Source: Escherichia phage LHE287 | DNA: 64,000 bases | Reading direction: 5' to 3' (one strand) | Sequence record: PP761450.1 | Shown: piece after piece, positions 1 through 64,000 of the stretch | Layout of the letters: each line of letters starts with the position of its first letter | How positions within the stretch are numbered: position 1 is the first letter of the stretch | The notes under the pieces: generated by a model | The model's database searches: none | The model's input: only the letters and a program-made list of their open reading frames with translations | Told to the model about the DNA's origin: nothing | Made by a program: the position numbers and the translations under genes

Positions 1-229
1 CAGAGCTATCAAAGTTGTGTCCAACCCGATCTTACAAGCCCGTATCCCGGTCTGGTTAAGACTTGTAAGTGGAAAGCCCTGGAAAAATAAACGCCTGTGG
101 CGAGGCTATGGTGCAAGCCAAAGACCCACAGAAGCGCATGCCGTGAGGCGCACAAACAGGCATGCATGAACTGATCATGCACAAACGGGATAAAGGGTTG
201 ACAGTCCTTGGTTGGCCACACAATAATTT

Positions 230-306
230 GGTCCTGTAGCTCAGTCGGTTAGAGCAGTGAACTCATAATTCATTGGTCATTGGTTCAAACCCAATCAGGA
301 TCACCA
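230..306 (+). tRNA. tRNA-Met (anticodon CAT; could be a lysidine-type Ile tRNA)
   Basis: Cloverleaf: acceptor GGTCCTG/CAGGATC, D-arm TAGCTCAGTCGGTTAGAGCA, anticodon stem-loop GTGAA-CTCATAA-TTCAT, T-arm ATTGG-TTCAAAC-CCAAT, 3' ACCA. Confidence 0.8.
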
Positions 307-560
307 TATTAAGGGGTGTGAAACATGACACTCTGACAAACACGGTAAGCGTTGCAGCCAGCTGTGTATAAAATGGGGATGACTCCACATCGGAAACGAT
401 GCCCCAACTTCCAGAAATGGTCAGGCGCAAAGCCTGTAAAGTTCCAGGAGATCGAACCAGAAGGCACTGGTCGCCAGTTAACCAATCGGCGCTGAGAAGC
501 GCGGGGAGTTGGGCTACGGCAGATCAAATGCTCAATCGGGTGTGAAGCCCGTCCAAATTC

Positions 561-644
561 GGGGGAGTACCAGAGTGGTCAAATGGGCCTGACTGTAAAT
601 CAGGTGTTTCGGCTTCGGTGGTTCGAATCCATCCTCCCCCACCA
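561..644 (+). tRNA. tRNA-Tyr (anticodon GTA), long variable arm
   Basis: Acceptor GGGGGAG/CTCCCCC, anticodon stem-loop CCTGA-CTGTAAA-TCAGG, long variable arm, T-loop GGTTCGAATCC, 3' ACCA. Confidence 0.8.
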
Positions 645-650
645 AATTAC

Positions 651-724
651 AGGAGCATAGCTAAGCGGTAAGGCAATGGGTTTGATCCCATGATCTCAGG
701 TTCGACTCCTGACGCGCTCTCCCA
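651..724 (+). tRNA. tRNA-like element, possibly a degenerate tRNA; anticodon unresolved
   Basis: Canonical T-arm TCAGG-TTCGACT-CCTGA and D-loop AGCGGTAA, but the acceptor stem pairs poorly and the anticodon hairpin ATGGG-TTTGAT-CCCAT has a 6-nt loop. Confidence 0.3.
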
Positions 725-780
725 TAGGGTAGTACCAGTGCAAGCGTGTAGTCTTTCAACCCATCCCATCGATGTGGTAT

Positions 781-809
781 AGCCGGATATCCTATCCGGC
801 TTTCTTTTT
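781..809 (+). terminator. rho-independent terminator after the tRNA cluster
   Basis: Perfect hairpin AGCCGGATA-TCC-TATCCGGCT followed by TTCTTTTT. Confidence 0.7.
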
Positions 810-933
810 ATCCCTGTCTTATTATCTTCTTATCGGCCCAAGCATGTCCTCCTTTATCATAGTTTGTTCAACGATACAAAGGGGGTTTAAAATTTAACCG
901 TTAACCCCCTGTCATAGATTTGAGGATACACCG

Positions 934-1590
934 ATGCGTAATGTTTCTATCTGGGAATTGAACGAAGTGATTTCCCGTGACACCCCTCCAATTGTCAGAC
1001 TCTTCCAATACAAGGGTGTCAAGCGCACTCTGAATGAGTTCCTGTCGCCTGTTTACGTCTACCGTGATGGCGGGTTCTTCCGCCGCGATAAAAACATCCC
1101 GAACCTTGGTATGACGTTTGATTTGAGTATCAAAGGCCAGGTTGTATTGATGGGTTATGGTAGCCTGGAACAATCTGAGAAAGGTCAGGGCGCTCCACTT
1201 ATGGTCTTCGGTTCTTTTGAACAAGCCGTGCACTGGCTGATCAGAAACGGATATGATTTCTATGGCGAAGAAAGCGCCAATTGGCGTCGTCGCAAGGTCA
1301 AGTCTGTTGATCTGGTGGATTTGAATCTGATGTACCAGGCCATGGCTCGCGAGTACGAAAAGAATCTCGTCAAGCCTGTCGCTCAGGAGAACAATGTTGT
1401 TAACACTACATCTGAGTCTTCTCATCATGACGTGAACATCGTTCCGGCCTGTGAAACGAAAGCGCCGACACCACCTACTCCTCCGGCCAGTCGTGTTCTG
1501 AATGATCAGGGCGCTCCGGTAAAACAAAAGGTCAAGAAGCCGACTTTCATGGAAAACATGATGAAGTTCCTTCGTCTGTTCAAGAAGTAA
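934..1590 (+). CDS. hypothetical protein (218 aa)
   Basis: ATG preceded by GAGGA RBS; no recognisable motif; lies 70 nt upstream of the PLP-enzyme gene. Confidence 0.55.
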   Translation: MRNVSIWELNEVISRDTPPIVRLFQYKGVKRTLNEFLSPVYVYRDGGFFRRDKNIPNLGMTFDLSIKGQVVLMGYGSLEQSEKGQGAPLMVFGSFEQAVHWLIRNGYDFYGEESANWRRRKVKSVDLVDLNLMYQAMAREYEKNLVKPVAQENNVVNTTSESSHHDVNIVPACETKAPTPPTPPASRVLNDQGAPVKQKVKKPTFMENMMKFLRLFKK

Positions 1591-1659
1591 TCCGAGATTC
1601 TCCTTTTCTATACTCCTGTAGATACACTATGATAAGCCAATGTCTACAGGAGAAATAGA

Positions 1660-2853
1660 ATGAACAAGACCATTTTCGATACCCTTTCCCTCGACCGCAA
1701 TCTGGTCCATTGGGAAGATTATCTCTACAAGCACACCCCGTGCGAACTTGTCGTCAACCCCGAAACCAATCAGCAGGTCTGGTTCAAGCGTGAAGATTAT
1801 TTTGCGCCGCTGTCCAATTATGCAAATGGACAGCAGGGCATCAACGGCAGCAAACTCCGCCAGGCCATCTGGTTGATGGTTGAGCACCTCAAGGCCGGAG
1901 GCTCCCCTGACATCATCCATGGTACTGTCGTTGGTAGTCCGCAGTCCCCTATGGCGACGGCAGTCTCTCGGCACTTCGGTGGCAAGACAACCACTGTACT
2001 CGGAGCGACCAAACCCACCACCTGTATGAACCATGAAATGGTGAAAATGAGCGCCTGGTTCGGTAGTGAGTTCAACTTCGTCGGCTCGGGTTACAACAGC
2101 ACCATCCAGCCGCGCTGTAAGAAGTTGATCGAACAACAGAATCCAAAGGCGTACTATCTGGAATATGGTATCACCCTCGACCATACAGCGCATTCTCCTG
2201 AGCGCATCGCTGGCTTCCATATGCTGGGTGGCGAGCAGGTTGCCAACATCCCAGACCATATCACCGACCTGATTATCCCAGCCGGATCGTGCAACTCTTG
2301 CACAAGCATCCTGACCGGGCTGGCAATGCATCCGAAGCCTAATCTGAAGCGTGTGTATCTGATTGGCATCGGTCCTAACCGCCTTGACTTTATCGAGAGC
2401 CGTCTGCGCATCATCGGCAAACATGCCAATCTGCCGCACATTGTCGACTTCACCCGTCGCTATCACGACAACCCAGACTATGTACACGGCAAGAAGGAGC
2501 TTCAGCATGCCTCTAAGAGCGTTTCGCTGGCTGGCCTCCTAAGTGGTATCAGGAAGAAGGAAGAGCCAGAGGTCGTGCTTCCTCGCTTTGAGGTACACCA
2601 TTGGGATCTTCACACCACTAATTGGGTTCGTTACAATGACCTGATGGAATATCAGTGGGGTGATATCGAATTGCATCCTCGCTATGAAGGCAAGGTCATG
2701 ACCTGGGTTCAGCAACACAAGCCCGAGTTGCTGAACGAGAACACTCTGTTCTGGATTGTGGGCAGCAAGCCGTACATTGAGCCAATGAAGACAGCATGCC
2801 CTGAGCTGGCTATCCCCGAAGCAGTACCTGTAAACGAATTCACCCCTTCCTGA
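1660..2853 (+). CDS. fold-type II PLP-dependent enzyme (ACC deaminase / D-cysteine desulfhydrase / Trp-synthase-beta superfamily)
   Basis: N-terminal motif FKREDYF...GINGSKLRQA resembles the KRED...GGNKxRKLE PLP-lysine region; later loop PAGSCNSCTS in the position of the phosphate-binding glycine loop; RBS AGGAGA. Confidence 0.55.
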   Translation: MNKTIFDTLSLDRNLVHWEDYLYKHTPCELVVNPETNQQVWFKREDYFAPLSNYANGQQGINGSKLRQAIWLMVEHLKAGGSPDIIHGTVVGSPQSPMATAVSRHFGGKTTTVLGATKPTTCMNHEMVKMSAWFGSEFNFVGSGYNSTIQPRCKKLIEQQNPKAYYLEYGITLDHTAHSPERIAGFHMLGGEQVANIPDHITDLIIPAGSCNSCTSILTGLAMHPKPNLKRVYLIGIGPNRLDFIESRLRIIGKHANLPHIVDFTRRYHDNPDYVHGKKELQHASKSVSLAGLLSGIRKKEEPEVVLPRFEVHHWDLHTTNWVRYNDLMEYQWGDIELHPRYEGKVMTWVQQHKPELLNENTLFWIVGSKPYIEPMKTACPELAIPEAVPVNEFTPS

Positions 2854-2988
2854 TCCCTCCTAAATACCCCATACAACCAGTGTGGGGTATCTATGAAACC
2901 TTCCTCCAATATTTCCTAGAGGCGTCCTGTACAAACCAGGCCTGGCACCTAAATACCCCCATATGGCTAACCCACTGAGGAACCCAAC

Positions 2989-3447
2989 ATGCCAACCTCC
3001 AAATTGTTTGAATCAGAATACACCAATGACATCCCTGTATGGACTGGTGTTCAAGACGGTATCACGATTGAGCTGTTTGATCGTGAAGAGACAGGCGCGG
3101 AAGAGATCTATGCAGGCGTTGAAGGCACTGATGTTGTCCGCGCCGCCGTAGCACTTGCTACCTTCCTGGAAGATGCACCGATTGATGGTGTGCCGTTCGA
3201 GGCGCACGTAGATCCCAAGGATCCGACCTCTATCATCATTACAGTGAATGGGGTGCCATACACTTCCTACAGTATCGAGACGGACGAAGAGGGCAGCGGA
3301 GCGCTGTATATTGCCACCGACCTGCAGCTGGAAGACGATGAGATGGATTATCTGATTCAGAACGGGGTGCTGCCACCGTTTACCGATGAAGAACTGGACA
3401 CGGAACTGGCTGCTGTCGGGGACGACGAAGACTTCTGGGAAGAATAA
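2989..3447 (+). CDS. highly acidic protein (152 aa), candidate DNA mimic
   Basis: Asp/Glu-rich throughout (EELDTELAAVGDDEDFWEE); RBS GAGGA; followed by a bidirectional terminator. Confidence 0.55.
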   Translation: MPTSKLFESEYTNDIPVWTGVQDGITIELFDREETGAEEIYAGVEGTDVVRAAVALATFLEDAPIDGVPFEAHVDPKDPTSIIITVNGVPYTSYSIETDEEGSGALYIATDLQLEDDEMDYLIQNGVLPPFTDEELDTELAAVGDDEDFWEE

Positions 3448-3448
3448 G

Positions 3449-3471
3449 AAAAGGGGCTTTAAGCCCCTTTC
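3449..3471. terminator. bidirectional terminator between convergent genes
   Basis: Palindrome AAAGGGGCTT-t-AAGCCCCTTT with A-run upstream and T-run downstream. Confidence 0.65.
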
Positions 3472-3472
3472 T

Positions 3473-4024
3473 TCATTTCACCTTGCGAGTTGGATATTGG
3501 TTAAAGAGTTTGCCCAGCTTAGACACGTTGATGATTGTCTGGGTCTTCCAGCGCTGGATCCCTTCCGGGGTAGTCACGGTCAGGATTGAATGCCCCCAAA
3601 TGTGGGAACCGTCCAGCACAGCCGCGCTGTGGCTACCAATCTTGTCTTCCAGTTTGCAAATGAAAGATTCATACTGATGGGCAGCGTTGCAACGGGCTTC
3701 CTTGATGAACAGACGCTGGCGCTCTGGATCAGACTTGACGATGTTAGGCGCACCCACTTGATAAGAGCGGTTCGGCGGGTTATTGTCGGCGGTCAGGCTC
3801 ATATACAAAGACTGCTTTGCCTTCATGCGATGGTAATCGTGGTGACCCATTCTGACGCCAACAGTGGATGGCCAAGGAGCGCACTTCTGAAGATCCCAGC
3901 CGTTGGCGGCTAGATCGTCCATCACGTTCTTGATGATTTTGTTCGCGTACTGCTCGGCAGCTTCTTCGGCCTGCGACAACAGAGGCTCAACAGCGATACG
4001 GACAGCAGTTTTTGGCATTGTCAT
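3473..4024 (-). CDS. hypothetical protein (183 aa)
   Basis: ATG with AAGGA RBS on the minus strand; no recognisable motif. Confidence 0.55.
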   Translation of the reverse strand: MTMPKTAVRIAVEPLLSQAEEAAEQYANKIIKNVMDDLAANGWDLQKCAPWPSTVGVRMGHHDYHRMKAKQSLYMSLTADNNPPNRSYQVGAPNIVKSDPERQRLFIKEARCNAAHQYESFICKLEDKIGSHSAAVLDGSHIWGHSILTVTTPEGIQRWKTQTIINVSKLGKLFNQYPTRKVK

Positions 4025-4047
4025 GATATAGTCCTTCAGTTCAAAGT

Positions 4048-4065
4048 AAGCCCCCTGAGGGGCTT
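4048..4065 (-). terminator. hairpin downstream of the minus-strand gene (terminator or RNA-stability element)
   Basis: AAGCCCC-CTGA-GGGGCTT stem-loop; only a weak T-run. Confidence 0.35.
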
Positions 4066-4072
4066 CAGTCGA

Positions 4073-4630
4073 TTAGAAGCGGGAATCCAGCCAGGCGTTC
4101 TTTTCGTTCTGCCACTCCCAAGCGGCCTGACCGCCAGCCATGATCACTTCCAGGGAAGGAGTATTGTCATCCTCGCCGCCGTGAAGGTCAGGGTCGAAGC
4201 CGTCGTCTTCAGGATCGTCTTCACATTCATTCTGATAAGCGGAATATTCGATGTAATGGGCTTCGGCTTCGCAATCCATGTCACCCAGAGCTTCCTCGAG
4301 GGACATTTTGCCTTCGGCAATCAGCTCGGCAGTCGCATCGTCCAGGCCTGCGTCTTTCGCTTCAACGAACAGTTCGTGACGTTTCTGGAAAAGGAAGAAG
4401 TTCATGGCTTCAATGCGTGAGTCGAAGTACTCTTTGCGGGGAATCATGATTTCACGACCATCGACTTTGCTTACCATCAGCAGGTGTGAACCGTATTCAA
4501 CCAGGTAGCGACCGCCTTTCACTGGGTTGGAACCGTCAATTGTACCCAGAGTGGTGATTGCGCGGCCTTCTTCAGTACCGTACATTACAGTTTTGCCAGA
4601 TTTGGATTGAGCGATAATTTCGATTGCCAT
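4073..4630 (-). CDS. hypothetical protein with acidic C-terminal tail (185 aa)
   Basis: ATG with GAAGGAAA RBS; C-terminal DDPEDDGFDPDLHGGEDD. Confidence 0.55.
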   Translation of the reverse strand: MAIEIIAQSKSGKTVMYGTEEGRAITTLGTIDGSNPVKGGRYLVEYGSHLLMVSKVDGREIMIPRKEYFDSRIEAMNFFLFQKRHELFVEAKDAGLDDATAELIAEGKMSLEEALGDMDCEAEAHYIEYSAYQNECEDDPEDDGFDPDLHGGEDDNTPSLEVIMAGGQAAWEWQNEKNAWLDSRF

Positions 4631-4675
4631 GATGTATTTCCTTCTCTTCAGATTGTTGTTCGTACTACAATTAGA

Positions 4676-4704
4676 AGTATACGCCAGTTATTGAAGAAGT
4701 AAAC
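4676..4704 (-). promoter_or_regulatory. T4-early-type sigma70 promoter (GTTTAC-17-TATACT) for the minus-strand gene 4073..4630
   Basis: Minus strand reads TTATTGAATAAA-GTTTAC-ttcttcaataactggcg-TATACT, followed by the RBS and ATG of the downstream gene. Confidence 0.45.
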
Positions 4705-4721
4705 TTTATTCAATAAATATT

Positions 4722-4934
4722 TTAATAAATTTTGAACTCTGCTCCCTTGTACGTTGCCGATCCTCGTTCTATGAGGCCGTCAGGGACAATTACCTTTGTC
4801 GGCCAACCACCATCTGGAGCCTTAACAGTCAGGCGCGTCTTGTGATCTCCCAGCTGTGTTTGTTCATAGATCCTTCCGCGTACTATCGTCGCCCCGCCCT
4901 GGGTGACGAGCAATCTCTTGTTTACCACATTCAT
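4722..4934 (-). CDS. small hypothetical protein (70 aa)
   Basis: ATG preceded by AGGGA RBS. Confidence 0.45.
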   Translation of the reverse strand: MNVVNKRLLVTQGGATIVRGRIYEQTQLGDHKTRLTVKAPDGGWPTKVIVPDGLIERGSATYKGAEFKIY

Positions 4935-4976
4935 TCCCTAAACACCAAAAGAAAGGGGAGTTTCCTCCCCTTGAAC

Positions 4977-5549
4977 TTATTTCTTCAGATCAGGCCACGC
5001 ACCAGAGGTCGCAGTAGACCCAGCTGGGGGAGCAGACTCAAGATCGGGAGAACCCGACTGAGTAACAACAGTGGGATCTTTCTGTACGACCCGAACCCCA
5101 AATTGCTTGAGAGCATCCATAGCTTGGGCTTTTCGCCTGTTGCTTTTGTAGTGGTTGTAGCCTTTGATACCGAATGATGCACTAATTGCTGTCAATAACG
5201 AATAGGTATACCATTCAGGTGCAGTATCTAGTGCCTGAAGGCCACCGATTACTGCTTTGATGAAATCCCCTTTATGATACTCACCAGGGAACAGAATCAG
5301 TTCCACAACCGGAGCAGTCATGACGAGGATGGCGGGTATGGCCAACACGATAGTCCAGAATTCGTCTTTCCAAGACCCGCCGACTTCGGTAATCTTAGAC
5401 AGCTCCCAATCTGAGGAGGACTTGATGGCCTCCAGCTTGACGTCGTGTTTGGCCTGTACAACTTCCCGCTTATATTGGATCAAATCAGTCCCGAGGTTCC
5501 AGAGTTGCTTGAGCACCCCTGGGATCATACCAACGAGGGGGATTGCCAT
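4977..5549 (-). CDS. membrane protein (about 190 aa)
   Basis: Track ORF begins at an alternative codon; internal ATG (MAIPLVGMIPG) has an AAGGAG RBS; hydrophobic N-terminus and a second hydrophobic segment. Confidence 0.5.
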   Translation of the reverse strand: MAIPLVGMIPGVLKQLWNLGTDLIQYKREVVQAKHDVKLEAIKSSSDWELSKITEVGGSWKDEFWTIVLAIPAILVMTAPVVELILFPGEYHKGDFIKAVIGGLQALDTAPEWYTYSLLTAISASFGIKGYNHYKSNRRKAQAMDALKQFGVRVVQKDPTVVTQSGSPDLESAPPAGSTATSGAWPDLKK

Positions 5550-5628
5550 AATAAACTCCTTGGTCAATGAATGGCTCTATGGTTAAATATGCCCACGTGC
5601 TAACGGCACGGATAACCTGGAGAATTAC

Positions 5629-8628
5629 ATGACCGTTTTCTATACGAACGTTGCCCGCAGGGGCAATGACCTGTTGATTCGAATTGCAGATGACATGGGT
5701 AATCGCCGTCTGTTGAAAAAGAAATTCGAACCCACTCTCTATTTACCCACGGCTGACTATTCAAATGTTGAAAAGGTCGGTCTTCTCAATGAACCCCTGG
5801 TAGCCAAGCAGTTCCCTTCCATGCGTGACGCTGACAACTATCTTGAAGAGTACAAGGAAGTCCAGGGTGCTTCCATTTACGGACAGACCGATTATGCATA
5901 CCAGTTCATCGCCCATAGCTTTCCTGGAAAGATTGAGCCGGATTACTCCAACATCCATATTGCTAACCTCGATATCGAAGTGTTCTCCGCCGGGTGGAAA
6001 GACGGAAAGATGACCAAAGGTCCATTCCCTCACCCAACCATTGAGCAGCAGACGTTCAAAGGGAATGAGGCGCGCATTCGCCGCTTCCATAAACAAGTGC
6101 TGGCTAACCATGAATTTGTCCGTGAGCACTTCCCTGGTTCTTTCATCAGCAACAACGTCACTGATCAGTTCCCTATCATTGATAGCAATGGCAAGATCAC
6201 CCAGGACATGAATGCGGCGTTCCCCATTACCCTGATCCAGCTTCAGGATATGGCGACCAATAAGTTCATGGTCTGGGGTATGCCCTGTGCCAAAGATCGT
6301 AACAAATTCGCATACGACACCGAAGACAAAGAGATCGGCGGCCTTGAGGTTGTTTATCAGGAGTTCACCACCGAACAAGATCTGCTGCGCTCGTTCCTAG
6401 ACTTCTGGTCACAGCGTCAGTTCGACGGCTGGACAGGCTGGAACATTGAGACGTTTGATAGCCCTTATCTTGTTGAGCGCATGAATCAGGTTCTGGGTGA
6501 AGCCGAAACATCGCGCCTCAGTCCTTGGGGTATCATTAAGAAGCGTATCATTCGCGATAAGAAGGGCGATATCACGACGTATCAGTTCGTGGGTTGCCCT
6601 ATGCTCGATTATATGCAGATCTACAAGAAACACACGTACACCACCCGTGAACGCTACTCTCTTGACTGGATTGCGTATTGTGAGCTGGGTGAGAAGAAGA
6701 TGGACTACAGTGAGAGCAAGTCGCTCTTTGATCTGTACTTCAACGACTACTGCAAACACACCCGATATGGTATCAAAGACGTTAAGCTGGTATGGCGACT
6801 TGAACAGAAGCTGCGCCTGCTCCAGCTGATGTTCGTCCTGGCCTACCGCACCAAGTCCAACTATGAAGACGGTCTGGGCACTGTGGCTCCGTGGCTGGCC
6901 ATGTGCTACTATCGCCTGTACGAGAAGGGGATAGTGCCTAAGATCCAGCGTGTATACGATGGTCCGACCGACTTTGAGGGCGCATACGTCATGGATGTGA
7001 CACCAGGAATCTACTTCTGGGTCTTCTCGGAAGATTTGAACTCCCTGTATCCTCACATCATACAGCAGTACAACCTCGGTCCAGAGACTATCGTTGGCGA
7101 CAAACACCAGCGCCGCGAGATTATTGAGGCTATGTGTGAAGAGCTGGCTGCTCAGATGAATAACATGGCAACGCCGATGCACAAACGTCGGTTGATGAAA
7201 GCCCTTCACGACAAGCTGTTGCGTGCGGTTGACGAACGCCTGCAGGTTGTTGATGAGTTGGTTGCCCTGGGTGAGTTCCACTTTGAAACCCTGCGCCGCT
7301 ACAACGTGTCGTTCACGCCGAACGTTCAATTCTTCAGCAACGAGAAGATGTCGTTCCTGTCTGAAATCATGCGTGGTATCTACAGCGACCGTAAAGTAGA
7401 GAAGGCCAAGGGTCTGAAGTATGAGCAGTGGGCTGGCTGGTGTAAAGAGATGTCGAAGGGCGACTTCCATCTTGAGTCTGCCATGAAGTCTCGCTACTAT
7501 GACCCAGAGTGGTATGAAGAGCACAAGAACATTGATCTTGATGCCCTGACCGAAGTGATGAAGAAGTGGGAAGACCTGGGCGTTGCTCAAGATACCCTAC
7601 AGCAAGGTCTGAAGATCTTGATGAACGCAGGTTATGGCGCTATCTCGAACGTCTGGTTCAAAGAGTACTTCAACCTCAACATTGCCGAAGCCATCACCAC
7701 ATCCGGTCAGCTGATCAACAAGTGGAACAAGCGTTACACTGATGACTATCTGAACAAGCTGTGTGGTACAACAGGCCAGGACTTCGTCATCGCAGGTGAT
7801 ACCGACTCCAACTACATCTGCATTGAGCGTCTTGTCAAGCAGTTGTGGCCTGATGTTACTGACCATCATGCTATGGTTGATAATATCGACCAATGGATCA
7901 AAGACAACTACCAGCCGAAGACCAATGAGTGGGCACAGCTTCTGTGTAACACCATGAACGGATTTGAACAGCGCATGGTATGGGAGCGTGAGGTCATTGC
8001 GTCAGCCGCTGTCTGGCGAGCCAAGAAGATGTATGCCATGGCCGTGTACGACAGTGAGGGTATCAAGTACGAGAAGCCGAAGATCAAGTTCAAAGGTCTG
8101 GAAGCCCGCAAGTCCACCACGCCGGAATGGTGTCGTGAGCGTCTTGTCAAGTGTTATGAGAAGATCCTACTCGGCACCGAAGAGGAAGTACAGGCGCTCA
8201 TCTCCCAGTACAAAGAGGAGTACATGAAACTCTCTGTAGACGATATCGCCAAGGCTTCCGGCGTGTCCGACATAGAGAAGTGTGTGGCTGCTGACGGATC
8301 GTTCATCTCTGGTGCTCATTTTGCTGCCAAGGCGTGTGTGGGCTACAACCGTCTGGTTGAGAAGAACGAAGATCTGGGTCTACCGATGATCGAGTCGGGT
8401 GATAAGGTACAGATGGTGTTGTTGAAGCCGGGCAACCCGTTTGGGCAGAACTACTTTGCATATCCTGAGTTCTTCCCCGAGGAGCTTGGTCTGGGCAAAT
8501 GGGTGGATTATCAGGCGGCCTTTGAGAAGTCCTTCATTGATCCGATTCAGTCTATCCTCGACGTGGTCGGCTGGTCACACAAGCGCCGTGTGAACCTTCT
8601 TGCCATGATGCAAAAGAAGAAAGGTTGA
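5629..8628 (+). CDS. 43: family B DNA polymerase (T4 gp43-like), 999 aa
   Basis: Exonuclease motif LDIEV, polymerase motif A DLNSLYP, motif C GDTDS; size and T4-like genomic context. Confidence 0.95.
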   Translation: MTVFYTNVARRGNDLLIRIADDMGNRRLLKKKFEPTLYLPTADYSNVEKVGLLNEPLVAKQFPSMRDADNYLEEYKEVQGASIYGQTDYAYQFIAHSFPGKIEPDYSNIHIANLDIEVFSAGWKDGKMTKGPFPHPTIEQQTFKGNEARIRRFHKQVLANHEFVREHFPGSFISNNVTDQFPIIDSNGKITQDMNAAFPITLIQLQDMATNKFMVWGMPCAKDRNKFAYDTEDKEIGGLEVVYQEFTTEQDLLRSFLDFWSQRQFDGWTGWNIETFDSPYLVERMNQVLGEAETSRLSPWGIIKKRIIRDKKGDITTYQFVGCPMLDYMQIYKKHTYTTRERYSLDWIAYCELGEKKMDYSESKSLFDLYFNDYCKHTRYGIKDVKLVWRLEQKLRLLQLMFVLAYRTKSNYEDGLGTVAPWLAMCYYRLYEKGIVPKIQRVYDGPTDFEGAYVMDVTPGIYFWVFSEDLNSLYPHIIQQYNLGPETIVGDKHQRREIIEAMCEELAAQMNNMATPMHKRRLMKALHDKLLRAVDERLQVVDELVALGEFHFETLRRYNVSFTPNVQFFSNEKMSFLSEIMRGIYSDRKVEKAKGLKYEQWAGWCKEMSKGDFHLESAMKSRYYDPEWYEEHKNIDLDALTEVMKKWEDLGVAQDTLQQGLKILMNAGYGAISNVWFKEYFNLNIAEAITTSGQLINKWNKRYTDDYLNKLCGTTGQDFVIAGDTDSNYICIERLVKQLWPDVTDHHAMVDNIDQWIKDNYQPKTNEWAQLLCNTMNGFEQRMVWEREVIASAAVWRAKKMYAMAVYDSEGIKYEKPKIKFKGLEARKSTTPEWCRERLVKCYEKILLGTEEEVQALISQYKEEYMKLSVDDIAKASGVSDIEKCVAADGSFISGAHFAAKACVGYNRLVEKNEDLGLPMIESGDKVQMVLLKPGNPFGQNYFAYPEFFPEELGLGKWVDYQAAFEKSFIDPIQSILDVVGWSHKRRVNLLAMMQKKKG

Positions 8629-8654
8629 TTCAATAAACCAAAGGGGGATATAAT
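8626..8654 (+). promoter_or_regulatory. sigma70-like promoter TTGATT-17-TATAAT with the -10 in a hairpin loop
   Basis: TTGATT overlaps the polymerase stop codon; 17-nt spacer; TATAAT forms the loop of hairpin GGGGGA-TATAAT-TCCCCC. Confidence 0.45.
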
Positions 8655-8690
8655 TCCCCCTGTTAACCCTTTGACAAACAGGTGATTGAA

Positions 8691-9032
8691 ATGAAACTCA
8701 ATAAGATTCTTCTGGTGTGTGCTCTGGCTTTCTCTACCACTGCGTGTTCCACCCTTCTGGACGTTGCTTCTACTGTAGACCTTGACGCGCCGACGTTCAC
8801 CAATGAGCAGGCCGTGTCCAAGATGGAAGACACCATCAAGGCGCATGCAGCACTGGACAACACTACCCCAGGTCCGCTCCAAACTGTCTGCAACTATGAC
8901 GATTCCATCCAGGAAGACGAAACTTACCACTGCATCACCTACGTGAAGCAGGCCTCCGTCGTTCTGTATGCAGATTGTACCGAAGAACAGTGTGTTGCTA
9001 CAGGCTACGATAAAGTTGAGGAAGACAAATGA
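8691..9032 (+). CDS. putative secreted protein or lipoprotein (113 aa)
   Basis: Signal-peptide-like N-terminus MKLNKILLVCALAFSTTAC with Cys after the hydrophobic core; internal ATG chosen for its AGGTGA RBS. Confidence 0.5.
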   Translation: MKLNKILLVCALAFSTTACSTLLDVASTVDLDAPTFTNEQAVSKMEDTIKAHAALDNTTPGPLQTVCNYDDSIQEDETYHCITYVKQASVVLYADCTEEQCVATGYDKVEEDK

Positions 9033-9805
9033 ACAACCTGGTTTGTATCTATGATATGAAATCAAAGGTCGGTGGCCTGTATCGCGTCCTCGTGGATGTT
9101 GACCTGACGTTGGTCGACAGCCTCTCCCCTTGGGTGCAGTGGTTTAACGAAGAGAATCTCAGCTTATCCAAGCATTATGACGGTCATGGACCAGCGCCGT
9201 TCCAGCCGATTACCAAAGAGTGTTATATGTCCCATGCTGGCGACCTGGCTATTCTGATGCGTGAACGTGCGCATCCGGCGTGGCTATACCATGAAGTCCA
9301 ATTGGGGATGCACAAACAACGTGTGCCAAGCGGTAACGATCCTATGGACTGGTGGCGTCGCCCTGACTTGTACGCCAAGATGAACCCACTTCCTGGCGCT
9401 TACGAGTTCCTGGTGAATCTGAAGAAGATTCTGCTCGAAGACTTTGACAATGTTGAATTCATCGCAGTGTCCAAGTGTGAGCCGGAACACGAGCGCAGCA
9501 AGCGCCAGTTTGTCTATGACAAGTTCCCTGGTATCTTCAACGGGTTTGTCAGCACCGACGAAAAGCATCTGCTGGCTGGCGATGTCCTGATTGATGACAA
9601 TCCGAAGTATGTCGAGCCATGCGGCCTGAACAACATCTTTGTCATCTTTGTTCCTCAGGGCAATTATGAAAAACTGGATCTTTCGAATTCGGAAGACATG
9701 CTTTATATTAAACCAGTAGAAGGCCAGAATCACTTCGACTTCCTGAACCGCAATATTGTCGAAGTGGTGAACCGCCTGATTAGTCATTATCAATACGTCC
9801 GATAG
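9029..9805 (+). CDS. HAD-superfamily phosphatase, candidate 5'(3')-deoxyribonucleotidase
   Basis: HAD motif I VDVDLTLVDS near the N-terminus and DD motif VLIDDNPKY; start overlaps the upstream stop. Confidence 0.45.
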   Translation: MNNLVCIYDMKSKVGGLYRVLVDVDLTLVDSLSPWVQWFNEENLSLSKHYDGHGPAPFQPITKECYMSHAGDLAILMRERAHPAWLYHEVQLGMHKQRVPSGNDPMDWWRRPDLYAKMNPLPGAYEFLVNLKKILLEDFDNVEFIAVSKCEPEHERSKRQFVYDKFPGIFNGFVSTDEKHLLAGDVLIDDNPKYVEPCGLNNIFVIFVPQGNYEKLDLSNSEDMLYIKPVEGQNHFDFLNRNIVEVVNRLISHYQYVR

Positions 9806-9814
9806 GAGGACATC

Positions 9815-10120
9815 GTGCAAGAACAATCCAAGTTCGGGGAAACCCCAGACAAGCATTCCGGTGATAGCGACATGGATGGTGTGATTATCTATGTGAACAA
9901 CTTCATTCGTCAGCAGGAGACTCCAACTCCTATCGGTGCAGCCAAGGCTCTTCATGATGTACTGGTGAAGATCGGCCAGCGCTCTGAAGCAGATGAAATC
10001 TTCTATAACTTCGACGACCAGTATAAAGTTAAGTTTGAAGAGAATGGCCACCCACAGGTTGCTGTGTTCTGGGCACCTTGGCTGGGCGGCGTGAGCTGGC
10101 GTATTGAGGATGCTGTGTAA
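9815..10120 (+). CDS. hypothetical protein (101 aa), GTG start
   Basis: GTG start with strong AGGAGGA RBS; stop overlaps the next start (TAATG). Confidence 0.5.
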   Translation: MQEQSKFGETPDKHSGDSDMDGVIIYVNNFIRQQETPTPIGAAKALHDVLVKIGQRSEADEIFYNFDDQYKVKFEENGHPQVAVFWAPWLGGVSWRIEDAV

Positions 10121-11037
10121 TGGCAAAAATTATCGTAGTGAAAGGAACCAGCGGTACGGGTAAGGGCACCCGTGTTGTCCAGTTCATCGAATGGCTGCGC
10201 ACTAAGCTGGAGCCTACCGAACTGACCTACACCGTTGGTGACAAGACTCGCCCGTTTGGCTTGAAGTTCGGAGAGCTGAAGTTAATCTTCGTTGGACAGT
10301 ACACCGTGTCTAACAAATCCGGCCTGGCTTCCTGGACTTCAATGGATGCAATCCATGCTGCTACAGGCTCAGGCGATATTGCTCGTGATCTAATCAAGTG
10401 CTGGTTGGTTCAGGGATACACTCTGGTGTGCGAGGGTGAACCCCTCATGCTGTCGGACAAATGGCGTCCTGAATGGATGTTCAAGAACTATCCGATTGAA
10501 TCATTGGCGCTGCTGTACTTTGCGTACCCCGACCGCTATCAGTACGATGCTCGTATCCGTGGTCGATCTGGTAAAGAAGCAGGGAACTCCGGCTGGTCGC
10601 GCAACGAATCTTACTACAAGGAGTTTGAGAAGTCGAAGGCCGAAATGCTGGCGCTGGGCTTCACTGTGGCTGTTGATGATTACAGCGGACAGGATATCCT
10701 GTATAAATCACCGGATGCCAACACCCAGGAGTTCACGACCAAACAGCAGTCCGAGTTGGCGGTACTACCGTTCGACGCCCCGCTGTGGGTTGTGGGTAAT
10801 GCGATTTGTCATCAGATACGCTCTGAACTGCGCGGTGTTGACATGCACACCAAAGACTTCTACGCCTACTGTGAAACCAATCCGATGACTCGTGAAATCG
10901 GCGGCCAGGATCCTTTGGCGCACAGAGTCCCTGAGAAGCCGCAGAAGGCATCCAAAACTAAAACCAAGGCGAGCGCCCAGCCAGAAGCAACGAAGGCAGC
11001 GTCGCGCTCTCTCCTTGACCTGATGAAGAAGGGGTGA
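10120..11037 (+). CDS. P-loop kinase, paralog of 51529..52188; candidate 5-hmdU DNA kinase
   Basis: Walker A GTSGTGKGT at the N-terminus, Walker-B-like LVCEGEP; shares motif order with the second P-loop protein; basic low-complexity C-terminus. Confidence 0.5.
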   Translation: MAKIIVVKGTSGTGKGTRVVQFIEWLRTKLEPTELTYTVGDKTRPFGLKFGELKLIFVGQYTVSNKSGLASWTSMDAIHAATGSGDIARDLIKCWLVQGYTLVCEGEPLMLSDKWRPEWMFKNYPIESLALLYFAYPDRYQYDARIRGRSGKEAGNSGWSRNESYYKEFEKSKAEMLALGFTVAVDDYSGQDILYKSPDANTQEFTTKQQSELAVLPFDAPLWVVGNAICHQIRSELRGVDMHTKDFYAYCETNPMTREIGGQDPLAHRVPEKPQKASKTKTKASAQPEATKAASRSLLDLMKKG

Positions 11038-11039
11038 TC

Positions 11040-11237
11040 ATGAAACGGTTGTCTAATTATCTGTTGTTCATTGGTCTGGTTATGGCAGCCGTTTCAATGT
11101 GTACTGCCCTAGCCTATCATTTCACCCCTCTGGACTTAACAACCTCAGAGAAGTTGAACGTGACTGTGATGTACTGTATTGGCGCGGTGATGTCTATCGG
11201 CGCTGCTGGTTACAAAATATTCAAGGAACCAAAATGA
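11040..11237 (+). CDS. small membrane protein (about 65 aa)
   Basis: Two hydrophobic segments; ATG with GGGGTGA RBS. Confidence 0.4.
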   Translation: MKRLSNYLLFIGLVMAAVSMCTALAYHFTPLDLTTSEKLNVTVMYCIGAVMSIGAAGYKIFKEPK

Positions 11238-11611
11238 AAATTCAAATTCCTCGCGATGCTGTGGCTGTTGCGATCGACTACACCGGAAACGCCAAGCACA
11301 TTACTGCCGTGCGCCTGATTCCTGAAAAGAACTGCGTCATCCCTCAGTTCCAACTGAATGCCAATCCGTCATCCAAAGACTTCGGCAAGTGGTTGCAGGC
11401 TGCTCCGTTCCGTACCCAGACGAACGCTCAGATGTTCATCTCGGGTAAGACTCACACTGCAGCCCGTCTGTGGTTCGTGACCGCTGACCGTCGCTTTGTC
11501 GATATGTGGGAACGTCCGATGGGGTTCGTGAAGCCGGAAGATATTCAGCTGGCTCCTGAGCCTGAAGCTGTGGCTCCTGAAGAGGAAGCGAAAGATGCAT
11601 CATTTATCTAA
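11234..11611 (+). CDS. hypothetical protein (125 aa)
   Basis: Start overlaps the upstream stop (ATGA); internal ATG of the track ORF 11099..11611. Confidence 0.45.
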   Translation: MKIQIPRDAVAVAIDYTGNAKHITAVRLIPEKNCVIPQFQLNANPSSKDFGKWLQAAPFRTQTNAQMFISGKTHTAARLWFVTADRRFVDMWERPMGFVKPEDIQLAPEPEAVAPEEEAKDASFI

Positions 11612-12830
11612 AATGCCGACGGGCTATACGCCTCCGGCTGAATGGAAGTACCCGATTGACCTGGCTGTTGATTATCGCAAGCCTGAGAATCGCATGTACC
11701 TGCTCAAGGCTTGGGTGGAGGCGCTGTCCTACACAGAAGAGCACAACCAGCAGATGCGTCTGATGGACTATGCGATCGAAGTCACTGAAGGCATCAGCCT
11801 CGAACAGAAAGTCGAGCGCAAGATCTGGATGGCATTCCTGTGGGGTTGTTGCTATAACGCCGTCGGGCCGTGGACGATCTACAGTGAGTTCCCTGTGCCA
11901 CCTCAGTCTAAGGAAGAGATGCAGCGCTTCTCTGATTGGTATAATCTGAACTTTGATCGCATGCGATTCGATACCGACTGTCGCTACCGCAAGTCCAAGA
12001 TGATTCCGTGTGTTCAGTCCTATATTGACTGGCTGGCTGGTCGTACTCAATATGACGCTTTCCGTGGGATGTTGGTGTGCATCGATAAGACAGAACAATT
12101 CACCCAGCTGTGGGACACGGCGATGTCCTGGAAATACTTCGGTCGCCTGAGCGCCTGGAACTTCCTAGAAGCCCTGAACATGGTCTTCGGGAACGAATAC
12201 ACCATTGACGTCCCTGGCTTCATGCTGCGTGATCGTGATGGAAGCGAGTCCAACCGTAATGGCGCGGCGTTCTTGTCCAACCGTGACGATTGGGTGACTA
12301 AACACGGGAAGAAAAAGATCAACGGTTGTCCTATCACGGATGAAGAGTGTGACATCCTTGAGGCCGACCTTGAGCAGGCGTTCCAGGATTGTGTGGCTGA
12401 GTTCGGGCACCTGACGTTCATCAACCGCCTGAACTTTGAAACCTCCGGCGCTTGTTGGCTGAAGAAATTCTTCCGACTGAAGAATACCCGTTACATCGGG
12501 TGGGACGCAGAGCGTACCTGGGATGAGATAGACTACATGGAACGCGTCTGGCCTGAATACTCCTGCGCAGCGCTCTGGGAAGCCCGTTCGCTCTGGCTGC
12601 CAGATACCCTGTTGTGCGAAAAGGCTCCTGCAGGGCACGTTCCAGGCGTCCAGAAGTGGAAGATGCCTGTATTCTTTGAGACTGGTGTTCCTCTGCATAT
12701 CTGGCACCTGCAAAAGGGTACGCGCTGGGAACCGTCCGAGGTGTGTACGAACCTGAAGATGCCTGTGCGTAAGGTTGAGGACAAGTCGAAGTCCAGCAGT
12801 GTCAACCTCATGGCACTCTTGAAACGCTGA
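11595..12830 (+). CDS. hypothetical protein (411 aa), Trp/Cys-rich; candidate DNA-modification enzyme
   Basis: ATG with GAGGAAG RBS; co-transcribed downstream of the P-loop kinase; no motif recognised by eye. Confidence 0.5.
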   Translation: MHHLSKMPTGYTPPAEWKYPIDLAVDYRKPENRMYLLKAWVEALSYTEEHNQQMRLMDYAIEVTEGISLEQKVERKIWMAFLWGCCYNAVGPWTIYSEFPVPPQSKEEMQRFSDWYNLNFDRMRFDTDCRYRKSKMIPCVQSYIDWLAGRTQYDAFRGMLVCIDKTEQFTQLWDTAMSWKYFGRLSAWNFLEALNMVFGNEYTIDVPGFMLRDRDGSESNRNGAAFLSNRDDWVTKHGKKKINGCPITDEECDILEADLEQAFQDCVAEFGHLTFINRLNFETSGACWLKKFFRLKNTRYIGWDAERTWDEIDYMERVWPEYSCAALWEARSLWLPDTLLCEKAPAGHVPGVQKWKMPVFFETGVPLHIWHLQKGTRWEPSEVCTNLKMPVRKVEDKSKSSSVNLMALLKR

Positions 12831-12863
12831 TATAAATATCCTCGCCTATAAAGCGAGGATATT
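12831..12863 (+). promoter_or_regulatory. T4-type late promoter TATAAATA overlapping an 11-bp hairpin that sequesters the downstream RBS
   Basis: TATAAATA at 12831-12838; perfect inverted repeat AATATCCTCGC-ctataaa-GCGAGGATATT; GAGGA RBS lies in the right arm; ATG at 12867. Confidence 0.5.
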
Positions 12864-12866
12864 ATC

Positions 12867-13034
12867 ATGTTACAAGATCTGCTGGTTTATGCGCTTCCTG
12901 GCGCGGTTGTCGGCTTCATCGCTGGTGCTCTGGTCTTCCGTAAACACGCGCAAGATGGTGAAGTGATTGTTCAGAAAGGCAAAGAGATTCTGGACCAGAT
13001 CGAAGCCAAACTGGAAGAGCTGAAGAAAAAGTAA
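12867..13034 (+). CDS. small single-pass membrane protein (55 aa), probably late-expressed
   Basis: MLQDLLVYALPGAVVGFIAGALVF hydrophobic helix then a charged coiled-coil-like tail; absent from the ORF track because shorter than 60 aa. Confidence 0.45.
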   Translation: MLQDLLVYALPGAVVGFIAGALVFRKHAQDGEVIVQKGKEILDQIEAKLEELKKK

Positions 13035-13057
13035 TCTGACTGGGTTGCTTCCTTCAA

Positions 13058-13099
13058 TAAAGGGGAATGGGTTATTATTAGCCCGTTCCCCTTTCTTTT
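13058..13099 (+). terminator. rho-independent terminator
   Basis: AAAGGGGAATGGG-ttattattag-CCCGTTCCCCTTT followed by CTTTTT. Confidence 0.6.
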
Positions 13100-13201
13100 T
13101 GCAAGAATATACATCATGGCAATGCAACGAATTGAAGATATGTCTCTACTCAACATGGAAGCGACTTTTAGCGCTTCCGTTATCGTCATGGGAGAATCCA
13201 A

Positions 13202-13420
13202 ATGATCAAGAATACCCGAACAATGAAGCGCGCAATCGCTCACTGTGTCCATTCAGTGGCAACTATTATGTTCCGCCACCACATCACATTTGATGAAGCA
13301 CTGGACCCACAGTACCATGAAGAGCGTTGGGATTTGTTGTTAAAGAACGGCGCCAATCCTGAGCATAAAGATCAACTCCTTGGGATGACCAAGGCGCAGC
13401 TCGTCGGTGAATCCAAATGA
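13202..13420 (+). CDS. hypothetical protein (72 aa)
   Basis: ATG with GGAGA RBS; stop overlaps the next start. Confidence 0.45.
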   Translation: MIKNTRTMKRAIAHCVHSVATIMFRHHITFDEALDPQYHEERWDLLLKNGANPEHKDQLLGMTKAQLVGESK

Positions 13421-14532
13421 TCTACCTCCTGTTTGGTGTGCCATTGGTACTGGCTATCCTGTTTGTGACCTACCATCGCAAGACCCATGAGCCGAAAGAG
13501 ACTCTGATAGCGACCGCGATTGTAGTGGTGCTATCCTGTCTGATTCAGGCGGGGACTTATGCTGCGTTCTCCCTTGGCAGTTCAGGGGATGTTGAGATCC
13601 TGAACGGGTACGTCACTGCAAAGGAGCGGAATAAGGTGAGCTGTGAGCATTCATATGAATGCAACTGCTACTACACCACATCGTGCTCCGGCTCCGGCAG
13701 CAGCAAGTCCTGTACCCGCACTCGCCATTGCAGTACATGTTATGAGCATTCATACGACATAGATTGGGATGTGCTGACAACCGTTGGCAACCTGACGATT
13801 GATCGTATTGATCGCCGTGGTCTTAGTCAGCCCCCGCGCTGGGCGCAGGTTCAGATCGGCGAACCCGCAGCCCGTGAGCATTCCTACATGAACTATGTGC
13901 TGGGTAACAAGGACTCTCTGTTCTCTCGTTCAGACCAGCAGTTTGCTGAGCGCTTCAAAGACAAGATTCCGAAGTATCCCGAAGTCTATGACTACTATCG
14001 TGTCACTCGTGTACTGAATGTGTCTGGTCTGGCGTTACCGACCACATACTGGAACGATTATCTGAACAATACTCTGAAAACATTAGGTGCTTCACGTCAG
14101 GTCAATATCGTCTGGGTTGTGACTTCCGGCCAGCCAGTTGAATACTTCCAGGGCTTGGTCTATGCTTGGGATGGTGGTAAAAAGAACGACGTTATCGTCG
14201 TGACCGACATCAGCAAAGATCTGAAGATCAACTGGGGTAAGAGCACTTCGTTCGCTGATGGTATGCATAACCGTGAACTCCATTCTCGTAATGGCATGGC
14301 TCTCACAGGTCACGACATGGGCGTCGGTGTCATGGCTGATGTTGTCGCTAACATCACCAAAGGCTACAACCGCGTTGAGATGAAGGAAATGGAGTACCTG
14401 AAGTGGCGGGAACTCAAGACCTGGGAAGTTGTGATTGTTGTTCTGCTAGGCTGTCTGCCGTTCACCGCAATTTTCATATTACAGCGAATGGAGTACAATG
14501 GTGGCCGTCGTCGTTATCCGTTTAATTTTTAA
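13417..14532 (+). CDS. Cys-rich membrane protein with N- and C-terminal TM helices (371 aa)
   Basis: N-terminal helix MIYLLFGVPLVLAILFV, repeated EHSY(E)C / C-x-C motifs, C-terminal helix VVIVVLLGCLPFTAIFIL; sits immediately upstream of the LemA-like gene. Confidence 0.5.
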   Translation: MIYLLFGVPLVLAILFVTYHRKTHEPKETLIATAIVVVLSCLIQAGTYAAFSLGSSGDVEILNGYVTAKERNKVSCEHSYECNCYYTTSCSGSGSSKSCTRTRHCSTCYEHSYDIDWDVLTTVGNLTIDRIDRRGLSQPPRWAQVQIGEPAAREHSYMNYVLGNKDSLFSRSDQQFAERFKDKIPKYPEVYDYYRVTRVLNVSGLALPTTYWNDYLNNTLKTLGASRQVNIVWVVTSGQPVEYFQGLVYAWDGGKKNDVIVVTDISKDLKINWGKSTSFADGMHNRELHSRNGMALTGHDMGVGVMADVVANITKGYNRVEMKEMEYLKWRELKTWEVVIVVLLGCLPFTAIFILQRMEYNGGRRRYPFNF

Positions 14533-14550
14533 TCAAAAGAGGAAGTAAGA

Positions 14551-15120
14551 ATGTCTCAATCTAAGGGTATCGCAACAGGTTGGATAGTTGGTTTGGCTTT
14601 GCTGGGTATAGTGATTCTCGGCATCAGTACAGTCATCAGCTACTTCAACGACTTCAACCGCACTGAGCAGCAGGTCAAGAAGTTCAACAAAGACTCCGAG
14701 AACTACCTGAGCAACTACACGCTCAAAGTTCAGGAGACGGCGCAGATTCCTGACATGTATAAAGACGGCCTGAAGGAAGTGATCAAAGGCACGTTCGAAG
14801 GGCGTTATGGCGCTGATGGTTCCAAGGCCGTCATGCAGTGGATCCAGGAGCAGAATATTCAGTTCGATTCCAGCCTGTACAAAGAGATCCAGGTGGTGAT
14901 CAGTTCTGGGCGTGATGAATTCCGCATCAGCCAGACCAAGAAGCTGGATATCTGCACAATATACGAAACCAAGCTGGCTCAGTTCCCTGGTTCGTTGATT
15001 GCTGGCATGTTCGGCTACCCGCGTATCGACCTTGACAAGACCTGCCAGGTGGTGAGCGATACCCGTACCCAGGCCGCGTTCGACGCTGGTATTCAGAAAC
15101 CGATTAACTTCAAAGGCTGA
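14551..15120 (+). CDS. LemA-family-like membrane protein (189 aa)
   Basis: N-terminal TM helix; C-terminal region RISQTKKLDICTIYETKLAQFPGSLIAGMFGY matches the LemA pattern R-I-x(n)-FP-x(4)-A-x(2)-FG-F/Y; AAGAGGAAG RBS. Confidence 0.45.
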   Translation: MSQSKGIATGWIVGLALLGIVILGISTVISYFNDFNRTEQQVKKFNKDSENYLSNYTLKVQETAQIPDMYKDGLKEVIKGTFEGRYGADGSKAVMQWIQEQNIQFDSSLYKEIQVVISSGRDEFRISQTKKLDICTIYETKLAQFPGSLIAGMFGYPRIDLDKTCQVVSDTRTQAAFDAGIQKPINFKG

Positions 15121-15124
15121 TGTC

Positions 15125-15538
15125 ATGAGCGTGAAACTCACTGAATCCCTGACACTGGACCAACAGCAGGCTCTGTTGGATGAAGTAGTGATCTCTGCTA
15201 TCAAGCAAGGGATTATCAAAGACGACTTGTTGATTGACCGCCCCGAGATGATCCATCATCTGGTGGTGTGCCTGGGTGAGGCCAGCAACCCTCGCAAGAA
15301 GATCGTGCTGTTTACTGATGGTGTGATCCTTCCGAGCGGGAAATGTGCGTTCTTGGATGTGGTTGAACATCCGAACACGAAAGGCAAAGAGGTCAAGACT
15401 TCTGTTCCGGTGACTCCATACACCGAGGGTGTTGACCAGCTGTCTTGGTTTGAGACAATCAACACCATTTATGTGATGACACCGGACGGTAAACCAGTTC
15501 GGGATCTACGAGGCGGCAAAGTAGAATCTGAAGACTAA
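15125..15538 (+). CDS. hypothetical protein (137 aa)
   Basis: ATG 5 nt after the upstream stop; no recognisable motif. Confidence 0.5.
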   Translation: MSVKLTESLTLDQQQALLDEVVISAIKQGIIKDDLLIDRPEMIHHLVVCLGEASNPRKKIVLFTDGVILPSGKCAFLDVVEHPNTKGKEVKTSVPVTPYTEGVDQLSWFETINTIYVMTPDGKPVRDLRGGKVESED

Positions 15539-15552
15539 TCGTTCTTCAATAA

Positions 15553-15586
15553 AAGGGGATAGGGTATTATTGCTCTATCCCTTTTT
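15553..15586 (+). terminator. rho-independent terminator
   Basis: GGGGATAGGG-tattattg-CTCTATCCC followed by TTTTT; preceded by a TTCAATAAA box. Confidence 0.6.
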
Positions 15587-15650
15587 CGTGGACAAGGAAC
15601 ATGACAGACAATCCAAGAAAGATGAAGAACAAACGCCGGAGCAAACGCTG

Positions 15651-16106
15651 ATGACTACCAAACCAACTTATGAAGAACTGGCGCAGACCGTTCTGACCTT
15701 TGACAGCACCCTGAAGAATCTTTACAAGGTGCTGGGAAATAACCCGACTTCAGAGTCAGGAGAAACAGTTAATCTTCTGTTACTGATGAACCCTCTGTGG
15801 GATATTGATGCCACTATTGCTGCCCTGAAAGATCCTGGGGCACAGGAGCCGGAGCCAACCCCTGTATCCACTGGGATTCAGAAATACCTGGAGAACTTTG
15901 ACGAGTACTCCTTCACCGATCTGCTCCTGCGTGATATGATCAACACAGAACGCCGTCGCCAGGGGAAGAACTGTCCTGTGGTCCAGTCTGATGAAGAAAT
16001 CGAGCAGAGTGTTCGAGAAGATTTGAACAGCACCTACTCGCCGATCGATCTGGCTGTAATGATTGTTCAGGCACTGTCCTATGCTGCCAAGGGGGAAACG
16101 AAATGA
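15651..16106 (+). CDS. hypothetical protein (about 151 aa)
   Basis: First in-frame ATG downstream of the terminator, with GGAG upstream; the track ORF starts at an alternative codon inside the terminator. Confidence 0.45.
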   Translation: MTTKPTYEELAQTVLTFDSTLKNLYKVLGNNPTSESGETVNLLLLMNPLWDIDATIAALKDPGAQEPEPTPVSTGIQKYLENFDEYSFTDLLLRDMINTERRRQGKNCPVVQSDEEIEQSVREDLNSTYSPIDLAVMIVQALSYAAKGETK

Positions 16107-16303
16107 AGAAATCATCTGCGGCTGTTGCTGCTATGCTAGCGCTGTCAGAAATGGAAATCGTCGCCGCGCATCGTGGTGATGATATGTGGGGGCGTCGTTA
16201 CACTCAGGGTGGCACACCCGGCGAACCGGGACATGGTCGTCCATCTGTAACCCGCAAGAAGAAGGCGAAGACTCATGGAAAGAACAAGCGCAAACGTAAG
16301 TGA
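16103..16303 (+). CDS. small basic protein (66 aa)
   Basis: C-terminal TRKKKAKTHGKNKRKRK; start overlaps the upstream stop (ATGA). Confidence 0.4.
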   Translation: MKKSSAAVAAMLALSEMEIVAAHRGDDMWGRRYTQGGTPGEPGHGRPSVTRKKKAKTHGKNKRKRK

Positions 16304-16444
16304 GGAGTGCCTGCAGAAAGATCCTTCAGGCACTCCAAAGTTGGCTAGACCATGGGTGATGTTTGATGACCGACGAGATAATCTTCCTTCGAGCAGAGGT
16401 CGCTCGATTAAGTAAAACCGAACCCAAAAAGTAGAGGATATGTT

Positions 16445-16795
16445 ATGAGTTCTATTGAACAGCTGATCACCCCACAGTATGTGTACTCCAACATTGTTGA
16501 GCACCTGCGCTCACAGTTGAACGTGGGAACCCTGAACAGCACTGACCTGAAAGATCTACAAATCGTTAAAGTCGAAGTGGCGGCCTTTGGTTCTCGTTAT
16601 CACTTCAATGTGGAATACACGCGTGAAGAGAAGCAGGAAAGCTCTATGTTGCTTCTTTCCCACCCACCGAAGATAGCACCGCCAAAGGTTGAGATGGTGA
16701 AACGCACCATCATCGGCTATCTGGAAGAGAAGTTGGAACCTGGTGCCCAGCGCCCAACATTCGACTTCCAGGCGCGATTTGCCACCGAAGATTGA
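16445..16795 (+). CDS. hypothetical protein (116 aa)
   Basis: ATG with GAGGA RBS; followed by a strong terminator. Confidence 0.5.
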   Translation: MSSIEQLITPQYVYSNIVEHLRSQLNVGTLNSTDLKDLQIVKVEVAAFGSRYHFNVEYTREEKQESSMLLLSHPPKIAPPKVEMVKRTIIGYLEEKLEPGAQRPTFDFQARFATED

Positions 16796-16802
16796 TCTGA
16801 AC

Positions 16803-16829
16803 AAAGCCCTCAGCCGAGGGCTTTTTCAA
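16803..16829 (+). terminator. rho-independent terminator
   Basis: AAAGCCCTC-agcc-GAGGGCTTT followed by TT. Confidence 0.7.
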
Positions 16830-16901
16830 TTGAAGACACCCACCGTATTATACCCACTCAACCAATATGTTCCCCTTTGACATTGATAGGATTTCTATAC
16901 T

Positions 16902-19658
16902 ATGAAAATGCGCAAGTCCGAGCACTTTATCCGCTCGTCGTCTTCCATTCAGGGGCAGGCGTTCAACGTGAAGATGAACGATAAGATGTTTGAGACTCTG
17001 TTCTCATCATTGTATCGTTACAAAGAGGCTGCAGCCCTGCGCGAAACCGTCTGTAACGCCATCGACTCCCATGGCATGCGTGATCGTATGCACCGTATGA
17101 TAGCATCCCACTACGCGCCTCTCACTCCGCCTCCTGCCCGCCATAGCAAATACCTTGCACCGAAGGGTAAGCAGGTTGTTGTGCATCTACCTGATGACTT
17201 TGAACCATGGCTGGAAATCCGTGATTACGGCATCGGTCTGCCACTCGAGAAGATCATTGGCGAGCCTATCCCAGCGCAGGAAGATGAGGTGCTGCTGGAA
17301 GGCAACATGGTGGTCAAGGAAGACGAGATCCCTGACTCAGCTGAGGTCATCGGCGTGCCTGCGTTCTATAATGGTGGTCTAGTGTTCCGTCGCGAGGATG
17401 GTGAAATCATTCGTACGCCTGGGTTGTATACCACTCTCTTCCACAGCACGAAGGAAGAAGATGATGATCAGATTGGGGCATTCGGTCTTGGCTCCAAATC
17501 ACCATTTGCGGTATCGGATTCGTTCACTGTGGAAAGCCGCATGGACGGTAAACTCCATCGCTTCCTGATGTACCTGAATGCCAAGCGCATCCCGACTGTT
17601 GATCTGATCACCAAAGATCTTGAAACCCGTGATCCTAAGCCGGAAGACACCGATGAGTTCAATGGCATGACGGTAAAGATCCCGGTGAAGAACGCTCGCT
17701 TCTCCGCATTCTCTGATGAACTGGTCCGTCTTGGTCGTGTTATGCGCCCTGAACAACGTCCAATTGTTGAGAACGCTTCATACCGCTTCAGCTGGGAAGA
17801 TATCAGTTATGATTTCAAGGTCAACAACACGTACATCCAGCCGAAAGGCCAGGGGAACACCCATTATGCTGTAATGGGTGGCGTGTCGTACCCGATTGAC
17901 CTGAATCAGCTCGACCCAGACACTTCCTCTATCATGAGTAAGTTCCCGTCGTCTTATACATTCTTTGAACTTGGCTCGCTGAACGTACCACCGTCGCGTG
18001 AAGACCTTTCATATGACGAATTCACGCGTGAGACGCTCTCTGAGGAGTTTAAGGGCACCGCCAATGCAATCTTGACAGAAAAGATGCGTGACCTGGAGCT
18101 GGCGTGTAAGCGCGGTCCTCTTGCCCTGTATATGGAGAAGGTAAAACTGAGTGAAATGTTCGGCAGTGGGTTCCGCAAGATGGTTGAAAAGGAATACCCG
18201 GCTGACAAGCGCTTCCACGATTCATATTACCGTTACCCGCTGCCTGTTGAGATTGATCGCGATTATGACCATACCGCGCCGTTCAATGAGCTGTCATCGC
18301 CGTTCTCTATGGAGATCTTCTATGACTGGGGTGAGTCCAGTAATTTGACCATTTCAGAAATCCAGAAGTGGATTGATCGCGGCCAGCATGTTACTGTGGT
18401 GATCGAAGATAGTGTTCGTGCTCGTAACCTGAAGATCAAGCAGCTGAAAGATACAGGGACGATAGTCATCGTGGCCAAGCCGAACACATCCTATGTCACC
18501 AAGCGCAACCAATCTAAGGACAACCCTGCGTTCAAGAATTCTCAGGCTCTCTATGATTTCTTTGAAACTTGGATTGGTAAAGAAGAAACGACGATTGATT
18601 ATCTGTGCTTCGCTGACAAGTTCGTCGATTGGCTGAGTGCGGTGTTGGAGCCTGCTGAAGTCAAGTTCATGAACGAACTGTCGTATGTCACGCCCCCGGT
18701 CACCAAAGACCCTGGCCTGTTTCCGTTCACGCGCAGCAACTTCGACATATACCAGTATGAAGAACTGACGGGCGACCAGATCTCAGATATCATCAACAAG
18801 GGCGAGCGCATCGTCTATATTGAGGTGTCTGGACATGCGTGTATCCATCAGGTGATGGACAGAACGTTGACGACTGCGGCGGCGCGGGGTATTCGTAAAT
18901 CTCTGTATGAGCACGCAGTCAGTGTCGACGATGAAGGCAAGCCAGTGTACATCAGCGATATGTTGAACGTTCACAACCGAATCTTCTTGGCTCGTCGTAA
19001 ATCCGTGCCAATGATGAAGAAGTTCCCAGAGGTCTTCATACCGATCGATGAAATCCTGAAGATCATGTTGGAAAACGTGAAGCCTATGATGGAGCGCGAT
19101 AGCGCCAGGCGCATACTGGAATCATACCGCCGCATGCGCCTTGGGGCGGATCGATTAAAATACGGGAGCCATCTGGTTCATCAGGCGTTTGGTGATGTTG
19201 AAGACGATCGTTATGGCAAATTGGTCAGCCGTTACAACAAGTTAATGAAAGTTGTGGACGATATCTTGGATGAGCAGACTGTACGTCATTACCAAAGCCT
19301 GGCGAAAGCCCCGGTTTCAATCAATGACAAGCGTCGATTTAGCCATTTCCAGGACACAATACATTCTCTTAACGTGAATTTGTACGCCAACGAGCGTGAC
19401 GAAAAGATCTTCCGTTCAGAACATCAGATGCTACAGATCTTTGAATGCGCTTCGGATGTGTTGCGGTTTCATGGATTTACACCGTTTGATATATCGAGGA
19501 CTCCGTCATTGAAAGCAAGGCGGGAAAACCGATTGACCATCGAGCGTCATCGTGTTGTCCGGTTCTTGAAAGAGAATTACAAACCGAGCGCCCTGAACCC
19601 GATTGAAAATTCTTCGGATTACTTGGAAGTTATTTCAAATTCCATTATCAGGGCATAA
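16902..19658 (+). CDS. rIIA: rIIA-like protein with GHKL-type ATPase domain (918 aa)
   Basis: GHKL N-box-like ETVCNAIDSH and G1-box-like IRDYGIGLP; size and position upstream of the topoisomerase genes as in T4; start codon choice uncertain. Confidence 0.45.
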   Translation: MKMRKSEHFIRSSSSIQGQAFNVKMNDKMFETLFSSLYRYKEAAALRETVCNAIDSHGMRDRMHRMIASHYAPLTPPPARHSKYLAPKGKQVVVHLPDDFEPWLEIRDYGIGLPLEKIIGEPIPAQEDEVLLEGNMVVKEDEIPDSAEVIGVPAFYNGGLVFRREDGEIIRTPGLYTTLFHSTKEEDDDQIGAFGLGSKSPFAVSDSFTVESRMDGKLHRFLMYLNAKRIPTVDLITKDLETRDPKPEDTDEFNGMTVKIPVKNARFSAFSDELVRLGRVMRPEQRPIVENASYRFSWEDISYDFKVNNTYIQPKGQGNTHYAVMGGVSYPIDLNQLDPDTSSIMSKFPSSYTFFELGSLNVPPSREDLSYDEFTRETLSEEFKGTANAILTEKMRDLELACKRGPLALYMEKVKLSEMFGSGFRKMVEKEYPADKRFHDSYYRYPLPVEIDRDYDHTAPFNELSSPFSMEIFYDWGESSNLTISEIQKWIDRGQHVTVVIEDSVRARNLKIKQLKDTGTIVIVAKPNTSYVTKRNQSKDNPAFKNSQALYDFFETWIGKEETTIDYLCFADKFVDWLSAVLEPAEVKFMNELSYVTPPVTKDPGLFPFTRSNFDIYQYEELTGDQISDIINKGERIVYIEVSGHACIHQVMDRTLTTAAARGIRKSLYEHAVSVDDEGKPVYISDMLNVHNRIFLARRKSVPMMKKFPEVFIPIDEILKIMLENVKPMMERDSARRILESYRRMRLGADRLKYGSHLVHQAFGDVEDDRYGKLVSRYNKLMKVVDDILDEQTVRHYQSLAKAPVSINDKRRFSHFQDTIHSLNVNLYANERDEKIFRSEHQMLQIFECASDVLRFHGFTPFDISRTPSLKARRENRLTIERHRVVRFLKENYKPSALNPIENSSDYLEVISNSIIRA

Positions 19659-19689
19659 TAGTCCTGTTAACCAACGTGGGAACTACAAG

Positions 19690-21255
19690 ATGAACAAGAT
19701 TGACGAAAAGATCCTGAAGTATTTGAAGGAAGGCAAAAGCCAGAGCGCAATTGCTACTCTGTTGGGCATACCCCGCTCGACTGTACAACGTGTTTCCGAC
19801 AAGGAAATCGGTGTTGACCCTACTTCACTGAAATCCCTGACAACAGATCAGATCGCCAATATCCAAAGGGATTCGGCGGCAGGTAATGTCAGCAATGCAT
19901 TCTTGGCCAAGGTGTACGGTGTGTCCGCCAAGACCATTGCTCGCGCTCTGTTGGTCCGCATTACCGAGGAGGAAAACAAGGTAACTGTGATCTCTCCTAT
20001 CAAGCCGGAAGAGCAGGAAGTGTTCGAGGTCCAACCGGGCGGCACGGCCAAAGACAAAGATGGCACAGAATGGTATGTTGGGGCATATCTGCCGAACCAC
20101 AACAAGTATCTGTGTCTCACTAACGACGGCAATTTCAAAGGGGCTTTCTTTGAAAAGTCTGAATTGACTCCTGTAGAAGGTGATAGTCGCGCTTTCGATG
20201 TTGAAGCTATCGGCGAGATGGCAGAAATTTCTGTGGCGCTGTCAGAAGGTGCGGACAAAGTTCCGAGCAACGTTGAAATCAGCGTTGTGGTTGACGGGGA
20301 AACCTATCCTATCCGTGGATCCTTGGATGCCCGTCGCCGTGTTGGTTACTTTGATGGCATCCTCGGTCGCACCCTGCGTCTGGCTCTGTCTTCTGTAGAA
20401 TTCACCGTCGCTGTCAAAGACGTTGAAGAAGTGGCTGATGATAAGAAGACCAAGCAGGACTTCGGCGCGAAAGACCTGGACGTGTTCCTGAACGAACACC
20501 AGATCCTGATTCTGCCTGACAGCGTTGTTATCGCGATTGACGGCAAGCCGGAAACGATCACCACTTCACACCCGGCCTATGACCGCATCGTACAGGCGAT
20601 CAAAGACAAAGACGTGAAGCTGGCATACTCGCTGATGCGCCCTCGTGAAGCCATCGCGAAGTACGCTGCTGGTCTGGTTGACATCACTGACAATCGCGTT
20701 CGTTGGTCCGGTCATGACATCACAGGCACATCCATCGCCAAGCGTGTACTGGCGCTGATGCTGAAGGGTGACTTCCACAACCTAGACCGCATGGCGAAGT
20801 TTATGGACAAAATGTTCCAGAACCCGTCGGCTTCTCTGGTTCAGTCTGGGCGCATCTATGAGTTCATGGCGTACTCTGACATCGAAATTGACGAAGATGG
20901 TGACATCATCCTCTACAAATCGGTGCGCGGCAACTACATGGACAAGCACAGCAACACGATCAGCAACGCCCCAGGCACTATCGTGCGGATGGCTCGCTCA
21001 TTCGTGAACGACAACAACTCTGACCTGTGTTCATACGGTTTGCACGTTTGTTCCCTGGCCTATCTGAAACAGTGCTTCGGTTCTGTTGGCCAGCGCGTTG
21101 TTCGCTGTAAGCTGAACCCGAAAGACATCGTGTCTATTACCAACGACTATGGATCCAGCAAGATCCGCTGCTGTGAATACCTGGTGTTGGATGACTACAC
21201 TGCTGAGTACAACCGCCAGCACAAGTCTATTGACGTGACAGGCCTGTACAAGTAA
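19690..21255 (+). CDS. rIIB: rIIB-like protein with N-terminal HTH motifs (521 aa)
   Basis: Immediately downstream of the rIIA-like gene; two HTH-like segments (SQSAIATLLGIPRSTVQRV and VSNAFLAKVYGVSAKTIARAL); assignment by synteny only. Confidence 0.3.
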   Translation: MNKIDEKILKYLKEGKSQSAIATLLGIPRSTVQRVSDKEIGVDPTSLKSLTTDQIANIQRDSAAGNVSNAFLAKVYGVSAKTIARALLVRITEEENKVTVISPIKPEEQEVFEVQPGGTAKDKDGTEWYVGAYLPNHNKYLCLTNDGNFKGAFFEKSELTPVEGDSRAFDVEAIGEMAEISVALSEGADKVPSNVEISVVVDGETYPIRGSLDARRRVGYFDGILGRTLRLALSSVEFTVAVKDVEEVADDKKTKQDFGAKDLDVFLNEHQILILPDSVVIAIDGKPETITTSHPAYDRIVQAIKDKDVKLAYSLMRPREAIAKYAAGLVDITDNRVRWSGHDITGTSIAKRVLALMLKGDFHNLDRMAKFMDKMFQNPSASLVQSGRIYEFMAYSDIEIDEDGDIILYKSVRGNYMDKHSNTISNAPGTIVRMARSFVNDNNSDLCSYGLHVCSLAYLKQCFGSVGQRVVRCKLNPKDIVSITNDYGSSKIRCCEYLVLDDYTAEYNRQHKSIDVTGLYK

Positions 21256-21272
21256 CCAAACCCCATCCACCA

Positions 21273-21292
21273 AGGAGGCTCCGGCCTCCTTT
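21273..21292 (+). terminator. terminator-like hairpin
   Basis: AGGAGGC-tccg-GCCTCCT followed by TT; same GGCTCCGGCC core as the hairpin at 23350. Confidence 0.45.
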
Positions 21293-21479
21293 CAGTTCGA
21301 AGGCGAGACCAGGGAATACTCCCACAAACAATTCCCTCCCCGTGAAGTTCATGACCAACAGTTCGTGAAATTGTTCTGTCGCTGTGGTGGTTGCGACTTC
21401 ACAGACGAAGGATATGCGATGCACGTATACTGCTGCAATTGCTGTGGTAAATACGTAACAGTCTATAGGAGAACCGAAC

Positions 21480-21905
21480 ATGGCGAAGAAACCTGAAGTC
21501 AAGAAAGTTGAAATTAAAACCGAAGCCCCAGTCGATGACATCCAGGCGAAGGAGGAAGGTGTGTTGCCTACCTACCTACAACGCGCCATCGATAACATCC
21601 CTCCAGGGGGAGACGGAGGCGTCGTCTACGCTGGCGGGTACGGTTGGGTGTGCGAATACCAAGACGGCACGAAGGAACTCCTCCAGGAGCTTCCAGGGCT
21701 GGCTGCGACCCTCAAGCGTTATGGTCGCGACAAGTTCGGCAAGCCGTTTGAAACCGGGGCTGTGATTGAAACCAACATCACAGTCGAGACTCTGAACCTG
21801 CTGGGTGAAGATGATCTCAAGTTGTTGGCTGCGCCGCTGGGTATCACAGAAGAAGATCGCATTCAGCTGATTGCGAAGCTGATCGAAAAATTGCAGATTA
21901 AATAA
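21480..21905 (+). CDS. hypothetical protein (141 aa)
   Basis: ATG with AGGAGA RBS. Confidence 0.5.
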   Translation: MAKKPEVKKVEIKTEAPVDDIQAKEEGVLPTYLQRAIDNIPPGGDGGVVYAGGYGWVCEYQDGTKELLQELPGLAATLKRYGRDKFGKPFETGAVIETNITVETLNLLGEDDLKLLAAPLGITEEDRIQLIAKLIEKLQIK

Positions 21906-21935
21906 GCCGGTGTACAACAGCTGAACTTATTCAAT

Positions 21936-22328
21936 ATGCCTATCGTTGACGAAAGCAACTTGATGGATTATGCACTGAGGCATTATATTGTAGATTCTGT
22001 CTCGTGGGATGAACTGCTGGTAGACATTCAGCGGATTTCGCTAATTAATCAATCATTGAAGAGATTTGTCCCTGGTAAGAGTCCTCGGTTGATTCTCAAT
22101 CAATTGATTACTGTCTTCAATACGTTCGAAACAGAGGCCGCTTGCCGTATGCTCGTTTTGAAGGTGGATAAGCCCCAGTTGCCACGCCTCAAGGCTGCTT
22201 TGTTGACATTAGGCGTATGGCGCGATGATTTATGTTCCGGTTCATACGAACCAGATAATGAGCTGATGATGGCTCTGAACAACGATTTGGATGAGTGGAG
22301 GAAACCATGCCAACGATCACTGTATTAG
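21936..22328 (+). CDS. hypothetical protein (130 aa)
   Basis: ATG-initiated ORF; no recognisable motif. Confidence 0.45.
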   Translation: MPIVDESNLMDYALRHYIVDSVSWDELLVDIQRISLINQSLKRFVPGKSPRLILNQLITVFNTFETEAACRMLVLKVDKPQLPRLKAALLTLGVWRDDLCSGSYEPDNELMMALNNDLDEWRKPCQRSLY

Positions 22329-23116
22329 TAGCACCGGAAGTTGTTCGCAACAAACCGGAAACTGAGCGTCTTCACACTGTAACAGGTACTGCTCGGGGTT
22401 GGGAAAAGACCAGTCTTAACCAAGACCCAGACGAGATCCTGACTGAGTGTAAAGGTCTGGATGCACTGCTGACCAAGAGCAATTTGCAGGCCGATGGCGT
22501 CACCAAAGTGGATCCAACCAAGCCCGTTGGCTTCCAGCTGTCTTATGAAATCCACGACCCAAGCGCTGTACTGACCACTGGCCTGACCATCACCCCTGAA
22601 ACTGCTAATGGTGAAGTCGGTCAGGTTGTTGAACTGAAGGCGGTCGTCGCTCCGGAGAACGCGACCTACCAGGGTGTCAACTGGTACTCTGGCGATCTGA
22701 CCAAAGCTGTGCACATCGGTGGTGGTAAATTCAAGCTGCTGGCGCCGGGTTCAGTGACTGTTTACGGTGTAACCATCGAAGGTGACCACACTGACTCTAC
22801 CGTCATCACAGTGGCTGGTGCTCTGTCTCTGTCTACCGATCTGGCTGCTTCTCAGGATGTAACAACAGGTGAATCCGCAACCTTCACCATCGCTGCTACA
22901 GGCGGCACTACCCCATACACACATACTTGGTACTTCTCTGATGTCCCTGGTGGTGAAGGTGAGGTGATCGATGCTGGCACTAACCCCACTGCTGCAACTG
23001 CGAGCCTGGTTATCACTACAGTTGCTGCCGAAAACGAGGGTGAGTACTGGTGTGTTGTTGAAGACGCTGACGGCCACTCTGTGACCTCTACTCGTTGCGA
23101 AATGGCTGCGGTCTAA
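22307..23116 (+). CDS. Ig-like-domain protein, possibly a Hoc-like capsid decoration protein or fibre component
   Basis: Bacterial Ig-like patterns (VTVYGVTIEGDHTDSTVITV; GEYWCVVEDADGHSVTS); internal ATG with GGAGGA RBS. Confidence 0.4.
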   Translation: MPTITVLVAPEVVRNKPETERLHTVTGTARGWEKTSLNQDPDEILTECKGLDALLTKSNLQADGVTKVDPTKPVGFQLSYEIHDPSAVLTTGLTITPETANGEVGQVVELKAVVAPENATYQGVNWYSGDLTKAVHIGGGKFKLLAPGSVTVYGVTIEGDHTDSTVITVAGALSLSTDLAASQDVTTGESATFTIAATGGTTPYTHTWYFSDVPGGEGEVIDAGTNPTAATASLVITTVAAENEGEYWCVVEDADGHSVTSTRCEMAAV

Positions 23117-23118
23117 TC

Positions 23119-23349
23119 ATGAAGGGCTTCCAGGACTTCCTTGAAGACTCGGCAGCCCCTGGAACCACGACCGCCGATGTGGGGAAACCCGAAGGCGGTA
23201 TGGTGAAAGAGCCTGTCAAGAAGCCCAAGGATCTTGAGGAAGAACAAGAGCAGACCTCCTTCCAAAAGATCTTTGGAAACATCTTCAAAGACCTCGACCT
23301 GAAGAATGCGCGAAAGTGGAACTTCAGGACAGGCAAATATGAAGACTAA
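23119..23349 (+). CDS. small charged protein (76 aa)
   Basis: First ATG of the track ORF 23095..23349; followed by a terminator. Confidence 0.4.
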   Translation: MKGFQDFLEDSAAPGTTTADVGKPEGGMVKEPVKKPKDLEEEQEQTSFQKIFGNIFKDLDLKNARKWNFRTGKYED

Positions 23350-23371
23350 AAGAGGCTCCGGCCTCTTTTTC
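23350..23371 (+). terminator. rho-independent terminator
   Basis: AGAGGC-tccg-GCCTCT followed by TTTTT. Confidence 0.7.
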
Positions 23372-23437
23372 ATTTCCAGCATTTGGTGTATAATGGAACC
23401 GTTCCCCATGAGCGGAACCTAACTGAGGATACACCAA

Positions 23438-23938
23438 ATGAAATCCATGGTCAAACGTAAAGTCGAAATCTCCCTGACTGCCCATATTGAAATGGTCCAA
23501 CAACTTATCCTGGATGCGTATGAAATCCAGAAAGATCGCCAATCGAGGGGAGGTGTGACGGACCCCACCTGTCCTGGAAACATACTGTACTATCGCATGC
23601 TGCGCCAGACTGGGCACACCGCCGCGCTGAAGAAGATTCTGTCCTATGATTTCCAGACAGAGAACAACCTCAACATCATGGGCGTCTTCCATAGCGTTAG
23701 TGAACGCGATTCTTTCTTCCGCTCCCGAGCAGGCGCGGATGTATCATTGCCCGATGTAGACAAGAAACAGCACACGACAACCATCTCCAATTACATGGGC
23801 ACGGGCATCGATAAAGCAAACATCATCGTGTTCTCTGATACGTTGCATGACCCCAAGCGCCTTGCATCTGCGCATGAAATGCTGCGGGAAGGTCGCAGCG
23901 CCCTCACTAATTTGACTTTAGTAGTGTTTCTGGGCTAG
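23438..23938 (+). CDS. hypothetical protein (166 aa)
   Basis: ATG with GAGGA RBS. Confidence 0.5.
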   Translation: MKSMVKRKVEISLTAHIEMVQQLILDAYEIQKDRQSRGGVTDPTCPGNILYYRMLRQTGHTAALKKILSYDFQTENNLNIMGVFHSVSERDSFFRSRAGADVSLPDVDKKQHTTTISNYMGTGIDKANIIVFSDTLHDPKRLASAHEMLREGRSALTNLTLVVFLG

Positions 23939-23987
23939 ATAGTTACAGGGGAGGAAACTCCCCTATTTCCCTAACAGGAGGTGCGCA

Positions 23988-24185
23988 ATGTACAAGTTCA
24001 GAATTAACAGAGAACGTAATTCGTTCAAATTCGGTGTAATCGCTGGGGTGTGTTTGTTCCTGGCGCTCGAAAGCGTTATCGGCCTGCTTACAACACCACA
24101 AATGCAGGTGACTCGTTACCTTCTTGCCATTATATTTTCTGTTGTCGGTTTACTCTGCTCCTATTTGGGGTGTGTGAAGAAATAA
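23988..24185 (+). CDS. small membrane protein (65 aa)
   Basis: Two hydrophobic segments; AGGAGG RBS. Confidence 0.45.
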   Translation: MYKFRINRERNSFKFGVIAGVCLFLALESVIGLLTTPQMQVTRYLLAIIFSVVGLLCSYLGCVKK

Positions 24186-24212
24186 ACTGGCTACACACAG
24201 CAATACTTTGAT

Positions 24213-24716
24213 TTGAGAAACTACATCATGATGCTGTTAATGAACGTTCCACAGAACAAGATGACCCCTGCAACAGAGGGTAAGAATCACTTCAACATCT
24301 ACAGCCGGAGCCAGACGGAACTCGGGCGCTTCCTCTCGCATTTTACCCATCATCCAATGACTACCCATGAACATGGTGTGTTTAACTCCATGGAGGGGTA
24401 CTGGTATTGGCTGAAGTATAGGGATGACAACCTGCGCCTGCTCGACGGTTATGAGGCCAAGCAATATGGACAGGGATTGGCGGCTTCTCGCGTCATTGTC
24501 CTGGACCCGTCTACCGAAGAATTCAAGCGCGATATCCTATTTGCAACTAGCATGAAACTCCAGACAATGCCTGAACGTCTGAAGATCAGATTGGCTTACA
24601 GTCGCCTACCCCTGATCCATGCATATGTTCAGAACGGGAAATACAGTTTTCAAAACTCTATGGACTATATCATTGCCCACATTAATCGTCTCCGCATACA
24701 AGGAACTTTGAAATGA
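24213..24716 (+). CDS. hypothetical protein (167 aa)
   Basis: ATG-initiated ORF; stop overlaps the next start. Confidence 0.45.
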   Translation: MRNYIMMLLMNVPQNKMTPATEGKNHFNIYSRSQTELGRFLSHFTHHPMTTHEHGVFNSMEGYWYWLKYRDDNLRLLDGYEAKQYGQGLAASRVIVLDPSTEEFKRDILFATSMKLQTMPERLKIRLAYSRLPLIHAYVQNGKYSFQNSMDYIIAHINRLRIQGTLK

Positions 24717-25294
24717 AATTTCTACACACTATCGTCGACACTTCTTATGACTGCACTGCTCATACCCCAGACCGTTCGCCTGTGTTTGTTCTGAACAAAC
24801 TAGGTGAAGAGATCTGTGAACTGTCTGATGTGTTTCATGGCATAGTATCTTCCGAGCCGTTGAATGGCGAAGTTGCTGATGTCATTATCTCTGCTATTGA
24901 CCTTCTGTACGTCATGGATTATGACGACGTCCAAATGCGCGGCTCTATGAACAAGGCCGAAATGATCGACTCTGTCATCAACCACATGGCGACAGTGAAC
25001 GATATTTCTTCTAATCTGTTGGAAGAAGACTGGTTCCGTCTGATTGATCGTGATCCTCAAAAGCATCTGAATCTTATCCATCATTATCATGGCCGGATTA
25101 TCCGATTGTGCAACCAGCCTTATCGCAGTCAAGACAGATTGGATCAACTCGTCAATGACCTAATCAAGCATGTTGCGCGCATGGGGTGTGGGGAAGGGGC
25201 GATCCGTGGATCCTCTTTGATGGCCACTCGCATTAAAGTGGAGCACGCTATTGAACACAAGGTTGAAAAGTGGCGTAGCAAATTTGGTCTATAA
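24713..25294 (+). CDS. MazG-like nucleoside triphosphate pyrophosphohydrolase (193 aa)
   Basis: MazG-type pattern LNKLGEEICELSD...EVADVIISAIDLLYV (EExxE...E..D). Confidence 0.4.
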   Translation: MKFLHTIVDTSYDCTAHTPDRSPVFVLNKLGEEICELSDVFHGIVSSEPLNGEVADVIISAIDLLYVMDYDDVQMRGSMNKAEMIDSVINHMATVNDISSNLLEEDWFRLIDRDPQKHLNLIHHYHGRIIRLCNQPYRSQDRLDQLVNDLIKHVARMGCGEGAIRGSSLMATRIKVEHAIEHKVEKWRSKFGL

Positions 25295-25343
25295 GCCAAT
25301 CCCATACATAATCTTGTGTGTTTACCATTGACGGGATAGGCCG

Positions 25344-27254
25344 ATGTCCAACAAAATTGATATTGAACGCAAGTACAAGAAGCTCACTCACGTTGAGCAT
25401 ATCCTACTCCGCCCAGAGCGTCATCTGGGTAGTATTCGTTCGTCTGTGGGGACGGTGTGGGTGTATGACCCAACTAAGGACAAAGTCATCTTCCGTGACA
25501 ACTTTGAGTACTCCCCCGCGCTGATCAAACAGTTTGATGAAATCATCACCAACTGTGTTGACCACAGCAAGACCCCTGAGGGCAAATCCCTGACGGAAAT
25601 CACCGTCACAGTTTCCCCGATGAACGGTCAAATCATCGTTGCTGACAACGGGGGTATCCCTGTGGTCAAGCATGGCGTCACCAACGAGTGGCTTCCTGAA
25701 ATGTTGTTCGGCTCTCTATATGCGGGATCGAACTTCAACGACGAAGACGAAGAGTACAACAACCAGAAGTCCGGTGGTCAGAATGGCGAAGGGGCGTCCC
25801 TCGTCAACGTGTTCTCCAAATGGTTCCGCGTCACGACTAATGACGGCAAGAAGTCTTATACTCAGACGTTTGAAGACAACATGAGCAAGAAATCTAACCC
25901 AGTCATCAGCAACGTGAACAGTCCTGGCACATCCATCGCCTGGATCCCTGACTATGCTCGTCTGGGCGTCAAAGGACTTGACCAGAACAACCTGCTGATG
26001 ATCTATCGCCGCGCGTTTGAAGTGGCTGCGTGTAACCCGCGCCTGAAGATTGTTCTCAACGGGAAGCAAATCCGGATTGACCGCTTTGGCCACTTCGTTG
26101 ATTACTTCCATGCTGGCTCGGCTGTTGACGAAACCGGGGATTGGTCTGTTGCTGTAGCCCCTTCATCCGGTACGTTCATGCACGCATCATACGTGAACTC
26201 TATTGCCACCCACATCGGTGGTCCTCACGTTGATTATGTTGCTGACCAGATCGTGGCAGCGATTCGTCCCCAGCTGGTGAAGAAGTTCAAGACCGAACTG
26301 AAGCCAGCAATGATCAAGAACCACATGTCCTTGTTCATCGCCGCCGACATCAACAACCCGCGCTTTGACAGCCAGACCAAGGAGCGCATGACCACTCCTG
26401 TCAGCCAGTTCGGTACGTCGTACAAGCCCAGTGATAAACTGATCCGCAAGGCGCTTGAGTTCGTTACGGCTGGTCTGAGCAAAGAACTGGCTTCCCTGCG
26501 CAATGAGCAGGACGATGCTGAGTTTGAAAAGGCCAAGAAGGACATCAGCAAGCGGGATTATCGTGAGATTGAGAAGTATTACCCGGCGACCGCCCGTGGT
26601 GACCGCAGCGGATGCTCCCTGTTGCTGACAGAGGGTGATAGTGCCTCCAATCCTATCCTGAACGCCCGCGACACCAAGAAGATCGGGTTGTTCCCGCTTC
26701 GTGGTAAGTTCATCAACTGCCTGAACGCCCCGCGCTCAAAGGTGATGAACAATGAAGAGTTCAAGAACCTGTGTACGATCCACGGCGGCGCAGTGCCAGG
26801 CCAGCCCCTTGATATCACCCGTTACCCACAGACTGTTGTGGCTACCGATGCGGACGATGACGGCATCCACATCCGTGGGTTGTTGATCACCCTGTATTGC
26901 ACCTACTGGCCGGAGTACGTCCGTCAGGGCAGGTTGAAGCTCCTGCGCACCCCTTACATGCGTGTGTGGTGTGGTAAGGTGATGCATGAGTTCATGAACA
27001 ACGCAGAGTATGAGGAGTTCCTGAAGACGCCTGATGCCAAGAAGATTACGAAGAAGAAATATCTGAAAGGTCTGGGTGGTAACAGCACTGAAGACTTCAA
27101 ACGTATTCTAAACAACCTGGATGCGTATACTACGACGGTCACGCTGGACGATGGCTATCAACAGTCACTGAAGAATGGCTTCGGTGATGAGGCCGCCGAT
27201 TACCGCAAAACCTGGTTTAGCGATGTTTGTCTATTTGAGACTGAGGATGAATAA
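25344..27254 (+). CDS. 39: DNA topoisomerase II large subunit (T4 gp39/gp60-like fused ATPase), 636 aa
   Basis: GyrB-type motifs EHILLRP and ADNGGIP; TOPRIM-like region; immediately followed by the gp52-like subunit. Confidence 0.85.
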   Translation: MSNKIDIERKYKKLTHVEHILLRPERHLGSIRSSVGTVWVYDPTKDKVIFRDNFEYSPALIKQFDEIITNCVDHSKTPEGKSLTEITVTVSPMNGQIIVADNGGIPVVKHGVTNEWLPEMLFGSLYAGSNFNDEDEEYNNQKSGGQNGEGASLVNVFSKWFRVTTNDGKKSYTQTFEDNMSKKSNPVISNVNSPGTSIAWIPDYARLGVKGLDQNNLLMIYRRAFEVAACNPRLKIVLNGKQIRIDRFGHFVDYFHAGSAVDETGDWSVAVAPSSGTFMHASYVNSIATHIGGPHVDYVADQIVAAIRPQLVKKFKTELKPAMIKNHMSLFIAADINNPRFDSQTKERMTTPVSQFGTSYKPSDKLIRKALEFVTAGLSKELASLRNEQDDAEFEKAKKDISKRDYREIEKYYPATARGDRSGCSLLLTEGDSASNPILNARDTKKIGLFPLRGKFINCLNAPRSKVMNNEEFKNLCTIHGGAVPGQPLDITRYPQTVVATDADDDGIHIRGLLITLYCTYWPEYVRQGRLKLLRTPYMRVWCGKVMHEFMNNAEYEEFLKTPDAKKITKKKYLKGLGGNSTEDFKRILNNLDAYTTTVTLDDGYQQSLKNGFGDEAADYRKTWFSDVCLFETEDE

Positions 27255-27255
27255 G

Positions 27256-28587
27256 ATGGTTGCTAAGAGTATTACTGTAACGGACTTTGTCAACACTGAC
27301 CATAAGCAGTTTTCTGTGGTCAACAGCATCCGTCAAATCCCTCAGCTGATTGACAGCCTCAAGCCAAGCCAGCGCAAGATCCTCTTTGCTGCTCTTGAGT
27401 ACAACAAGGAGGAGATCGTTGACCGCCTTGGTATGTTCGCCGCCGCTCGCACCAACTACAAGTCTGGTGGGGAGAACATGAGCGGCACTATCGTGAACAT
27501 GGCTCAGGGGTTCCCAGGCACGAATAATATCCCGTACTTTGACCGCGATGGCCAGTTTGGTTCTATCATGGGGCGTGATGCTTCATCTGCCCGATACATA
27601 TCCGTCGCTGTATCTGACGTTATCCGCAAGATCTTCCGCAAGGAGGATGAGGGTATCTTGGAATACAACTACCTTGGTGAAGAAAGGCTGGAGCCGAAGT
27701 TCTTTCTGCCCATCCTGCCCATGTTCCTGGTGAATGGAATCAATGGTATCGGCACCGGATATTCCACCGACACCCCGTGTCATTGCGTTAAGTCCGTGCT
27801 CAGTGCCCTGAGAGCGCTTCTCCGTGGCGAAGACCCGAAAGACTTAAAACCGTACTGGAACGGCTTCAAAGGAGAGACAGGCTATACTGAGGAAGGAAGA
27901 GCATACAGTCGCGGCATCTTCCGTCGCGTCAATGCCACCACCCTGCATATCACCGAAGTCCCAGTGGGCTGGTTTGCCAAAACCTATGAGACCAAGGTGT
28001 TGCTGCCTCTGTACAAGGCAGGTATCCTCACCGAGTACGCCAACGACACGACCGAAGATGGCTGGGATATCACGGTTGTGTTTAAGCGCGGCGAACTCTC
28101 TAAGCTGAGTGACGAGCAGGTTGAGCAGATGTTCAAGCTGTATTCAGCCACCAAGCCTGTTTGGACGGCATGGGATGAAGACGGTGTTATTCATCGTTAT
28201 TCTGGTTGGCGGGATATGTTGCTGCCGTTCTTCAATTATCGCCTGTCACGGTACGAAGACCGTCGCCAGTATCTGTTGAAGGACATGGCAGACAGGATCC
28301 GCAAGCTGGGTGACCGGGCGGTGTTCATTGAATGGGCGACGCGTGTTGATCTCCGCCAAAAGATTGACGTGCTGAAGTCTCTGTTCATGCAGGACTACCC
28401 GGACTTTGGTGGTGATCTTGACGAGTTGTTCAAGATGCCTCTGTCGTCTATTACTCTGGACGCCCGTGAGCGCCTACTGAAGCAGATTGAGAACCTTGAA
28501 GCACAGCACAAGGAATTAAGTAAGAAAGAGGACATCGATCTTTACACTGAAGACCTTGATGACCTTGAAAAGGCTCTTGGTCTTTAA
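27256..28587 (+). CDS. 52: DNA topoisomerase II medium subunit (T4 gp52-like, GyrA-like)
   Basis: LKPSQRKILFAAL motif; ATG 1 nt after the upstream stop with GAGGA RBS (the track ORF starts upstream, in overlap). Confidence 0.8.
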   Translation: MVAKSITVTDFVNTDHKQFSVVNSIRQIPQLIDSLKPSQRKILFAALEYNKEEIVDRLGMFAAARTNYKSGGENMSGTIVNMAQGFPGTNNIPYFDRDGQFGSIMGRDASSARYISVAVSDVIRKIFRKEDEGILEYNYLGEERLEPKFFLPILPMFLVNGINGIGTGYSTDTPCHCVKSVLSALRALLRGEDPKDLKPYWNGFKGETGYTEEGRAYSRGIFRRVNATTLHITEVPVGWFAKTYETKVLLPLYKAGILTEYANDTTEDGWDITVVFKRGELSKLSDEQVEQMFKLYSATKPVWTAWDEDGVIHRYSGWRDMLLPFFNYRLSRYEDRRQYLLKDMADRIRKLGDRAVFIEWATRVDLRQKIDVLKSLFMQDYPDFGGDLDELFKMPLSSITLDARERLLKQIENLEAQHKELSKKEDIDLYTEDLDDLEKALGL

Positions 28588-28626
28588 CATAGGAGGGTTC
28601 GCCCTCCTCACCTGGAGGGTTGTGCT

Positions 28627-28914
28627 ATGTTCTATCTCCGTTCTGCAGCACCTATAGTATTCATCATTATCCTATTTGATTTCCTGGTTCCTCGCTTTAT
28701 CAAAGAGGAGGTAGCGTTTGGCCTCTATAGTGAGACGGAAGACCCAGAGGTCGATGAATATTATCCAATGTGCGCCCTGAAAGATATCGAGGAAGGGGAA
28801 GATGTTGCAATGGTAGGCACTATGCGTTCTTTCAACCTGTTCGGGATTGCACTCTTTCCGAAACTGGTTGGTGAACTGCGCCCCTACGTTCCTGAAGCCA
28901 CTGTAGATGGTTGA
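28627..28914 (+). CDS. hypothetical protein (95 aa)
   Basis: ATG with GGAGGG RBS. Confidence 0.45.
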   Translation: MFYLRSAAPIVFIIILFDFLVPRFIKEEVAFGLYSETEDPEVDEYYPMCALKDIEEGEDVAMVGTMRSFNLFGIALFPKLVGELRPYVPEATVDG

Positions 28915-28949
28915 TCATAACATAGCTTCTGAGCCCTAAACTTCTGTCT

Positions 28950-29227
28950 ATGGATGATTCCTTGTATTTTCATTGTCCTGGGTGTGATATACTTCACCCA
29001 TATCGCATTAAGGGCGAAACCCAAGGTCCGATGTGGTCGTGGAACAACAATGTTATTGAGCCTACGTTCACACCGAGCCTGCTGGTGAATGTATCTGATC
29101 CAGCATCATTTGCCATCTGTTCCTGACCGACGGCAAAATACAATTCCTCGGCGACTGTTTCCATGATCTGAAGAACCAGACAGTGGATATGGTCGACATC
29201 TCTGAACCTGAAATTTGGATTGAATAG
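28950..29227 (+). pseudogene. split ORF: two short ORFs in frames 0 and -1 that together encode a Cys/His-rich protein of about 92 aa
   Basis: ORF A 28950..29126 (MDDSLYFHCPGCDILHPY...DPASFAICS*) and overlapping ORF B ending about 29227 (...CHLFLTDGKIQFLGDCFHDLKNQ...EIWIE*), which has no start codon of its own. Confidence 0.3.
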
Positions 29228-29230
29228 ATT

Positions 29231-29641
29231 ATGAAATTACTGGGATATTTTCGTGAACTCCCAACGGGAACTGAAGGCAAGTTGTTCTCACAGGTGAAGG
29301 GGGATGACATCGGTGATACGATGATTCCATTGTACACTCGTGAACTTCCTGTCGAAGGTGCCTGGGAGCGCCGTGTGGTCGCTGCCGCCAACAAATATGG
29401 TGATGTGATCGTCGTTGCCGACCGTCACCACAGCCGATTCATGAACAGCCAGCTCAAGATCCTGAAAGAAGCAGGCGTCATTAAATCCACCCATACCCGC
29501 GAACAGGGATTCATCGACAACCAGGGCAACTTCCTCACTCGTGAAGAGGCGTGCATCGTAGCCCGTGAAGCTGGACAGATCAATCAGGTGCGCCTGAAGA
29601 CAACCCCTTTCCGCGAACTCTTTTCCGAAGACCTCTATTGA
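29231..29641 (+). CDS. hypothetical protein (136 aa)
   Basis: ATG-initiated ORF. Confidence 0.5.
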   Translation: MKLLGYFRELPTGTEGKLFSQVKGDDIGDTMIPLYTRELPVEGAWERRVVAAANKYGDVIVVADRHHSRFMNSQLKILKEAGVIKSTHTREQGFIDNQGNFLTREEACIVAREAGQINQVRLKTTPFRELFSEDLY

Positions 29642-29691
29642 AGAAAAAGGCGGTATTATTACCGCCTCGACCTCTTGTTTGGTAACATCAA

Positions 29692-29934
29692 ATGAGCCCA
29701 GAATTTGAAAACCTGTTCGAGCGTTGCTTCGAACCAGGTTCTGTGTCCGGTTACATGGACCGCCTTTGCACTGCCATTGTAATACGCCTTGCTGCCAAGG
29801 GTATCGTTGTCAACACCATTATCAACAATGGGAACAATTTTATCATGCAGATGACTGATTATCACCACCGCACAGGCATCATCCAGGTGTCATGTGTTGA
29901 CAACAGCATTATTGAATGGAGACAGTACGCATGA
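29692..29934 (+). CDS. hypothetical protein (80 aa)
   Basis: ATG-initiated ORF; stop overlaps the macro-domain gene start. Confidence 0.4.
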   Translation: MSPEFENLFERCFEPGSVSGYMDRLCTAIVIRLAAKGIVVNTIINNGNNFIMQMTDYHHRTGIIQVSCVDNSIIEWRQYA

Positions 29935-30530
29935 CCACATATGTAATCAACGGTGGCGATTTACTGAAAGCCGCCTGTAGCTTCAATCTGATCGACATCT
30001 TTGCCCACGGTGCCAACTGTTGGTCTACCATGGGCGCGGGCATTGCTCTGCACATCGGTAACAACTTCCCAGCCCTGCGTGAAGTCGATGCGAACGACCC
30101 TCGTGGTCCAGAGCAACGCCTGGGTGGTATGTCCTATGCATTTGACCACAGCAAGGGCGTTTGGGGCGCGAACCTCTACACTCAGTTCTATCCAGGTCCG
30201 AACGCTCGCATGCCGTCTGTCATCAGTTCTGTTCAGATGTTATTCGAGCAGGTTCACGAAATTGTGGAAGCAACTAAAGACGAAACTGTCTATGTCGGCC
30301 TGCCTGCTATCGGCTGTGGTATTGGTGGTCTGAACCTCTACAGTGTAGTGCGTCATATCAATCGAATCTCTGAAAGCGTGTATGAAGAGACCCGCCGTCG
30401 TGTCGTCCCAGTCTTCTATATCAGGGAAGGAGACGGATTCGATGATGATCTGATGGAACTTTCTCATCTGGACACAGAAGGTATCATGATTGTCGAAGAT
30501 GAGCAAGAAATCATCGACGAGGAGGCGTAA
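29931..30530 (+). CDS. macro-domain protein (ADP-ribose binding / hydrolase family)
   Basis: IFAHGANCWSTMGAGIALHIG resembles the macro NAAN...GGGV.GAI motif; later VYVGLPAIGCGIGGL; start moved to the internal ATG with GGAGA RBS. Confidence 0.55.
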   Translation: MTTYVINGGDLLKAACSFNLIDIFAHGANCWSTMGAGIALHIGNNFPALREVDANDPRGPEQRLGGMSYAFDHSKGVWGANLYTQFYPGPNARMPSVISSVQMLFEQVHEIVEATKDETVYVGLPAIGCGIGGLNLYSVVRHINRISESVYEETRRRVVPVFYIREGDGFDDDLMELSHLDTEGIMIVEDEQEIIDEEA

Positions 30531-31163
30531 ATGTACAAGTCTAATTTCCTTGCAGTTGCCGACAGCGAAACCCTGGGTCGCTGGGATGATGCAGTCATGT
30601 TGTCCTGGGCGCACACCATCGCCGACCTGACCAAGCGTTATACTCTTCAGCAGCTGGTTGAGGAGCGCACGACGTTCATTAAGCTGAATGTCAAAGAGCA
30701 GCTCGAACTTGGTCGCGTGAAGGACCAGGGGACGGTAGAATGGTGGCTGGGCACGGGCAAGCGCAACCCGTGTGATGCGGCTCGCGCCGTCAGTCTGTAC
30801 CCGACTGAGCAGGACATCTCTATCTTCCAGCTGGCCGATGAAATCCGCAAGGGTTGTCATCGTCTTGGGGTAGACCCGCGCTCGGTTGACTGGTGTGATC
30901 GCAACCTGTTTGATCTGCGCAAGGCTCAGCACATCATTGAGGTGACATGTAAGCAGGACTCCAACGAGCCATGGGACTACCACCACACCTTCGACATCGT
31001 GAGCTGGCTGAAGGGTGTTGGGCAACAGGATCGCTACGCTGGCATCAAGGCGTGGGAACTGGAAGGTATGGTCTATCACGACCCTCGTTATGACGCTGCG
31101 CTTGACTGGCTGCGTATTCAGAAGACCATGGAAGATCTGATGGGTCTGGAGGTTGTGGGATGA
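30531..31163 (+). CDS. DEDD-family 3'-5' exonuclease (DnaQ-like; T4 DexA-like)
   Basis: Exo I motif FLAVADSETLG (D-x-E); later YHHTFDIVSW and YHDPRYDA resemble Exo II / Exo III. Confidence 0.45.
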   Translation: MYKSNFLAVADSETLGRWDDAVMLSWAHTIADLTKRYTLQQLVEERTTFIKLNVKEQLELGRVKDQGTVEWWLGTGKRNPCDAARAVSLYPTEQDISIFQLADEIRKGCHRLGVDPRSVDWCDRNLFDLRKAQHIIEVTCKQDSNEPWDYHHTFDIVSWLKGVGQQDRYAGIKAWELEGMVYHDPRYDAALDWLRIQKTMEDLMGLEVVG

Positions 31164-31462
31164 TTGTATTCACTGTCATCGGTGTGATCGTAACAGCTGG
31201 GGTGTTCACAGCCATATTGGGCTACCTGTACTTCATGTTCCTTCATCCGTTATTTCAGGCGTTCAGTCTCACGAATTGGTACTTGGCCTGCCTAAAGGCC
31301 GACGGCGGCGTGAACATGGCCTCTCTTCCTTACTGGCGGCTGGTAGCGCATTACTACTCGGTCGGTGGCTGGCCTGGGGAAAGGACATGGAACTCTATCG
31401 GTGAGTGGTATGGAATAGGTCGATGGCGTATATTCCCTGATGAAGATGATCAAGCCCCGTGA
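31160..31462 (+). CDS. membrane protein (100 aa)
   Basis: N-terminal TM helix MIVFTVIGVIVTAGVFTAILGYLYF. Confidence 0.45.
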   Translation: MIVFTVIGVIVTAGVFTAILGYLYFMFLHPLFQAFSLTNWYLACLKADGGVNMASLPYWRLVAHYYSVGGWPGERTWNSIGEWYGIGRWRIFPDEDDQAP

Positions 31463-31473
31463 GGGGCTTTTCT
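31452..31473 (+). terminator. rho-independent terminator
   Basis: AAGCCCC-gtga-GGGGCTT followed by TTC. Confidence 0.65.
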
Positions 31474-31526
31474 ATATCTGGGATAGAGTATCATTGGTTC
31501 ACCAACGAATCCTCGTGAGAGGTGAT

Positions 31527-31868
31527 ATGAAACGTTCGGTTGTTGTAAATGACATCACGAGATTGATAAACCTTGTCAAAGATGTGTTTCCACAACAGGT
31601 GGATGTCGAGTACGTGGGGAAGAACGGGAAGTGTTACCAGGTTGCTCTACTTCTGAAGCACGTGTATCCCCAAGCAGAGATCCATTACAGTCAGACCGAA
31701 GGTCATGTGTATACTCTGATTGATGGGCATTACTACGACATCGACGGCATCCACTTCAGTGTCCCACCGGACACGTGTTTGCTCGAACACAACAGAGGTC
31801 ACAAACCACATCGCTGGCATAAAGGGTTTGTGAACGTACCGATTTTAGAATGGTTGAGGAGACCATAA
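31527..31868 (+). CDS. hypothetical protein (about 113 aa)
   Basis: Internal ATG (MKRSVVVND) with GAGAGGTGA RBS, downstream of the terminator. Confidence 0.45.
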
Positions 31869-32422
31869 TGGCAGGAATTGTAAAGTATCTGGGCGACACC
31901 CACCTCGGACACAAGAAGGTCTTCAAGCCCCGTGGGTTCGATACCCAAGAGGCGCATGATGCTGCAGTCATCGACAGTATCTTTCAGGGGCTGAAGTCCC
32001 GAGACGTCCTTGAACTTGCAGGCGACATATGCTTCATCGGGGCTGAGGGGTTCATTCGCCTGATGCGCGAGGGTGCCAAGCGGAATATTGATGAGTTCAA
32101 GCGCCGCCCGGTTCCCGATGACTGGCGACCGAACTTTATCATCAGGGTGGCGCAAGGCAACCATGACAGCTTCAAGATGTTGATGAAGCTGTATCAAGAG
32201 GGATGGATTAGCTCCTTTGGTGCGATGTATGAGCGTGATACTCCGGTTGGTCGTGTGCTGACCACTCACGTTCCTTATCAATTAGACCGCTGGGCGTATA
32301 ATATCCATGGTCATCTTCACGAAAATATTCGCGAAGAGCGCGAATACCTGAACTGTAGTTGGGAACAGTTCAAGCGCCCTGTAACCCTGTCTGAGTTGTT
32401 ATACACCAATCTGGGGATTTGA
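31868..32422 (+). CDS. calcineurin-like metallophosphoesterase
   Basis: Motifs GDTHLG, GNHD and GHLH in canonical order; GAGGAG RBS. Confidence 0.6.
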
Positions 32423-32425
32423 AAT

Positions 32426-32743
32426 ATGAAAATTTATTTTCCTGGCCAAAAAGTGCCTTCTGAAGTGCAGAAGGTCACAATCACAGGCTACCGGAAAGGG
32501 GATCCATATCTGCGCTTCTCCTCTCCATGTATCGTGAAGCAAACTAAAACGGGTTATTATATCAGGCCGATTGTGTTGATGGGCTGTGTAATGACATTCA
32601 GAGCTTCCTGTGAACACGTTCTTATACAAGGAAGTCCGAACATCGAAGGTGGAGAAACCCACATGAACTGCAAGCCGATTATCCCGACATGGTTGATTAT
32701 TGGTGTGCTTTCCGTTTTGGCTCTGAAAGGAGTATTGTCATGA
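32426..32743 (+). CDS. hypothetical protein (105 aa)
   Basis: ATG-initiated ORF. Confidence 0.45.
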   Translation: MKIYFPGQKVPSEVQKVTITGYRKGDPYLRFSSPCIVKQTKTGYYIRPIVLMGCVMTFRASCEHVLIQGSPNIEGGETHMNCKPIIPTWLIIGVLSVLALKGVLS

Positions 32744-33078
32744 AAAAGCCGCGTATTACAGGACACCAACTCTTGGTTCTCTACGGGATGGAGAACTTTG
32801 AGAAAGGTCATTGCCGTTATGGTGAATGGTACTTGCATCCCAAATCCTGGACCAATGACAAGGGCAACACCGTCTGGACGTTCCAGGTATGCCCGAACAC
32901 TGGTGGTTTCACCTCCGTCAAAGGTGACCCATGGGACACCCGCACTGGGGCTTCCCTGTTGTCCAAAGGGTTGATCGAACCAGCTGGCTCAATGGTTCAT
33001 GACGGTTCTTACGTGAACTGGCCGAACACTGAGGTGACGTTCTATCGCCTGACCGAACTCGGTAAATCTTATCTCTGA
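32740..33078 (+). CDS. hypothetical protein (112 aa)
   Basis: Internal ATG (MKKPRITGHQ) overlapping the upstream stop. Confidence 0.45.
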   Translation: MKKPRITGHQLLVLYGMENFEKGHCRYGEWYLHPKSWTNDKGNTVWTFQVCPNTGGFTSVKGDPWDTRTGASLLSKGLIEPAGSMVHDGSYVNWPNTEVTFYRLTELGKSYL

Positions 33079-33133
33079 ATAAAGATTCAGCGGTTATTGA
33101 AGAAGGGGGAGTATATACTTCCCTTCGTTTATT
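33075..33133 (+). terminator. tandem hairpins (terminator region)
   Basis: CTGAAT-aaag-ATTCAG, then GAAGGGGGAGTA-tata-TACTTCCCTTC followed by GTTTATT. Confidence 0.5.
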
Positions 33134-33147
33134 AAGAGGAACCGGAA

Positions 33148-33462
33148 ATGACCCCATTAAAAGAAATGTATGAGCGTCTGGCTGAACTACAGGCGAAGGA
33201 AAAGCGCTTCTCAGAAGAAGAGACAGAGCTGTCCGAGCTGAACACTTTGATCGCCACTCGTGAGAAGTACCTGCAGCGCTACATTAATCACCCGCCGCGC
33301 ATGGTAGACCGCGTCAGCACTATCATGGACCTGGATGAAGTTACTCCTGGCAAAGAAATCATTGTCAGGGAAGTCCACCAGATGGTCGCCATGGGTCAGA
33401 TCTTTGGTCGTGCAGACCAAGACGACATGATCTTCCTCCTTGAAAAGAAACTGGTGATGTGA
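33148..33462 (+). CDS. hypothetical protein (104 aa), coiled-coil-like
   Basis: ATG with GAGGAA RBS. Confidence 0.45.
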   Translation: MTPLKEMYERLAELQAKEKRFSEEETELSELNTLIATREKYLQRYINHPPRMVDRVSTIMDLDEVTPGKEIIVREVHQMVAMGQIFGRADQDDMIFLLEKKLVM

Positions 33463-33968
33463 TGGCTATCAAACCCCGTATGTTATTTGCGCATATGCGC
33501 TCGGCTCATGCATACGCTCTGTCCAGCTATGCCCAGCGCCTGAAGGTTGGCTGTGTTATCGTTGACCCGCGTGTTGACCAACCCCTGTCTATCGGTTGGA
33601 ACGGGACTGCTCCTGGCGCTCCTAATGTCTGTGAGAAGGAAGTAGACGGTCAACTGGTATCGGTGGGTGTTATCCACGCCGAGGAGAATGCTCTGAGCAA
33701 ACTCCCCCAGCACACTGAAGACTGTTGTGGTCTGGTGATGTTTGTCACTCATAGTCCATGCCCAGAGTGCACCCGTCGTATTATCGACAGTGGCAAGATC
33801 GCTAAAGTGTTCTACGACCGACCATATCGTATCATAGACGGCATTATTGAAATGCTGGATGCTGGGATTGAAGTATATCGCATGGTCGATCAGATTGTTG
33901 TAGTCCAGCATTCTGTGAAGAACGGCGAACTGGTATCCACCCCTGTTTTAGTGAACCCTGACAAATAA
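33459..33968 (+). CDS. cd: dCMP deaminase (cytidine/deoxycytidylate deaminase family)
   Basis: Zinc-binding motifs HAEENAL and HSPCPEC. Confidence 0.8.
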   Translation: MMAIKPRMLFAHMRSAHAYALSSYAQRLKVGCVIVDPRVDQPLSIGWNGTAPGAPNVCEKEVDGQLVSVGVIHAEENALSKLPQHTEDCCGLVMFVTHSPCPECTRRIIDSGKIAKVFYDRPYRIIDGIIEMLDAGIEVYRMVDQIVVVQHSVKNGELVSTPVLVNPDK

Positions 33969-33977
33969 GGAATTATC

Positions 33978-34385
33978 ATGCGTTATGTAGATCGTATGCT
34001 CGGCAAAGACGAGCACGTTATTGCCTTCACCCGCCCGACTTGGTGGAGCGGTTTTTGGATTTACGTTCTGGTTATTTTAACGTTTATCCCAACATTTGGA
34101 TTCAGCTTGTTATTTCTGATACCAACAATTTTAAATGTATTGACAACTGAATTCGCTGTGACTAACAAGCGCGTCATCGTCAAACGTGGTTTCATCCGTC
34201 GTGATGCTGATGAGTTGCGCATTGGTAAGGTGGAGACAGTGAAGGTTGATCAGTCCATCACAGGCCGCATCTTGGGCTTCTCAACAATCAGCGTGATCGG
34301 TACGGGCGGCACCCACCTGCTGGCCAAGGGTTGTGCTGGTGGTAATGCGTTCCGCCAGAAGATCTACGATCACCTAGAAGACTGA
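33978..34385 (+). CDS. membrane protein with bacterial PH-like (YdbT-type) domain
   Basis: Two N-terminal TM helices followed by TNKRVIVKRGFIRRDADE. Confidence 0.4.
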   Translation: MRYVDRMLGKDEHVIAFTRPTWWSGFWIYVLVILTFIPTFGFSLLFLIPTILNVLTTEFAVTNKRVIVKRGFIRRDADELRIGKVETVKVDQSITGRILGFSTISVIGTGGTHLLAKGCAGGNAFRQKIYDHLED

Positions 34386-34387
34386 TC

Positions 34388-34600
34388 ATGATCATTTCAG
34401 GTTACACCATCGATCTTTATTGTGAATGCTCAGATTGCAAGGCATGCAGTTGGGCTTGGGAAGAGCATCACCCCAAGTGCGGGTTCAAACAATACACTGG
34501 TGAGACTTGGGGTGAGTGTGTCAAACAGGCGCGAGTAGACGGCTGGCAAATCGGGCGCGACAGGCATACCTGCTACGCCCCTGGCCACAAAAGAAGTTAA
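34388..34600 (+). CDS. small Cys/His-rich protein (70 aa)
   Basis: CECSDCKACSW...HPKC...HTCYAPGH. Confidence 0.4.
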   Translation: MIISGYTIDLYCECSDCKACSWAWEEHHPKCGFKQYTGETWGECVKQARVDGWQIGRDRHTCYAPGHKRS

Positions 34601-35211
34601 GGTAATAGAAGTCCATCATCCCGCTCCGTTGGGGCGGGTTTAATCTCCTTCCGCATCTGTTCCTTCAGCACCCTGACACGCTCAGCATGTCGGCGATCTT
34701 GCATCTCCATATCCCGTTTCTTTTTCGACTTCAGCTCAAACTGTTTACGAACATCCGGATCTTCACCTGGAACAAGATGCTCTTCGGTCCAGATAATGAA
34801 CTTCCAGTTCTTCTTGGCACACAGTTCGCGGGTGGCCTCCCACTTGGCAGAGTTGACCAACCAGGTTCGCATCGCATTGTTGAATGTCGACTCCTTCATG
34901 TTCGGAGTCTTCTTCGGCTGCTTGATCTGGTCTTTGGGCTTGATCTCAATGAGGGTGACCTGTAGTTCCTCTTGCCCTTCACGGCGCGTCCAGACCTTGA
35001 GGTCCATGAAGTAACGATGGGTGCGCCCGTCGACTGGGGAAATGTAAGGGATTACGGTCTCCTCACTAGACCACTTCACTATCGCGGAGTTCATATCACA
35101 GAACTTGAAAGCCACCAACTCCAGCGAAGAGCGGAAGATGATGTTATTCACATTCCCCTGATACTTCTTGGGATTAACTGGGGTGTACTTCCCCTGAAGA
35201 TAGTTGCTCAT
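34597..35211 (-). CDS. hypothetical protein, possible PD-(D/E)xK-type nuclease; lone minus-strand gene in a plus-strand block
   Basis: Candidate D...E-x-K arrangement (FMDLKV ... TLIEIKPK); Lys/Arg-rich C-terminus; function not secure. Confidence 0.3.
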   Translation of the reverse strand: MSNYLQGKYTPVNPKKYQGNVNNIIFRSSLELVAFKFCDMNSAIVKWSSEETVIPYISPVDGRTHRYFMDLKVWTRREGQEELQVTLIEIKPKDQIKQPKKTPNMKESTFNNAMRTWLVNSAKWEATRELCAKKNWKFIIWTEEHLVPGEDPDVRKQFELKSKKKRDMEMQDRRHAERVRVLKEQMRKEIKPAPTERDDGLLLP

Positions 35212-35261
35212 AATCTAGTCCTAAATAGCCATAACACTCTATCTATTTAAGGGCTGAGACC

Positions 35262-36230
35262 ATGGCCGACTTCAAGAAGACAATCGATAAGATCAAGGTT
35301 CTGAACACGAAGGGATTGTCCCAGGCTCAGAAGCAATTGTCTTATCCCCTGGACGTCACTGGGGGTAAGACCTTGGGACACTATGTCCTATTCAACATCA
35401 ACCGTATCTCCGGTTCATCTTATGGCAACACGGCTACTCAGACTATCGAGAACCCAATACAGAACCCTCTGGGGAATACTCCTGTGGTCTATGGGTCCAA
35501 GTCTGGTTCCATCACCAAATATGCATGGGCGCGCCACGTTCGTTCAAACGAGTCTATCGTACTTTGTATGCCCGAGTCCATTACAACCAACTATGGTGTT
35601 GGCTGGAACGGTAGCGAGCTGGGGTTGGCTGGTATGGGGGCACAGTTCCTTTCCCGCGCCGCCCAAGACATGACTCAGTTTAAACTGGGTGATGCGCTCA
35701 ACGTCGGGAAGGAGATGGGGCGATTCGCTGCCACCAAGGCTATCCAATCTGCGTCGGAGGCTATTCCATTCCTGCCGAGCATTAACGCCCATGACACCCT
35801 TGAGTTGTTCACAGGCACCATGACCAACCCATATGTGGAGATGATCTTCCAGGGTGTTCGCAACCGTGAGATTCCATTTACATTCAAATTCACGCCGCGA
35901 TCTCAGAAGGAAGCCAAGATGGTCCGTGAGATCATCCGCATGTTCAAGATGCACATGTACCCAGAGTACAAGTACAACAAGAATTCCAGCGCGTTTTACT
36001 TGCATCCTTCAACATTCGACATTACGTTCATGGTCAATGGGGAGCGTAACCAGTGGCTGCACCGCATCTCCACTTGTGTGCTTTCCAACATGTTCGTCAA
36101 CGAGACGCCGGACAGTTCATATGCGGTTCACAAAGATGATGGTATCGTGTCCACGCAGGTTGACATGACCTTCATCGAACTGGAGCCTCTGCATAAAGGG
36201 CGCTTTGAAACCGAAGGCGATAGCTTCTAA
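35262..36230 (+). CDS. putative baseplate or tail structural protein (322 aa)
   Basis: Begins a block of large ORFs divergent from the preceding gene; assignment by context only. Confidence 0.3.
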   Translation: MADFKKTIDKIKVLNTKGLSQAQKQLSYPLDVTGGKTLGHYVLFNINRISGSSYGNTATQTIENPIQNPLGNTPVVYGSKSGSITKYAWARHVRSNESIVLCMPESITTNYGVGWNGSELGLAGMGAQFLSRAAQDMTQFKLGDALNVGKEMGRFAATKAIQSASEAIPFLPSINAHDTLELFTGTMTNPYVEMIFQGVRNREIPFTFKFTPRSQKEAKMVREIIRMFKMHMYPEYKYNKNSSAFYLHPSTFDITFMVNGERNQWLHRISTCVLSNMFVNETPDSSYAVHKDDGIVSTQVDMTFIELEPLHKGRFETEGDSF

Positions 36231-36241
36231 GAGAGGATGCC

Positions 36242-36796
36242 ATGAAATATTTTGAGAAGTTTCCACTTGTTTGGCATCAATTGCAAGATGTCCAAGAGAA
36301 TGATCAGGTGCTGTTACAGAATTTAACGCGCCGGGTGATGATCTTACAGAAAATTAAGGACATCGAAGGGCTTCTCCTGCCGTATACGATCCAAGATGGG
36401 GAAACCCCAAGGTCTTTCGCAGAACGCGTTTACGGATCCTTCGAGTTGTTTTGGATACCTTGTCTGATAAACGGCATCATGGACATCAATAAGGACTGGC
36501 CGAAACCGGAACGCCGTATTGTTGAAGAACTGACTGCAGATTACGGCATCGATGGTATGTGGGATACAGCCTATTATGTCGACCAGTTCAACAATGTGAC
36601 CGACGCCCGTGCTATCAAATTTGCATATAACCTAGACCTGGATGAACCGTCCATAATTGCTAACTATGGTCTGACGGCAGTTTCATATCATGATGATGCA
36701 ATCAGTAAGAATGAAGCCAAACGGAACATCCAAGTACTCGACCCAGATTATGTGTCTTCGTTTGTCAATCAGCTGGAGCAGGAGTTGGCGAAATGA
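36242..36796 (+). CDS. hypothetical protein, probable structural (184 aa)
   Basis: ATG with GAGAGGATG context; stop overlaps the next start. Confidence 0.35.
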   Translation: MKYFEKFPLVWHQLQDVQENDQVLLQNLTRRVMILQKIKDIEGLLLPYTIQDGETPRSFAERVYGSFELFWIPCLINGIMDINKDWPKPERRIVEELTADYGIDGMWDTAYYVDQFNNVTDARAIKFAYNLDLDEPSIIANYGLTAVSYHDDAISKNEAKRNIQVLDPDYVSSFVNQLEQELAK

Positions 36797-38181
36797 TCGA
36801 AAACAGAGAGACCCAAGACGGTATTGTAACACCGTCAACAACATTTGACCTGAAGTATATGGCGATACTCCCTCATACACCCCAGGGTGGATCACCAACG
36901 CCATATGACCTGACGGCGTTGTTTGAGGAGTTCAATGTCTTCCAGGATCTGGGTCTTGAAGGGAAGTCATCTCCATCACTTACAGCCAATGTCTTGATAA
37001 AAGAGGGGTGGGACATTCTTGACACAATGCCTATCTTGGGTGGCGAAGAAGTTGTGGTGTCATTCAAGAGTCCGGCGGCCTCGGAATACACCACTCTCTC
37101 CCTGCGCGTAGCGCGTGTTGGGCGCGTAGCTGATGAGTCCAACAGCTCGTCCAAGAAAGCATTCTGGTTGCACATGGTGACCACCGATGCCTATAAGGAC
37201 AGCATGATCCGATGCTCCCTCGGTCTTGACGGTTCGTATTCTGACATGGCGAAGACAATCTTCAATCAGCTGGAGTCGCGCACCAAGTTCGAAGACATCG
37301 ACCCGTCATATGGAATTCAAGAGCGGTTCGCCACCCCTCTCTGGCCTGTGCTGCGATCTATTGATTATATGGCGAGCCGTTCTTATGACGAATTGTTCAT
37401 GCCATTCGTGTTCTATGAAGACTTCAATGGCTATCACTTCAAGAGCCTGACGACGTTGTTCAACCAGGGCAGCCAGTCATTGACAGCAGAAGAGAAGCAG
37501 GAACTAGCTCAGCAGAACAAGTTGTTCCGTGATCCTCAGGACGCGCCGCTCATGCAGGATAACAACTTCAACTCTGAGCGCTTTATGCGCACGATCATCA
37601 AGGCAGAGAAGAAGCTGGCGCGTGACCAGTTCATGGCAAACTACCGCGATGTCCTGGCGGTGAACGAGCGCGTCTACGACTTTGAGACCAAGACAGTCAC
37701 CCCAACACAGCGCATCTATACTGAGTGGTTTGCAGAGACGGCTCACCTTGATCCGTTCCCGATGTTCTCAGATGAATTCAATCGTCAGAACGTCCGTTAC
37801 ATTGAAGCCCAGCCGGATGGAGCGGAGCAGATTGATTATGCTCGTCGTGTTATCAACTTCAGTCTTGCCAGCACTGTGATGCGCGTGTTGCTCGTTGGTG
37901 ATAACCGCCTGAACGTCGGTCAGGTGTTCTACGTCGAAGACCAGTCCAACCGTCCTAAGAAGAACGAAAACTTGGCAGAGTTAAGTAAGCTATCGACAGG
38001 CCACTATATCGTGACCAAAGTGCGTCACAAGATTTCCCGCCTGACCAAAGATTATCAGTGCATCGCTGAGATTGCCAAGGACAGTTTGCTGGAGCAGGTG
38101 CTTCCACCTCAGACCAATCAGACAACTGCTTCCACCACTACTCCTCAGGCGATTGAGAAAGGCCAAGCACAGAAGGTTTAA
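36793..38181 (+). CDS. putative baseplate or tail structural protein (462 aa)
   Basis: Large ORF co-transcribed with the tape-measure-like gene; no motif recognised. Confidence 0.35.
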   Translation: MIENRETQDGIVTPSTTFDLKYMAILPHTPQGGSPTPYDLTALFEEFNVFQDLGLEGKSSPSLTANVLIKEGWDILDTMPILGGEEVVVSFKSPAASEYTTLSLRVARVGRVADESNSSSKKAFWLHMVTTDAYKDSMIRCSLGLDGSYSDMAKTIFNQLESRTKFEDIDPSYGIQERFATPLWPVLRSIDYMASRSYDELFMPFVFYEDFNGYHFKSLTTLFNQGSQSLTAEEKQELAQQNKLFRDPQDAPLMQDNNFNSERFMRTIIKAEKKLARDQFMANYRDVLAVNERVYDFETKTVTPTQRIYTEWFAETAHLDPFPMFSDEFNRQNVRYIEAQPDGAEQIDYARRVINFSLASTVMRVLLVGDNRLNVGQVFYVEDQSNRPKKNENLAELSKLSTGHYIVTKVRHKISRLTKDYQCIAEIAKDSLLEQVLPPQTNQTTASTTTPQAIEKGQAQKV

Positions 38182-38192
38182 CGAGGTGACCC

Positions 38193-40139
38193 ATGGCACA
38201 GGAAGCAACGAACAATGATGTTGTCAAAGTTCTAGACAAGATCAAGGCGGAGATGATGCAGCGCAAACAACTCCGCGCTCAGAATGAAACCAACAAACAG
38301 CTTGACCGGATGAACAAGAATCTGGCCAAGCTGGAATCTGCCACCAAACAGGGCACCAAGGCCGAGTCCAAGCCATTTGAAATCCGTATCCCGACAGTCA
38401 ATGAGATCGTCATGGGATTCGCTCGCATGTCTCCGATCTTCACCCGCGACTTCAGCGTATGGATGAAGGATACTGTCGATGTGGGTAACGAAGGCAATCG
38501 GGAACTGGAGAATATCGCAGGCAAGATTGACCGCCTCGGTGAGATCACCCGCATGCCAACAGATGACACGTCCCTAGAGTATCTTAACCTGATCTCAGAC
38601 CAGCTGAAGTCTGCCAATGATGACACCCTCAAGCGCATGGACGAGCAGAGTGTGTCTCTGGTCCGCGTGGGATCATTCTTGAACATGATCGACGGAGTGA
38701 TGATCGAGGTTCGTGACGATGTTGCTGAACTGAAAAAGAACTCCGATGCCACCCTTACTCGCTTGTCTAGCATTGAAAACAAGATTGGGCGCACGGGCGG
38801 TCATATCGTTGGAGTGCTGACACGCATCTTTGATGAAGACCAGAAGTGGCGTGAGAAGGACGAGATGCGCCGTGGGGAAACCGACAAAGAAACGGGTGGT
38901 CATCCTCAGGCGGGTTCTGTTATACCCAAAGACGATGACCAGAAAGACGATTCCTCCGGTATCGGGGCTGCTGTGGCGGCCATGCTTGGCCTGAATGCAC
39001 TGAAGGGCTTCTTGCTCAAGCCGTTCAAGATCATCGGTGGTGTTGTCGGGACTTTCCTCGGCATGTTCTCCAAGCTGGGAGAAGGTATCACCAAACTTCT
39101 GGGTCCATTTGGGAAGGTGTTCAAGTTCCTGAAAGTCGGCCCACTGGCTCTCCTGTCTATGATCTGGGACTTCGGTAAAGGCTTCATTGATGCGAAGGAG
39201 ATCCTGGGTAAAGGTGCTGTCACGATAGTTGACCGAGTACGGGCGGGGATATCAGAACTGGTTGGTGGATTTGGTGATCTATTTGACTGGGTGTCCAAGA
39301 TCTTTGGCTTTGATACCGAGGCGGGTGAAACCCTGCGCAAATACACCCTCATGATCACTGAGGCTCCCGCTCGTTGGCTGAATGGTATTATCGACTGGAT
39401 TAGCAACGACTTGTTTGCAGGGATCGGGAGAGACACGTCTCTTACGGATATCCCTGGCAAGTTAGCAGACAACCTACAGTCCGAGTTGATAAAGCTGGTA
39501 GACTGGATCACAGGGGGTATCAGTAGTGTGATCGACGAGGGCATGGGTGTGGCCAACAAGGTCATTGACGAAATCAAGAAGGGATTTGCCGAAAATGTGA
39601 AGAAACCTTTCTTCAACATGCTGAACACAATCACCAATGCGATGTTCGATATCGTTGACAAGTTCGTCAGCATCATCCCTGACGCTCTGGGTGGACAGGC
39701 TGCGAAGCAGAAGATGGATGAGGCTCGCCAGTCTATGCTGATTGACACTGATGAGAATCCGTCTCCTAATGTGACAGAGACCCAGCAGCCACAGACGCCA
39801 GCACAACCGAACATCGATCCACAAACGCTGACTCCAATACCTTCTGGTGCGTCTTCGGATGACAAGAATATGACTAATGACCGCACCTCTCAGCTGAAAG
39901 CTGCGTATGGTTCTATCGGGGGTGGTACTCTGGGTGGGGCCATGCCATCACAAGGGAGGGCGCTGTCTAATATTGAGCAAGTACAAGGCGGCTATTCACC
40001 GCCTCCGGCCAGCGTCGTGATGCCAGTACAGCAGAATGTGGATGCTTCTAAGAGGATCAACACGACCAATAACTTCAACAGCTCATATCTTGAGCCTGAG
40101 AACAAAACAGATAATTCCCGCATCCTGTGGGAATGGTAA
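38193..40139 (+). CDS. tail tape-measure-like protein (648 aa)
   Basis: N-terminal coiled coil; central Gly-rich hydrophobic stretch GIGAAVAAMLGLNALKGFLLKPFKIIGGVVGTFLGMF; GAGGTGA RBS. Confidence 0.35.
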   Translation: MAQEATNNDVVKVLDKIKAEMMQRKQLRAQNETNKQLDRMNKNLAKLESATKQGTKAESKPFEIRIPTVNEIVMGFARMSPIFTRDFSVWMKDTVDVGNEGNRELENIAGKIDRLGEITRMPTDDTSLEYLNLISDQLKSANDDTLKRMDEQSVSLVRVGSFLNMIDGVMIEVRDDVAELKKNSDATLTRLSSIENKIGRTGGHIVGVLTRIFDEDQKWREKDEMRRGETDKETGGHPQAGSVIPKDDDQKDDSSGIGAAVAAMLGLNALKGFLLKPFKIIGGVVGTFLGMFSKLGEGITKLLGPFGKVFKFLKVGPLALLSMIWDFGKGFIDAKEILGKGAVTIVDRVRAGISELVGGFGDLFDWVSKIFGFDTEAGETLRKYTLMITEAPARWLNGIIDWISNDLFAGIGRDTSLTDIPGKLADNLQSELIKLVDWITGGISSVIDEGMGVANKVIDEIKKGFAENVKKPFFNMLNTITNAMFDIVDKFVSIIPDALGGQAAKQKMDEARQSMLIDTDENPSPNVTETQQPQTPAQPNIDPQTLTPIPSGASSDDKNMTNDRTSQLKAAYGSIGGGTLGGAMPSQGRALSNIEQVQGGYSPPPASVVMPVQQNVDASKRINTTNNFNSSYLEPENKTDNSRILWEW

Positions 40140-40799
40140 TCAGACTCCGTGAGCTTGTATTAGCTCACGGAGTCTCTGTTTTGAATATGTGGTATCCTCA
40201 TCCGGAACCACAGCATTCGTCTTCCTGAGCAAGAACGCCTCTGAGTTCCAGTAGATGTCATCACGCAGAATCGTATCGTATAGATGAATGAAACCAACGA
40301 TCTTGTTCAGACCGACAAGGAACCAAATCGGGAACTTCTTGATGATGATGTCTGTCAGCAACGGTGGATGTCCTGTACCCGTCCCCTTGATGTACTCAAT
40401 GAAGGTGCAGTTGCGCTCCCTTATGGCAGGGATCATCTCCCGCTCGAACTCCTCAAGGAAGTTATATGTGAAGTTCTCGTACAGCTTACGGTATTCATCA
40501 TAATTGGCCTGAGCCTGGCGTGTAAGCAATGTCGTCACCCAGGTCTTGGGTGATTTGATGAAGTTGGCAATGATGTAGTTCTCTACCACTTCACCCTGTG
40601 ATGACTCGAACCGACGGGCAAGGCGAGCAAACTGTTTGCACACGGCCTCCTTCGCCAAGAACGTCTCGAACTTGTAATTCATCGGCCCATACAAGCTGTA
40701 ATCGAAGTCCTTAGTGGTGAAGTGCAGCTTGATCGCCATGAAGACACAGTAAACGTTGAACGCCCGCTCGAACTCCATCTTCTGCCACTCTGTTAGCAT
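40140..40799 (-). CDS. helicase-loader-like protein (T4 gp59-like)
   Basis: 219 aa against 217 aa for T4 gp59; recalled pattern similarity (Y-x-x-F-MAIK-x-H...KDFDY); GAGGA RBS; not verified by alignment. Confidence 0.35.
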   Translation of the reverse strand: MLTEWQKMEFERAFNVYCVFMAIKLHFTTKDFDYSLYGPMNYKFETFLAKEAVCKQFARLARRFESSQGEVVENYIIANFIKSPKTWVTTLLTRQAQANYDEYRKLYENFTYNFLEEFEREMIPAIRERNCTFIEYIKGTGTGHPPLLTDIIIKKFPIWFLVGLNKIVGFIHLYDTILRDDIYWNSEAFLLRKTNAVVPDEDTTYSKQRLRELIQAHGV

Positions 40800-41047
40800 T
40801 TGCGTTCCTCTTCTTTAATAAACTGCAATAACTCTTCCATCAGCCCTTTCTTCTTGATGAACTGTAACACCAGGATGAAGCGACGGAAGGAGCGGGGGAC
40901 AACACGATAACCCTTCGCCCAGTAGTTCACAACATTAGAACAATCCAATAAACGAGCCAGCCCAGATTGTGACACCCCGAGGCTCAGCAGAACCTTGTAC
41001 ATGTACTTCTTGTCATTTACCGGAAGCTCTTTCATTCTTAAACTCAT
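40793..41047 (-). CDS. XRE-family helix-turn-helix regulator (84 aa)
   Basis: HTH signature LSLGVSQSGLARLLDCSNVVNYWAKG. Confidence 0.5.
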   Translation of the reverse strand: MSLRMKELPVNDKKYMYKVLLSLGVSQSGLARLLDCSNVVNYWAKGYRVVPRSFRRFILVLQFIKKKGLMEELLQFIKEEERKC

Positions 41048-41270
41048 GATACTTGTCCGCTAATGTCTTGTAATATTTGTTAGGATTATACTCCTGTTTG
41101 GAATAGTGAAGAGTAAGGGAAGCACTCAGACCTAGGATAATCACGACAACGAGCGCCTTGTGGTTATTGATCTCGGGAATAGCTATCCACACCAGCAACA
41201 ACACAAGCGAGCTGATAATCAAGGACAGTAAGAACGTTAATGCAATCACCAATGCGAATAGCTCGTCCAT
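41013..41270 (-). CDS. small membrane protein (85 aa)
   Basis: Long hydrophobic N-terminal region; overlaps the start of the HTH gene by about 35 nt. Confidence 0.35.
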   Translation of the reverse strand: MDELFALVIALTFLLSLIISSLVLLLVWIAIPEINNHKALVVVIILGLSASLTLHYSKQEYNPNKYYKTLADKYHEFKNERASGK

Positions 41271-41274
41271 CAGA

Positions 41275-41496
41275 TCACACCTCTTTGTGATTCTTCATCT
41301 TGCGGACAGTGCCCACAAACCCAAGATCCTTCCCGCAATGGGTGCAGATAGCATGGCAAGCATGGTTCTCACGATAGGTGCTGTGTTTGCAGCGCCATTG
41401 CTTGAACGCCGAACGGGCAACTGGGATCAAGGCGATCAAGAAGACGATGCCGGATATCTGAAGTTCAACCAAGAACTTCGCCCACCAGAAACTCAT
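41275..41496 (-). CDS. small membrane protein with C-terminal Cys/His cluster
   Basis: Internal start chosen to avoid overlap with the ligase gene; TM helix FLVELQISGIVFLIALIPV and motif HACHAICTHCGKD. Confidence 0.3.
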   Translation of the reverse strand: MSFWWAKFLVELQISGIVFLIALIPVARSAFKQWRCKHSTYRENHACHAICTHCGKDLGFVGTVRKMKNHKEV

Positions 41497-41500
41497 ATAC

Positions 41501-42931
41501 TCACCCATTACCCTTCTCCAACAGGAATGTGATGTTTTCGATGTACGCTTTCTGTATCGCATAGACTTCATCCAGTGTGTTGGCCACTTTCTTGTCAATG
41601 CGGACTTCTACAAGGCGAGGTAGGAACAAAGACTTCATCGCATCATCGGTCTTATCCTGTACGCCATTGGAGAGCACTGCGGCGATCTTGCCAATGTAGT
41701 CGCCCTGGTTCTCCCACATATGGCGTCTCAGCTCATCTGAGATCCCTGATACGCCAACAACAAGCAGGCTGTCGGAAGTTTTACAAATCAGTGAGCCAAA
41801 AGTCTTGGCGTGTTTGCCTTTCTTGTCGGCCTCGTTGAATCCCACGATTTCAAGGTCACACTCAACCTCCATCTTCAGCTTCAGACCTTCAGAAGAAGTA
41901 CCATCTTCCCAAGGCATGTCGGCGGCCTTACATATCGTGCCTTCTTCTTTGCGAGCCAGCGCGTCTTTGAAGTGGTCGACGGCTTCGGCAAATGAGTGAA
42001 CAACGCGGGTTTCTTGAACCTGAACCAGACCGTCGTCTTCATCAAACAGTTGCTGGATGATATCGAAGCGGCGCTCATACGGGGTGTCCACGCGCTGGGC
42101 GTTGAACCAGTTGTCGTACGGGATAACATCCCACACCCGGTAGATTACCCGATAACGATCTTCCAGGGGTTCTCCTGTCTGAATCACGCTGTTGAGTTTA
42201 CCGTTACCGACAGCACGAGGCAGGATGGTATTCGACTTGAGGTCAACAACGAGAAGTTCACCATGGAACACACTCTCACCAATCCCCGCATCGTAGATCA
42301 GGTCTTTGAACACCAGTGAAAGGTTATCAACCGAACCACCTGCGATAAGGGAACCGGAGCGAGAGCGAATCTCAGGTTCTTTATTGTACCGACATATGAT
42401 GTTGGCGAACATACCGTCTGACTTCAGCTGGCTGTAGACGCCGCGCTTGAAGTCCATCTTCTTCAGCAGGTCAATCGTCATGTTGTCATAACGATGATAT
42501 GGAAGGATGTTGATCAGGCGTCCAGTGCCTCCGGCGGCGTTGAATGCAGCGTTGATACCCTTCTCTGCGATACCCGCCTTGATATCACGGTCTAGGATCA
42601 TCTGAATGAGTTCGTGGTATTGGGGATCCATCTTCAGGGCGACAGAGGCCAACAGGGCATCAGCCTTTTGGCCACCGACAAGGCGCTGCGCCATCTGGTC
42701 GAGGACGTCATAGACTTCGCTGATGTCATCAGTCTTCTCACGGACGAGCATGCGAGGGTACGCGCTGAGCTTCAACTCAGTCCGATAGAACGACGTCATT
42801 GGGTCATAGACATATTGCAGGAAGTCTGCCAAGTCTGGGTTATTCTTGAATGCTTCGGTCAGCACAGCTTTCTTCGCATTGCTGCCTTTGGTTTCGCGAA
42901 GTCGGTGGACTGTTTCAAGGATAGGGATCAT
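41501..42931 (-). CDS. 30: ATP-dependent DNA ligase (T4 gp30-like), 476 aa
   Basis: Adenylation motif SQLKSDGMF (KxDG); size matches T4 ligase; GGAGA RBS. Confidence 0.85.
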   Translation of the reverse strand: MIPILETVHRLRETKGSNAKKAVLTEAFKNNPDLADFLQYVYDPMTSFYRTELKLSAYPRMLVREKTDDISEVYDVLDQMAQRLVGGQKADALLASVALKMDPQYHELIQMILDRDIKAGIAEKGINAAFNAAGGTGRLINILPYHRYDNMTIDLLKKMDFKRGVYSQLKSDGMFANIICRYNKEPEIRSRSGSLIAGGSVDNLSLVFKDLIYDAGIGESVFHGELLVVDLKSNTILPRAVGNGKLNSVIQTGEPLEDRYRVIYRVWDVIPYDNWFNAQRVDTPYERRFDIIQQLFDEDDGLVQVQETRVVHSFAEAVDHFKDALARKEEGTICKAADMPWEDGTSSEGLKLKMEVECDLEIVGFNEADKKGKHAKTFGSLICKTSDSLLVVGVSGISDELRRHMWENQGDYIGKIAAVLSNGVQDKTDDAMKSLFLPRLVEVRIDKKVANTLDEVYAIQKAYIENITFLLEKGNG

Positions 42932-43044
42932 GTGGTGTCTCCAGGGTTATATGTGCTGCTATTATAACCCTGGGGACTTCAATAGATTATTGGCGGGTGT
43001 GAGATTTTGCCTGACCGATAATGAGGTCAGTGTGTAGTCCTCAG

Positions 43045-43386
43045 TTATTTCTTCGGAGGTTCAATTGAGGTGAAAGAATCCTTCCAACTCTTGAATTTTT
43101 CAACCAGAGCTTCTTTACCCAGCTCGTCATTTGACACGCTGTGAATATAGGCGAATGCTCCATAGCCGGATCCTGGCATAGCCTTGCAGATGCGCAGACT
43201 GACCAAAGAATCTCCTACGGAAACAAGATAGTGGTCACGACGATTGTTCAGGGCATAATGGTTGTCGTGAAACTTGTCAACAATAACACAGTTCTGAGGT
43301 TCGACGTCAATCGGTAGCCCGTTGGCTTCGGATCCGCCGCGCCCAAGCACGCAGCCTGGGAATAATGTTTCTACGAGTGTAGTCAT
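43045..43386 (-). CDS. hypothetical protein (113 aa)
   Basis: ATG-initiated ORF. Confidence 0.45.
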   Translation of the reverse strand: MTTLVETLFPGCVLGRGGSEANGLPIDVEPQNCVIVDKFHDNHYALNNRRDHYLVSVGDSLVSLRICKAMPGSGYGAFAYIHSVSNDELGKEALVEKFKSWKDSFTSIEPPKK

Positions 43387-43640
43387 AGTCTGTTCCTTCT
43401 GTAAGTTCCCATGTATTATATGGGTGAATAGTTTATTGAATTATTTGTTATGAAACCCAGAGCCTTGCGGACTTCTTCACGATTTTTAATTTCGGTCTGA
43501 GCCTCTGTGCGATTAATCTAGCGCTTGTGATGTCGGGAGAGGGCTTTGTAAACAAGCCTTGGCGTCAATGGCATCGATTAGACAACGGATCTCAGCGCAT
43601 CAGAGGCTTGCCCAACAGCCAGTTGAAATACTTGCGCATG

Positions 43641-43853
43641 TCACTTCCTCATCAGTGAGAGTAGGTTGACCGTAGCCGGACGCGCATCAGGGGCGTAGAA
43701 GACGTCCTGAGAGTGCCTCTTACAGCACGGGCAATCCTTCGTGGCGATTACACAGGGAGCCTTGTCCACGGCAAATCCAGCGGCTTCGGCTTCCTTCACA
43801 GTGGTGAATGGCATGTAGGCACTTGTACCCTGCCCTCCGCATGAACATTCCAT
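43641..43853 (-). CDS. small Cys-rich protein (about 70 aa)
   Basis: ECSCGG ... KDCPCCKRH; ATG start one codon inside the track start. Confidence 0.4.
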   Translation of the reverse strand: MECSCGGQGTSAYMPFTTVKEAEAAGFAVDKAPCVIATKDCPCCKRHSQDVFYAPDARPATVNLLSLMRK

Positions 43854-43969
43854 CAACGTTTCCTCTTAAAGGGGATGACCAGGGCTATGATGAGAAGCAT
43901 AGCTGTAATCATCCCACATGCTATCAGACCAAAGGCGAACGACTTCAGAACAAACTCAATCAAATTCAT
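43853..43969 (-). CDS. small hydrophobic peptide (38 aa), not in the ORF track
   Basis: MNLIEFVLKSFAFGLIACGMITAMLLIIALVIPFKRKR; GAGGAAATT RBS; ATGA and TGATG overlaps with both neighbours. Confidence 0.3.
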   Translation of the reverse strand: MNLIEFVLKSFAFGLIACGMITAMLLIIALVIPFKRKR

Positions 43970-45192
43970 AATTTCCTCAATTTGGCTCTAGTGACCTGAG
44001 TTTGTTTAACGCCGTTGTACTCAGTCAGTTCTTTGACACGACCACGGATGATCATATCGCCCTGCAAGAACTCTGTATCCATATAAGAGGTCTTCCAGGT
44101 AATTGTATTGCCTTCTGCTGTTTTGAAAGTAAACAGGTAACTATCACCATATTCATTGGAGAAGAGAAAGGTGCGCTTGTCGAACCTGACTTGCACTTCC
44201 AGCATTTCACCGACTTCACCCACCCATTTGTTCTCCGCCTTGCGGTCAGTACGAGGACGATGGATGTAATCGTAATACTTCTTGGCACCCCAGCGGACTG
44301 TGTTGTTATCCTTGATGAGGTGATAGCCGGGTTCACACATGCGTTTCAGGCGGACATTGAACTCATTGGATTCGGACAGCGCACTGATGAAGAGCTTCAT
44401 ATGGTACATTTCCGACTCGGCATCTTCACGGTATTCGTGTGCCTTGTTTACGAAATACTCTTCATCGGAACCTGCTTTTGGTTTCTGGTGAGACCGGACA
44501 TAGCCCAGTACTTTGTCAAACAGTTCAGACTTGATATCCACGCCTGCCAGCAACACTTGGAAGCATGCGCGCAGGTAACTGTGGGTGTCGGTGAAGCGCT
44601 CATTTTGGACGCGATATATACCCTCTGGGTCGTCCTCGTCTGGCATGAAGAACTCTTGGATTTCCAGATAGTAAGACATAATCGCGTCAAGGGACTTCTG
44701 ATGAGGCACATAATGATGCATACAGGTGCTACCAATCAGCATCTGGGTATGCGTTTCCTCATTTTCAATCACATACGTGTTCTTGCGACGGATGGCTAGA
44801 TTGCAATGCTGACACCAAGAGACGTTCTCTGTCTCGAAGCGACGGATGAAGTCAGGATTGATGTTGTCGGACAGGCGGTTAAGAATAACCTTTGGATATT
44901 CGTGATTGAACTGACCGATGATCTTCCAGCCACCATAAGAGATGGGGCGGTCAATGCCTTCGCCTTCGAGAGTAACAGGTTTCCACCAGTGAGTAAGGAT
45001 CTCACCAGTGAAGTCGCGGGTGTGGGTTTTGAAGGGTTCACCATAAGTCACGGTCGGAAACGGAACACCCAACCTTTCGGCAGTGCGCTCGAGCTTCTTC
45101 AGTCGCTCAACTACCAACCCTTCATTGTCGATCGGAATATTGAATGTTTTGACGTTCATTTCCAGCCTCATGATGTAGTTGTAACTCTTCAA
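43966..45192 (-). CDS. hypothetical protein (408 aa), possibly primase-related
   Basis: Lies where T4 places the primase gene after the helicase; has a Cys/His cluster (WCQHCN...STCMHH) but no clear TOPRIM motif. Confidence 0.3.
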   Translation of the reverse strand: MKSYNYIMRLEMNVKTFNIPIDNEGLVVERLKKLERTAERLGVPFPTVTYGEPFKTHTRDFTGEILTHWWKPVTLEGEGIDRPISYGGWKIIGQFNHEYPKVILNRLSDNINPDFIRRFETENVSWCQHCNLAIRRKNTYVIENEETHTQMLIGSTCMHHYVPHQKSLDAIMSYYLEIQEFFMPDEDDPEGIYRVQNERFTDTHSYLRACFQVLLAGVDIKSELFDKVLGYVRSHQKPKAGSDEEYFVNKAHEYREDAESEMYHMKLFISALSESNEFNVRLKRMCEPGYHLIKDNNTVRWGAKKYYDYIHRPRTDRKAENKWVGEVGEMLEVQVRFDKRTFLFSNEYGDSYLFTFKTAEGNTITWKTSYMDTEFLQGDMIIRGRVKELTEYNGVKQTQVTRAKLRKL

Positions 45193-45245
45193 TACAGATT
45201 AAATATTAGGCGATTATTTCTTGAAAGTAAAGTTATTGAAGTAAA

Positions 45246-45268
45246 AAGCCCAGTACTTGACTGGGCTT
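45246..45268 (-). terminator. rho-independent terminator for minus-strand transcripts
   Basis: AAGCCCAGT-acttg-ACTGGGCTT with a T-run on the minus strand. Confidence 0.6.
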
Positions 45269-45285
45269 CTTGGTGTTCGATTGAC

Positions 45286-45600
45286 TTATTCGCCACTGAC
45301 ATTCGGATCTCGATCGGGCTTGGCGTTCGGGAATAGAGACTCGTATAAGTCTTGATATTTCTCGCTCGTTTCGATCGTCTTATGGTAAGTTCCATTGGCG
45401 CGGTCGGATACAACCTTGCGCAAGTCGCTGGCCTTGATACCCGTGTCTTTCGCCAGCTCGGCCAGAGTCTCAGTGATGAAAGTCTGTTCCGACTTGATGC
45501 GGACCTGGGCAGCACGACAGTTTTCAATTGCACCTATCAGCTTGCGACGGGATTCAGGATCAGATGGTAGTACATAAAAGCCGATTTGTTCTACAGACAT
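45286..45600 (-). CDS. hypothetical protein (104 aa)
   Basis: ATG-initiated ORF. Confidence 0.45.
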   Translation of the reverse strand: MSVEQIGFYVLPSDPESRRKLIGAIENCRAAQVRIKSEQTFITETLAELAKDTGIKASDLRKVVSDRANGTYHKTIETSEKYQDLYESLFPNAKPDRDPNVSGE

Positions 45601-45615
45601 TTGGTGTTCCTCTTG

Positions 45616-45951
45616 TTAAGATCTCATGCCTTGTGGGATCAGATTAGTCCCGCAACGGCGTAAAAAGAAGTTTACGATTGAGTGATACTGGAACTTCGGG
45701 ATGATCTCTACACCATCTTCCGTCGTATACCATTCCACTGTGTTGGTGCGCACTGGAAGGGGAAATGACGGCAGATCCAGCTGTACGAGTTCACCCTCTT
45801 GGCATATCATACCAATTCCATATTCCTCCCAGATTTTACGATTGTTGAAGAACTCCAGAGTCTGCTCCGGACTCAGCTCAATCGCTTGTTTGGTGTGGCA
45901 CACCTGTTTGGCGGCCTGCACCAGGCCAGCCATAAAATCATTGTGTGACAT
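45616..45951 (-). CDS. hypothetical protein (111 aa)
   Basis: ATG with CAGGAG RBS; a TTCAATAAA box and TATAAT hexamer lie upstream on the minus strand. Confidence 0.45.
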   Translation of the reverse strand: MSHNDFMAGLVQAAKQVCHTKQAIELSPEQTLEFFNNRKIWEEYGIGMICQEGELVQLDLPSFPLPVRTNTVEWYTTEDGVEIIPKFQYHSIVNFFLRRCGTNLIPQGMRS

Positions 45952-46015
45952 GATGTGCTCCTGGTTTACATTCAGATCATAGAATTATACCCTATGACCC
46001 GCTTTATTGAATTGC

Positions 46016-47440
46016 CTAGAATTTCCAATTATTGACTGTTTGGGCTTTCTGCTCATCGCTGGCAGTAGCCCCGGACTTGTTGAGGTCATGTTTGATGTGT
46101 ACGTTTTCGACATATTTGGCCTCAGCCTCGGTCAGGTCCTTCTTAACTTCATTCCAGTCCAGGTCAAACAGGATCTGTTTGTCTTGGTCCATACCAAACA
46201 GGAATGATTTCAGCTTCTGCTTGTTGGCATAACGGTTCTTGAGTATTGAGGCTCGGGCTTTCTTGACCGCCGCCAGTTCGTCAGGAGCATAGAATGCCAT
46301 GATGAAGTCGGCCACCTTCGGAATACCGATAGCATCTGCCAAATCACTGATTCCACCATCAGTGCTATTCTGATTCTCACGATTGAACTGCATACCAGTC
46401 CATACAGGGACATCAAACTCAAATCCCAGCGCACGAAACTCACGAGCCACAGACGTGTAATAGACGTTCGTGTTCTGCATCAGGTGGGCAGGCAGGCGCG
46501 AGGAAGCAGCTTCGCCAAGATAGTCAATAACGATAACATCAGGAGCACGACCAGTTGCCTGGATGTACTCAAGGATATCGCGGCGGAATAAACCTGTGTG
46601 TCCAGTACCAGAAGGATATTCCTTGATGACGATATCACCCTTGGGCGCACCATCTTGGCGACTGCGGAGCTTCTCTATCGTTGCAATATACTCGTGCCTT
46701 GTGAGTTTCTCTAAAGACTCAAAGTCGCGTCGCATGATACGGGCATCAAGACGGTGTCGCCAGACGTTCTCAGCCACTTCAAGGGTGAAGACAAAGACGT
46801 TCAGCCCCTGCTCAGAGTACCCTGCGGTCAGGTCAATCAGCGTTGTGGTCTTACCTGCGTTGATCGCACCTGTTACGATGTTCAGTGTCTTCTTACCAAC
46901 GCCACCACGTGTCGCCTTATTGAAGATCTCAACTGCGAACGGGATCTTGGCCTCGTTGGAGTTCATGTGGTCATACTGCTCTGCCGCCATCTCCCAATAG
47001 ATGTGACCGAGGTATGAATCAAACCGGATCGCCAGGGCTTCCTGCAACATGGTCGGGATGTTGTTCATCTCGTCCTTGCGCTTCTCGTCACCGTAGATGT
47101 TAACGGCGGTCTTGATTGCGTTGTGTACGGCCTTTTGCCGCGCCCAAGCCTCGGTTTCCTTCGCCAGCCACTCTTCATTGAAGGTGTTGTCGTTGATGTT
47201 CTCCAGGGCAGATACCGCCTGGTCAAACACATATTCGTTCAGCTTTGTCCGTTCAAGAATTATAGATAGTGCTTCGACAGACGGGCGGGCATTGTACTCT
47301 GAGGTATAACTGTCAATCAGACCAAAGATGACCTTTTCGCCTTCGTTGTCAAAATAATCGGCTTTCAGGTACGGCAGGATCTTTCTTTGGTAATCTTCAT
47401 TGTAAATCAACTGTGAAAGCACGACAGATTCGAGTAACAT
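46016..47440 (-). CDS. 41: replicative DNA helicase (DnaB-like; T4 gp41-like), 474 aa
   Basis: Walker A GAINAGKTTTL; 474 aa against 475 aa for T4 gp41; uvsX-40-41 synteny. Confidence 0.85.
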   Translation of the reverse strand: MLLESVVLSQLIYNEDYQRKILPYLKADYFDNEGEKVIFGLIDSYTSEYNARPSVEALSIILERTKLNEYVFDQAVSALENINDNTFNEEWLAKETEAWARQKAVHNAIKTAVNIYGDEKRKDEMNNIPTMLQEALAIRFDSYLGHIYWEMAAEQYDHMNSNEAKIPFAVEIFNKATRGGVGKKTLNIVTGAINAGKTTTLIDLTAGYSEQGLNVFVFTLEVAENVWRHRLDARIMRRDFESLEKLTRHEYIATIEKLRSRQDGAPKGDIVIKEYPSGTGHTGLFRRDILEYIQATGRAPDVIVIDYLGEAASSRLPAHLMQNTNVYYTSVAREFRALGFEFDVPVWTGMQFNRENQNSTDGGISDLADAIGIPKVADFIMAFYAPDELAAVKKARASILKNRYANKQKLKSFLFGMDQDKQILFDLDWNEVKKDLTEAEAKYVENVHIKHDLNKSGATASDEQKAQTVNNWKF

Positions 47441-47446
47441 TGGCCA

Positions 47447-47776
47447 CTACCCCACCAAAAATTTATTATATTCCTGAGCATTACGCTGCATGAGGTCTAC
47501 AAGGATATCCCCTGACACCTCAGTGAACAAGTCATTTTCTTTCAAATTCACAAACATCAGACGCAATGGTTTCTTCAATATATCAGTCACGAAAGACAGG
47601 CGGGGTTCGCCGTCCACTTCGTTGATGGCCACCTTGCCGAACCGGAATTGAACACCACGGAATTTGCCAGAAGTGATCTTGATGATCGCCAGCTGATCAG
47701 CACCAGGGTCGATGATTGTGTAGTTATTGGGGGAGTCTCCTCCCCCTCCACTGTTATTCGCTTGTGTTAATAACAT
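47447..47776 (-). CDS. hypothetical protein, in the position of T4 gene 40
   Basis: Short ORF between the uvsX and helicase genes; start uncertain (the track ORF overlaps uvsX by 74 nt). Confidence 0.3.
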   Translation of the reverse strand: MLLTQANNSGGGGDSPNNYTIIDPGADQLAIIKITSGKFRGVQFRFGKVAINEVDGEPRLSFVTDILKKPLRLMFVNLKENDLFTEVSGDILVDLMQRNAQEYNKFLVG

Positions 47777-48839
47777 GGTCCATTTGCTCCAGCATGTTAG
47801 CAGGCATAACAGTACCGTTAGAAACACCGAACATTTTCTTCACGTCATCGGCGAAGTTGACATTCTCCAGCAGCGGATACCAGAAATCATCATCCATCTG
47901 ACGCTTCTGATATTTCTTTTCCTTCTCAGGATCGAAACCACCCTTGGCTGTACGCACATACCAACCGGAAGACGGCATATCAACATAACCCAGAGCACGA
48001 GCGATCTCAAGCAGGCCGCTCCAGCGATCAATACCACCGTTGTACAGTACCGTCACAGGGAGCTTGGCTTTCTCTTTGACATGGCGACCTTTCATGATGC
48101 TTATGTTGAAGTTCCAACCCAGCAGATCTTTGTCTTCCTTCACCTGAGAACGGGTGATAAACCAGATCAAGTTGGATGATAAGAAGCCCTGCTTGCCGCC
48201 TTTGATGTTGGGCTCGGCATACTGGTTGCCGATCTCATCGTAATAGGAGTTGATCCAAACACACACGAGATTTTTGCTGTTGATTTCGGGAGTCATGACA
48301 CGCCAGAAGCTGTTAAGGGCACGGGCGCGGGTCATGTCTTGAGTGTCGTTCCCTTTGATCGCATCTTCAACTTCCTTGGTGGAGGGAAGTTGGCTGATAG
48401 AGTCGATGAAGATTATAACATGGTCGCCTTTCTTGACTTCCTGTAGGATCTGCAGCAAGCGGATCTTGGTCTGTTCAACGTTGTCGATCGGTACGTACAG
48501 GACGCGGTCCATGTCAATGCCCATAGAGGTCCAGTAATCGGCGTTGGCACCCTTTTCTGAGTCCGCAAAGACGCAGATAGCATCAGGGAACTTGTCCATG
48601 TACGCCTTGACGTCTACCAGACCGAACATCGTTTTGAAGGTACGGGAATCACCCACCATCATCTTGATACCGGAGATCAGACCGCCGTCAATACGCCCAG
48701 ACCATGCGATATCGATCAGGGGAATACCAGTAGAACAGATGATAGACGGTTCCAGAGCGTCGGATTTGGACAGCACTGAAGCCTGGTCATCGTGTTTCTT
48801 AGCAACCTTCAGCATGCGGTCCATTAATGAACTGGCCAT
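47754..48839 (-). CDS. uvsX: UvsX recombinase (RecA-like)
   Basis: RecA-type N-terminal ICSTGIPLID region, core ATPase; position upstream of the helicase as in T4. Confidence 0.75.
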   Translation of the reverse strand: MASSLMDRMLKVAKKHDDQASVLSKSDALEPSIICSTGIPLIDIAWSGRIDGGLISGIKMMVGDSRTFKTMFGLVDVKAYMDKFPDAICVFADSEKGANADYWTSMGIDMDRVLYVPIDNVEQTKIRLLQILQEVKKGDHVIIFIDSISQLPSTKEVEDAIKGNDTQDMTRARALNSFWRVMTPEINSKNLVCVWINSYYDEIGNQYAEPNIKGGKQGFLSSNLIWFITRSQVKEDKDLLGWNFNISIMKGRHVKEKAKLPVTVLYNGGIDRWSGLLEIARALGYVDMPSSGWYVRTAKGGFDPEKEKKYQKRQMDDDFWYPLLENVNFADDVKKMFGVSNGTVMPANMLEQMDHVINTSE

Positions 48840-49366
48840 TTCACTTCCTCTTTATTGTTGATCGTCGTTAATAATTCTACACCCATAACCTTCTGGGACA
48901 AAATGTTAACCGCCTCTTGGATGCTCTTCAGGGACATTGTCTCAACAAGTGACGATGCGTCATTATGCCGGTCGGTTAGGTACATATTGCGCAGATTGTT
49001 GTAGTTCGTGCGGTTGATGCACGCAGTGTTCAGTGCTATATTCAGGATATACATCATCTGTTCAATGGTTACATCCTTTGGCATAGCGTGGATGTAATAG
49101 ATCGAGCCTTCAAAATAGACGTCTACCAGTTCATCTGGTATCTTGATGCCACCACCGGCATACTCTTCGATCATCCTGAACAGAGACTCTGGTTGCTCGC
49201 TGGCGATCTTATGCGTAACAGTCGCCGAAAGACCGTCGCCCGGTTTAACAGGCCTGGTGTATTCGGTAAAGAATACATTATGACCGCCGCCGATGATGTG
49301 CTCGGCGAAATTAGCGGATGCGTTCGCCGCGTTGTCTGCATGATATGAAACGACGACTGTAAACAT
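48824..49366 (-). CDS. hypothetical protein (180 aa)
   Basis: Translationally coupled within the nucleotide-metabolism operon; no motif recognised. Confidence 0.45.
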   Translation of the reverse strand: MFTVVVSYHADNAANASANFAEHIIGGGHNVFFTEYTRPVKPGDGLSATVTHKIASEQPESLFRMIEEYAGGGIKIPDELVDVYFEGSIYYIHAMPKDVTIEQMMYILNIALNTACINRTNYNNLRNMYLTDRHNDASSLVETMSLKSIQEAVNILSQKVMGVELLTTINNKEEVKWPVH

Positions 49367-49920
49367 TAGAACTCCAGGGTCAGAGGGGTTTCTGCGGACT
49401 TATCGTAACCCGCACCGCCAGCAGCACGCAGACGGTTGCGATCGTTCTTGCGTTTGTGTGCCAGTATGTAAGTCTCAATGTCGATCTCCATATAAGAACA
49501 CGCAGACGACAGGAAGAACATGAGAGTCTCAACGCAAGGATCGTTCATGAATTGCCCAAGGCGGTACGTAACATTGCGATGCCCTACAACACCCAAAGCA
49601 GATGGGGTGAATTCGCGATTACTAAGGACTTCAAATTCTTCTTCGATCTCACCTTTGGTGCGGTCCACAAGGATGAAGCACAACATGAAGTGTACCACGT
49701 CTACCAGTTCATAAACTGCGTTCGTATGGTCAAACCCGATGTCGTTGCCATAGACCTTCCAGTCACGGGTGGTTTCATCAAGGAACTCTGCCCACTCACG
49801 ATAGATAGAGTTGATGACTGCGTTCTGACTCCATACATTCTTCCACTCTTCCCCAAAGTAGGCCACGTTAGTGGCCTTTTGGAGTTCGAGCAGGCTTTTG
49901 ATATGCCCTGCTGTGATCAT
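49366..49920 (-). CDS. all-alpha NTP pyrophosphohydrolase (MazG / dimeric dUTPase-like; T4 gp56-like dNTPase)
   Basis: Acidic helix pattern NAVYELVDVVHFML ... EIEEEFE; placed between the dNMP kinase and recombination genes. Confidence 0.4.
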   Translation of the reverse strand: MITAGHIKSLLELQKATNVAYFGEEWKNVWSQNAVINSIYREWAEFLDETTRDWKVYGNDIGFDHTNAVYELVDVVHFMLCFILVDRTKGEIEEEFEVLSNREFTPSALGVVGHRNVTYRLGQFMNDPCVETLMFFLSSACSYMEIDIETYILAHKRKNDRNRLRAAGGAGYDKSAETPLTLEF

Positions 49921-50486
49921 TTACGTTCTCCGTAGAATTTAACGAACGGTGCCCAACCATCAAATGGATTGAGGAATTCGTAGTCCACTTTCATTTGGTC
50001 AATGAAAGCCTCTATATCGTCCTCTATGATACCAGCACGGTCGGCCTTTGAAATACGGGTGATAGGACATTTCGTACTCAGCGCCCATTCATATTCCTGA
50101 GGGGTACGCAGATCGCTCACGATATAATGGACGTGGGGGTTCTGCTCTACCAGAGGAAGCTGGAAGCGCTTGAAGAATGCCAGGAACAGATCGGGTTGTA
50201 CGTAACGCAAGCCCGTATCGCTGCCTAGATGAAGCCAGATCTGCCGTGGAGTTAAGCCCTTGGGGTTATCAGGGTGCACGTAAGGAACGTCCTTCACGGC
50301 ATCCTCTACCTCCGCTGGCAGCCATGGATAGATGTAGTTGGCCACACGGCGCAGTTCATCTGAGAACGAAAGGCGCTGGATGTCCATATCACCCTGTAGT
50401 TGGTGATAGCTGATGAGGGACTCCAAACAGAAGTCCTTACCGGAGCGCTTGCGCCCCGTAAAGAATTCAAGATTTGGATACATCAT
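49917..50486 (-). CDS. 1: deoxynucleoside monophosphate kinase (T4 gene 1-like)
   Basis: P-loop GRKRSGKD matches the T4 dNMP kinase GxKRSGKD signature; overlaps ThyA-like gene by ATGA. Confidence 0.65.
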   Translation of the reverse strand: MMYPNLEFFTGRKRSGKDFCLESLISYHQLQGDMDIQRLSFSDELRRVANYIYPWLPAEVEDAVKDVPYVHPDNPKGLTPRQIWLHLGSDTGLRYVQPDLFLAFFKRFQLPLVEQNPHVHYIVSDLRTPQEYEWALSTKCPITRISKADRAGIIEDDIEAFIDQMKVDYEFLNPFDGWAPFVKFYGERK

Positions 50487-51529
50487 ACTACACCTTCCAG
50501 GAACTTAGGATCAATGATCTTGCGGTCAACCGGGGAATGGGTGAGCGCGATGTTCAAGCCATGATCCTGAATCAGGTCCAGGTTAATGAGCTTTTCGTTC
50601 AGTTTGCAGTGCAGACAGTACGCCATCTGTACAATCAGGCCACGATCAGCATCATATTCCTTCAGGTGGGCGACCACAGTTTCCCACGGGCTGCCGATAT
50701 CACAGTGATGAAGCACACCAGTGAACAGATTGCGGATATGGTTCTGGTTGGTCACGTTCGTGAAGTGAATCATGGAGTTGATGAACCCAGCTTCTACTTT
50801 GGTGTCCTTCGTGATCTTGCCAAGCTGCTTCTGGCTGACTTCATTGTTGTAGTAATGAAGATTGTTAGAGAATAGCTTGTACTGACCGACATCAACATCT
50901 AACACCTGAGCAATCACTTCCTGAAGAATAGAGAACTCAATGAAGTTGATTGAACTCATCCCCCACAGAACATCCTGTGAGCGGTTGATGACCGTCAGGT
51001 TCAGACGACCTTCAACGATGGAGAACAACAGAGCCAGATTACACACCATGTCCTTGGTCTTCGCTTCGCCGCTCTCGCTGAACTTCGCCAGACCAGCATC
51101 CGAATCTAGAGCCGGGTCATAGATGGTGAGGTACGCCTGGCGAGTGTTTGGGTTCTTGCGCAGGCGGTTGATAACGCTATCCAGCTGGCCATGGGCGTAC
51201 AGACGCGGACCATAAGCAGCTCGCCATGTTACCCCATCATCCGAAAAGTTAGCAGCGCGAGGCAATACGCGTGACAGGAACTTTATGTCGTTGCGACCTG
51301 ACAACACCCAGAAGGTCTCGCCGATGGCAGCGATAGCCGATGAGTTGCGACCTTCAACGGAGAGCCAGCGGTCACGGATGTCGGCGACGGTTATGGTCAC
51401 GCCATCAAGGAAGCGGGTGCTATCAGTATTGATTTCAGCATTACCAGGATCAGATTCGATCCCGAATTCACGGATAGCCAAGACAGCCTGCTTCAGCATG
51501 TCATTGTTGTTAATTGCTTTGATTTCCAT
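50483..51529 (-). CDS. thymidylate-synthase-family enzyme; candidate dUMP hydroxymethylase
   Basis: ThyA-fold motifs RQAYLTIYDP, Cys in KDMVCNLALLF, and NRSQDVLWGMSSINFIEFSIL (RSxD ... NI/F region; Asn suggests a dUMP substrate); the hydroxymethylase role is inferred from context. Confidence 0.6.
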   Translation of the reverse strand: MEIKAINNNDMLKQAVLAIREFGIESDPGNAEINTDSTRFLDGVTITVADIRDRWLSVEGRNSSAIAAIGETFWVLSGRNDIKFLSRVLPRAANFSDDGVTWRAAYGPRLYAHGQLDSVINRLRKNPNTRQAYLTIYDPALDSDAGLAKFSESGEAKTKDMVCNLALLFSIVEGRLNLTVINRSQDVLWGMSSINFIEFSILQEVIAQVLDVDVGQYKLFSNNLHYYNNEVSQKQLGKITKDTKVEAGFINSMIHFTNVTNQNHIRNLFTGVLHHCDIGSPWETVVAHLKEYDADRGLIVQMAYCLHCKLNEKLINLDLIQDHGLNIALTHSPVDRKIIDPKFLEGVV

Positions 51530-52188
51530 CAGATACTCCCAAAATCACGACAGAGGAATGCCATCACAGCCTGGTCTACTGTTAGGCCGTGAGACTTCAT
51601 CATACCCGCAGCCACCGTAGGGAACAAGTCTTTATGTCGTTGACGATGGTCATGAACTCTCTCCCACTTCTCGACCACCAGACTTTCATTGAAGTCCACA
51701 CCACCGTTACGTGATTTAACGCGGGAGATACACGTTTCAAGGGGAGTGTCCATAAAGAGCACAACCAATTCACGTGGTGGGCGTGTCAGGCGGGGGATCC
51801 AAGAACTCAATAATGTGGATGGAATGATACCTTCGAAAATCACATCATATTTCAAGTATTCTGGTTGGTCAGCAATAGACAACGCGAACAACATCTGCTC
51901 AGTGTCCTTCAGGGAATCAACCCCCTTGGACTTCGACTTGTCATATTTACCGATACAGACCACGTTGAACGAAGGACAGACAGTCAGCATGACCTTGCCG
52001 TTATGGGTCACGACATACGCCTGAGGATCCCTCTCCGCCAGCTGAGACGGCACAGTGGATTTACCGCTACCATTGGAGCCTTTGACGTAGTAGATTTGCC
52101 CTCGTGCTGGGTAGATCCCCTTTACGACGGGTGGTTTAAAGAATGTGTGGACGGGGCGCTTCATCAGCCCCTTCAGGGAGTAGGACAT
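51529..52188 (-). CDS. P-loop kinase, paralog of 10120..11037
   Basis: Walker A GSNGSGKST, Walker-B-like DVIFEGIIP; same motif order as the other P-loop kinase; first gene of the coupled operon. Confidence 0.5.
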   Translation of the reverse strand: MSYSLKGLMKRPVHTFFKPPVVKGIYPARGQIYYVKGSNGSGKSTVPSQLAERDPQAYVVTHNGKVMLTVCPSFNVVCIGKYDKSKSKGVDSLKDTEQMLFALSIADQPEYLKYDVIFEGIIPSTLLSSWIPRLTRPPRELVVLFMDTPLETCISRVKSRNGGVDFNESLVVEKWERVHDHRQRHKDLFPTVAAGMMKSHGLTVDQAVMAFLCRDFGSI

Positions 52189-52263
52189 AAACTGCTCCGA
52201 TAAACAAAAGGAGCTGCTATTATAGCAGCCCCTTCATCTTTTGAACAGTTTCTGAACTTAAAT

Positions 52264-53100
52264 TTACACAGCTTTCGCTTCAGCCAGAGCCTGTGGAAGC
52301 CATTCATTGATCGCCTTAACCAGAGACTCAGCATCAGACTCTTTGATCTTCTGACGTTTGGTGAAGGACTTGCCGTTCACGTACAGGCTGAAGCCCCAGC
52401 CACCGGAAACGATAGGCGCAACGTCGACATACGTATTGGTGCGGGCGTGAAGGTTTTCAGGGTTAGCCAGTTCGGTGACCGGGAACTGGAACCAACGCAT
52501 GTCTGGGTTCACGTAGCTCAGGAACACGCCGGGAACAACACCAGCTTCAATCGCCGCCAAGACCGGACCGTGATCAGAAGCGCGAGCCAAGTCAACCATT
52601 TCCTCACGTTTGGTGTGACGGCGTTTACGCTCTACCAGCGCCGCCTGCGGAGTCAGGGTCTTACCCTTCGATGCTTCTTTCAACATAGAAGACGCCAAGG
52701 AACCGATTTTCGCGTCGGACGGCTGATTACCTTCTTCCAGCGCCGCGTTGACTGCATCTTCAACCGCGTCTACCGGGGCGTCGGACACTGGGGCTTCACA
52801 TGCATCGGCAGAGATCGGTGCTTCAGCATCAATGGTTTCAGCGACTTTCAGGGATACTTCAGCTTGGGCTTGCTCTTGGGCTTGCGCCAGAGCCTGCTGA
52901 GTTTCTTCCTTCTCTTCGGCGCTCAGACCTTCAATCAGTTCGAAGCCGTTGGCAGCCTGAAGAACACCTTCAACCATACGGCGCAGGGTAACGTTTCCGA
53001 TGATCAGACCTGCTTCTTTGATTTCAGCCTGGATAGCCGCAACGTCTTTGCCTTCAATTTCAATTTTGGTTCCAGAATCCACATGAAGAATATATGACAT
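52264..53100 (-). CDS. hypothetical protein with acidic low-complexity centre (278 aa)
   Basis: ATG-initiated ORF; central Ala/Glu/Gln-rich region. Confidence 0.45.
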   Translation of the reverse strand: MSYILHVDSGTKIEIEGKDVAAIQAEIKEAGLIIGNVTLRRMVEGVLQAANGFELIEGLSAEEKEETQQALAQAQEQAQAEVSLKVAETIDAEAPISADACEAPVSDAPVDAVEDAVNAALEEGNQPSDAKIGSLASSMLKEASKGKTLTPQAALVERKRRHTKREEMVDLARASDHGPVLAAIEAGVVPGVFLSYVNPDMRWFQFPVTELANPENLHARTNTYVDVAPIVSGGWGFSLYVNGKSFTKRQKIKESDAESLVKAINEWLPQALAEAKAV

Positions 53101-53170
53101 AATAAAAACCCTTTCGTTATTAAGACCGTATCCGCGGCATATTGTTGTTCTGACTGTGTAGTGAGAACAT

Positions 53171-53198
53171 AATATACTGCATTTTCATAGATGTAAAC
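53171..53198 (-). promoter_or_regulatory. T4-early-type promoter GTTTAC-16-TATATT
   Basis: Minus strand reads TTCAATAAAAAGTA-GTTTAC-atctatgaaaatgcag-TATATT upstream of gene 52264..53100. Confidence 0.4.
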
Positions 53199-53289
53199 TA
53201 CTTTTTATTGAAAAGAAAGTTAACACCTAAGTGTTATAAGGTGCGCGACCAAGCGGAGCGCGAACTTGCGTGAATATTAACTTTCTACG

Positions 53290-53571
53290 TCAATATAGAA
53301 AAACCATTTCCGGCGGCCAACAATTTGTTAGCTCGACTTTTGCGAACCGTGGTTGGCAGTACGCATCAACCGACTCATCAAACAGACAGTGTTCTACATT
53401 TGCAATCATCAGATCATCATCCACAACTTCAACAGAATGGACAATGATCTTGTGGTCATACGTCAGGCAACCGTCTAAATGCATGTTGTCGGCGCGGAGG
53501 TGTTGCATGATGAAATACTCTATGATCGACTCAAGGACAGTCGTCAGCTTCAGATAACGTTTCATACACAC
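53290..53571 (-). CDS. hypothetical protein (93 aa)
   Basis: ATG-initiated ORF. Confidence 0.4.
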   Translation of the reverse strand: MCMKRYLKLTTVLESIIEYFIMQHLRADNMHLDGCLTYDHKIIVHSVEVVDDDLMIANVEHCLFDESVDAYCQPRFAKVELTNCWPPEMVFLY

Positions 53572-53585
53572 CTCTCACAGTGGAG

Positions 53586-54335
53586 TTATTTGGACAAGTA
53601 GAAGTTTGGAACTTCAGGGAAATACTCTGGTGGATATTCCCCTAGAACATCCTGTTTCACCTTCCCTTCGATATCTTCGCGGATACGACGAATCACGTCT
53701 TCCTGTTGTTCTGCTGCCATCACTTCTTCCATGGCTGAGTACAAGTTTTCTAGAATGACACCTACGTAGTTGTGGATGGCACGACAGGAGTTCTGATCAT
53801 ACTCCATATCCGGATGAATCGCCAGGTCGACCTGATCACGCCCTACCAGCAGATGTCCGGACACCAGATTTATCGGGTATTTGAATACTTCACTAGATTT
53901 GACAGCAACTCCGTCGGCTTGCTTCAGCAGAAATTCGGTTTCAGAGAAGCGTTCAAGCAGTTCCGATGGGAATACCATATCGAGATTCTGACGCTTGCGA
54001 CCAAAGAAGTATAGACAATGCGCCAGTTTCAGGCATGCATCGGTGGCCATCTTCATGTGTGCTTTAGCGTGTTCATAACCAGCGATCACATCACGGACAT
54101 AATCGTACAGGTCGGAATGACCAAAACGGATGTCCTCTTCGAAGCGGATTGCTGTTTCACTGTCCGGTTTCACACCCAGAACATCGAAAATATTTTGTTC
54201 ACGAACGGATCTGCCGTTTCGATCGAAACCCAAAACACAACCGACTTCGAATCCACTCTTTTCAAAATTTGGGAGTTTCATATCAAGGCGAGCTGGGGTA
54301 AACTCTAACCCGAACATACGATAAATTTGTGACAT
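53586..54335 (-). CDS. hypothetical protein (249 aa)
   Basis: ATG-initiated ORF. Confidence 0.5.
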   Translation of the reverse strand: MSQIYRMFGLEFTPARLDMKLPNFEKSGFEVGCVLGFDRNGRSVREQNIFDVLGVKPDSETAIRFEEDIRFGHSDLYDYVRDVIAGYEHAKAHMKMATDACLKLAHCLYFFGRKRQNLDMVFPSELLERFSETEFLLKQADGVAVKSSEVFKYPINLVSGHLLVGRDQVDLAIHPDMEYDQNSCRAIHNYVGVILENLYSAMEEVMAAEQQEDVIRRIREDIEGKVKQDVLGEYPPEYFPEVPNFYLSK

Positions 54336-54397
54336 GTTATAGCCTCATCATTTAGGATTACCTGTTTACGAATTATCCCTCGGAACGGGTTATAGAA

Positions 54398-55102
54398 CTA
54401 TTTCTTCTTATGCATACGACGTGCATCTTTCCACACAGACATCTGGCTCTGTTTCTGGAAGCGGGCAGTGCGCATGAAGAGAACGATCTCCCAGTACTGT
54501 GGCTCAATCTCGTAAAGCTGTGAACGGAACTGATCGGCGCGGTACAGCTTCACACAGTGATTGTACAGCGGATGGTTGGCGAAGCGCTTCAGGGCTTCCC
54601 AGGTGAGCTTCAGACGCGTCTTTGAGCGGTATGCCCGTTCGTTACGCAACTTGATCAGATCCTCAAACACCAACAGCCTGAGCTTCGGTGGCAGGTAGTG
54701 CATGTTGAGTCCCCAGAGGTATGTCACACCCTTCTCTCCAAAGGTGATACCATCACCCTTGACAAAGTTGAAGAAGAACACCAGAGGGTACATATCCCAG
54801 TAGGGTAGTTCATTCTTCGTCAGAGCATCATATTTGAAATAGAACATACGCCCGACTATATACCGCACACCTTGTACCGGACGTTTGTGATCAGCAAACG
54901 CCTGTTTCATATGGTTGGGACTCAGGTTGGCGTCCTTAGACACACGCTCCATGAACCACACATGCGAACGGCGGATGTTACGCTTCGCCTCTGGACCGAA
55001 GTGTTGACGGTACTTGCGGATGTAACGCTTGACCAGCTCGGGGGCGTCCATCTCGGCCGGAAACAGCAACGGATCTTCTTCGCCAGCTGCATTCTTTGCC
55101 AT
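54398..55102 (-). CDS. hypothetical protein (234 aa)
   Basis: ATG-initiated ORF; basic termini. Confidence 0.5.
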   Translation of the reverse strand: MAKNAAGEEDPLLFPAEMDAPELVKRYIRKYRQHFGPEAKRNIRRSHVWFMERVSKDANLSPNHMKQAFADHKRPVQGVRYIVGRMFYFKYDALTKNELPYWDMYPLVFFFNFVKGDGITFGEKGVTYLWGLNMHYLPPKLRLLVFEDLIKLRNERAYRSKTRLKLTWEALKRFANHPLYNHCVKLYRADQFRSQLYEIEPQYWEIVLFMRTARFQKQSQMSVWKDARRMHKKK

Positions 55103-55123
55103 TTGTCAACTCCTATAAATAAT

Positions 55124-55131
55124 AACAGTTA
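55124..55131 (+). promoter_or_regulatory. T4-type late promoter TATAAATA
   Basis: Exact TATAAATA about 25 nt upstream of the GTG start of 55156..56100, in a divergent intergenic region. Confidence 0.5.
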
Positions 55132-55155
55132 TTTTATTTAAGTGGAGTCCTCACC

Positions 55156-56100
55156 GTGGAAGACTATCGCAATTTTATCACACAGATATTACAGCGGGGC
55201 TTGTCGCGCAAGAACCGCTTCAGAGTGACCATCCCTCTACCACCAGGGATCTTTGACTCCAACGCCACTCTGGCTAATGACGGAAAGGCGTACAGAACCA
55301 ATTCATCTTTTGGTGACTTGTTTAAGCAGTCAGCCCGTATTGTAAACGCTTTCTTTGGAGGGACAAACCAGACGTCCCGTTCCCTTCAGATGATGTGTAT
55401 GGTTGCCTCATTGCCAGGGGTTGGTATTGACACCACTCCAATGACAAACAACGGTAATCACATCAAGATGCCGAACAACAAGTCCAACGTCGACCTCGAC
55501 TTGTCATTCTTATTAGCCAATGACTATTATGAGAAGTCTGTGATGGACAAGTGGAAGAGTCTGATCTTTGATCCACACACCACCAAAATGGGATATTACG
55601 AAGACTTCGTGACTGACATATGCATTGAACAGCTTGACACCGAAGATCAAGTGGTCCATCGCGTCTACATCGTCGAGGCTCACCCAATAAATTTCAGTTC
55701 TATTGAGCTGGATAAAGGCGCCACAGACCAGTTCAACCAGTACAACATTTCTTTCTCTTACAACAAAGTGCTTTCGGAGACAGAATATGAAACACGCAGC
55801 CTTTCCAGCGATTTTCTTCCTCTCGGCATTGCTGACGCTCTTACCAGTGGTGACTGGGAAACTGCGGCCTCAAAAGCTGGACAGCTTTATCGCAAGGTGA
55901 AAGAAGGGAACTTCACAGGAGAGGCTCTCCTGGCTTACAAACAGCTTGACCAACTTGTAAACAACCTGGCTGGGATAAGCATACAGGACTTCGAGCGCAT
56001 CTCGGTAGGTATCTCTCGTGACATCATGGGTAACGATAACCTGACGGCGGCGGAGAAGACAAGCCTGTTGGGAATATTGCAAGACGTGATGGGAAAATAA
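55156..56100 (+). CDS. hypothetical late protein, probable virion or morphogenesis component (314 aa)
   Basis: GTG start with GGAG RBS downstream of the late promoter. Confidence 0.45.
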   Translation: MEDYRNFITQILQRGLSRKNRFRVTIPLPPGIFDSNATLANDGKAYRTNSSFGDLFKQSARIVNAFFGGTNQTSRSLQMMCMVASLPGVGIDTTPMTNNGNHIKMPNNKSNVDLDLSFLLANDYYEKSVMDKWKSLIFDPHTTKMGYYEDFVTDICIEQLDTEDQVVHRVYIVEAHPINFSSIELDKGATDQFNQYNISFSYNKVLSETEYETRSLSSDFLPLGIADALTSGDWETAASKAGQLYRKVKEGNFTGEALLAYKQLDQLVNNLAGISIQDFERISVGISRDIMGNDNLTAAEKTSLLGILQDVMGK

Positions 56101-56126
56101 AAAGCCATCCGAAGATGGCTTGTTGA

Positions 56127-57149
56127 TCAGTTAGACTTGAGATACTGCTCGAATTCGTCAATGGAAGCCGTGTTTCTGGCATTCGGTTGAGTCTGAGTCT
56201 GAGTCTGAGTCTGCGACGGCGCGGCCTGTTGCTGTTTCAGGCTGTCTTGAGCAGTTGGCTGATGTGTAGTCTGGGTGCTAGGAGCATGAGCCATCGTGGC
56301 TGCACCACCTTCAACCAGAGGCTGGTCATCAGGGATTGCCAGAACTTTGCGCAGGCGCTTTTCCAGGGAGTCGTAGTCTTTGAAGTTGGCCGGATTGAAG
56401 AATTCAAACAGGCTGTGCTCGCGAGACCAGACGTCTTCCATATACGCTTCGTCATCACTCAGCGGGGCAGGGTTCTCCCACACCACCTTACTGAAGTTTG
56501 CCACCAGACCTTCCCAGTTCCCAAACTTCTTCTGCTCGCCAAAGAGCTTCAGGTTCAGGTTGGCACCTTCCCACAGATCGAACGGATCGAATTTAGGGTC
56601 GGTTGGGAACTTAGGATTCTGCGCCTGATCCAGGATTTTCTTGATGGCGTTACCAAATTCCAGCAGGAAGACCTTGCCGTTGTTTTCCGGTACGTTGACA
56701 TCTTTGATCACCAGAATGTTAGCGTAGTATTTGGTGTCGGGTAGACGTTTCTTCAGGATGTCCTTCAGCTTTTCGTCGTTCGTTTCTTTCTGCTGCGCCC
56801 ACAGCGGACGGTCATGGTCGCGCACCGGATCGTCGTTACCGAACGTCTGAGGTGAGTTCTCAATGTACCATCCACCAGGTCCCTGGAACTGATGTTTCAT
56901 GATCATGGCACAAGGGGTGAGGATCTGATCTTTATCGATCGTCCCTTCTTCCTGTGCCTTGAGGTCTACCAGCGGGACTGGCAGGAAGCGGATGATGTTC
57001 TCGGAGATACCATCTTTATTCCAAGTCCATTTCCAGATGCGAGGATCCTTCTGGAAACCGGACTTCTGGCCTTGCTGTGCAAGACGCGCCTGCATAGCTT
57101 CAGTTTGCTGGCCACGGGACGCTTTCAGACGATCGAATAAATTACCCAT
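56127..57149 (-). CDS. 32: single-stranded DNA-binding protein (T4 gp32-like)
   Basis: gp32-like segments IIRFLPVP and GGWYIENS; contains a (TQ)n C-terminal repeat. Confidence 0.7.
   Translation of the reverse strand: MGNLFDRLKASRGQQTEAMQARLAQQGQKSGFQKDPRIWKWTWNKDGISENIIRFLPVPLVDLKAQEEGTIDKDQILTPCAMIMKHQFQGPGGWYIENSPQTFGNDDPVRDHDRPLWAQQKETNDEKLKDILKKRLPDTKYYANILVIKDVNVPENNGKVFLLEFGNAIKKILDQAQNPKFPTDPKFDPFDLWEGANLNLKLFGEQKKFGNWEGLVANFSKVVWENPAPLSDDEAYMEDVWSREHSLFEFFNPANFKDYDSLEKRLRKVLAIPDDQPLVEGGAATMAHAPSTQTTHQPTAQDSLKQQQAAPSQTQTQTQTQPNARNTASIDEFEQYLKSN
56190..56213. repeat. tandem hexanucleotide repeat (GAGTCT)x4 within the gp32-like gene
   Basis: Four direct copies of GAGTCT, encoding QTQTQTQT on the minus strand. 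Confidence 0.8.
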
Positions 57150-57248
57150 TTCTTAATTTCCTCTGTTTCCGCCCCTCAGGGCTATTCTGTTACATGTATT
57201 TTCAGTTTTCTACAAAGCGGGGTAATTATACCCCGATCTTACATTGAA

Positions 57249-57488
57249 TTAACCTTTAAGCACTTGATTTGCTGGGTCAATTTCAATAATGTCGAACACG
57301 TCCGAAAACGTCTTCTTGCCTTCGTCGTGCGTGTGATACTCAACGACATATGAGCGACCATCAGGGGTAACGTAACGAATACGATCCGTCTGGTCGGCAT
57401 GCTCGTTCAGGCTACCCACACGCCAGCGCATAGAGCCAGGAAGGAACTCGGAGGCTTTCATTGCGCTGTAAATTGATTCTTTACTCAT
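57249..57488 (-). CDS. hypothetical protein (79 aa)
   Basis: ATG-initiated ORF. Confidence 0.45.
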   Translation of the reverse strand: MSKESIYSAMKASEFLPGSMRWRVGSLNEHADQTDRIRYVTPDGRSYVVEYHTHDEGKKTFSDVFDIIEIDPANQVLKG

Positions 57489-57495
57489 AATAGAC

Positions 57496-57741
57496 CTACA
57501 CTAATTTCTTGGACTTTAGCGCGTCTTTGATCAGGCGCGCATCGGAGCACTCAGCTGTCAGTCGTGACAACAATGGTGCTGTAATCATCTTTTTGACTTT
57601 GGTCTCGTCTATGTCGTTCTCTTCACAGACAGCTGCCAGAGTCTCAAGGATACTATCCTTGGTTTGGGCGGCGCGTAGTAGGACGATTTCAGAAAATAAT
57701 TCTGGTGTCATCACAAGCGCTGGCTGTTTTTCGTCAGACAT
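57496..57741 (-). CDS. hypothetical protein (81 aa)
   Basis: ATG-initiated ORF. Confidence 0.45.
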   Translation of the reverse strand: MSDEKQPALVMTPELFSEIVLLRAAQTKDSILETLAAVCEENDIDETKVKKMITAPLLSRLTAECSDARLIKDALKSKKLV

Positions 57742-57979
57742 CGATTGTGTTCCCCTTACCCGAACCCTTTTTTATCGTACGCAAGACGTCCTTGAAGCCG
57801 TCTGGAGCTGATTGTGGTCCCTTCACCCCAGAGACAATCTTGGGAGCACCCACGATCATTTTAATCTCCCCTCCGCACTCAGTGCAGGGGTTGGATTCAG
57901 GCTCATGGCGATCTGCAATAGATTTACGCAGTGTCATCGCGTTACCACAGCCCTTGCATTGATAATCATACAGCGGCAT
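57734..57979 (-). CDS. zinc-ribbon protein (FmdB-like CxxC...CxxC)
   Basis: YDYQCKGCG ... NPCTECGG. Confidence 0.5.
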   Translation of the reverse strand: MPLYDYQCKGCGNAMTLRKSIADRHEPESNPCTECGGEIKMIVGAPKIVSGVKGPQSAPDGFKDVLRTIKKGSGKGNTIDV

Positions 57980-58280
57980 GGAACACCCCCACAGTTGTCA
58001 GTACGAAACGTACCATAATGATAACCAGCAACATCACTGTAGAAAACACTACACGCTTGATCATTTTATCGCGCATGTGGATGAACTGATATGAGAGGAT
58101 AGCCTCGGCCTGTTGATCGGCACGAACGTTCGTGTCACGATGTGGGGACAGTGTGTAGAAGTTGATCTGGTACACATACGCATGAACCAGAGTGAAGAAC
58201 GACTTCACCCAGACCAAGACAACCACTAACAACAAAGCGAACGTCAGGAAGTTCGCCAACAACCAATAATCGACCATCAT
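57966..58280 (-). CDS. membrane protein (104 aa)
   Basis: Three hydrophobic segments. Confidence 0.45.
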   Translation of the reverse strand: MMVDYWLLANFLTFALLLVVVLVWVKSFFTLVHAYVYQINFYTLSPHRDTNVRADQQAEAILSYQFIHMRDKMIKRVVFSTVMLLVIIMVRFVLTTVGVFHAAV

Positions 58281-58867
58281 ATACCTCTGTTGAAGTCTGG
58301 ATTATTCTCAATGAAGTAAGAGCCACAAGCCATTATCGCAAACGAATCCACGAGGTCATCGATTGGCTTGGGATCCTTAACTTCCAACATATCCATTATA
58401 CCGCGCATGCTAACATTGAACAGCGACTCGAAGTGAGCGATCATGGCGTGTTTATCCGCGTTGCCCTTGTCGGTGAACATCTTCTTCACATGGGATGGCG
58501 TCACGATCTGGAAGTCGAAATTGTTACGGCGCAGGGCTTGCTTCAACAGTGAGGTATTCTCTGCGGTCTGGCATATGTTGTTGGAGTTCTTAGAGTTGCC
58601 CATAGCATACCCTTCAAGAGTGATCGCATCCGGCTTCTCAGTCAACAGGACAGCCTCAGCCCATTTACAGATGTTATAGAAGCGTTCTTCTGGGGTCTCC
58701 CACTTCGGTTGCTTCATGATAAGGATGTTCTGACGAATCTGAGTGCAGTACTTCTCCACAGTATAATATGCGTAGAAGCGCAGATGATCAAAATCAAGAG
58801 GGTCTTTATCATCCCAGAAGCACAGGGATGGACAGCCATAGGAGTAGTCGATTCCGCAATATTTCAT
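58277..58867 (-). CDS. RuvC-like Holliday junction resolvase (putative)
   Basis: N-terminal YCGIDYSYG, ITLEGYAMG, and C-terminal DDLVDSFAIMACG resemble the RuvC catalytic motifs. Confidence 0.4.
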   Translation of the reverse strand: MKYCGIDYSYGCPSLCFWDDKDPLDFDHLRFYAYYTVEKYCTQIRQNILIMKQPKWETPEERFYNICKWAEAVLLTEKPDAITLEGYAMGNSKNSNNICQTAENTSLLKQALRRNNFDFQIVTPSHVKKMFTDKGNADKHAMIAHFESLFNVSMRGIMDMLEVKDPKPIDDLVDSFAIMACGSYFIENNPDFNRGI

Positions 58868-58918
58868 GTAAATAGCCCATAACGAAGTTTCATTGGTGTA
58901 TGGGCTATTTACGCCGGG

Positions 58919-59413
58919 TTAACGGGTGATGATTTTGCTATCAGGCAGGATCAGACCAGGGTGGTCCAGGTTCTTCTGCATCTGTTGGATACTCTGCAGG
59001 ATCACGGTAGTGTCGATGTGGCGTTTCACTTTGCGCGCTTCATCACCGTAGGAGATCTGCCCCTGAGGATCGATGTAGTGGGCTGTCACAACCTGCAGAT
59101 CATAACCGCACTTGATCAGGTACTTAGCAATGTTGCTAACTTCGAGAGACAGGGACTCACCGTCCACACCAATGTTGGCTGAGTAGACGATTACGCCATT
59201 TTCTACTGCTTTTGGTTCAAACAAAACCATACCAGCGATCGTCTGGATCAAAGGAACTCCCTCGGTATCGAAAGCCACCTGATCGAACGCACCGATGAAC
59301 TCATCCGGCACTTTACCTTCGGCATCAGAAACTGTGTGTTTCATAAGGTCCAGGACGTGTTGTTGTACTTCCTCAATCGGAGCACGTTCAACGGGTTTTT
59401 CGTTTTGCATTAC
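58919..59413 (-). CDS. hypothetical protein (about 165 aa)
   Basis: Internal ATG with GGAGA RBS chosen (the track ORF extends further into the upstream gene). Confidence 0.4.
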   Translation of the reverse strand, partial: VMQNEKPVERAPIEEVQQHVLDLMKHTVSDAEGKVPDEFIGAFDQVAFDTEGVPLIQTIAGMVLFEPKAVENGVIVYSANIGVDGESLSLEVSNIAKYLIKCGYDLQVVTAHYIDPQGQISYGDEARKVKRHIDTTVILQSIQQMQKNLDHPGLILPDSKIITR

Positions 59414-59918
59414 TTTTCTCCAGTTCATAATCGCGCTCCACAACGTATTGGTAGACACGCATCTTAATATAGTCAGCACTGCCTGCTGAAGACAGCACCA
59501 TCCATCCACTACTAAGGGCATTCATCTTATATTGACCAACACCCTCTTGAAAATAACTTTTAATCTGTTCCAGCTTTCGCCCACGATGATAATACGAGAT
59601 GAGTTCGCCGATGACAATACAATCTGGATAATGCTTTTCCAATGTATTGATGTTGCGGTGAACATATACGGGTAGAACTTCTTCATCGTCGATAGGGCTG
59701 TAGTATGGGTCTACGATGACCACTTGTAGACCATAACGCAGCAGGTCTTTGACACCCAGCCGACAGAACTTATAATCTTCGTGTTTCATTGCCACATGGA
59801 GGATATTCTCTTTCTTGGCATAATCGGTCAGGAAGATAAAGAAGTCTGTGTTGGGATCGGGATATTGTATAGACAGTTCTTTGCCTATTTCACTAAAACA
59901 AAATCCGCGCATTTTCAT
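59388..59918 (-). CDS. hypothetical protein (176 aa)
   Basis: ATG-initiated ORF. Confidence 0.45.
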   Translation of the reverse strand: MKMRGFCFSEIGKELSIQYPDPNTDFFIFLTDYAKKENILHVAMKHEDYKFCRLGVKDLLRYGLQVVIVDPYYSPIDDEEVLPVYVHRNINTLEKHYPDCIVIGELISYYHRGRKLEQIKSYFQEGVGQYKMNALSSGWMVLSSAGSADYIKMRVYQYVVERDYELEKSNAKRKTR

Positions 59919-59961
59919 TCCTCGTTATAATTACTCTTACAATATACCGTGGAGATACATT

Positions 59962-60768
59962 ATGAATTTACCATCATTGCCCAGAACAGAAAAGACATAT
60001 AAAAGCGACTTTTGGCCTACTGTGATCAAATATCGCGCCTTTACTGCGGGGCAACAAACTTTATTACTTCAGGTGTCAGATCCGCAAACGCCGATTGAAG
60101 AACGAGCGGCCATGATGGAGAGTCTCTTTAGCGAGTGTGTAAATGCAGGCGCACCTTTCAGTAAACTGCCAATCGGCGTTGTTGAGGAAGTGTTCATCCG
60201 CATGCGCATGATCTCCATCGGTGAATTGATGAAGATTCGTTATAAGTGTAATAATCAGATTGAAGAAACGATCGATCTGGGAGATGGTCAAGAAAAGCAC
60301 CAGATGGTTCCCTGTGAGCAGGAACTGACTCTACCTATCCCGTTGAACAACGTCAAATGCATTGCTCAGGACGGCTTCCGGGAGACGTTTGACCTGCCAG
60401 GTGGATATCACCTCAAGATGCGCCAACCTTCCTTCTCGGACGCTACGGCACTGTCTGATGCTGCAAGCGTTGAGATGATGCTGACCACCTTTATCGACTG
60501 TCTGTACGATGATGACGGTCAGGTGTGGAAGGTTGAGAATCCTGAAGAAATCGGAATCACTCCGGAAGAGGCTACTGAGCGCCGCCGTGTGAAAGAAGCG
60601 TTTGTTGAGTGGGTGAAGGATAACATCGAATCAGATGTTATTGACAGCATTACGAAGAACTTCTTCCACAAAATACCGCGCATCCACTACAAGAGTTCGA
60701 TCAAGTGTCCGAAATGTGGTAAGGAGCACAAAATCGAATTCAATAGTATTAATGAAATTTTCATTTAA
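59962..60768 (+). CDS. hypothetical protein with C-terminal zinc ribbon, possibly a baseplate assembly protein
   Basis: Internal ATG with GGAGA RBS; C-terminal SSIKCPKCGKEH; followed by a strong terminator. Confidence 0.4.
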   Translation: MNLPSLPRTEKTYKSDFWPTVIKYRAFTAGQQTLLLQVSDPQTPIEERAAMMESLFSECVNAGAPFSKLPIGVVEEVFIRMRMISIGELMKIRYKCNNQIEETIDLGDGQEKHQMVPCEQELTLPIPLNNVKCIAQDGFRETFDLPGGYHLKMRQPSFSDATALSDAASVEMMLTTFIDCLYDDDGQVWKVENPEEIGITPEEATERRRVKEAFVEWVKDNIESDVIDSITKNFFHKIPRIHYKSSIKCPKCGKEHKIEFNSINEIFI

Positions 60769-60915
60769 TGTTTGAAACTGATTTATTATCCTACTTCGTG
60801 ATGTGTGATGAATTGAAGTTACACGGCTATAGCATATTTGAAATCAACGAGTCGATGCCATGGCATCTTGACTTGTTAACCGAAGCCCTCAAGGTCAGGT
60901 TGTCTAAGAAACAGT

Positions 60916-60942
60916 AATCCCGCTTCGGCGGGATTTTTATTG
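60916..60942 (+). terminator. rho-independent terminator
   Basis: AATCCCGC-ttcg-GCGGGATT followed by TTTTATT. Confidence 0.75.
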
Positions 60943-61280
60943 GCTTAACTGTAAAATCGGTTAACACGAACTTTCTTTACCTGAAATTGCTATAATGGGC
61001 TTGTTCCCGAGTTATTTGTTGGTGTTTGTCTGTTTTGAATCAGATTGTCAGTAAAATACCATTTTTCAAGGAGTGTTCTGGGGTGTACAGTTATTGCCTC
61101 GCCCTTATGCCTCCATGGCATTGGAATGGTGCTGCCCGCATAGGGCGGTTTGATGAGCGAAGCGAATAGGATCGAATAAAACAAATAAAATGAACGGAAG
61201 CAGAGCTTCCTATAGTATATAAGGCAAAATCAGCTGCGCATAAATACCTTCAAATCCTTGTTTGACAACCGGAATTCAAT

Positions 61281-62891
61281 ATGTTAGACAATATGAGATG
61301 GTTTTACGGCACCGTTGAAGATGTCAACGATCCAGACCAAAATGGGCGAGTTGCTGTTCGCATATATGGCGTACACACCGACGATCCCGTCCTCCTGCCT
61401 ACGGACAAACTCCCATGGGCGAAGGTACTGATGCCTGCTTCTAACGCCTCCTCTGCTGGTTTAGGTTGGTCTCCAACGGGCATCATTCCTGGTACTGAGG
61501 TTATGGGGTTCGCCCTTGACGAAGCATACCAGAATTTACGCATCACCTGGACTTGGACTGGTTCAAGTCCTACTGATGGTGCCGACACAAACCCACTGGC
61601 TCTCGGGCAGGTCGTTCAATCTGTAGAACGTCAGGCGTACAACGCCGTCACTGACGTTCCTGTGAAACAAGAAGACGAACCACAACCAGATCCACAACCA
61701 CCTGTTGGTGGGTATGATCCAGAGAAGTGGATGACAATCGCTCGTGGCGAATTAGGTATCAAGGAGTATGCCGGAAAGTTCAACAACAACCCGCGCATTA
61801 TAGAATATCACAAGACAACCTCCCTTGGTGCTTCTGAAGATGAAGTGTCGTGGTGTGCGGCGTTCGTGGGTTGGGTTATGATACAGGCTGGATACACGTC
61901 TACACGCTCCGCTCTTGCCCGATCTTACCTTACATGGGGCACTCCACTGTCAGCACCACAATATGGCGCTATCGTAGTCTTCCGGCGTGGTAACAACCCT
62001 ACATTTGGACACGTAGCGTTTGTGCAGAAGTTCGATGCAAACTATGTCTGGTGTATTGGTGGCAACCAATCCGATTCAGTGAAGGTCAGTCGTTTCAGAC
62101 GTTCTTCGGTCTTGGGATATCGTTGGCCTGGTCCTGCTAACACAGCCACAGCCGCGCCTGCGCAGCAGAATGGTAAATGGTCAGAACCTATCCCAGATCG
62201 TACTCCAAAGGAACAACCGACTCCGGCTCCTACTGGGCGAGTACAGGATATTGACAACACTGGAGAAACCATGGTTCCGGCTGCGGGTGGCTCCAAATAC
62301 CCGTACAATAACGTCATGGTGTCCCGAGCTGGGCATATTATGGAAGTGGATGACACCCCTGGTGGTGAACGTCTTCACTGGATGCATAAGTCTGGGTCTT
62401 ACAAGCAAATGTTGCCGGATGGTGATGTGGTCAACAAGTCCGTCAAAGACCACTATGACCTGACGATGTTCAACAAGCGTTATTATGTCGGCGGGGACCA
62501 CAACCTGACGGTCAAAGGAACTGAAGTTCAGCGCAAGACAGGTGAGGTCTATCATTTGCATTCCAACAACTACTCAAATGTGGTTGCGGGCACAGCGCTG
62601 ATGAAATTCAGTGACCTAGCGGAAATGCAAGCGCAGAATATTCTGCGCATTATCTGCGAGACTCTGGAGGTCGGCGGGACATTGAAGGTTCCTAAGATTC
62701 TAACGACTGAGATCATCGCTGACAAACTGACTGTCGCTCAGACGATCAATGGTAACATCATATATGCCGAAGGTGCTGGTCGCGCTTCTTCTCTGTCAGG
62801 TGCAACCCCTGCATCCCCTACGGGTCCGGGTGAGATTGACATCAAGGCAGAATTAAAAGACAATGGTGGTAATTTCGGCACCAAAGAGTAA
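61281..62891 (+). CDS. baseplate central spike (gpV-like N-domain) fused to a CHAP/NlpC-P60-type peptidoglycan hydrolase
   Basis: gpV-like N-terminus WFYGTVEDVNDPDQNGRVAVRIYGVHTDD; hydrolase region with Cys in EVSWCAAFVGWVM and His in NPTFGHVAFV. Confidence 0.55.
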   Translation: MLDNMRWFYGTVEDVNDPDQNGRVAVRIYGVHTDDPVLLPTDKLPWAKVLMPASNASSAGLGWSPTGIIPGTEVMGFALDEAYQNLRITWTWTGSSPTDGADTNPLALGQVVQSVERQAYNAVTDVPVKQEDEPQPDPQPPVGGYDPEKWMTIARGELGIKEYAGKFNNNPRIIEYHKTTSLGASEDEVSWCAAFVGWVMIQAGYTSTRSALARSYLTWGTPLSAPQYGAIVVFRRGNNPTFGHVAFVQKFDANYVWCIGGNQSDSVKVSRFRRSSVLGYRWPGPANTATAAPAQQNGKWSEPIPDRTPKEQPTPAPTGRVQDIDNTGETMVPAAGGSKYPYNNVMVSRAGHIMEVDDTPGGERLHWMHKSGSYKQMLPDGDVVNKSVKDHYDLTMFNKRYYVGGDHNLTVKGTEVQRKTGEVYHLHSNNYSNVVAGTALMKFSDLAEMQAQNILRIICETLEVGGTLKVPKILTTEIIADKLTVAQTINGNIIYAEGAGRASSLSGATPASPTGPGEIDIKAELKDNGGNFGTKE

Positions 62892-62964
62892 GTTGGTATA
62901 AGTTTAGTGGCAGAGGGACAGCACGTCTCTCTGCTCCTTATAGGCATCCTGAGAGGATCGCGAA

Positions 62965-63345
62965 ATGAAAGAGTATAAAGATGTCGATCTGAAGTTCGGC
63001 ATGCATCCAGTGACCAAAGATGTCACCATGAAATCAGGTGTGTATGCTGTCTTACAATCCGTGCGGAATATCGTCATGTCTTCAGTCGGGGACTGGCCCA
63101 CTTATCCTGGGATCGGCGCGGGGCTTTATGGGCTGCTGGGTGAAAACACGACACCGACTATCCAGGTAGATGTGAAGAACAAAGTAGAGGACGCCATCGC
63201 CCTGTATGAACCCAGAGCAGAGGTAGAAGGAGTCACGGTGAGTCTGTCAGAGGATTACCATTCTCTGGGTGTGACCATCACATTCTATGTGGTCAACAAT
63301 CCAGATCCAATAACAGACACCGTGTGGTTGAAAAGGACGAATTAG
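62965..63345 (+). CDS. 25: gp25-like baseplate wedge protein (GPW/gp25 family)
   Basis: 126 aa; N-terminal LKFGMHPVTKD...VLQSVRNIVMS pattern typical of the family; directly downstream of the spike gene. Confidence 0.5.
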   Translation: MKEYKDVDLKFGMHPVTKDVTMKSGVYAVLQSVRNIVMSSVGDWPTYPGIGAGLYGLLGENTTPTIQVDVKNKVEDAIALYEPRAEVEGVTVSLSEDYHSLGVTITFYVVNNPDPITDTVWLKRTN

Positions 63346-63432
63346 AGTTTCGTCCTGAATGCCGGAGCCACGACTAACATGAAGTGGGGACTACCAGCTG
63401 CATTCTCAACTCTTTGTAATCTTGCATGAGGA

Positions 63433-63894
63433 CTACTCCGCCAGGGTGATCACAACCATATTTAAGACTGTGTCGATAGCTCGGCCTGTTTCCTCTTCAT
63501 GGAGGGTTTCGGCGCGGAGGTGCACGTCGGTGATGAAGTTGTCAATATGCATCGAAGTCAGGTACGGGCGGTGCTGGGATAATGGACGGTTGGTCATCAC
63601 ATAATTGCGCAGTGTGTTGAAGTCCTTCTGAGAGCACTCTGTGGTATCGATACGGAGGAAGCGTTCGTTGTGTCTTGTCTTCAACTCAGTTGCTTTCCCG
63701 AGGTAGACCAGAGGTCCATTGCGACCGATACGGAACATGACATCAACAACAGACTTGAAGATTTCGCGTTCAATCAGTGCGGTGGGTGACCAGCAGATCT
63801 CTTCTTTGTCGTCGGCGTACAGGGTGTCGATCACCAGAGGAAGCTGAATGTAACCGAAGTTGTGCAGTGGGTTGGTAAGTACCTTGTTTGTCAT
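63433..63894 (-). CDS. hypothetical protein (153 aa)
   Basis: ATG-initiated ORF convergent with the gp25-like gene. Confidence 0.45.
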   Translation of the reverse strand: MTNKVLTNPLHNFGYIQLPLVIDTLYADDKEEICWSPTALIEREIFKSVVDVMFRIGRNGPLVYLGKATELKTRHNERFLRIDTTECSQKDFNTLRNYVMTNRPLSQHRPYLTSMHIDNFITDVHLRAETLHEEETGRAIDTVLNMVVITLAE

Positions 63895-64000
63895 GATATA
63901 GTTCCTGCTTTCAATTTGTGGCGAATGCCAATGAATTACTGGGAAGTATAAGCGCAGGGATTATAGAAGTAAAGCCCCTCAATGAGGGGCTTTGGCTTGT

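Follow-up and report, generated by a model that had tools for sequence, protein, structure and literature searches.

Variability of the disordered linker is a recognised property of single-stranded-DNA-binding proteins (SSBs). In phage T4, the C-terminal A domain of the SSB gp32 (residues 255-301) recruits partner proteins, for example Dda, which is bound by a hydrophobic/acidic helix with L262, D263 and F265 as key residues (PMC11551737), and the serine cluster in the C-terminal domain of T4 gp32 is five residues longer than that of RB69 (PMC535899). For the E. coli SSB, one study reports that partner peptides bind via the tip whatever the linker length, and that binding changes only when large parts of the linker are deleted (PMC7145534). 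Length variation of the low-complexity gp32 C-terminus is already known from the comparison of T4 with RB69; what is new here is a hexanucleotide repeat tract, variable in unit number, in the SSB gene of an Agtrevirus-like phage. Our literature search found no paper on the tract in the SSBs of Agtrevirus or Ackermannviridae.

The window, i.e. the whole 64-kb stretch of DNA that was analysed, carries this gene on the minus strand (see the table below). On its sequence, the product is a gp32-type phage SSB: it matched Pfam PF08804 (gp32) over profile positions 1-207 of 208 (E = 1e-56, 192.7 bits, cutoff 26.8), PHROG 224 'single strand DNA binding protein' (E = 1.5e-100) and the solved gp32 chains of T4 and RB69 (8gme_A from T4, E = 2.9e-19; 2atq_B, 8.4e-18; 1gpc_A, 1.5e-16), and the homologous gene in GenBank relatives is annotated as ssDNA-binding protein. 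Both the profile match and the homology to known structures with an OB-fold core place it in the family, the OB-fold core being assigned by sequence homology and an AlphaFold2 model (beta-rich, pLDDT >90). Megablast of the gene led to the Ackermannviridae, subfamily Aglimvirinae, and specifically to Agtrevirus-like phages, the top matches being the E. coli phages RPN242 and YX22 at 98.8%.

Features of the SSB locus and of its surroundings in the window
Feature	Position	Strand	Basis or remark
gp32-family single-stranded-DNA-binding protein gene, 340 aa	56127..57149	-	Pfam, PHROG, gp32 structures, annotation in relatives
(CAG ACT)4 hexanucleotide repeat, Q313-T320	56190..56213, perfect periodicity to 56188..56213	-	TRF, direct reading, simulations
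Low-conservation, predicted-disordered linker rich in Q, A, T and P, ~residues 284-329, holding the repeat	56160..56298	-	AlphaFold2, column conservation
Conserved C-terminal tip I330-N340 (IDEFEQYLKSN), predicted amphipathic acidic helix	56130..56159	-	Conservation, AlphaFold2
gp54-like tail-tube/baseplate gene	55156..56100	+	Convergent with the SSB gene
Hairpin terminator between the convergent SSB and gp54-like genes	56102..56121	.	8-bp stem and adjoining T run in a terminator scan

Upstream of the SSB gene, the minus strand carries a small ORF and a gene for a gp33-like late-transcription coactivator, and at the position equivalent to the intergenic hairpin, phage Ag3 has an annotated rho-independent terminator on both strands. 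The colinear region of relatives encodes a helicase loader, a primase/helicase, a UvsX-like recombinase and a ligase; gp59-like, gp41-like and UvsX-like partners are encoded by the window as well as by its relatives. Colinearity with the phages RPN242, ZQ1 and AV101 is interrupted by a few gene-scale insertions/replacements (~23345-25371, 40778-41516 and 42990-43614), and RPN242 has HNH endonuclease genes, unaligned with the window, beside its topoisomerase and helicase-loader genes; these breaks are typical homing-endonuclease mosaicism. Elsewhere in the window, the Rfam tRNA model gave a third, weak tRNA-like sequence at 651..720 (+) (32 bits, gathering score 29), directly after tRNA-Met (230..306) and tRNA-Tyr (561..644), at a place where ARAGORN makes no call.

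The protein shares with T4 gp32 its family membership, the three-part layout of N-terminal helix, OB-fold core and C-terminal tail, and a low-complexity run in the tail, variable in length among relatives, ahead of acidic/hydrophobic residues. The two differ, however, in the nature of that run, which is a Ser/Asp cluster in T4 but a Q-X dipeptide repeat arising from a clean hexanucleotide microsatellite here, and in the helices of the tail, T4 having an internal helix (248-270) and an acidic end (273-301) whereas the window's protein has a single short terminal helix (IDEFEQYL). They differ further in that the tail is without residue-level similarity to that of T4 and three of the four T4 zinc ligands are unconserved. 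In the HMMER alignment, read by eye, the ligands H64, C77, C87 and C90 align with H86, S99, V109 and H112, so that the Zn(II) site His64-Cys77-Cys87-Cys90 of T4 is not found in the window's SSB. S99 is almost invariant across the Ackermannviridae-type family, and judging from these aligned residues, zinc binding of the T4 type is probably absent from this branch of the gp32 family.

TRF identified a perfect period-6 tract of 26 nt at 56188..56213 (4.3 copies, 100% matches). Read directly, the tract contains GAGTCT x4 at 56189..56212 (...ggttGAGTCTGAGTCTGAGTCTGAGTCTgcgac...), and the overlapping segment 56190..56213 is AGTCTG x4, the reverse complement of which, CAG ACT x4, coincides with codons of the minus-strand ORF 56127..57149. 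The four units encode QTQTQTQT, residues 313-320 of the 340-aa protein, flanked by S312 and by Q321-P322. Among the period-6 tracts of the 64-kb window it is the longest, every other one being at most 14 nt, and in 100 windows simulated with a first-order Markov model the longest such tract measured 12-17 nt. The hexanucleotide repeat is confirmed as real and non-random; its short unit is repeated head to tail without error over a length beyond chance (26 nt, whereas no simulated tract exceeded 17 nt), as in a coding microsatellite. TRF and direct reading thereby agree with the preliminary description, made from the sequence before this analysis, of four direct hexanucleotide repeats that keep the reading frame near the C-terminal end of a gp32-like SSB.

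The position of the tract in the protein was assessed with an AlphaFold2 model built on a 57-sequence alignment (mean pLDDT 82.9). The core, approximately residues 40-280, was predicted at pLDDT >90, whereas residues 288-302 and 307-327 fell below 50, and a terminal helix was predicted at 331-339. The block containing the repeat, residues 311-320, had the lowest confidence of the whole protein (mean 37). Column conservation was 0.26-0.49 at residues 313-321, with up to 47% gaps, compared with 0.2-0.5 for the linker overall, and climbed again at I330-D-E-F333-E-x-Y-L337, where F333 is present in 54 of the 57 homologues and L337 in 49. The corresponding motif of the family is [LIVM]-[DE]-[DE]-F-E-x-[FYLMW]-L, and in the window's protein it starts nine residues downstream of the last residue of the repeat. 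The spacer from V269 to F333 counts 63 residues in the window and 48-79 aa in the 57 homologues (median 66); across the family, A, Q, P, S, D, E, T and G are abundant in it, and dipeptide repeats with three or more units (TQ, AG, GS, GT and QA) have been independently acquired there in five of the 57 members.

Several further observations concern this tail. The Kuttervirus SSBs have a 6-nt in-frame indel of their own, GGT GCC versus GGT GCG GGT GCC, giving GGADAK versus GGAGADAK about 10 codons ahead of the conserved tip, at the equivalent pre-tip position, and more distant homologues show runs of GSGSGS, AGAGAG, GTGTGT, TQTQTQ or QAQAQA there. In mid-tail, AlphaFold2 placed a short low-confidence helix, AQDSLKQQQ (residues 300-308; 56240..56250, minus strand), and a motif P-T-A-Q-[DE]-S-L-x-Q-Q-Q is common to the Agtrevirus, Limestonevirus and Kuttervirus homologues; the modelled helix could represent a second short linear motif.

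Alignment with full-length T4 gp32 by HMMER paired query residues 15-286 with T4 residues 6-250 and ended there, so that the tract corresponds in position to the T4 A domain (255-301) but without residue-level similarity. The tail (residues ~284-340) is comparable in length to the A domain and has a conserved acidic/aromatic tip, with no sequence similarity to T4 255-301. Thus, the analogy with the T4 gp32 tail drawn in the preliminary description holds for position and not for homology of residues. Similarly, the suggestion that changes in copy number would lengthen or shorten a tail mediating protein-protein interactions is supported as far as length is concerned, whole-unit changes being seen as alleles (below), but the tract itself lies in a disordered linker (pLDDT <50) with no recognisable interaction motif. 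By analogy with the acidic tip of E. coli SSB and the Dda-binding helix of T4 gp32, both of which it resembles, the tip is the likely candidate for a partner-docking element; by eye its I-D-E-F is similar to the L-D-A-F of T4 gp32.

The layout also resembles that of E. coli SSB, in which an OB-fold core is followed by a disordered tether of variable length rich in Q, P, G and A (the IDL, 56 aa) and a short conserved acidic/aromatic tip of nine residues, onto which partner proteins dock. E. coli SSB, however, belongs to an unrelated OB-fold lineage, acts as a homotetramer in contrast to a cooperative monomer filament, and has a tip of the DFDDDIPF type versus IDEFEQYL here; the comparison is one of mechanism by analogy, not of family membership.

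To compare unit numbers, the gene was collected from 20 GenBank phages, 19 IMG/VR contigs and two metagenome contigs, together with 14 members of a 100-member 90% protein cluster, and DNA for three more alleles was obtained from public assemblies. The metagenome scan added just two loci, the protein-cluster route being far more productive. The clade compared comprises phages of E. coli, Salmonella and Enterobacter; leaving the tract aside, they match the window over 1.6 kb at an identity of 97.9% or more. All of them show the form S-(Q-X)n-Q-P at the tract, where n = 2-5 and X is Ala, Thr or Ser, and 13 distinct alleles were found, namely (X residues only) AA, AT and AS with two units; AAA, AAS, ATS and TTS with three; TTTT, ASSS, ATTS, ATTT and TTTS with four; and ATTTS with five. 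The window's allele, TTTT, is the purest known, with four identical ACT units, and neither (QT)4 nor the window's exact protein is present in the collection of 15 billion proteins from which the 90% cluster was drawn. Eight alleles (TTTT, ATTS, ATS, ATTT, TTS, AAA, TTTS and ATTTS) occur on a protein that, apart from the tract, matches the window's at 100% identity, and the window's nearest relative at the DNA level, with eight differences in 1599 nt (99.5% identity), has three units. Thus, whole units differ in number between conserved flanks in close relatives, in line with the copy-number differences that the preliminary description had expected and unlike the identical copy number in all related genomes that it had named as the contrary outcome. 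All 13 alleles preserve the reading frame and the downstream tip. Outside the clade, the Ag3/SKML-39 group has a degenerate five-unit version, QT QT QI QS QS, and in Limestonevirus and more distant genera the sequence at this position is non-repetitive.

The composition of the alleles bears on how they arose. All units are CAG-NCT (N = A, G or T), and synonymous differences between units are wholly absent from the E. coli-phage clade. Copying of adjacent units would lead to this uniformity; independent selection on a peptide repeat would not. Several alleles form stepwise series, i.e. AS, ATS, ATTS and ATTTS, with one ACT unit added per step; TTS, TTTS and TTTT; and AA and AAA. Like units are contiguous in every allele, and units of different kinds always keep the order A, T, S; a statistic for the adjacency of identical units gave a product of probabilities of 0.008, which is supportive only, since the alleles are not independent.

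Short tandem repeats are prone to mis-assembly, and it might be argued, also from the absence of the window's exact protein from the protein collection, that the differences in copy number are artefacts of sequencing or assembly. The tract of 24 nt, however, is far below any read length, the flanks are colinear with no other indels, and individual alleles were found repeatedly in independent contigs and isolates, with 25 contigs for the ATTS protein, 16 for ATS and 13-15 for ATTT, and five different runs for TTTS. We therefore regard the chance of an artefact as close to negligible.

A second alternative is that the TGAGTC/GAGTC hexamers function at the nucleic acid level, as an array of protein-binding sites, a cluster of restriction/methylation targets or an RNA structure, the coding repeat then being incidental. 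The window has fewer GAGTC sites than expected, 86 on both strands versus 151 +/- 11.5 in dinucleotide-preserving shuffles, yet four of the 86 are clustered within the 24-nt repeat (56189-56211); the scarcity could result from restriction avoidance or from codon or composition effects. In relatives, however, GCT or TCT units replace ACT and destroy GAGTC, leaving no conserved DNA motif, and a functional cluster of motifs or restriction sites was rejected on these grounds. An RNA structure was likewise rejected, the 111 nt of mRNA around the tract folding at z = +0.86 with the repeat unpaired. Rfam gave no match and no promoter-like sites were found at the tract, the only relevant terminator being the one downstream (56102..56121). 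Taken together, a nucleic acid element appears very improbable. An antisense ORF at 56187..56744 (+), starting 'MSLSLSLSL', was also considered and rejected: it is open only in relatives of >97% identity and is interrupted by a stop in Ag3 and SKML-39; it is a shadow of the gp32 frame.

Comparison at the genome scale showed that the tract is a local hotspot of length change. When ~46-47 kb of the two-unit phages ZQ1 and AV101 (97-98% identity) were aligned with the window, only one multi-unit repeat-associated indel emerged, that in the gp32 tract; RPN242, having four units as in the window, is uninformative for indels of the tract. The sole other tandem-duplication indel in the ZQ1 and AV101 alignments was a single 3-nt ACT at 52787 (versus AV101). 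Near it, TRF found an imperfect tandem repeat at 52862..52885 (GCTTGG x3.8 or a 12-nt unit x1.9), and the neighbouring gene may thus have a coding repeat polymorphism of its own, on a smaller scale. Runs with adjacent accessions share their allele, SRR32678523 and SRR32678524 both carrying TTTS, and SRR16327181 and SRR16327201 both ATTT, an agreement that is uninformative on low-frequency variants. With each allele on many contigs from different samples and neighbouring-accession runs alike, the rate of change would be modest. These data suggest that the tract changes much faster than the flanks do by point substitution, with no sign of the instability of a contingency locus. Like the contingency loci of bacteria, it is a tandem simple-sequence repeat in a coding region with a unit number changing, as it appears, by slipped-strand mispairing; unlike them, it has a 6-nt unit, a multiple of three, in only 2-5 copies, and its alleles are unchanged on many contigs. 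A phase-variable contingency locus, in which unit number switches the reading frame or promoter spacing, was rejected, since all 13 alleles are in frame.

We consider it likely that the tract is a slippage-prone coding microsatellite in a disordered tether that is under weak constraint as to exact length and composition. The CAG-NCT units, encoding Gln-Thr, Gln-Ala or Gln-Ser, lie inside the linker that joins the OB-fold ssDNA-binding core to the acidic/aromatic C-terminal helix. During replication or recombination, adjacent identical units would mispair, by replication slippage or unequal exchange, and whole 6-nt units would be gained or lost with the frame kept, lengthening or shortening the linker by two residues per event; with a unit that is a multiple of three, neither a frameshift nor an on/off switch results. 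The tether would be constrained in character, i.e. to be flexible and polar, and only weakly in exact length, and variants would persist, leaving 2-5 units polymorphic. Slippage is inferred here from the allele patterns and near-neutrality of unit number from the tolerance of the linker, and the tip may bind partners as its counterparts in the better-known SSBs do. Because the family linker spans 48-79 aa, a step of two residues is unlikely to matter much, and by comparison with E. coli SSB its functional effect is probably small, at most subtle. Slippage alone does not account for all of the alleles. For example, TTTT is one base from ATTT or TTTS, so that part of the diversity is, from the codons, attributable to substitution; recombination between co-infecting phages could in addition shuffle alleles, and four hexamer units are short for a highly unstable microsatellite.

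Alternatively, the length and composition of the linker may be under diversifying selection, setting the reach of the C-terminal tip, with different hosts or conditions favouring different unit numbers. In variants of this explanation, the tract could adjust the balance of the tip between docking in the ssDNA groove and binding replisome or recombination partners (helicase loader, helicase and UvsX-like recombinase), or adjust SSB condensation. The unit variants all change the amino acid (the first codon position giving A, T or S), variability in the tract far exceeds that of its surroundings, and the gp59-like, gp41-like and UvsX-like partners are, as noted above, encoded by these phages. In addition, the C-terminal region of T4 gp32 has been proposed to be bifunctional (PMC11551737), and large linker deletions in E. 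coli SSB affect the binding of partners, the tip competing with the DNA-binding sites, according to PMC7145534, which, however, also describes the binding of partner peptides as independent of linker length. The steps, moreover, amount to just two residues in a 63-residue spacer in a family that tolerates 48-79; unit number shows no visible correlation with host (E. coli phages 2-4, Salmonella 3, Enterobacter 2); A, T and S are small and chemically alike; and the codon homogeneity points to a process at the DNA level. On balance, selection on the reach of the tip seems unlikely. The more specific proposal that the Q-X tract is a rapidly evolving tuner of length and composition, weighing self-inhibition of the tip on the ssDNA groove against recruitment, or acting on condensation in replication factories, is in our view quite doubtful. 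If it were true, Agtrevirus-like phages would gain a heritable, quickly adjustable parameter of replication, and the recurrent, independent dipeptide repeats in other genera would mark a general tuning strategy of gp32-type SSBs.

A slippage-prone microsatellite under weak constraint, the explanation that we prefer, has more modest implications. The tract is a handy, fast-evolving length marker for distinguishing near-identical Agtrevirus-like phages of E. coli, Salmonella and Enterobacter, and its practical value is modest; a larger significance would follow only if unit number were shown to alter the efficiency of replication or recombination. For the biology of these phages, the alleles indicate that the SSB tether tolerates steps of two residues, in agreement with linkers being constrained in kind and not in exact length.

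Follow-up and report, generated by a model that had tools for sequence, protein, structure and literature searches.

A promoter-like unit and a candidate structured RNA upstream of the spike gene of Escherichia phage LHE287, with related copies in Ackermannviridae genomes

Introduction

What occupies the 512 nucleotides that separate two baseplate genes of Escherichia phage LHE287, and what might they do? The interval (60769-61280) lies in a stretch of 64,000 nucleotides of record PP761450.1, here called the window, which comes from an Agtrevirus-like phage of the Ackermannviridae (99.3% identity to Escherichia phage RPN242). From the end of the gp26-like gene at 60768 to the start of the gp5-like spike gene at 61281, there is no open reading frame (ORF) of at least 80 aa. 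A first-pass annotation, made from the letters alone, described the interval as non-coding and as the largest gap in the window, and proposed that it may carry several promoters to time the expression of the spike, or a small RNA. The statement on size is only loosely true: 43387-43965 (579 bp) also lacks an ORF of at least 80 aa, and the tRNA region at the start of the window is longer too. RPN242 annotates two tiny genes in 43387-43965; 27255-28626 is occupied by a 470-aa ORF.

We find good support for a composite interval: a translationally coupled 49-aa gene, its terminator, and then a 363-bp regulatory spacer. The spacer, in turn, is well supported as a self-contained module, consisting of a -10 element with an A-tract/TTTTC box and then a folded RNA, followed by a gp55-type late promoter, CATAAATA, and the spike gene. 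We hold it highly probable that this anatomy, a promoter joined to a structured plus-strand RNA family, is correct. The earlier proposal thus stands in outline: the late-promoter-like CATAAATA is there, along with a second, better-supported promoter-like unit and a conserved structured RNA with covariation. A pseudoknot and paralogous copies before gp6 and gp45 also emerged, features that are invisible from one sequence alone.

The main features are as follows.

59962-60768, plus strand: gp26-like baseplate hub gene (Pfam PF12322 T4_baseplate, E = 4.9e-46), annotated as baseplate hub in relatives
60768-60917, plus strand: ORF49, a conserved 49-aa ORF with an ATG that shares bases with the stop codon of gp26 (TAATG)
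60916-60942, plus strand: intrinsic terminator of the gp26/ORF49 transcription unit, a AATCCCGC-TTCG-GCGGGATT hairpin and then TTTTTATT
60988-60996, plus strand: TGCTATAAT, an extended -10-like hexamer and weak promoter candidate, TATAA(T/C/A) across genera
61239-61246, plus strand: CATAAATA, an element resembling a T4-type late promoter, 35 nt before the ATG of the spike gene
61281-62891, plus strand: gp5-like baseplate spike gene with OB and CHAP domains (Pfam PF06714 Gp5_OB and PF05257 CHAP)

A small gene and its terminator

The description of the interval as non-coding, with no ORF behind a plausible ribosome-binding site, is wrong for its first 150 bp, where relatives carry a conserved small protein gene. 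ORF49 (60768-60917) is annotated as a coding sequence in RPN242, Ag3, ChubbyThor, JA15, and LIMEstone1; it matches a PHROG family of its own (phrog_9633, E = 2.9e-39) and is the most conserved segment between genera (identity 0.85-0.89). Its variable sites are distributed 15/12/33 over codon positions 1/2/3, a third-position excess typical of a real gene. Pfam returned no match, and the match to phrog_634, "baseplate hub assembly catalyst," is weak (E = 4.4e-4 over 47 residues, profile positions 60-107 of 121). The gene is protein-coding and sits directly 3' of the PF12322 gene, the position expected of a gp51-like factor; in T4, gene 26 is followed by gene 51. ORF49 is possibly a short gp51-like baseplate hub assembly factor, and it deserves consistent annotation. 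Since 60768-60917 is coding, the true spacer is reduced to 363 bp (60918-61280).

The strong terminator reported at 60916-60942 is borne out. The hairpin has an 8-bp stem with 5 G-C pairs, a TTCG loop, and the T-run tail TTTTTATT, and it overlaps the ORF49 stop codon. Its stem changes in a compensatory manner between genera (CCCGC/GCGGG, CCCCAC/GTGGGG, CCCCGC/GCGGGG, and, in Bue1, GCCCUCC/GGGGGC), and the records of LIMEstone1, May, and KWBSE43-6 mark a terminator there. This is a real intrinsic (Rho-independent) terminator.

Promoter-like elements of the spacer

A comparison across related phages, proposed at first pass, found the 363-bp spacer conserved in Aglimvirinae, Kuttervirus, and Taipeivirus, with parts as well conserved as the flanking genes. 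Identity to Limestonevirus is 92.3% for the spacer and 86.0% for 2.2 kb with the coding flanks; between genera, identity over 61081-61140 is 0.78-0.82. Single hexamers in the interval do not go beyond chance; their conservation across genera does. A tRNA and tmRNA search of the interval found none.

The late-promoter-like sequence placed near 61236 is present at 61239-61246. CATAAATA is expected by chance 1.2 times per window. The core genera supply 22 distinct spacer sequences; its ATAAATA stands unchanged in 21 of them, CRW-SP2 reading AATAAATA instead, and persists in phiMAM1 and Bue1. Each genus that was compared retains it. This putative late promoter is one already put forward in the literature, and not new: in Ag3 the site was earlier proposed as late promoter Porf084, and the LIMEstone1 annotation names it "putative late promoter." By annotation, RPN242 encodes an RNA polymerase sigma factor along with a sliding clamp and clamp loaders, and homologues of gp55, gp33, and gp45 have been reported in Ag3. 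The literature describes the late motif as unconfirmed.

The TATAAT hexamer seen near 61000 lies at 60991-60996, with TG before it. It is the weaker promoter candidate because its -7 position is not conserved: the variants across genera are TATAAT, TATAAC, TATAAA, and TATATT, and there is no -35 element. TTTCTTTA at 60972-79 has MotA-like spacing to this TATAAT, yet it is not conserved. Searches of the 64-kb window revealed no related copy of the TGCTATAAT site and no motif common to the TGnTATAAT sites.

The better-supported unit lies further downstream.

61053-61091, plus strand: module promoter-like unit, with an A-tract (61053-56), TTTTTC (61062-67), an 18-nt spacer, and TACAGT (61086-91)

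Its predicted transcript start is at about 61096-61099. The copies upstream of gp5, gp6, and gp45 (see below) show ten different hexamers, all TAnnnT (TACAGT, TATGGT, TATAAT, TATCTT, TATGCT, TATCGT, TATCCT, TAATAT, TACTAT, and TATTAT), at a fixed 18-19 nt from TTTC. T-12, A-11, and T-7, the bases that define a sigma-70 element, are conserved across copies and genera. There is no TTGACA-like -35 at 16-18 nt from the -10; the conserved box is (C/T)TTT(T)C with an A-tract, and a promoter scan did not call it. Nor is there a MotA box (TGCTTtA) 11-13 nt upstream of the -10, the TTTTC box standing at 18-19 nt; Kutter et al. reported that ViI-like phages lack MotA and AsiA. A putative sigma-70-type -10 (TAnnnT) 18-19 nt downstream of an A-tract/TTTTC box is thus well supported as part of the module.

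A conserved RNA fold

The promoter-like unit and the fold together make up the spacer core (61053-61217). The elements of the fold are listed in order.

61107-61129, plus strand: H-type pseudoknot, in which stem AUGCC/GGCAU (61107-11/61117-21) encloses a loop CCAU (61113-16) that pairs with AUGG (61126-29)
61131-61149, plus strand: hairpin Hb, GCUGCCC-GCAUA-GGGCGGU, with two compensatory pairs and 1-nt indels confined to the loop
61153-61167, plus strand: hairpin Hc with tandem G·A, AU-GA-GC-GAA-GC-GA-AU
61168-61195, plus strand: A-rich, A+T-rich linker AAUAGGAUCGAAUAAAACAAAUAAAAUGAAC (GC 0.32-0.38, AT skew +0.46)
61196-61216, plus strand: hairpin Hd, GGAAGC-AGA-GCUUCC, with an invariant TATA(G/A)T directly 3'

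Covariation carries the argument for this fold. Stem 1 of the pseudoknot has 5 pairs, 2 of them compensatory (AU/UA becomes CG/AU between gp5 and gp6 copies). Stem 2 has 4 pairs, 1 of them compensatory: A-U in 11 sequences and C-G in 7, with the change to C-G seen in Taipeivirus and CRW-SP2. Both helices therefore covary with all cells paired, as an H-type pseudoknot should. The closing pair of Hc covaries from U-A to C-G, and Hd has the compensatory variants GGAUGC/GCAUCC, GGCUGC/GCAGCC, and GGCGGC/GCCGCC. In the 14 gp5-type sequences, pairing holds in 99.7% of cells (29-47% in slid controls), and 5 pairs have changed at both positions; across 18 gp5-type and gp6-type sequences, 288 of 288 cells are paired, with 5 compensatory pairs including the pseudoknot, against 21-57%. 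Such compensatory events are not numerous, and gene conversion between paralogs may account for the sharing of some. The folding z-score of the single sequence is only -1.49.

Other parts are kept in form rather than in letters. The Hc motif recurs once or twice in every gp5, gp6, and gp45 copy, even in Vibrio phage D509, with flanks that are always paired and loops that vary from 3 nt up to an 18-nt inserted stem-loop. The linker varies in sequence, with constant A-richness in all copies. Conserved G-U pairs in Hb make the fold specific to the plus strand, the sense strand of gp5. Hd has no plus-strand T-run and so is not a canonical terminator.

A covariance-model search had been suggested as a check, and its two parts came out differently. 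Rfam 15, with all families and E up to 10, gave nothing within 60943-61280; our own model, R1, recovered paralogous copies. On comparative sequence evidence, the folded spacer RNA is a new RNA motif family.

Several other assignments were tried and set aside. A hammerhead ribozyme was rejected: (C/U/G)UGAUGA-GC-GAA-GC-GAA is limited to Aglimvirinae, the segment reading GUUACGA..GAG in Kuttervirus and UCACGA..GAG in Taipeivirus, and it has no Rfam match. A long-range helix proposed by RNAalifold, CUCG (61099-61102) with GCGA, never varies, is broken by a 1-nt deletion in one Taipeivirus, and has no support over the Hc hairpin. A scan also called Hd as a terminator for the minus strand. No transcription unit on that strand would need it; in Ag3, the closest minus-strand gene has a terminator of its own annotated. 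Finally, in Agtrevirus and Kuttervirus the CCUCC loop is complementary to AUGGAG, the site where ribosomes would bind for gp6. Anti-Shine-Dalgarno pairing was dropped because the Taipeivirus changes are non-compensating and gp5 has no GGAG.

Paralogous copies and distribution

The module is well supported as a family with three members per Ackermannviridae genome, which precede gp5, gp6, and gp45. Model R1 detected a copy upstream of the gp6-like baseplate wedge gene (52.5 bits, E = 7e-11) and the Hc part upstream of the sliding-clamp gene gp45 (18.4 bits, E = 0.017); both copies are conserved across genera. In the gp6 copy, no hairpin resembles Hd, and the sequence continues towards the gene. 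The gp45 copy has neither pseudoknot nor Hb, so a shared function may rest on Hc and the A-rich tail alone, a point that fits the rival explanations below equally well. Rfam searches of the gp6 and gp45 copies (E up to 10) returned only terminator-driven or sub-threshold chance matches.

Blastn, motif searches, and the covariance model found no second copy inside the 64-kb window. A 21-nt invariant core retrieved only the same Ackermannviridae contigs from IMG/VR, no match in 185,579 species genomes, and, in JGI metagenomes, three matches within unrelated coding sequences that we judged to be chance. In a search of 100 further loci, Model R1 matched only the two from Miltonvirus and gave no match in the distant gp5 and gp6 relatives.

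What the module may do

Our preferred explanation, held tentatively and drawn from sequence features, is that the module acts as a promoter-proximal, cis-acting leader RNA. Host RNA polymerase would start at the module promoter before late transcription begins, perhaps with help from a phage factor recognizing TTTTC, and the resulting transcript would have the structured RNA as its 5' end. This RNA would act in cis, as a protein-binding or polymerase-modifying leader, and would decide whether, or how stably, the pre-late transcript passes Hd into the spike gene. Late transcripts would begin downstream, at CATAAATA, and bypass leader control. The lack of a canonical plus-strand terminator 3' of the fold, together with the lack of Hd in the gp6 copy, favors a leader over a free RNA. 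Occlusion of the ribosome-binding site is unlikely, since about 110 nt, including the late promoter, separate the end of the fold from the start codon of the spike gene. The literature on Ackermannviridae transcriptomes, promoters, or small RNAs held nothing relevant, and transcript data were found for no member.

Less probable, and in our view rather unlikely, is that each module specifies a small non-coding RNA of its own, some 120-150 nt long, running from the TAnnnT promoter to the next hairpin (Hd in the gp5 copy); this would imply a three-member paralogous family acting in trans on host or phage targets or proteins. The compact order of promoter, folded RNA, A-rich stretch, and hairpin suits such an RNA, as do three paralogs of similar size per genome and the invariant loop and linker bases GCCUCC and GGAAUGG, which suggest a specific binding partner. 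Late promoters downstream of the modules also mean that the genes need no module for their main expression. However, Hd is followed by UAUAGUAU with no U-tract, it is not among the plus-strand terminators called by the scan, the gp6 copy has no Hd-like hairpin, and there is no similarity to any Rfam small RNA. Lower still, we rate it improbable that the modules serve as origins of replication like T4 oriF/oriG, with a non-late promoter, an A+T-rich unwinding element, and a transcript serving as an R-loop primer for leading-strand synthesis, pre-folded as in ColE1 RNA II. The three modules would then be early origins, in which the pseudoknot and tandem-G·A hairpins position the A-rich 3' tail for a persistent R-loop, a proposal that is improbable to the same degree. 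Of the roughly five origins in T4, oriF and oriG span some 100 bp apiece, and oriE adjoins repEA/repEB, beside gene 5. Each module likewise offers a promoter-like unit and, 60-100 nt on, a strongly A+T-rich stretch, an architecture compatible with such an origin; the gp6 and gp45 copies lie in divergent intergenic regions, and a strand switch occurs 1.3 kb away from the gp5 copy. Yet R-loop formation in T4 is independent of specific sequence, whereas selection here is strong on the RNA fold and loop bases; the fold is outside the definition of a T4 origin, the tract resembling an unwinding element is short (in the gp5 copy, about 30 nt), and the gp5 copy has no iterons.

Two explanations dispense with a functional RNA fold. 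That the conserved blocks are double-stranded DNA sites bound by a phage regulator, for example a palindromic operator at Hd within a TTGAAC-15 nt-TATAAT promoter, we consider highly improbable. Hd forms a perfect palindrome that exactly fills the gap from GAAC to TATA(A/G)T, and its half-sites change together, as expected for dimer binding; but G-U pairs are kept in Hb, where the other strand would have C·A mismatches, and neither the pseudoknot nor the variable-loop, tandem-G·A Hc has a rationale in duplex DNA. There is hardly any likelihood that the core encodes a micro-protein of 20-28 aa, such as MYSYCLALMPPWHWNGAARIGRFDERSE from GTG 61084 after AAGGAG, a candidate that we rejected. A ..PPW(H/L)WNG.. 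frame is open in 23 of 23 distinct gp5-type and gp6-type sequences, AAGGAG stands 9 nt upstream of the GTG in Aglimvirinae, and small coding sequences are annotated in May, KE28, and Mansal. Against this, neither start codon nor Shine-Dalgarno sequence is kept between genera, and the annotations differ in frame. Indels of 1 or 2 nt, not of three, occur at five positions, all in loops or linkers, and codon periodicity is absent (variable sites 3/2/5, against 15/12/33 in ORF49). Pair-preserving changes in the paralog alter residues (M to Q, H to L), W and R alternate within Kuttervirus, and there is no PHROG match. The small coding sequences called inside the RNA core in those three phages are probably spurious.

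Significance

Ackermannviridae (ViI-like) phages are widely used as candidates for biocontrol and therapy, and their regulation is essentially uncharted; according to the literature, early and middle signals could not be identified in ViI-like phages. The module defines a testable class of non-late promoter (A-tract/TTTTC, 18-19 nt, TAnnnT), which is joined to an undescribed RNA fold, supported by covariation and present three times per genome, upstream of the sliding-clamp gene and of two genes for the baseplate. If the RNA is a leader or acts in antitermination, this would explain pre-late expression of some structural and replication genes. An origin primer, if true, would locate origins that are sequence-defined and structure-dependent in a family without a known origin, and would join a ColE1-RNA-II-like solution to a T4-like replisome.

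Comparison with known systems

The small gene recalls T4 genes 26 and 51 (hub protein, then hub assembly catalyst) in following gp26 directly and in its weak match to a gp51-family profile. It differs in being only 49 aa long, in overlapping the gp26 stop codon, and in having, in several genera, a conserved first codon other than AUG.

The late-type element is close to the T4 late promoter TATAAATA, which depends on gp55, gp33, and gp45: CATAAATA matches 7 of 8 positions, lies 35 nt before a late structural gene, and occurs in a phage that, by annotation, encodes gp55-, gp33-, and gp45-like proteins. Unlike in T4, the first base here is C, and the late-type site at gp6 in Ackermannviridae reads CTAAATA.

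For the module, T4 oriF/oriG and ColE1 RNA II share a sigma-70-like -10 with a non-canonical upstream box and an A+T-rich region downstream; oriF/oriG are also alike in size (about 100-150 bp) and in occurring in few copies per genome near strand-switch regions. The upstream box here is 18-19 nt from the -10, whereas the MotA box is 11-13 nt away, and T4 R-loops need no specific RNA sequence, in contrast to the strong structural selection on the module RNA. The T4 gene 32 leader also combines a compact 5' H-type pseudoknot with an unstructured A-rich stretch of AAUAAA-like repeats. Here, however, the A-rich stretch stops short of the ribosome-binding site, with a hairpin and the late promoter between; the module precedes gp5, gp6, and gp45 rather than a gene for a single-strand-binding protein, and it shows no sequence similarity to that leader.

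HK022 put and lambda nut are likewise short structured RNAs just downstream of non-late promoters, present in several paralogous copies per genome and with stems held by covariation; put and nut RNAs act in cis on the transcribing complex. The module has no sequence or Rfam similarity to them and no boxB-type GNRA-like hairpin as in nut. At the predicted 5' end, Ag3, JA15, EspM4VN, and two IMG/VR contigs carry an exact CGCTCTTA, the lambda boxA sequence. Elsewhere it is 1-2 bases off, and this boxA-like octamer, unlike in put/nut, is not conserved: it reads CGCCCTTA here and CGCCTTTA in Kuttervirus, and is absent in the gp45 copy.

Identity of the region and its flanking genes

Over the 2.2 kb around the interval, Escherichia phage vB_EcoM-RPN242 is 99.3% identical to LHE287, Shigella phage Ag3 is 94-95% identical, and the Dickeya Limestoneviruses are approximately 86% identical; all 268 phage records matching this query are Ackermannviridae-type phages of enterobacteria. 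The interval lies between a gp26-like hub gene on the left (Pfam T4_baseplate, E = 4.9e-46) and a gp5-like spike gene with OB and CHAP domains on the right.

Features of the interval
60768-60917, +, ORF49 (49 amino acids)
60916-60942, +, terminator
60918-61280, +, spacer
60991-60996, +, TATAAT hexamer
61053-61091, +, promoter-like unit of the module
61053-61217, +, core
61107-61129, +, H-type pseudoknot, including stem Ha
61131-61149, +, Hb
61153-61167, +, Hc, tandem-G·A hairpin
61196-61216, +, Hd
61239-61246, +, CATAAATA, late-promoter-like

Elsewhere in the window, a promoter that fits the sigma-70 consensus perfectly (TTGACA, 16 nt, TATAAT; 12/12) at 59749-59776 (+) sits within a minus-strand ORF (59388-59918) and is directed at the gp26-like gene approximately 190 nt downstream. 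ARAGORN identifies the second tRNA (561-644) as tRNA-Tyr (GTA, 84 nt); its apparent counterpart in RPN242 (136034-136122), matched by order and spacing only, is annotated as tRNA-Ser. The tRNA positions imply a length difference of approximately 3.3 kb between the two genomes, somewhere upstream of the interval.

A small gene and its terminator

The first-pass annotation took the whole interval to be non-coding and named a conserved small protein gene in relatives as evidence to the contrary; the first 150 bp are such a gene. ORF49 is annotated in RPN242, Ag3, ChubbyThor, JA15, and LIMEstone1, has most of its variable sites at third codon positions (15, 12, and 33 at positions 1, 2, and 3), and shows the highest between-genus conservation in the whole region (0.85-0.89 identity). 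Its ATG overlaps the gp26 stop codon (TAATG), and the Ag3 record describes it as without an identifiable ribosome-binding site. It matches its own PHROG over the full length (E = 2.9e-39) and a “baseplate hub assembly catalyst” PHROG weakly (E = 4.4e-4). With ORF49 removed, the true spacer is 363 bp. The terminator proposed at 60916-60942 is real, since its stem changes are compensatory between genera and three records annotate it.

Aglimvirinae and a Vibrio phage have ATG as the first codon of ORF49, Kuttervirus and Taipeivirus have ATT, Bue1 has ATA, and phiMAM1 has ATC (compared loci L007, L005, L011, L117, and L012; window 60753-60800); the next ten codons are kept at the protein level, with synonymous changes. 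A methionine/isoleucine codon at this position is the pattern expected for an internal residue, and an invariant A-UUU-UC lies two codons ahead of the gp26 stop. Because of these two features, a -1 frameshift fusing gp26 to ORF49 is a possibility; reinitiation at non-AUG codons is the alternative.

A conserved RNA fold in the spacer

As a query of its own, the spacer matches Limestonevirus at 92.3% identity, more than the 86.0% of the surrounding 2.2 kb. It is present in 269 records, with approximately 73% identity in Kuttervirus and 72% in Taipeivirus; between-genus identity peaks at 61081-61140 (0.78-0.82), equal to the better-conserved parts of the flanking genes. Parts of it are retained in Miltonvirus (phiMAM1) and Nezavisimistyvirus (Bue1), and one hairpin even in a Vibrio phage; sequence and model searches found none of its elements outside Ackermannviridae-type phages.

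Spacer alignments contain four hairpins. Pairing was scored across 14 distinct gp5-type sequences for Ha, Hb, Hd, and the standard pairs of Hc: 99.7% of cells are paired, with both partners altered in five pairs; controls in which the 3' partner was slid by 1-3 columns are 29-47% paired. The Ha loop CCAU is able to pair with AUGG, four bases 3' of the stem, to form the pseudoknot, and in Taipeivirus and CRW-SP2 the loop A and the downstream U are jointly replaced by C and G. When 18 sequences including the gp6 paralog are scored over Ha, the pseudoknot helix, and Hb, all cells are paired (288/288, slid controls 21-57%), with five compensatory pairs. In Hc, the closing pairs are followed by G·A, A·G, G-C, C/U-G/A, and a loop of variable size, from 3 nt up to an 18-nt inserted stem-loop; its closing pair covaries from U-A to C-G. 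The fold belongs to the + strand, the sense strand of the spike gene, because the G-U pairs conserved in Hb would become C·A mismatches if the opposite strand were read. Single-sequence folding energy is unremarkable (z = -1.49), so the case rests on comparative evidence, in which independent compensatory events are small in number.

We rejected a small protein as the source of this conservation. Every copy has an open ..PPWHWNG.. frame, and in some records CDSs are annotated within the core, with starts and frames mutually at odds. Indels of 1 and 2 nt occur in five places, all loops or linkers; the core lacks codon periodicity (3/2/5 variable sites); paralog changes keep pairing and alter residues (M to Q, H to L); and W/R varies within one genus. 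Short hypothetical CDSs in or beside the spacer of May (L005 1362-1556), KE28 (L006 1381-1479), Mansal (L119 691-765 and 897-1013), and ChubbyThor (L003 2691-2822, minus strand) lie mostly inside the structured core, with frames and strands inconsistent between records, and are probably over-predictions.

Paralogous copies

Searching the RPN242 genome with a covariance model of the core yields two more copies, both outside the window. A gp6-type copy immediately precedes the gp6-like baseplate wedge gene (52.5 bits, E = 7e-11), and a partial gp45-type copy, Hc plus an A-rich tail, lies ahead of the sliding-clamp gene (18.4 bits, E = 0.017). Aglimvirinae, Kuttervirus, and Taipeivirus conserve both copies, and Miltonvirus also has the gp6-type one. 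The gp6-type copy retains the pseudoknot loop, linker, and Hb; its Ha stem is CAGCC/GGCUG versus AUGCC/GGCAU in the gp5-type, two changes that preserve pairing. Both further copies carry an additional Hc-type hairpin, GUUGU-GA-G(C/U)-loop-(G/A)C-GA-ACAAC. No Rfam family matches any of the three copies.

In Salmonella phage Mansal (L119 ~990-1000), the gp5-type Hc has a 6-nt insertion, GAGCGAGGGCGTCAGCGAG, similar to the longer insert GAGCGAGGGCGTCAGCCCCCTCGCGAG of gp6-type copies (loci L130-L137), a likeness that suggests sequence exchange between paralogous modules. Separately, an approximately 19-nt tandem duplication places ATTATTATCTTTAATAAAG twice in the A+T-rich tract after the gp45-type module of RPN242 (L120 40990-41050); it is shared by the two most window-like genomes, RPN242 and IMG/VR contig L202, and other relatives have a single copy.

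Promoter-like signals

Each of the three copies opens with an A-tract and a (C/T)TTT(T)C box, and 18-19 nt further on comes a hexamer seen in ten different forms, every one TAnnnT. Such a pattern, in which T, A, and T are fixed and the three central bases are free, is the hallmark of a sigma-70 -10 element. The (C/T)TTT(T)C box does not match TTGACA, and its distance to the -10 is too great for a MotA box; ViI-like phages are reported to be without MotA and AsiA. Given the predicted start at ~61096-61099, the transcript would carry the pseudoknot at its 5' end. The invariant TATA(A/G)T directly after Hd may represent another -10; alternatively, Hd may act as a weak stop signal.

Two other signals of the first-pass annotation are present. 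The TATAAT hexamer is preceded by TG; the -7 base of the noticed TGCTATAAT varies and, unlike the promoter-like unit of the module, it has no partner elsewhere. The late-promoter-like CATAAATA lies 35 nt ahead of the spike ATG, with ATAAATA kept in every genus compared, and the corresponding site before gp6 is CTAAATA. Anany et al. list a late promoter for the Ag3 counterpart of the spike gene, and the LIMEstone1 record annotates one at this site.

A CGCGCGAG-like box occurs approximately 25-35 nt upstream of a late-type (C)(A/T)TAAATA or CTATAA element before gp6 in all genera, gp45 in Taipeivirus, and gp5 in Bue1 and phiMAM1 (loci L121 34870-34925, L011 1735-1770, L117 1355-1385, and L212-L217); Ackermannviridae late promoters may include it as an upstream element. 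The window also has two candidate late promoters, exact T4-type TATAAATA octamers (12831-12838 and 55114-55121) that lie approximately 30-35 nt ahead of start codons on the + strand (12869 and 55156).

Possible functions of the module

The module has a conserved, + strand-specific fold preceded by a conserved -10-like signature; it occurs three times per genome, each time with a late promoter downstream. We favor a model in which it would be transcribed before late transcription, its RNA acting in cis as a promoter-proximal leader to control whether pre-late transcripts continue or how stable they are. Three points favor this leader: the fold is not followed by a canonical terminator, the gp6 copy runs on in the direction of its gene, and the late promoter would provide a bypass. 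Direct translational control is unlikely, since the fold ends approximately 110 nt before the start codon.

Two rivals are serious. The modules might be a family of stand-alone small RNAs, a reading to be set against the same run-on and missing terminator. They might instead be origins like T4 oriF and oriG, which comprise a promoter with a sigma-70-like -10 and an A+T-rich unwinding element near strand-switch regions; an A+T-rich stretch follows each module, and two of the three modules lie in divergent intergenic regions.

Relation to known elements

Public records already annotate the terminator, the late promoter, and the 49-aa CDS. The promoter and structured-RNA module, its pseudoknot, and its three-copy distribution are absent from Rfam, and we found no description of the module in the searchable literature. 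We regard it as a new family of RNA motifs belonging to an established broader class, the promoter-proximal structured phage RNAs.

Follow-up and report, generated by a model that had tools for sequence, protein, structure and literature searches.

A gp5-type tail spike with a predicted cysteine peptidase domain in place of the lysozyme in an Ackermannviridae phage

The replacement of the lysozyme domain in a contractile-tail spike is already known, since it was described for phage CBA120 in 2011 (PMC3184105). In their 'Baseplate Lysozyme' section, Kutter et al. (2011, Virol J 8:430, PMC3184105) assigned to the CBA120 gp5 homologue a putative CHAP domain of the TIGR02594 family and NLPC_P60 superfamily at amino acids 150-282. 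The domain is flanked by regions shared with T4 gp5, at 3-109 and 334-437 (PMC3184105). Two orthologues have been placed in the virion. ORF61 of LIMEstone1 is given as a 'confirmed structural protein' on the basis of virion mass spectrometry, and the ViI orthologue was detected in virions by Pickard's mass-spectrometric proteomics, according to the account of that work in PMC3184105. Stand-alone TIGR02594 proteins have been described by others as peptidoglycan-degrading. In the literature searched and in the PDB, neither Ackermannviridae spikes nor TIGR02594 proteins turned up with any biochemical or structural data.

We analysed the spike gene of Escherichia phage LHE287 within a window of 64,000 nucleotides (record PP761450.1). 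The features of the gene and its surroundings are listed in Table 1.

Table 1. Features of the spike gene and its neighbourhood, in window coordinates.
Feature	Position	Strand	Evidence or remark
gp26-like baseplate hub gene, upstream	59962..60768	+	Pfam T4_baseplate PF12322, E 4.9e-46; PHROG 150 'baseplate hub'
Small ORF (49 aa), weakly gp51 'baseplate hub assembly catalyst'-like	60768..60917	+	PHROG 9633 E 2.9e-39; PHROG 634 E 4.4e-4
Intrinsic-terminator-like hairpin followed by T-run	60916..60935	+	Terminator annotated in LIMEstone1 and Magnus records
S1, AUGCC/GGCAU	61107-11/61117-21	+	Predicted pseudoknot stem
S2, CCAU (in S1 loop) with downstream AUGG	61113-16/61126-29	+	Predicted pseudoknot stem
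Hairpin H2, GCUGCCC-GCAUA-GGGCGGU	61131-37/61143-49	+
CATAAATA, resembling the T4 late promoter TATAAATA	61239..61246	+	35 nt upstream of start codon
gp5-like central spike / baseplate hub gene	61281..62891	+	ATG-initiated ORF, 536 aa + stop codon
gp5-type OB-fold, N-terminal (residues 1-95)	61281..61565	+	Pfam Gp5_OB; aligns to T4 gp5
Linker 1 (residues 96-149)	61566..61727	+	Pro/Glu-rich toward its end
CHAP / TIGR02594 (NlpC-P60 superfamily) cysteine peptidase domain (residues 150-282)	61728..62126	+
Predicted catalytic Cys192 codon	61854..61856	+	Invariant in 36 homologues and 23 orthologues
Predicted catalytic His244 codon	62010..62012	+	Invariant in both alignments
Asn262 codon (GGNQ motif), candidate third catalytic residue	62064..62066	+	Invariant; proposed catalytic role
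Linker 2 (residues 283-336)	62127..62288	+	Pro/Thr-rich, with invariant residues (NGKWSEPIPDRTP)
gp5C-like region (residues 337-432), beginning of trimeric beta-helix needle	62289..62576	+	T4 gp5 alignment
Distal C-terminal part (residues 433-536)	62577..62888	+	Ends in invariant L..D.GGNF motif
gp25-like baseplate wedge gene, downstream	62965..63345	+	Pfam GPW_gp25 PF04965, E 9.4e-8; PHROG 261, 43

Architecture and spread of the spike protein

The spike ORF lies at the position given in the original prediction; it is on the + strand, begins with ATG and encodes 536 amino acids. Its product is identical in amino acid sequence to gp068 of Escherichia phage vB_EcoM-RPN242 (99.4% identity in DNA), and by sequence the source phage is placed in the Aglimvirinae (Ackermannviridae) as a ViI-like phage. 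Close copies of the gene occur in 121 phage records (megablast), and at least 80% of the spike protein is covered in 279 deposited records (tblastn). Full-length orthologues in a large protein collection range from 99% down to 58% identity and from 532 to 617 amino acids in length. All of them, including those of Vi01, Serratia phage 3M and Erwinia phage phiEa2809, contain both Gp5_OB and CHAP.

The N-terminus carries an OB-fold, as foreseen, but one better described as gp5-type than as the gpV type originally proposed. Gp5_OB (PF06714) matches residues 39-96 in Pfam (E 1.9e-12, 48.1 bits vs a cut-off of 25), while the gpV model PF04717 stays below threshold there (15.8 bits vs 23.8). Residues 3-93 align to residues 6-101 of T4 gp5 (1k28/1pdl; phmmer, i-Evalue ~9e-15), and strands are predicted at residues 6-92 in an AF2 model. 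Toward the C-terminus, residues 338-432 align to T4 gp5 385-477 (i-Evalue 2.6e-13), and there is a match to residues 385-464 of 9f4a, a related spike. Over 1k28, 1pdl and 9f4a together, the aligned segments of the query are confined to 1-93 and 337-432, opposite gp5 4-101 and 385-477. Alignments to the T4 gp5 structures 1k28 and 1pdl skip query residues 94-337, and a Pfam search returned no lysozyme family anywhere in the spike even at E<=1. The claim that a CHAP/NlpC-P60-type hydrolase stands in place of the T4 lysozyme is thus upheld by the Pfam and NCBIfam matches and by the way the gp5 structures bypass the middle of the protein. It had been placed at about residues 170-280; the domain is there, but it spans 150-282. 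Because the GH24 lysozyme domain is absent, the spike is a gp5 orthologue in its scaffold and not a 'tail lysozyme'. That label, which appears in most GenBank records ('cell wall-associated hydrolase' is used in several), is enzymatically wrong for this gene.

Two linkers flank the peptidase domain. Linker 1 has no family match in Pfam and a pLDDT below 50 in the AF2 model, and is partly conserved among orthologues, for example at GADTNPLALGQ. Linker 2 contains the nearly invariant stretch NGKWSEPIPDRTP at residues 297-309 (window 62169-62207) in the orthologue alignment. Its position is that of the T4 gp5 linker bearing the maturation cleavage site, and the NGKWSEPIPDRTP stretch could serve for docking, autoinhibition or cleavage. 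The distal C-terminus (433-536) has no Pfam match, including to the Gp5_C repeats (PF06715, PF22178). The C-terminal 107 amino acids gave 12 weak, mostly repeat-like matches among 1.84 billion representative proteins and no recognisable tip domain. The motif L..D.GGNF lies at residues 525-532 (window 62853-62876) and is invariant in 23 of 23 orthologues. Orthologues of the Serratia- and Erwinia-phage type (605-617 aa; 3M, phiEa2809) continue beyond it with a Ser/Thr-rich linker of ~80 amino acids and a small conserved terminal domain that reads ...ILRQxGSKPxxxxSNGxxWE. The extreme C-terminal element of the spike may serve as a tip or bind a partner. A full-length AF2 monomer built with 23 orthologues has a mean pLDDT of 49.1, so neither domain placement nor the C-terminal needle can be read from it; moderate confidence is confined to the OB and peptidase domains, and the distal C-terminus falls below 50.

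Some annotations in related records differ from those of the window. In the near-identical phage ZQ1, the annotated gp5 CDS lacks 150 nt (50 codons) at its 5' end (L007 26556 vs 26406, which is 76556 vs 76406 in the ZQ1 record). The same record splits DNA polymerase into three pieces with an ORF between; a single 999-aa ORF lies at window 5629..8628 and was taken by position as DNA polymerase. A weak third tRNA-like match at window 651-720 (Rfam, 32 bits vs a gathering score of 29; no ARAGORN call) adjoins tRNA-Met (230-306) and tRNA-Tyr (561-644).

The peptidase domain and its candidate bonds

The domain search that the original prediction had proposed as a check returned peptidase matches. 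CHAP (PF05257, Pfam) covers residues 187-262 (E 5.7e-11, 43.2 bits vs a cut-off of 26), and TIGR02594 (NCBIfam) matches end to end at residues 150-282 (E 8.7e-38, 129.6 bits vs 70.55). On these results the observation is real and well beyond chance. The motifs quoted in that prediction are also present, with SWCAAFVGWVM at residues 190-200 (Cys192) and GHVAFV at 243-248 (His244). In alignments with CwlO and Tae3, the Cys192 motif falls on their Cys motif and GHV on their GHV/GHM. Residues 143-298 have 1,290 homologues by sequence search, of which the best stand-alone ones are 135-220 amino acids long and 50-59% identical. Homologues are often fused to PG_binding_1, SH3_3 or LysM, and others to a GH108 muramidase with PG_binding_3; these fusion partners are typical of cell-wall hydrolase architectures.

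Residues Asp187, Trp191, Cys192, Gly243-His244-Val245 and Gly261-Asn262, among others, are invariant in an alignment with 35 homologues and again across the 23 full-length orthologues. No segment of the protein is better conserved than the peptidase domain, which has 84% mean identity and 46% invariant columns vs 21-30% in the other segments. Such strong conservation of the domain and its catalytic residues argues for an active enzyme.

A search of the domain profile against PDB sequences gave nothing significant (best Tae3, E 0.06), and fold comparison was therefore used. It revealed a papain-like alpha+beta fold, with the highest scores for Acd24020 (15.1), LytE (14.5), RipB (13.3), SagA (13.2) and CwlO (13.1), followed by the diffocin hub-hydrolase (13.0), MepS (13.0), Tae3 (10.7) and CHAP lysins such as LysGH15 (~10.6). 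Foldseek agrees with this comparison (best E 1.5e-4).

Taken together, the gene very probably encodes the gp5-orthologue central spike of an Ackermannviridae contractile tail, in which a TIGR02594 cysteine peptidase replaces the lysozyme and opens peptidoglycan. This reading is based on the architecture, catalytic-residue conservation, fold, baseplate gene context and family-wide distribution found in the present analysis, and on the orthologue literature for presence in the virion; the trimer, periplasmic delivery, enzymatic activity and choice of bond are inferred. As a homologue of T4 gp5, the spike would trimerise, its N-terminal OB-folds lying beneath a gp27-like hub where the tail tube ends, and its C-terminal portions would wind around each other into a beta-helix needle that sheath contraction pushes through the outer membrane. 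In the periplasm, the peptidase (Cys192, His244 and probably Asn262) would open the peptidoglycan locally and let the tail tube reach the inner membrane.

CHAP and NlpC/P60 families cut a peptide or amide bond, and lysozyme cuts a glycan bond. The spike may thus reasonably be expected, as the original prediction had it, to cut a different peptidoglycan bond from lysozyme. The cut would fall in peptide stems or cross-links, most likely at the gamma-D-Glu-meso-DAP bond, and not in the glycan strand. The gamma-D-Glu-mDAP bond is favoured because the best structural matches of the domain, its top neighbours in the fold comparison, are DL-endopeptidases with that specificity. The assignment is ambiguous in that Tae3 is the best, non-significant (E 0.06) match in the PDB and MepS is among the fold matches. 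It is conceivable, at rather less than even chances, that the spike carries a DD-endopeptidase that cuts mDAP-D-Ala cross-links like the T6SS effector Tae3 or MepS, in which case it would un-crosslink and loosen the sacculus.

A broader departure from the T4 model seems unlikely. The peptidase would then be no simple lysozyme substitute, having a specificity undocumented for the tails of myoviruses that infect Gram-negative hosts and perhaps being inhibited by linker 2 (NGKWSEPIPDRTP). Tae3-like cutting of mDAP-D-Ala cross-links could be such a specificity. The unusually well conserved linker 2 could hold the peptidase inactive until the needle dissociates. If true, inhibition by linker 2 would be a distinct activation mechanism, and the specificity would be the first for TIGR02594 (>1,000 proteins), as no member appears to have been characterised. 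Some CHAP domains are N-acetylmuramoyl-L-alanine amidases, and it is quite improbable that the spike enzyme is one of them and strips peptides off the glycan.

A main role in end-of-infection lysis or lysis-from-without, and not in entry, is highly improbable. Several siphophages have stand-alone TIGR02594 proteins with an endolysin annotation, but the peptidase here sits between a spike OB-fold and a needle, and its orthologues are virion components. The closest genome also has its own N-acetylmuramidase endolysin, RPN242_gp077, so that entry and exit seem to rely on distinct chemistries. Least credible is a catalytically dead structural or binding module, such as a peptidoglycan grip or spacer: the gp5 of Vibrio phage K364 (OB and gp5C only) does manage without an enzyme, but Cys, His and Asn are invariant in ~60 sequences in what is the most conserved part of the protein. 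In practical terms, the isolated domain is a candidate peptidoglycan hydrolase against Enterobacterales.

Baseplate gene context and an upstream RNA-like motif

The spike gene lies within a conserved baseplate cluster. The order of gp26-like gene, gp51-like ORF, terminator, gap, spike and gp25-like gene is kept in Limestonevirus, Taipeivirus, Kuttervirus and Agtrevirus. From the gp51-like ORF to the spike gene there is an unannotated gap (60916-61280) of ~345 nt, whose length is conserved in four genera; it opens with the terminator hairpin and closes with CATAAATA. Upstream of the spike start codon, CATAAATA is invariant in 5 genomes, and LIMEstone1 has an annotated putative late promoter at the corresponding site. 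For the gp6-like gene, CTAAATA is found at a distance corresponding to that of CATAAATA from the spike gene.

The gap also contains an RNA-like motif, which is less ordinary than the spike domain swap itself. Its core, at window 61107-61149 in a conserved block of ~61060-61215, is far more conserved than its flanks within the gap and can form a compact H-type pseudoknot with a hairpin directly after it. A paralogous copy lies in the same sense upstream of the gp6-like baseplate wedge gene, outside the window (L006 9114-9196, minus). A pattern scan of viral contigs returned 50 loci, and most of the ~155-kb contigs matched carry the motif twice. Each of the 16 pairs is retained in 99.8-100% of cells, compared with only 21-55% in slid controls, and five pairs show compensatory changes. 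The S1 sequence differs between the two paralogues, an S2 A-U pair is replaced by C-G in both copies of the Klebsiella phages, and a hairpin pair changes from C-G to U-A. None of 500 shuffles matched the observed covariation score. The covariation is suggestive rather than proof, since the sequences are few and related. A 216-nt region folds with z = -3.6, and Rfam has no family for the motif or the intergenic region.

The motif lies ~90-130 nt upstream of CATAAATA (61239-61246). If that promoter is the start site, the motif falls outside the late mRNA. Either a small RNA or an early or middle leader may contain it. The structure is specific to the sense strand because of its G-U pairs, which speaks against a DNA cruciform or an antisense RNA; both are unlikely. 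A tiny ORF (MALEWCCPHRAV) is also an unlikely explanation of the conserved block, as Klebsiella phages lack its ATG and the substitutions found there compensate for pairing and are not synonymous. Equally unlikely is a 64-aa minus-strand ORF (60990..61184), whose frame is broken by 1- and 2-nt indels between genera. Weak covariance-model matches in two further contigs (L047, L023) fall within long ORFs of unrelated GC-rich sequence and were set aside as chance. In Escherichia phage ZQ1, the gp45-like clamp gene is preceded by a third site (L008 18419-18462, minus) that has the flanks only (AACAACGAG ... UUAUGAGCGAAGCGAAUAGGAU). The 43-nt structured core is absent there. The flanks and core of the element are suggested to be separable modules.

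Modularity and comparison with known systems

The enzyme slot of gp5-type spikes varies among relatives. In metagenomic relatives, the gp5 OB-fold is followed by NlpC/P60 or VgrG3-like modules, or is combined with CHAP in proteins that lack a needle. The syntenic gp5 of Vibrio phage K364 (157 kb; L064 1177-2064) has 295 amino acids with OB and gp5C and no enzyme domain, and Rhizobium phage RHph_N34 (Pootjesviridae; L065 1501-2337) has OB and CHAP in 278 amino acids without a needle. From these two, the enzyme and needle modules of gp5-type spikes have therefore been gained or lost independently, and the enzyme is not obligatory in this type of tail, because relatives such as K364 have none. 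The enzyme of contractile-tail spikes is interchangeable: T4-like phages have a lysozyme there, Ackermannviridae and some Rhizobium phages have a TIGR02594 peptidase, and some Vibrio phages have none.

The original prediction had also suggested that the peptidase may reflect adaptation to the host cell wall. The host ranges give this no support. T4-like phages of Escherichia, Shigella, Salmonella and Klebsiella match the spike only in its OB and needle parts and have gp5 spikes that bear a lysozyme by annotation or solved structure, and the hosts of Ackermannviridae include those same genera. As both spike types share host genera, the enzyme module follows phage lineage and not host wall chemistry.

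Stand-alone TIGR02594 proteins, among them phage endolysins and T6SS-associated effectors, share 44-59% identity with residues 143-298, and their catalytic motifs are the same. They differ in being free, or fused to PG_binding_1, SH3, LysM or GH108, and are not embedded in a spike. NlpC/P60 or CHAP modules also occur in the hub or tip proteins of other contractile or short tails, namely the diffocin hub-hydrolase CD1368 (8v3w), the hub of Staphylococcus phage phi812 (9euf, 9eum) and gp10 of phage Andhra (8ej5). Their carriers are other than the gp5 OB and beta-helix, their targets are Gram-positive, and they have no detectable sequence similarity to the spike beyond the catalytic motifs.

T4 gp5 (1k28, 1pdl, 5iv5) shares with the present spike a homologous OB-fold and needle start, an enzyme inserted at the same topological position and its place as a hub component. 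It differs in that the enzyme is a GH24 lysozyme there and has a cysteine peptidase fold here, and the distal needle is shorter and divergent in the present protein, with no match to the Gp5_C repeat. Closest of all are the gp5 homologues of CBA120 and ViI, which belong to the same family (~84% identity to the present protein for Kuttervirus orthologues; length 536-541 aa) and share the domain boundaries and the gp26-gp5-gp25 synteny. The difference from these is one of taxon only, Kuttervirus there and Aglimvirinae here, and the architecture is alike.
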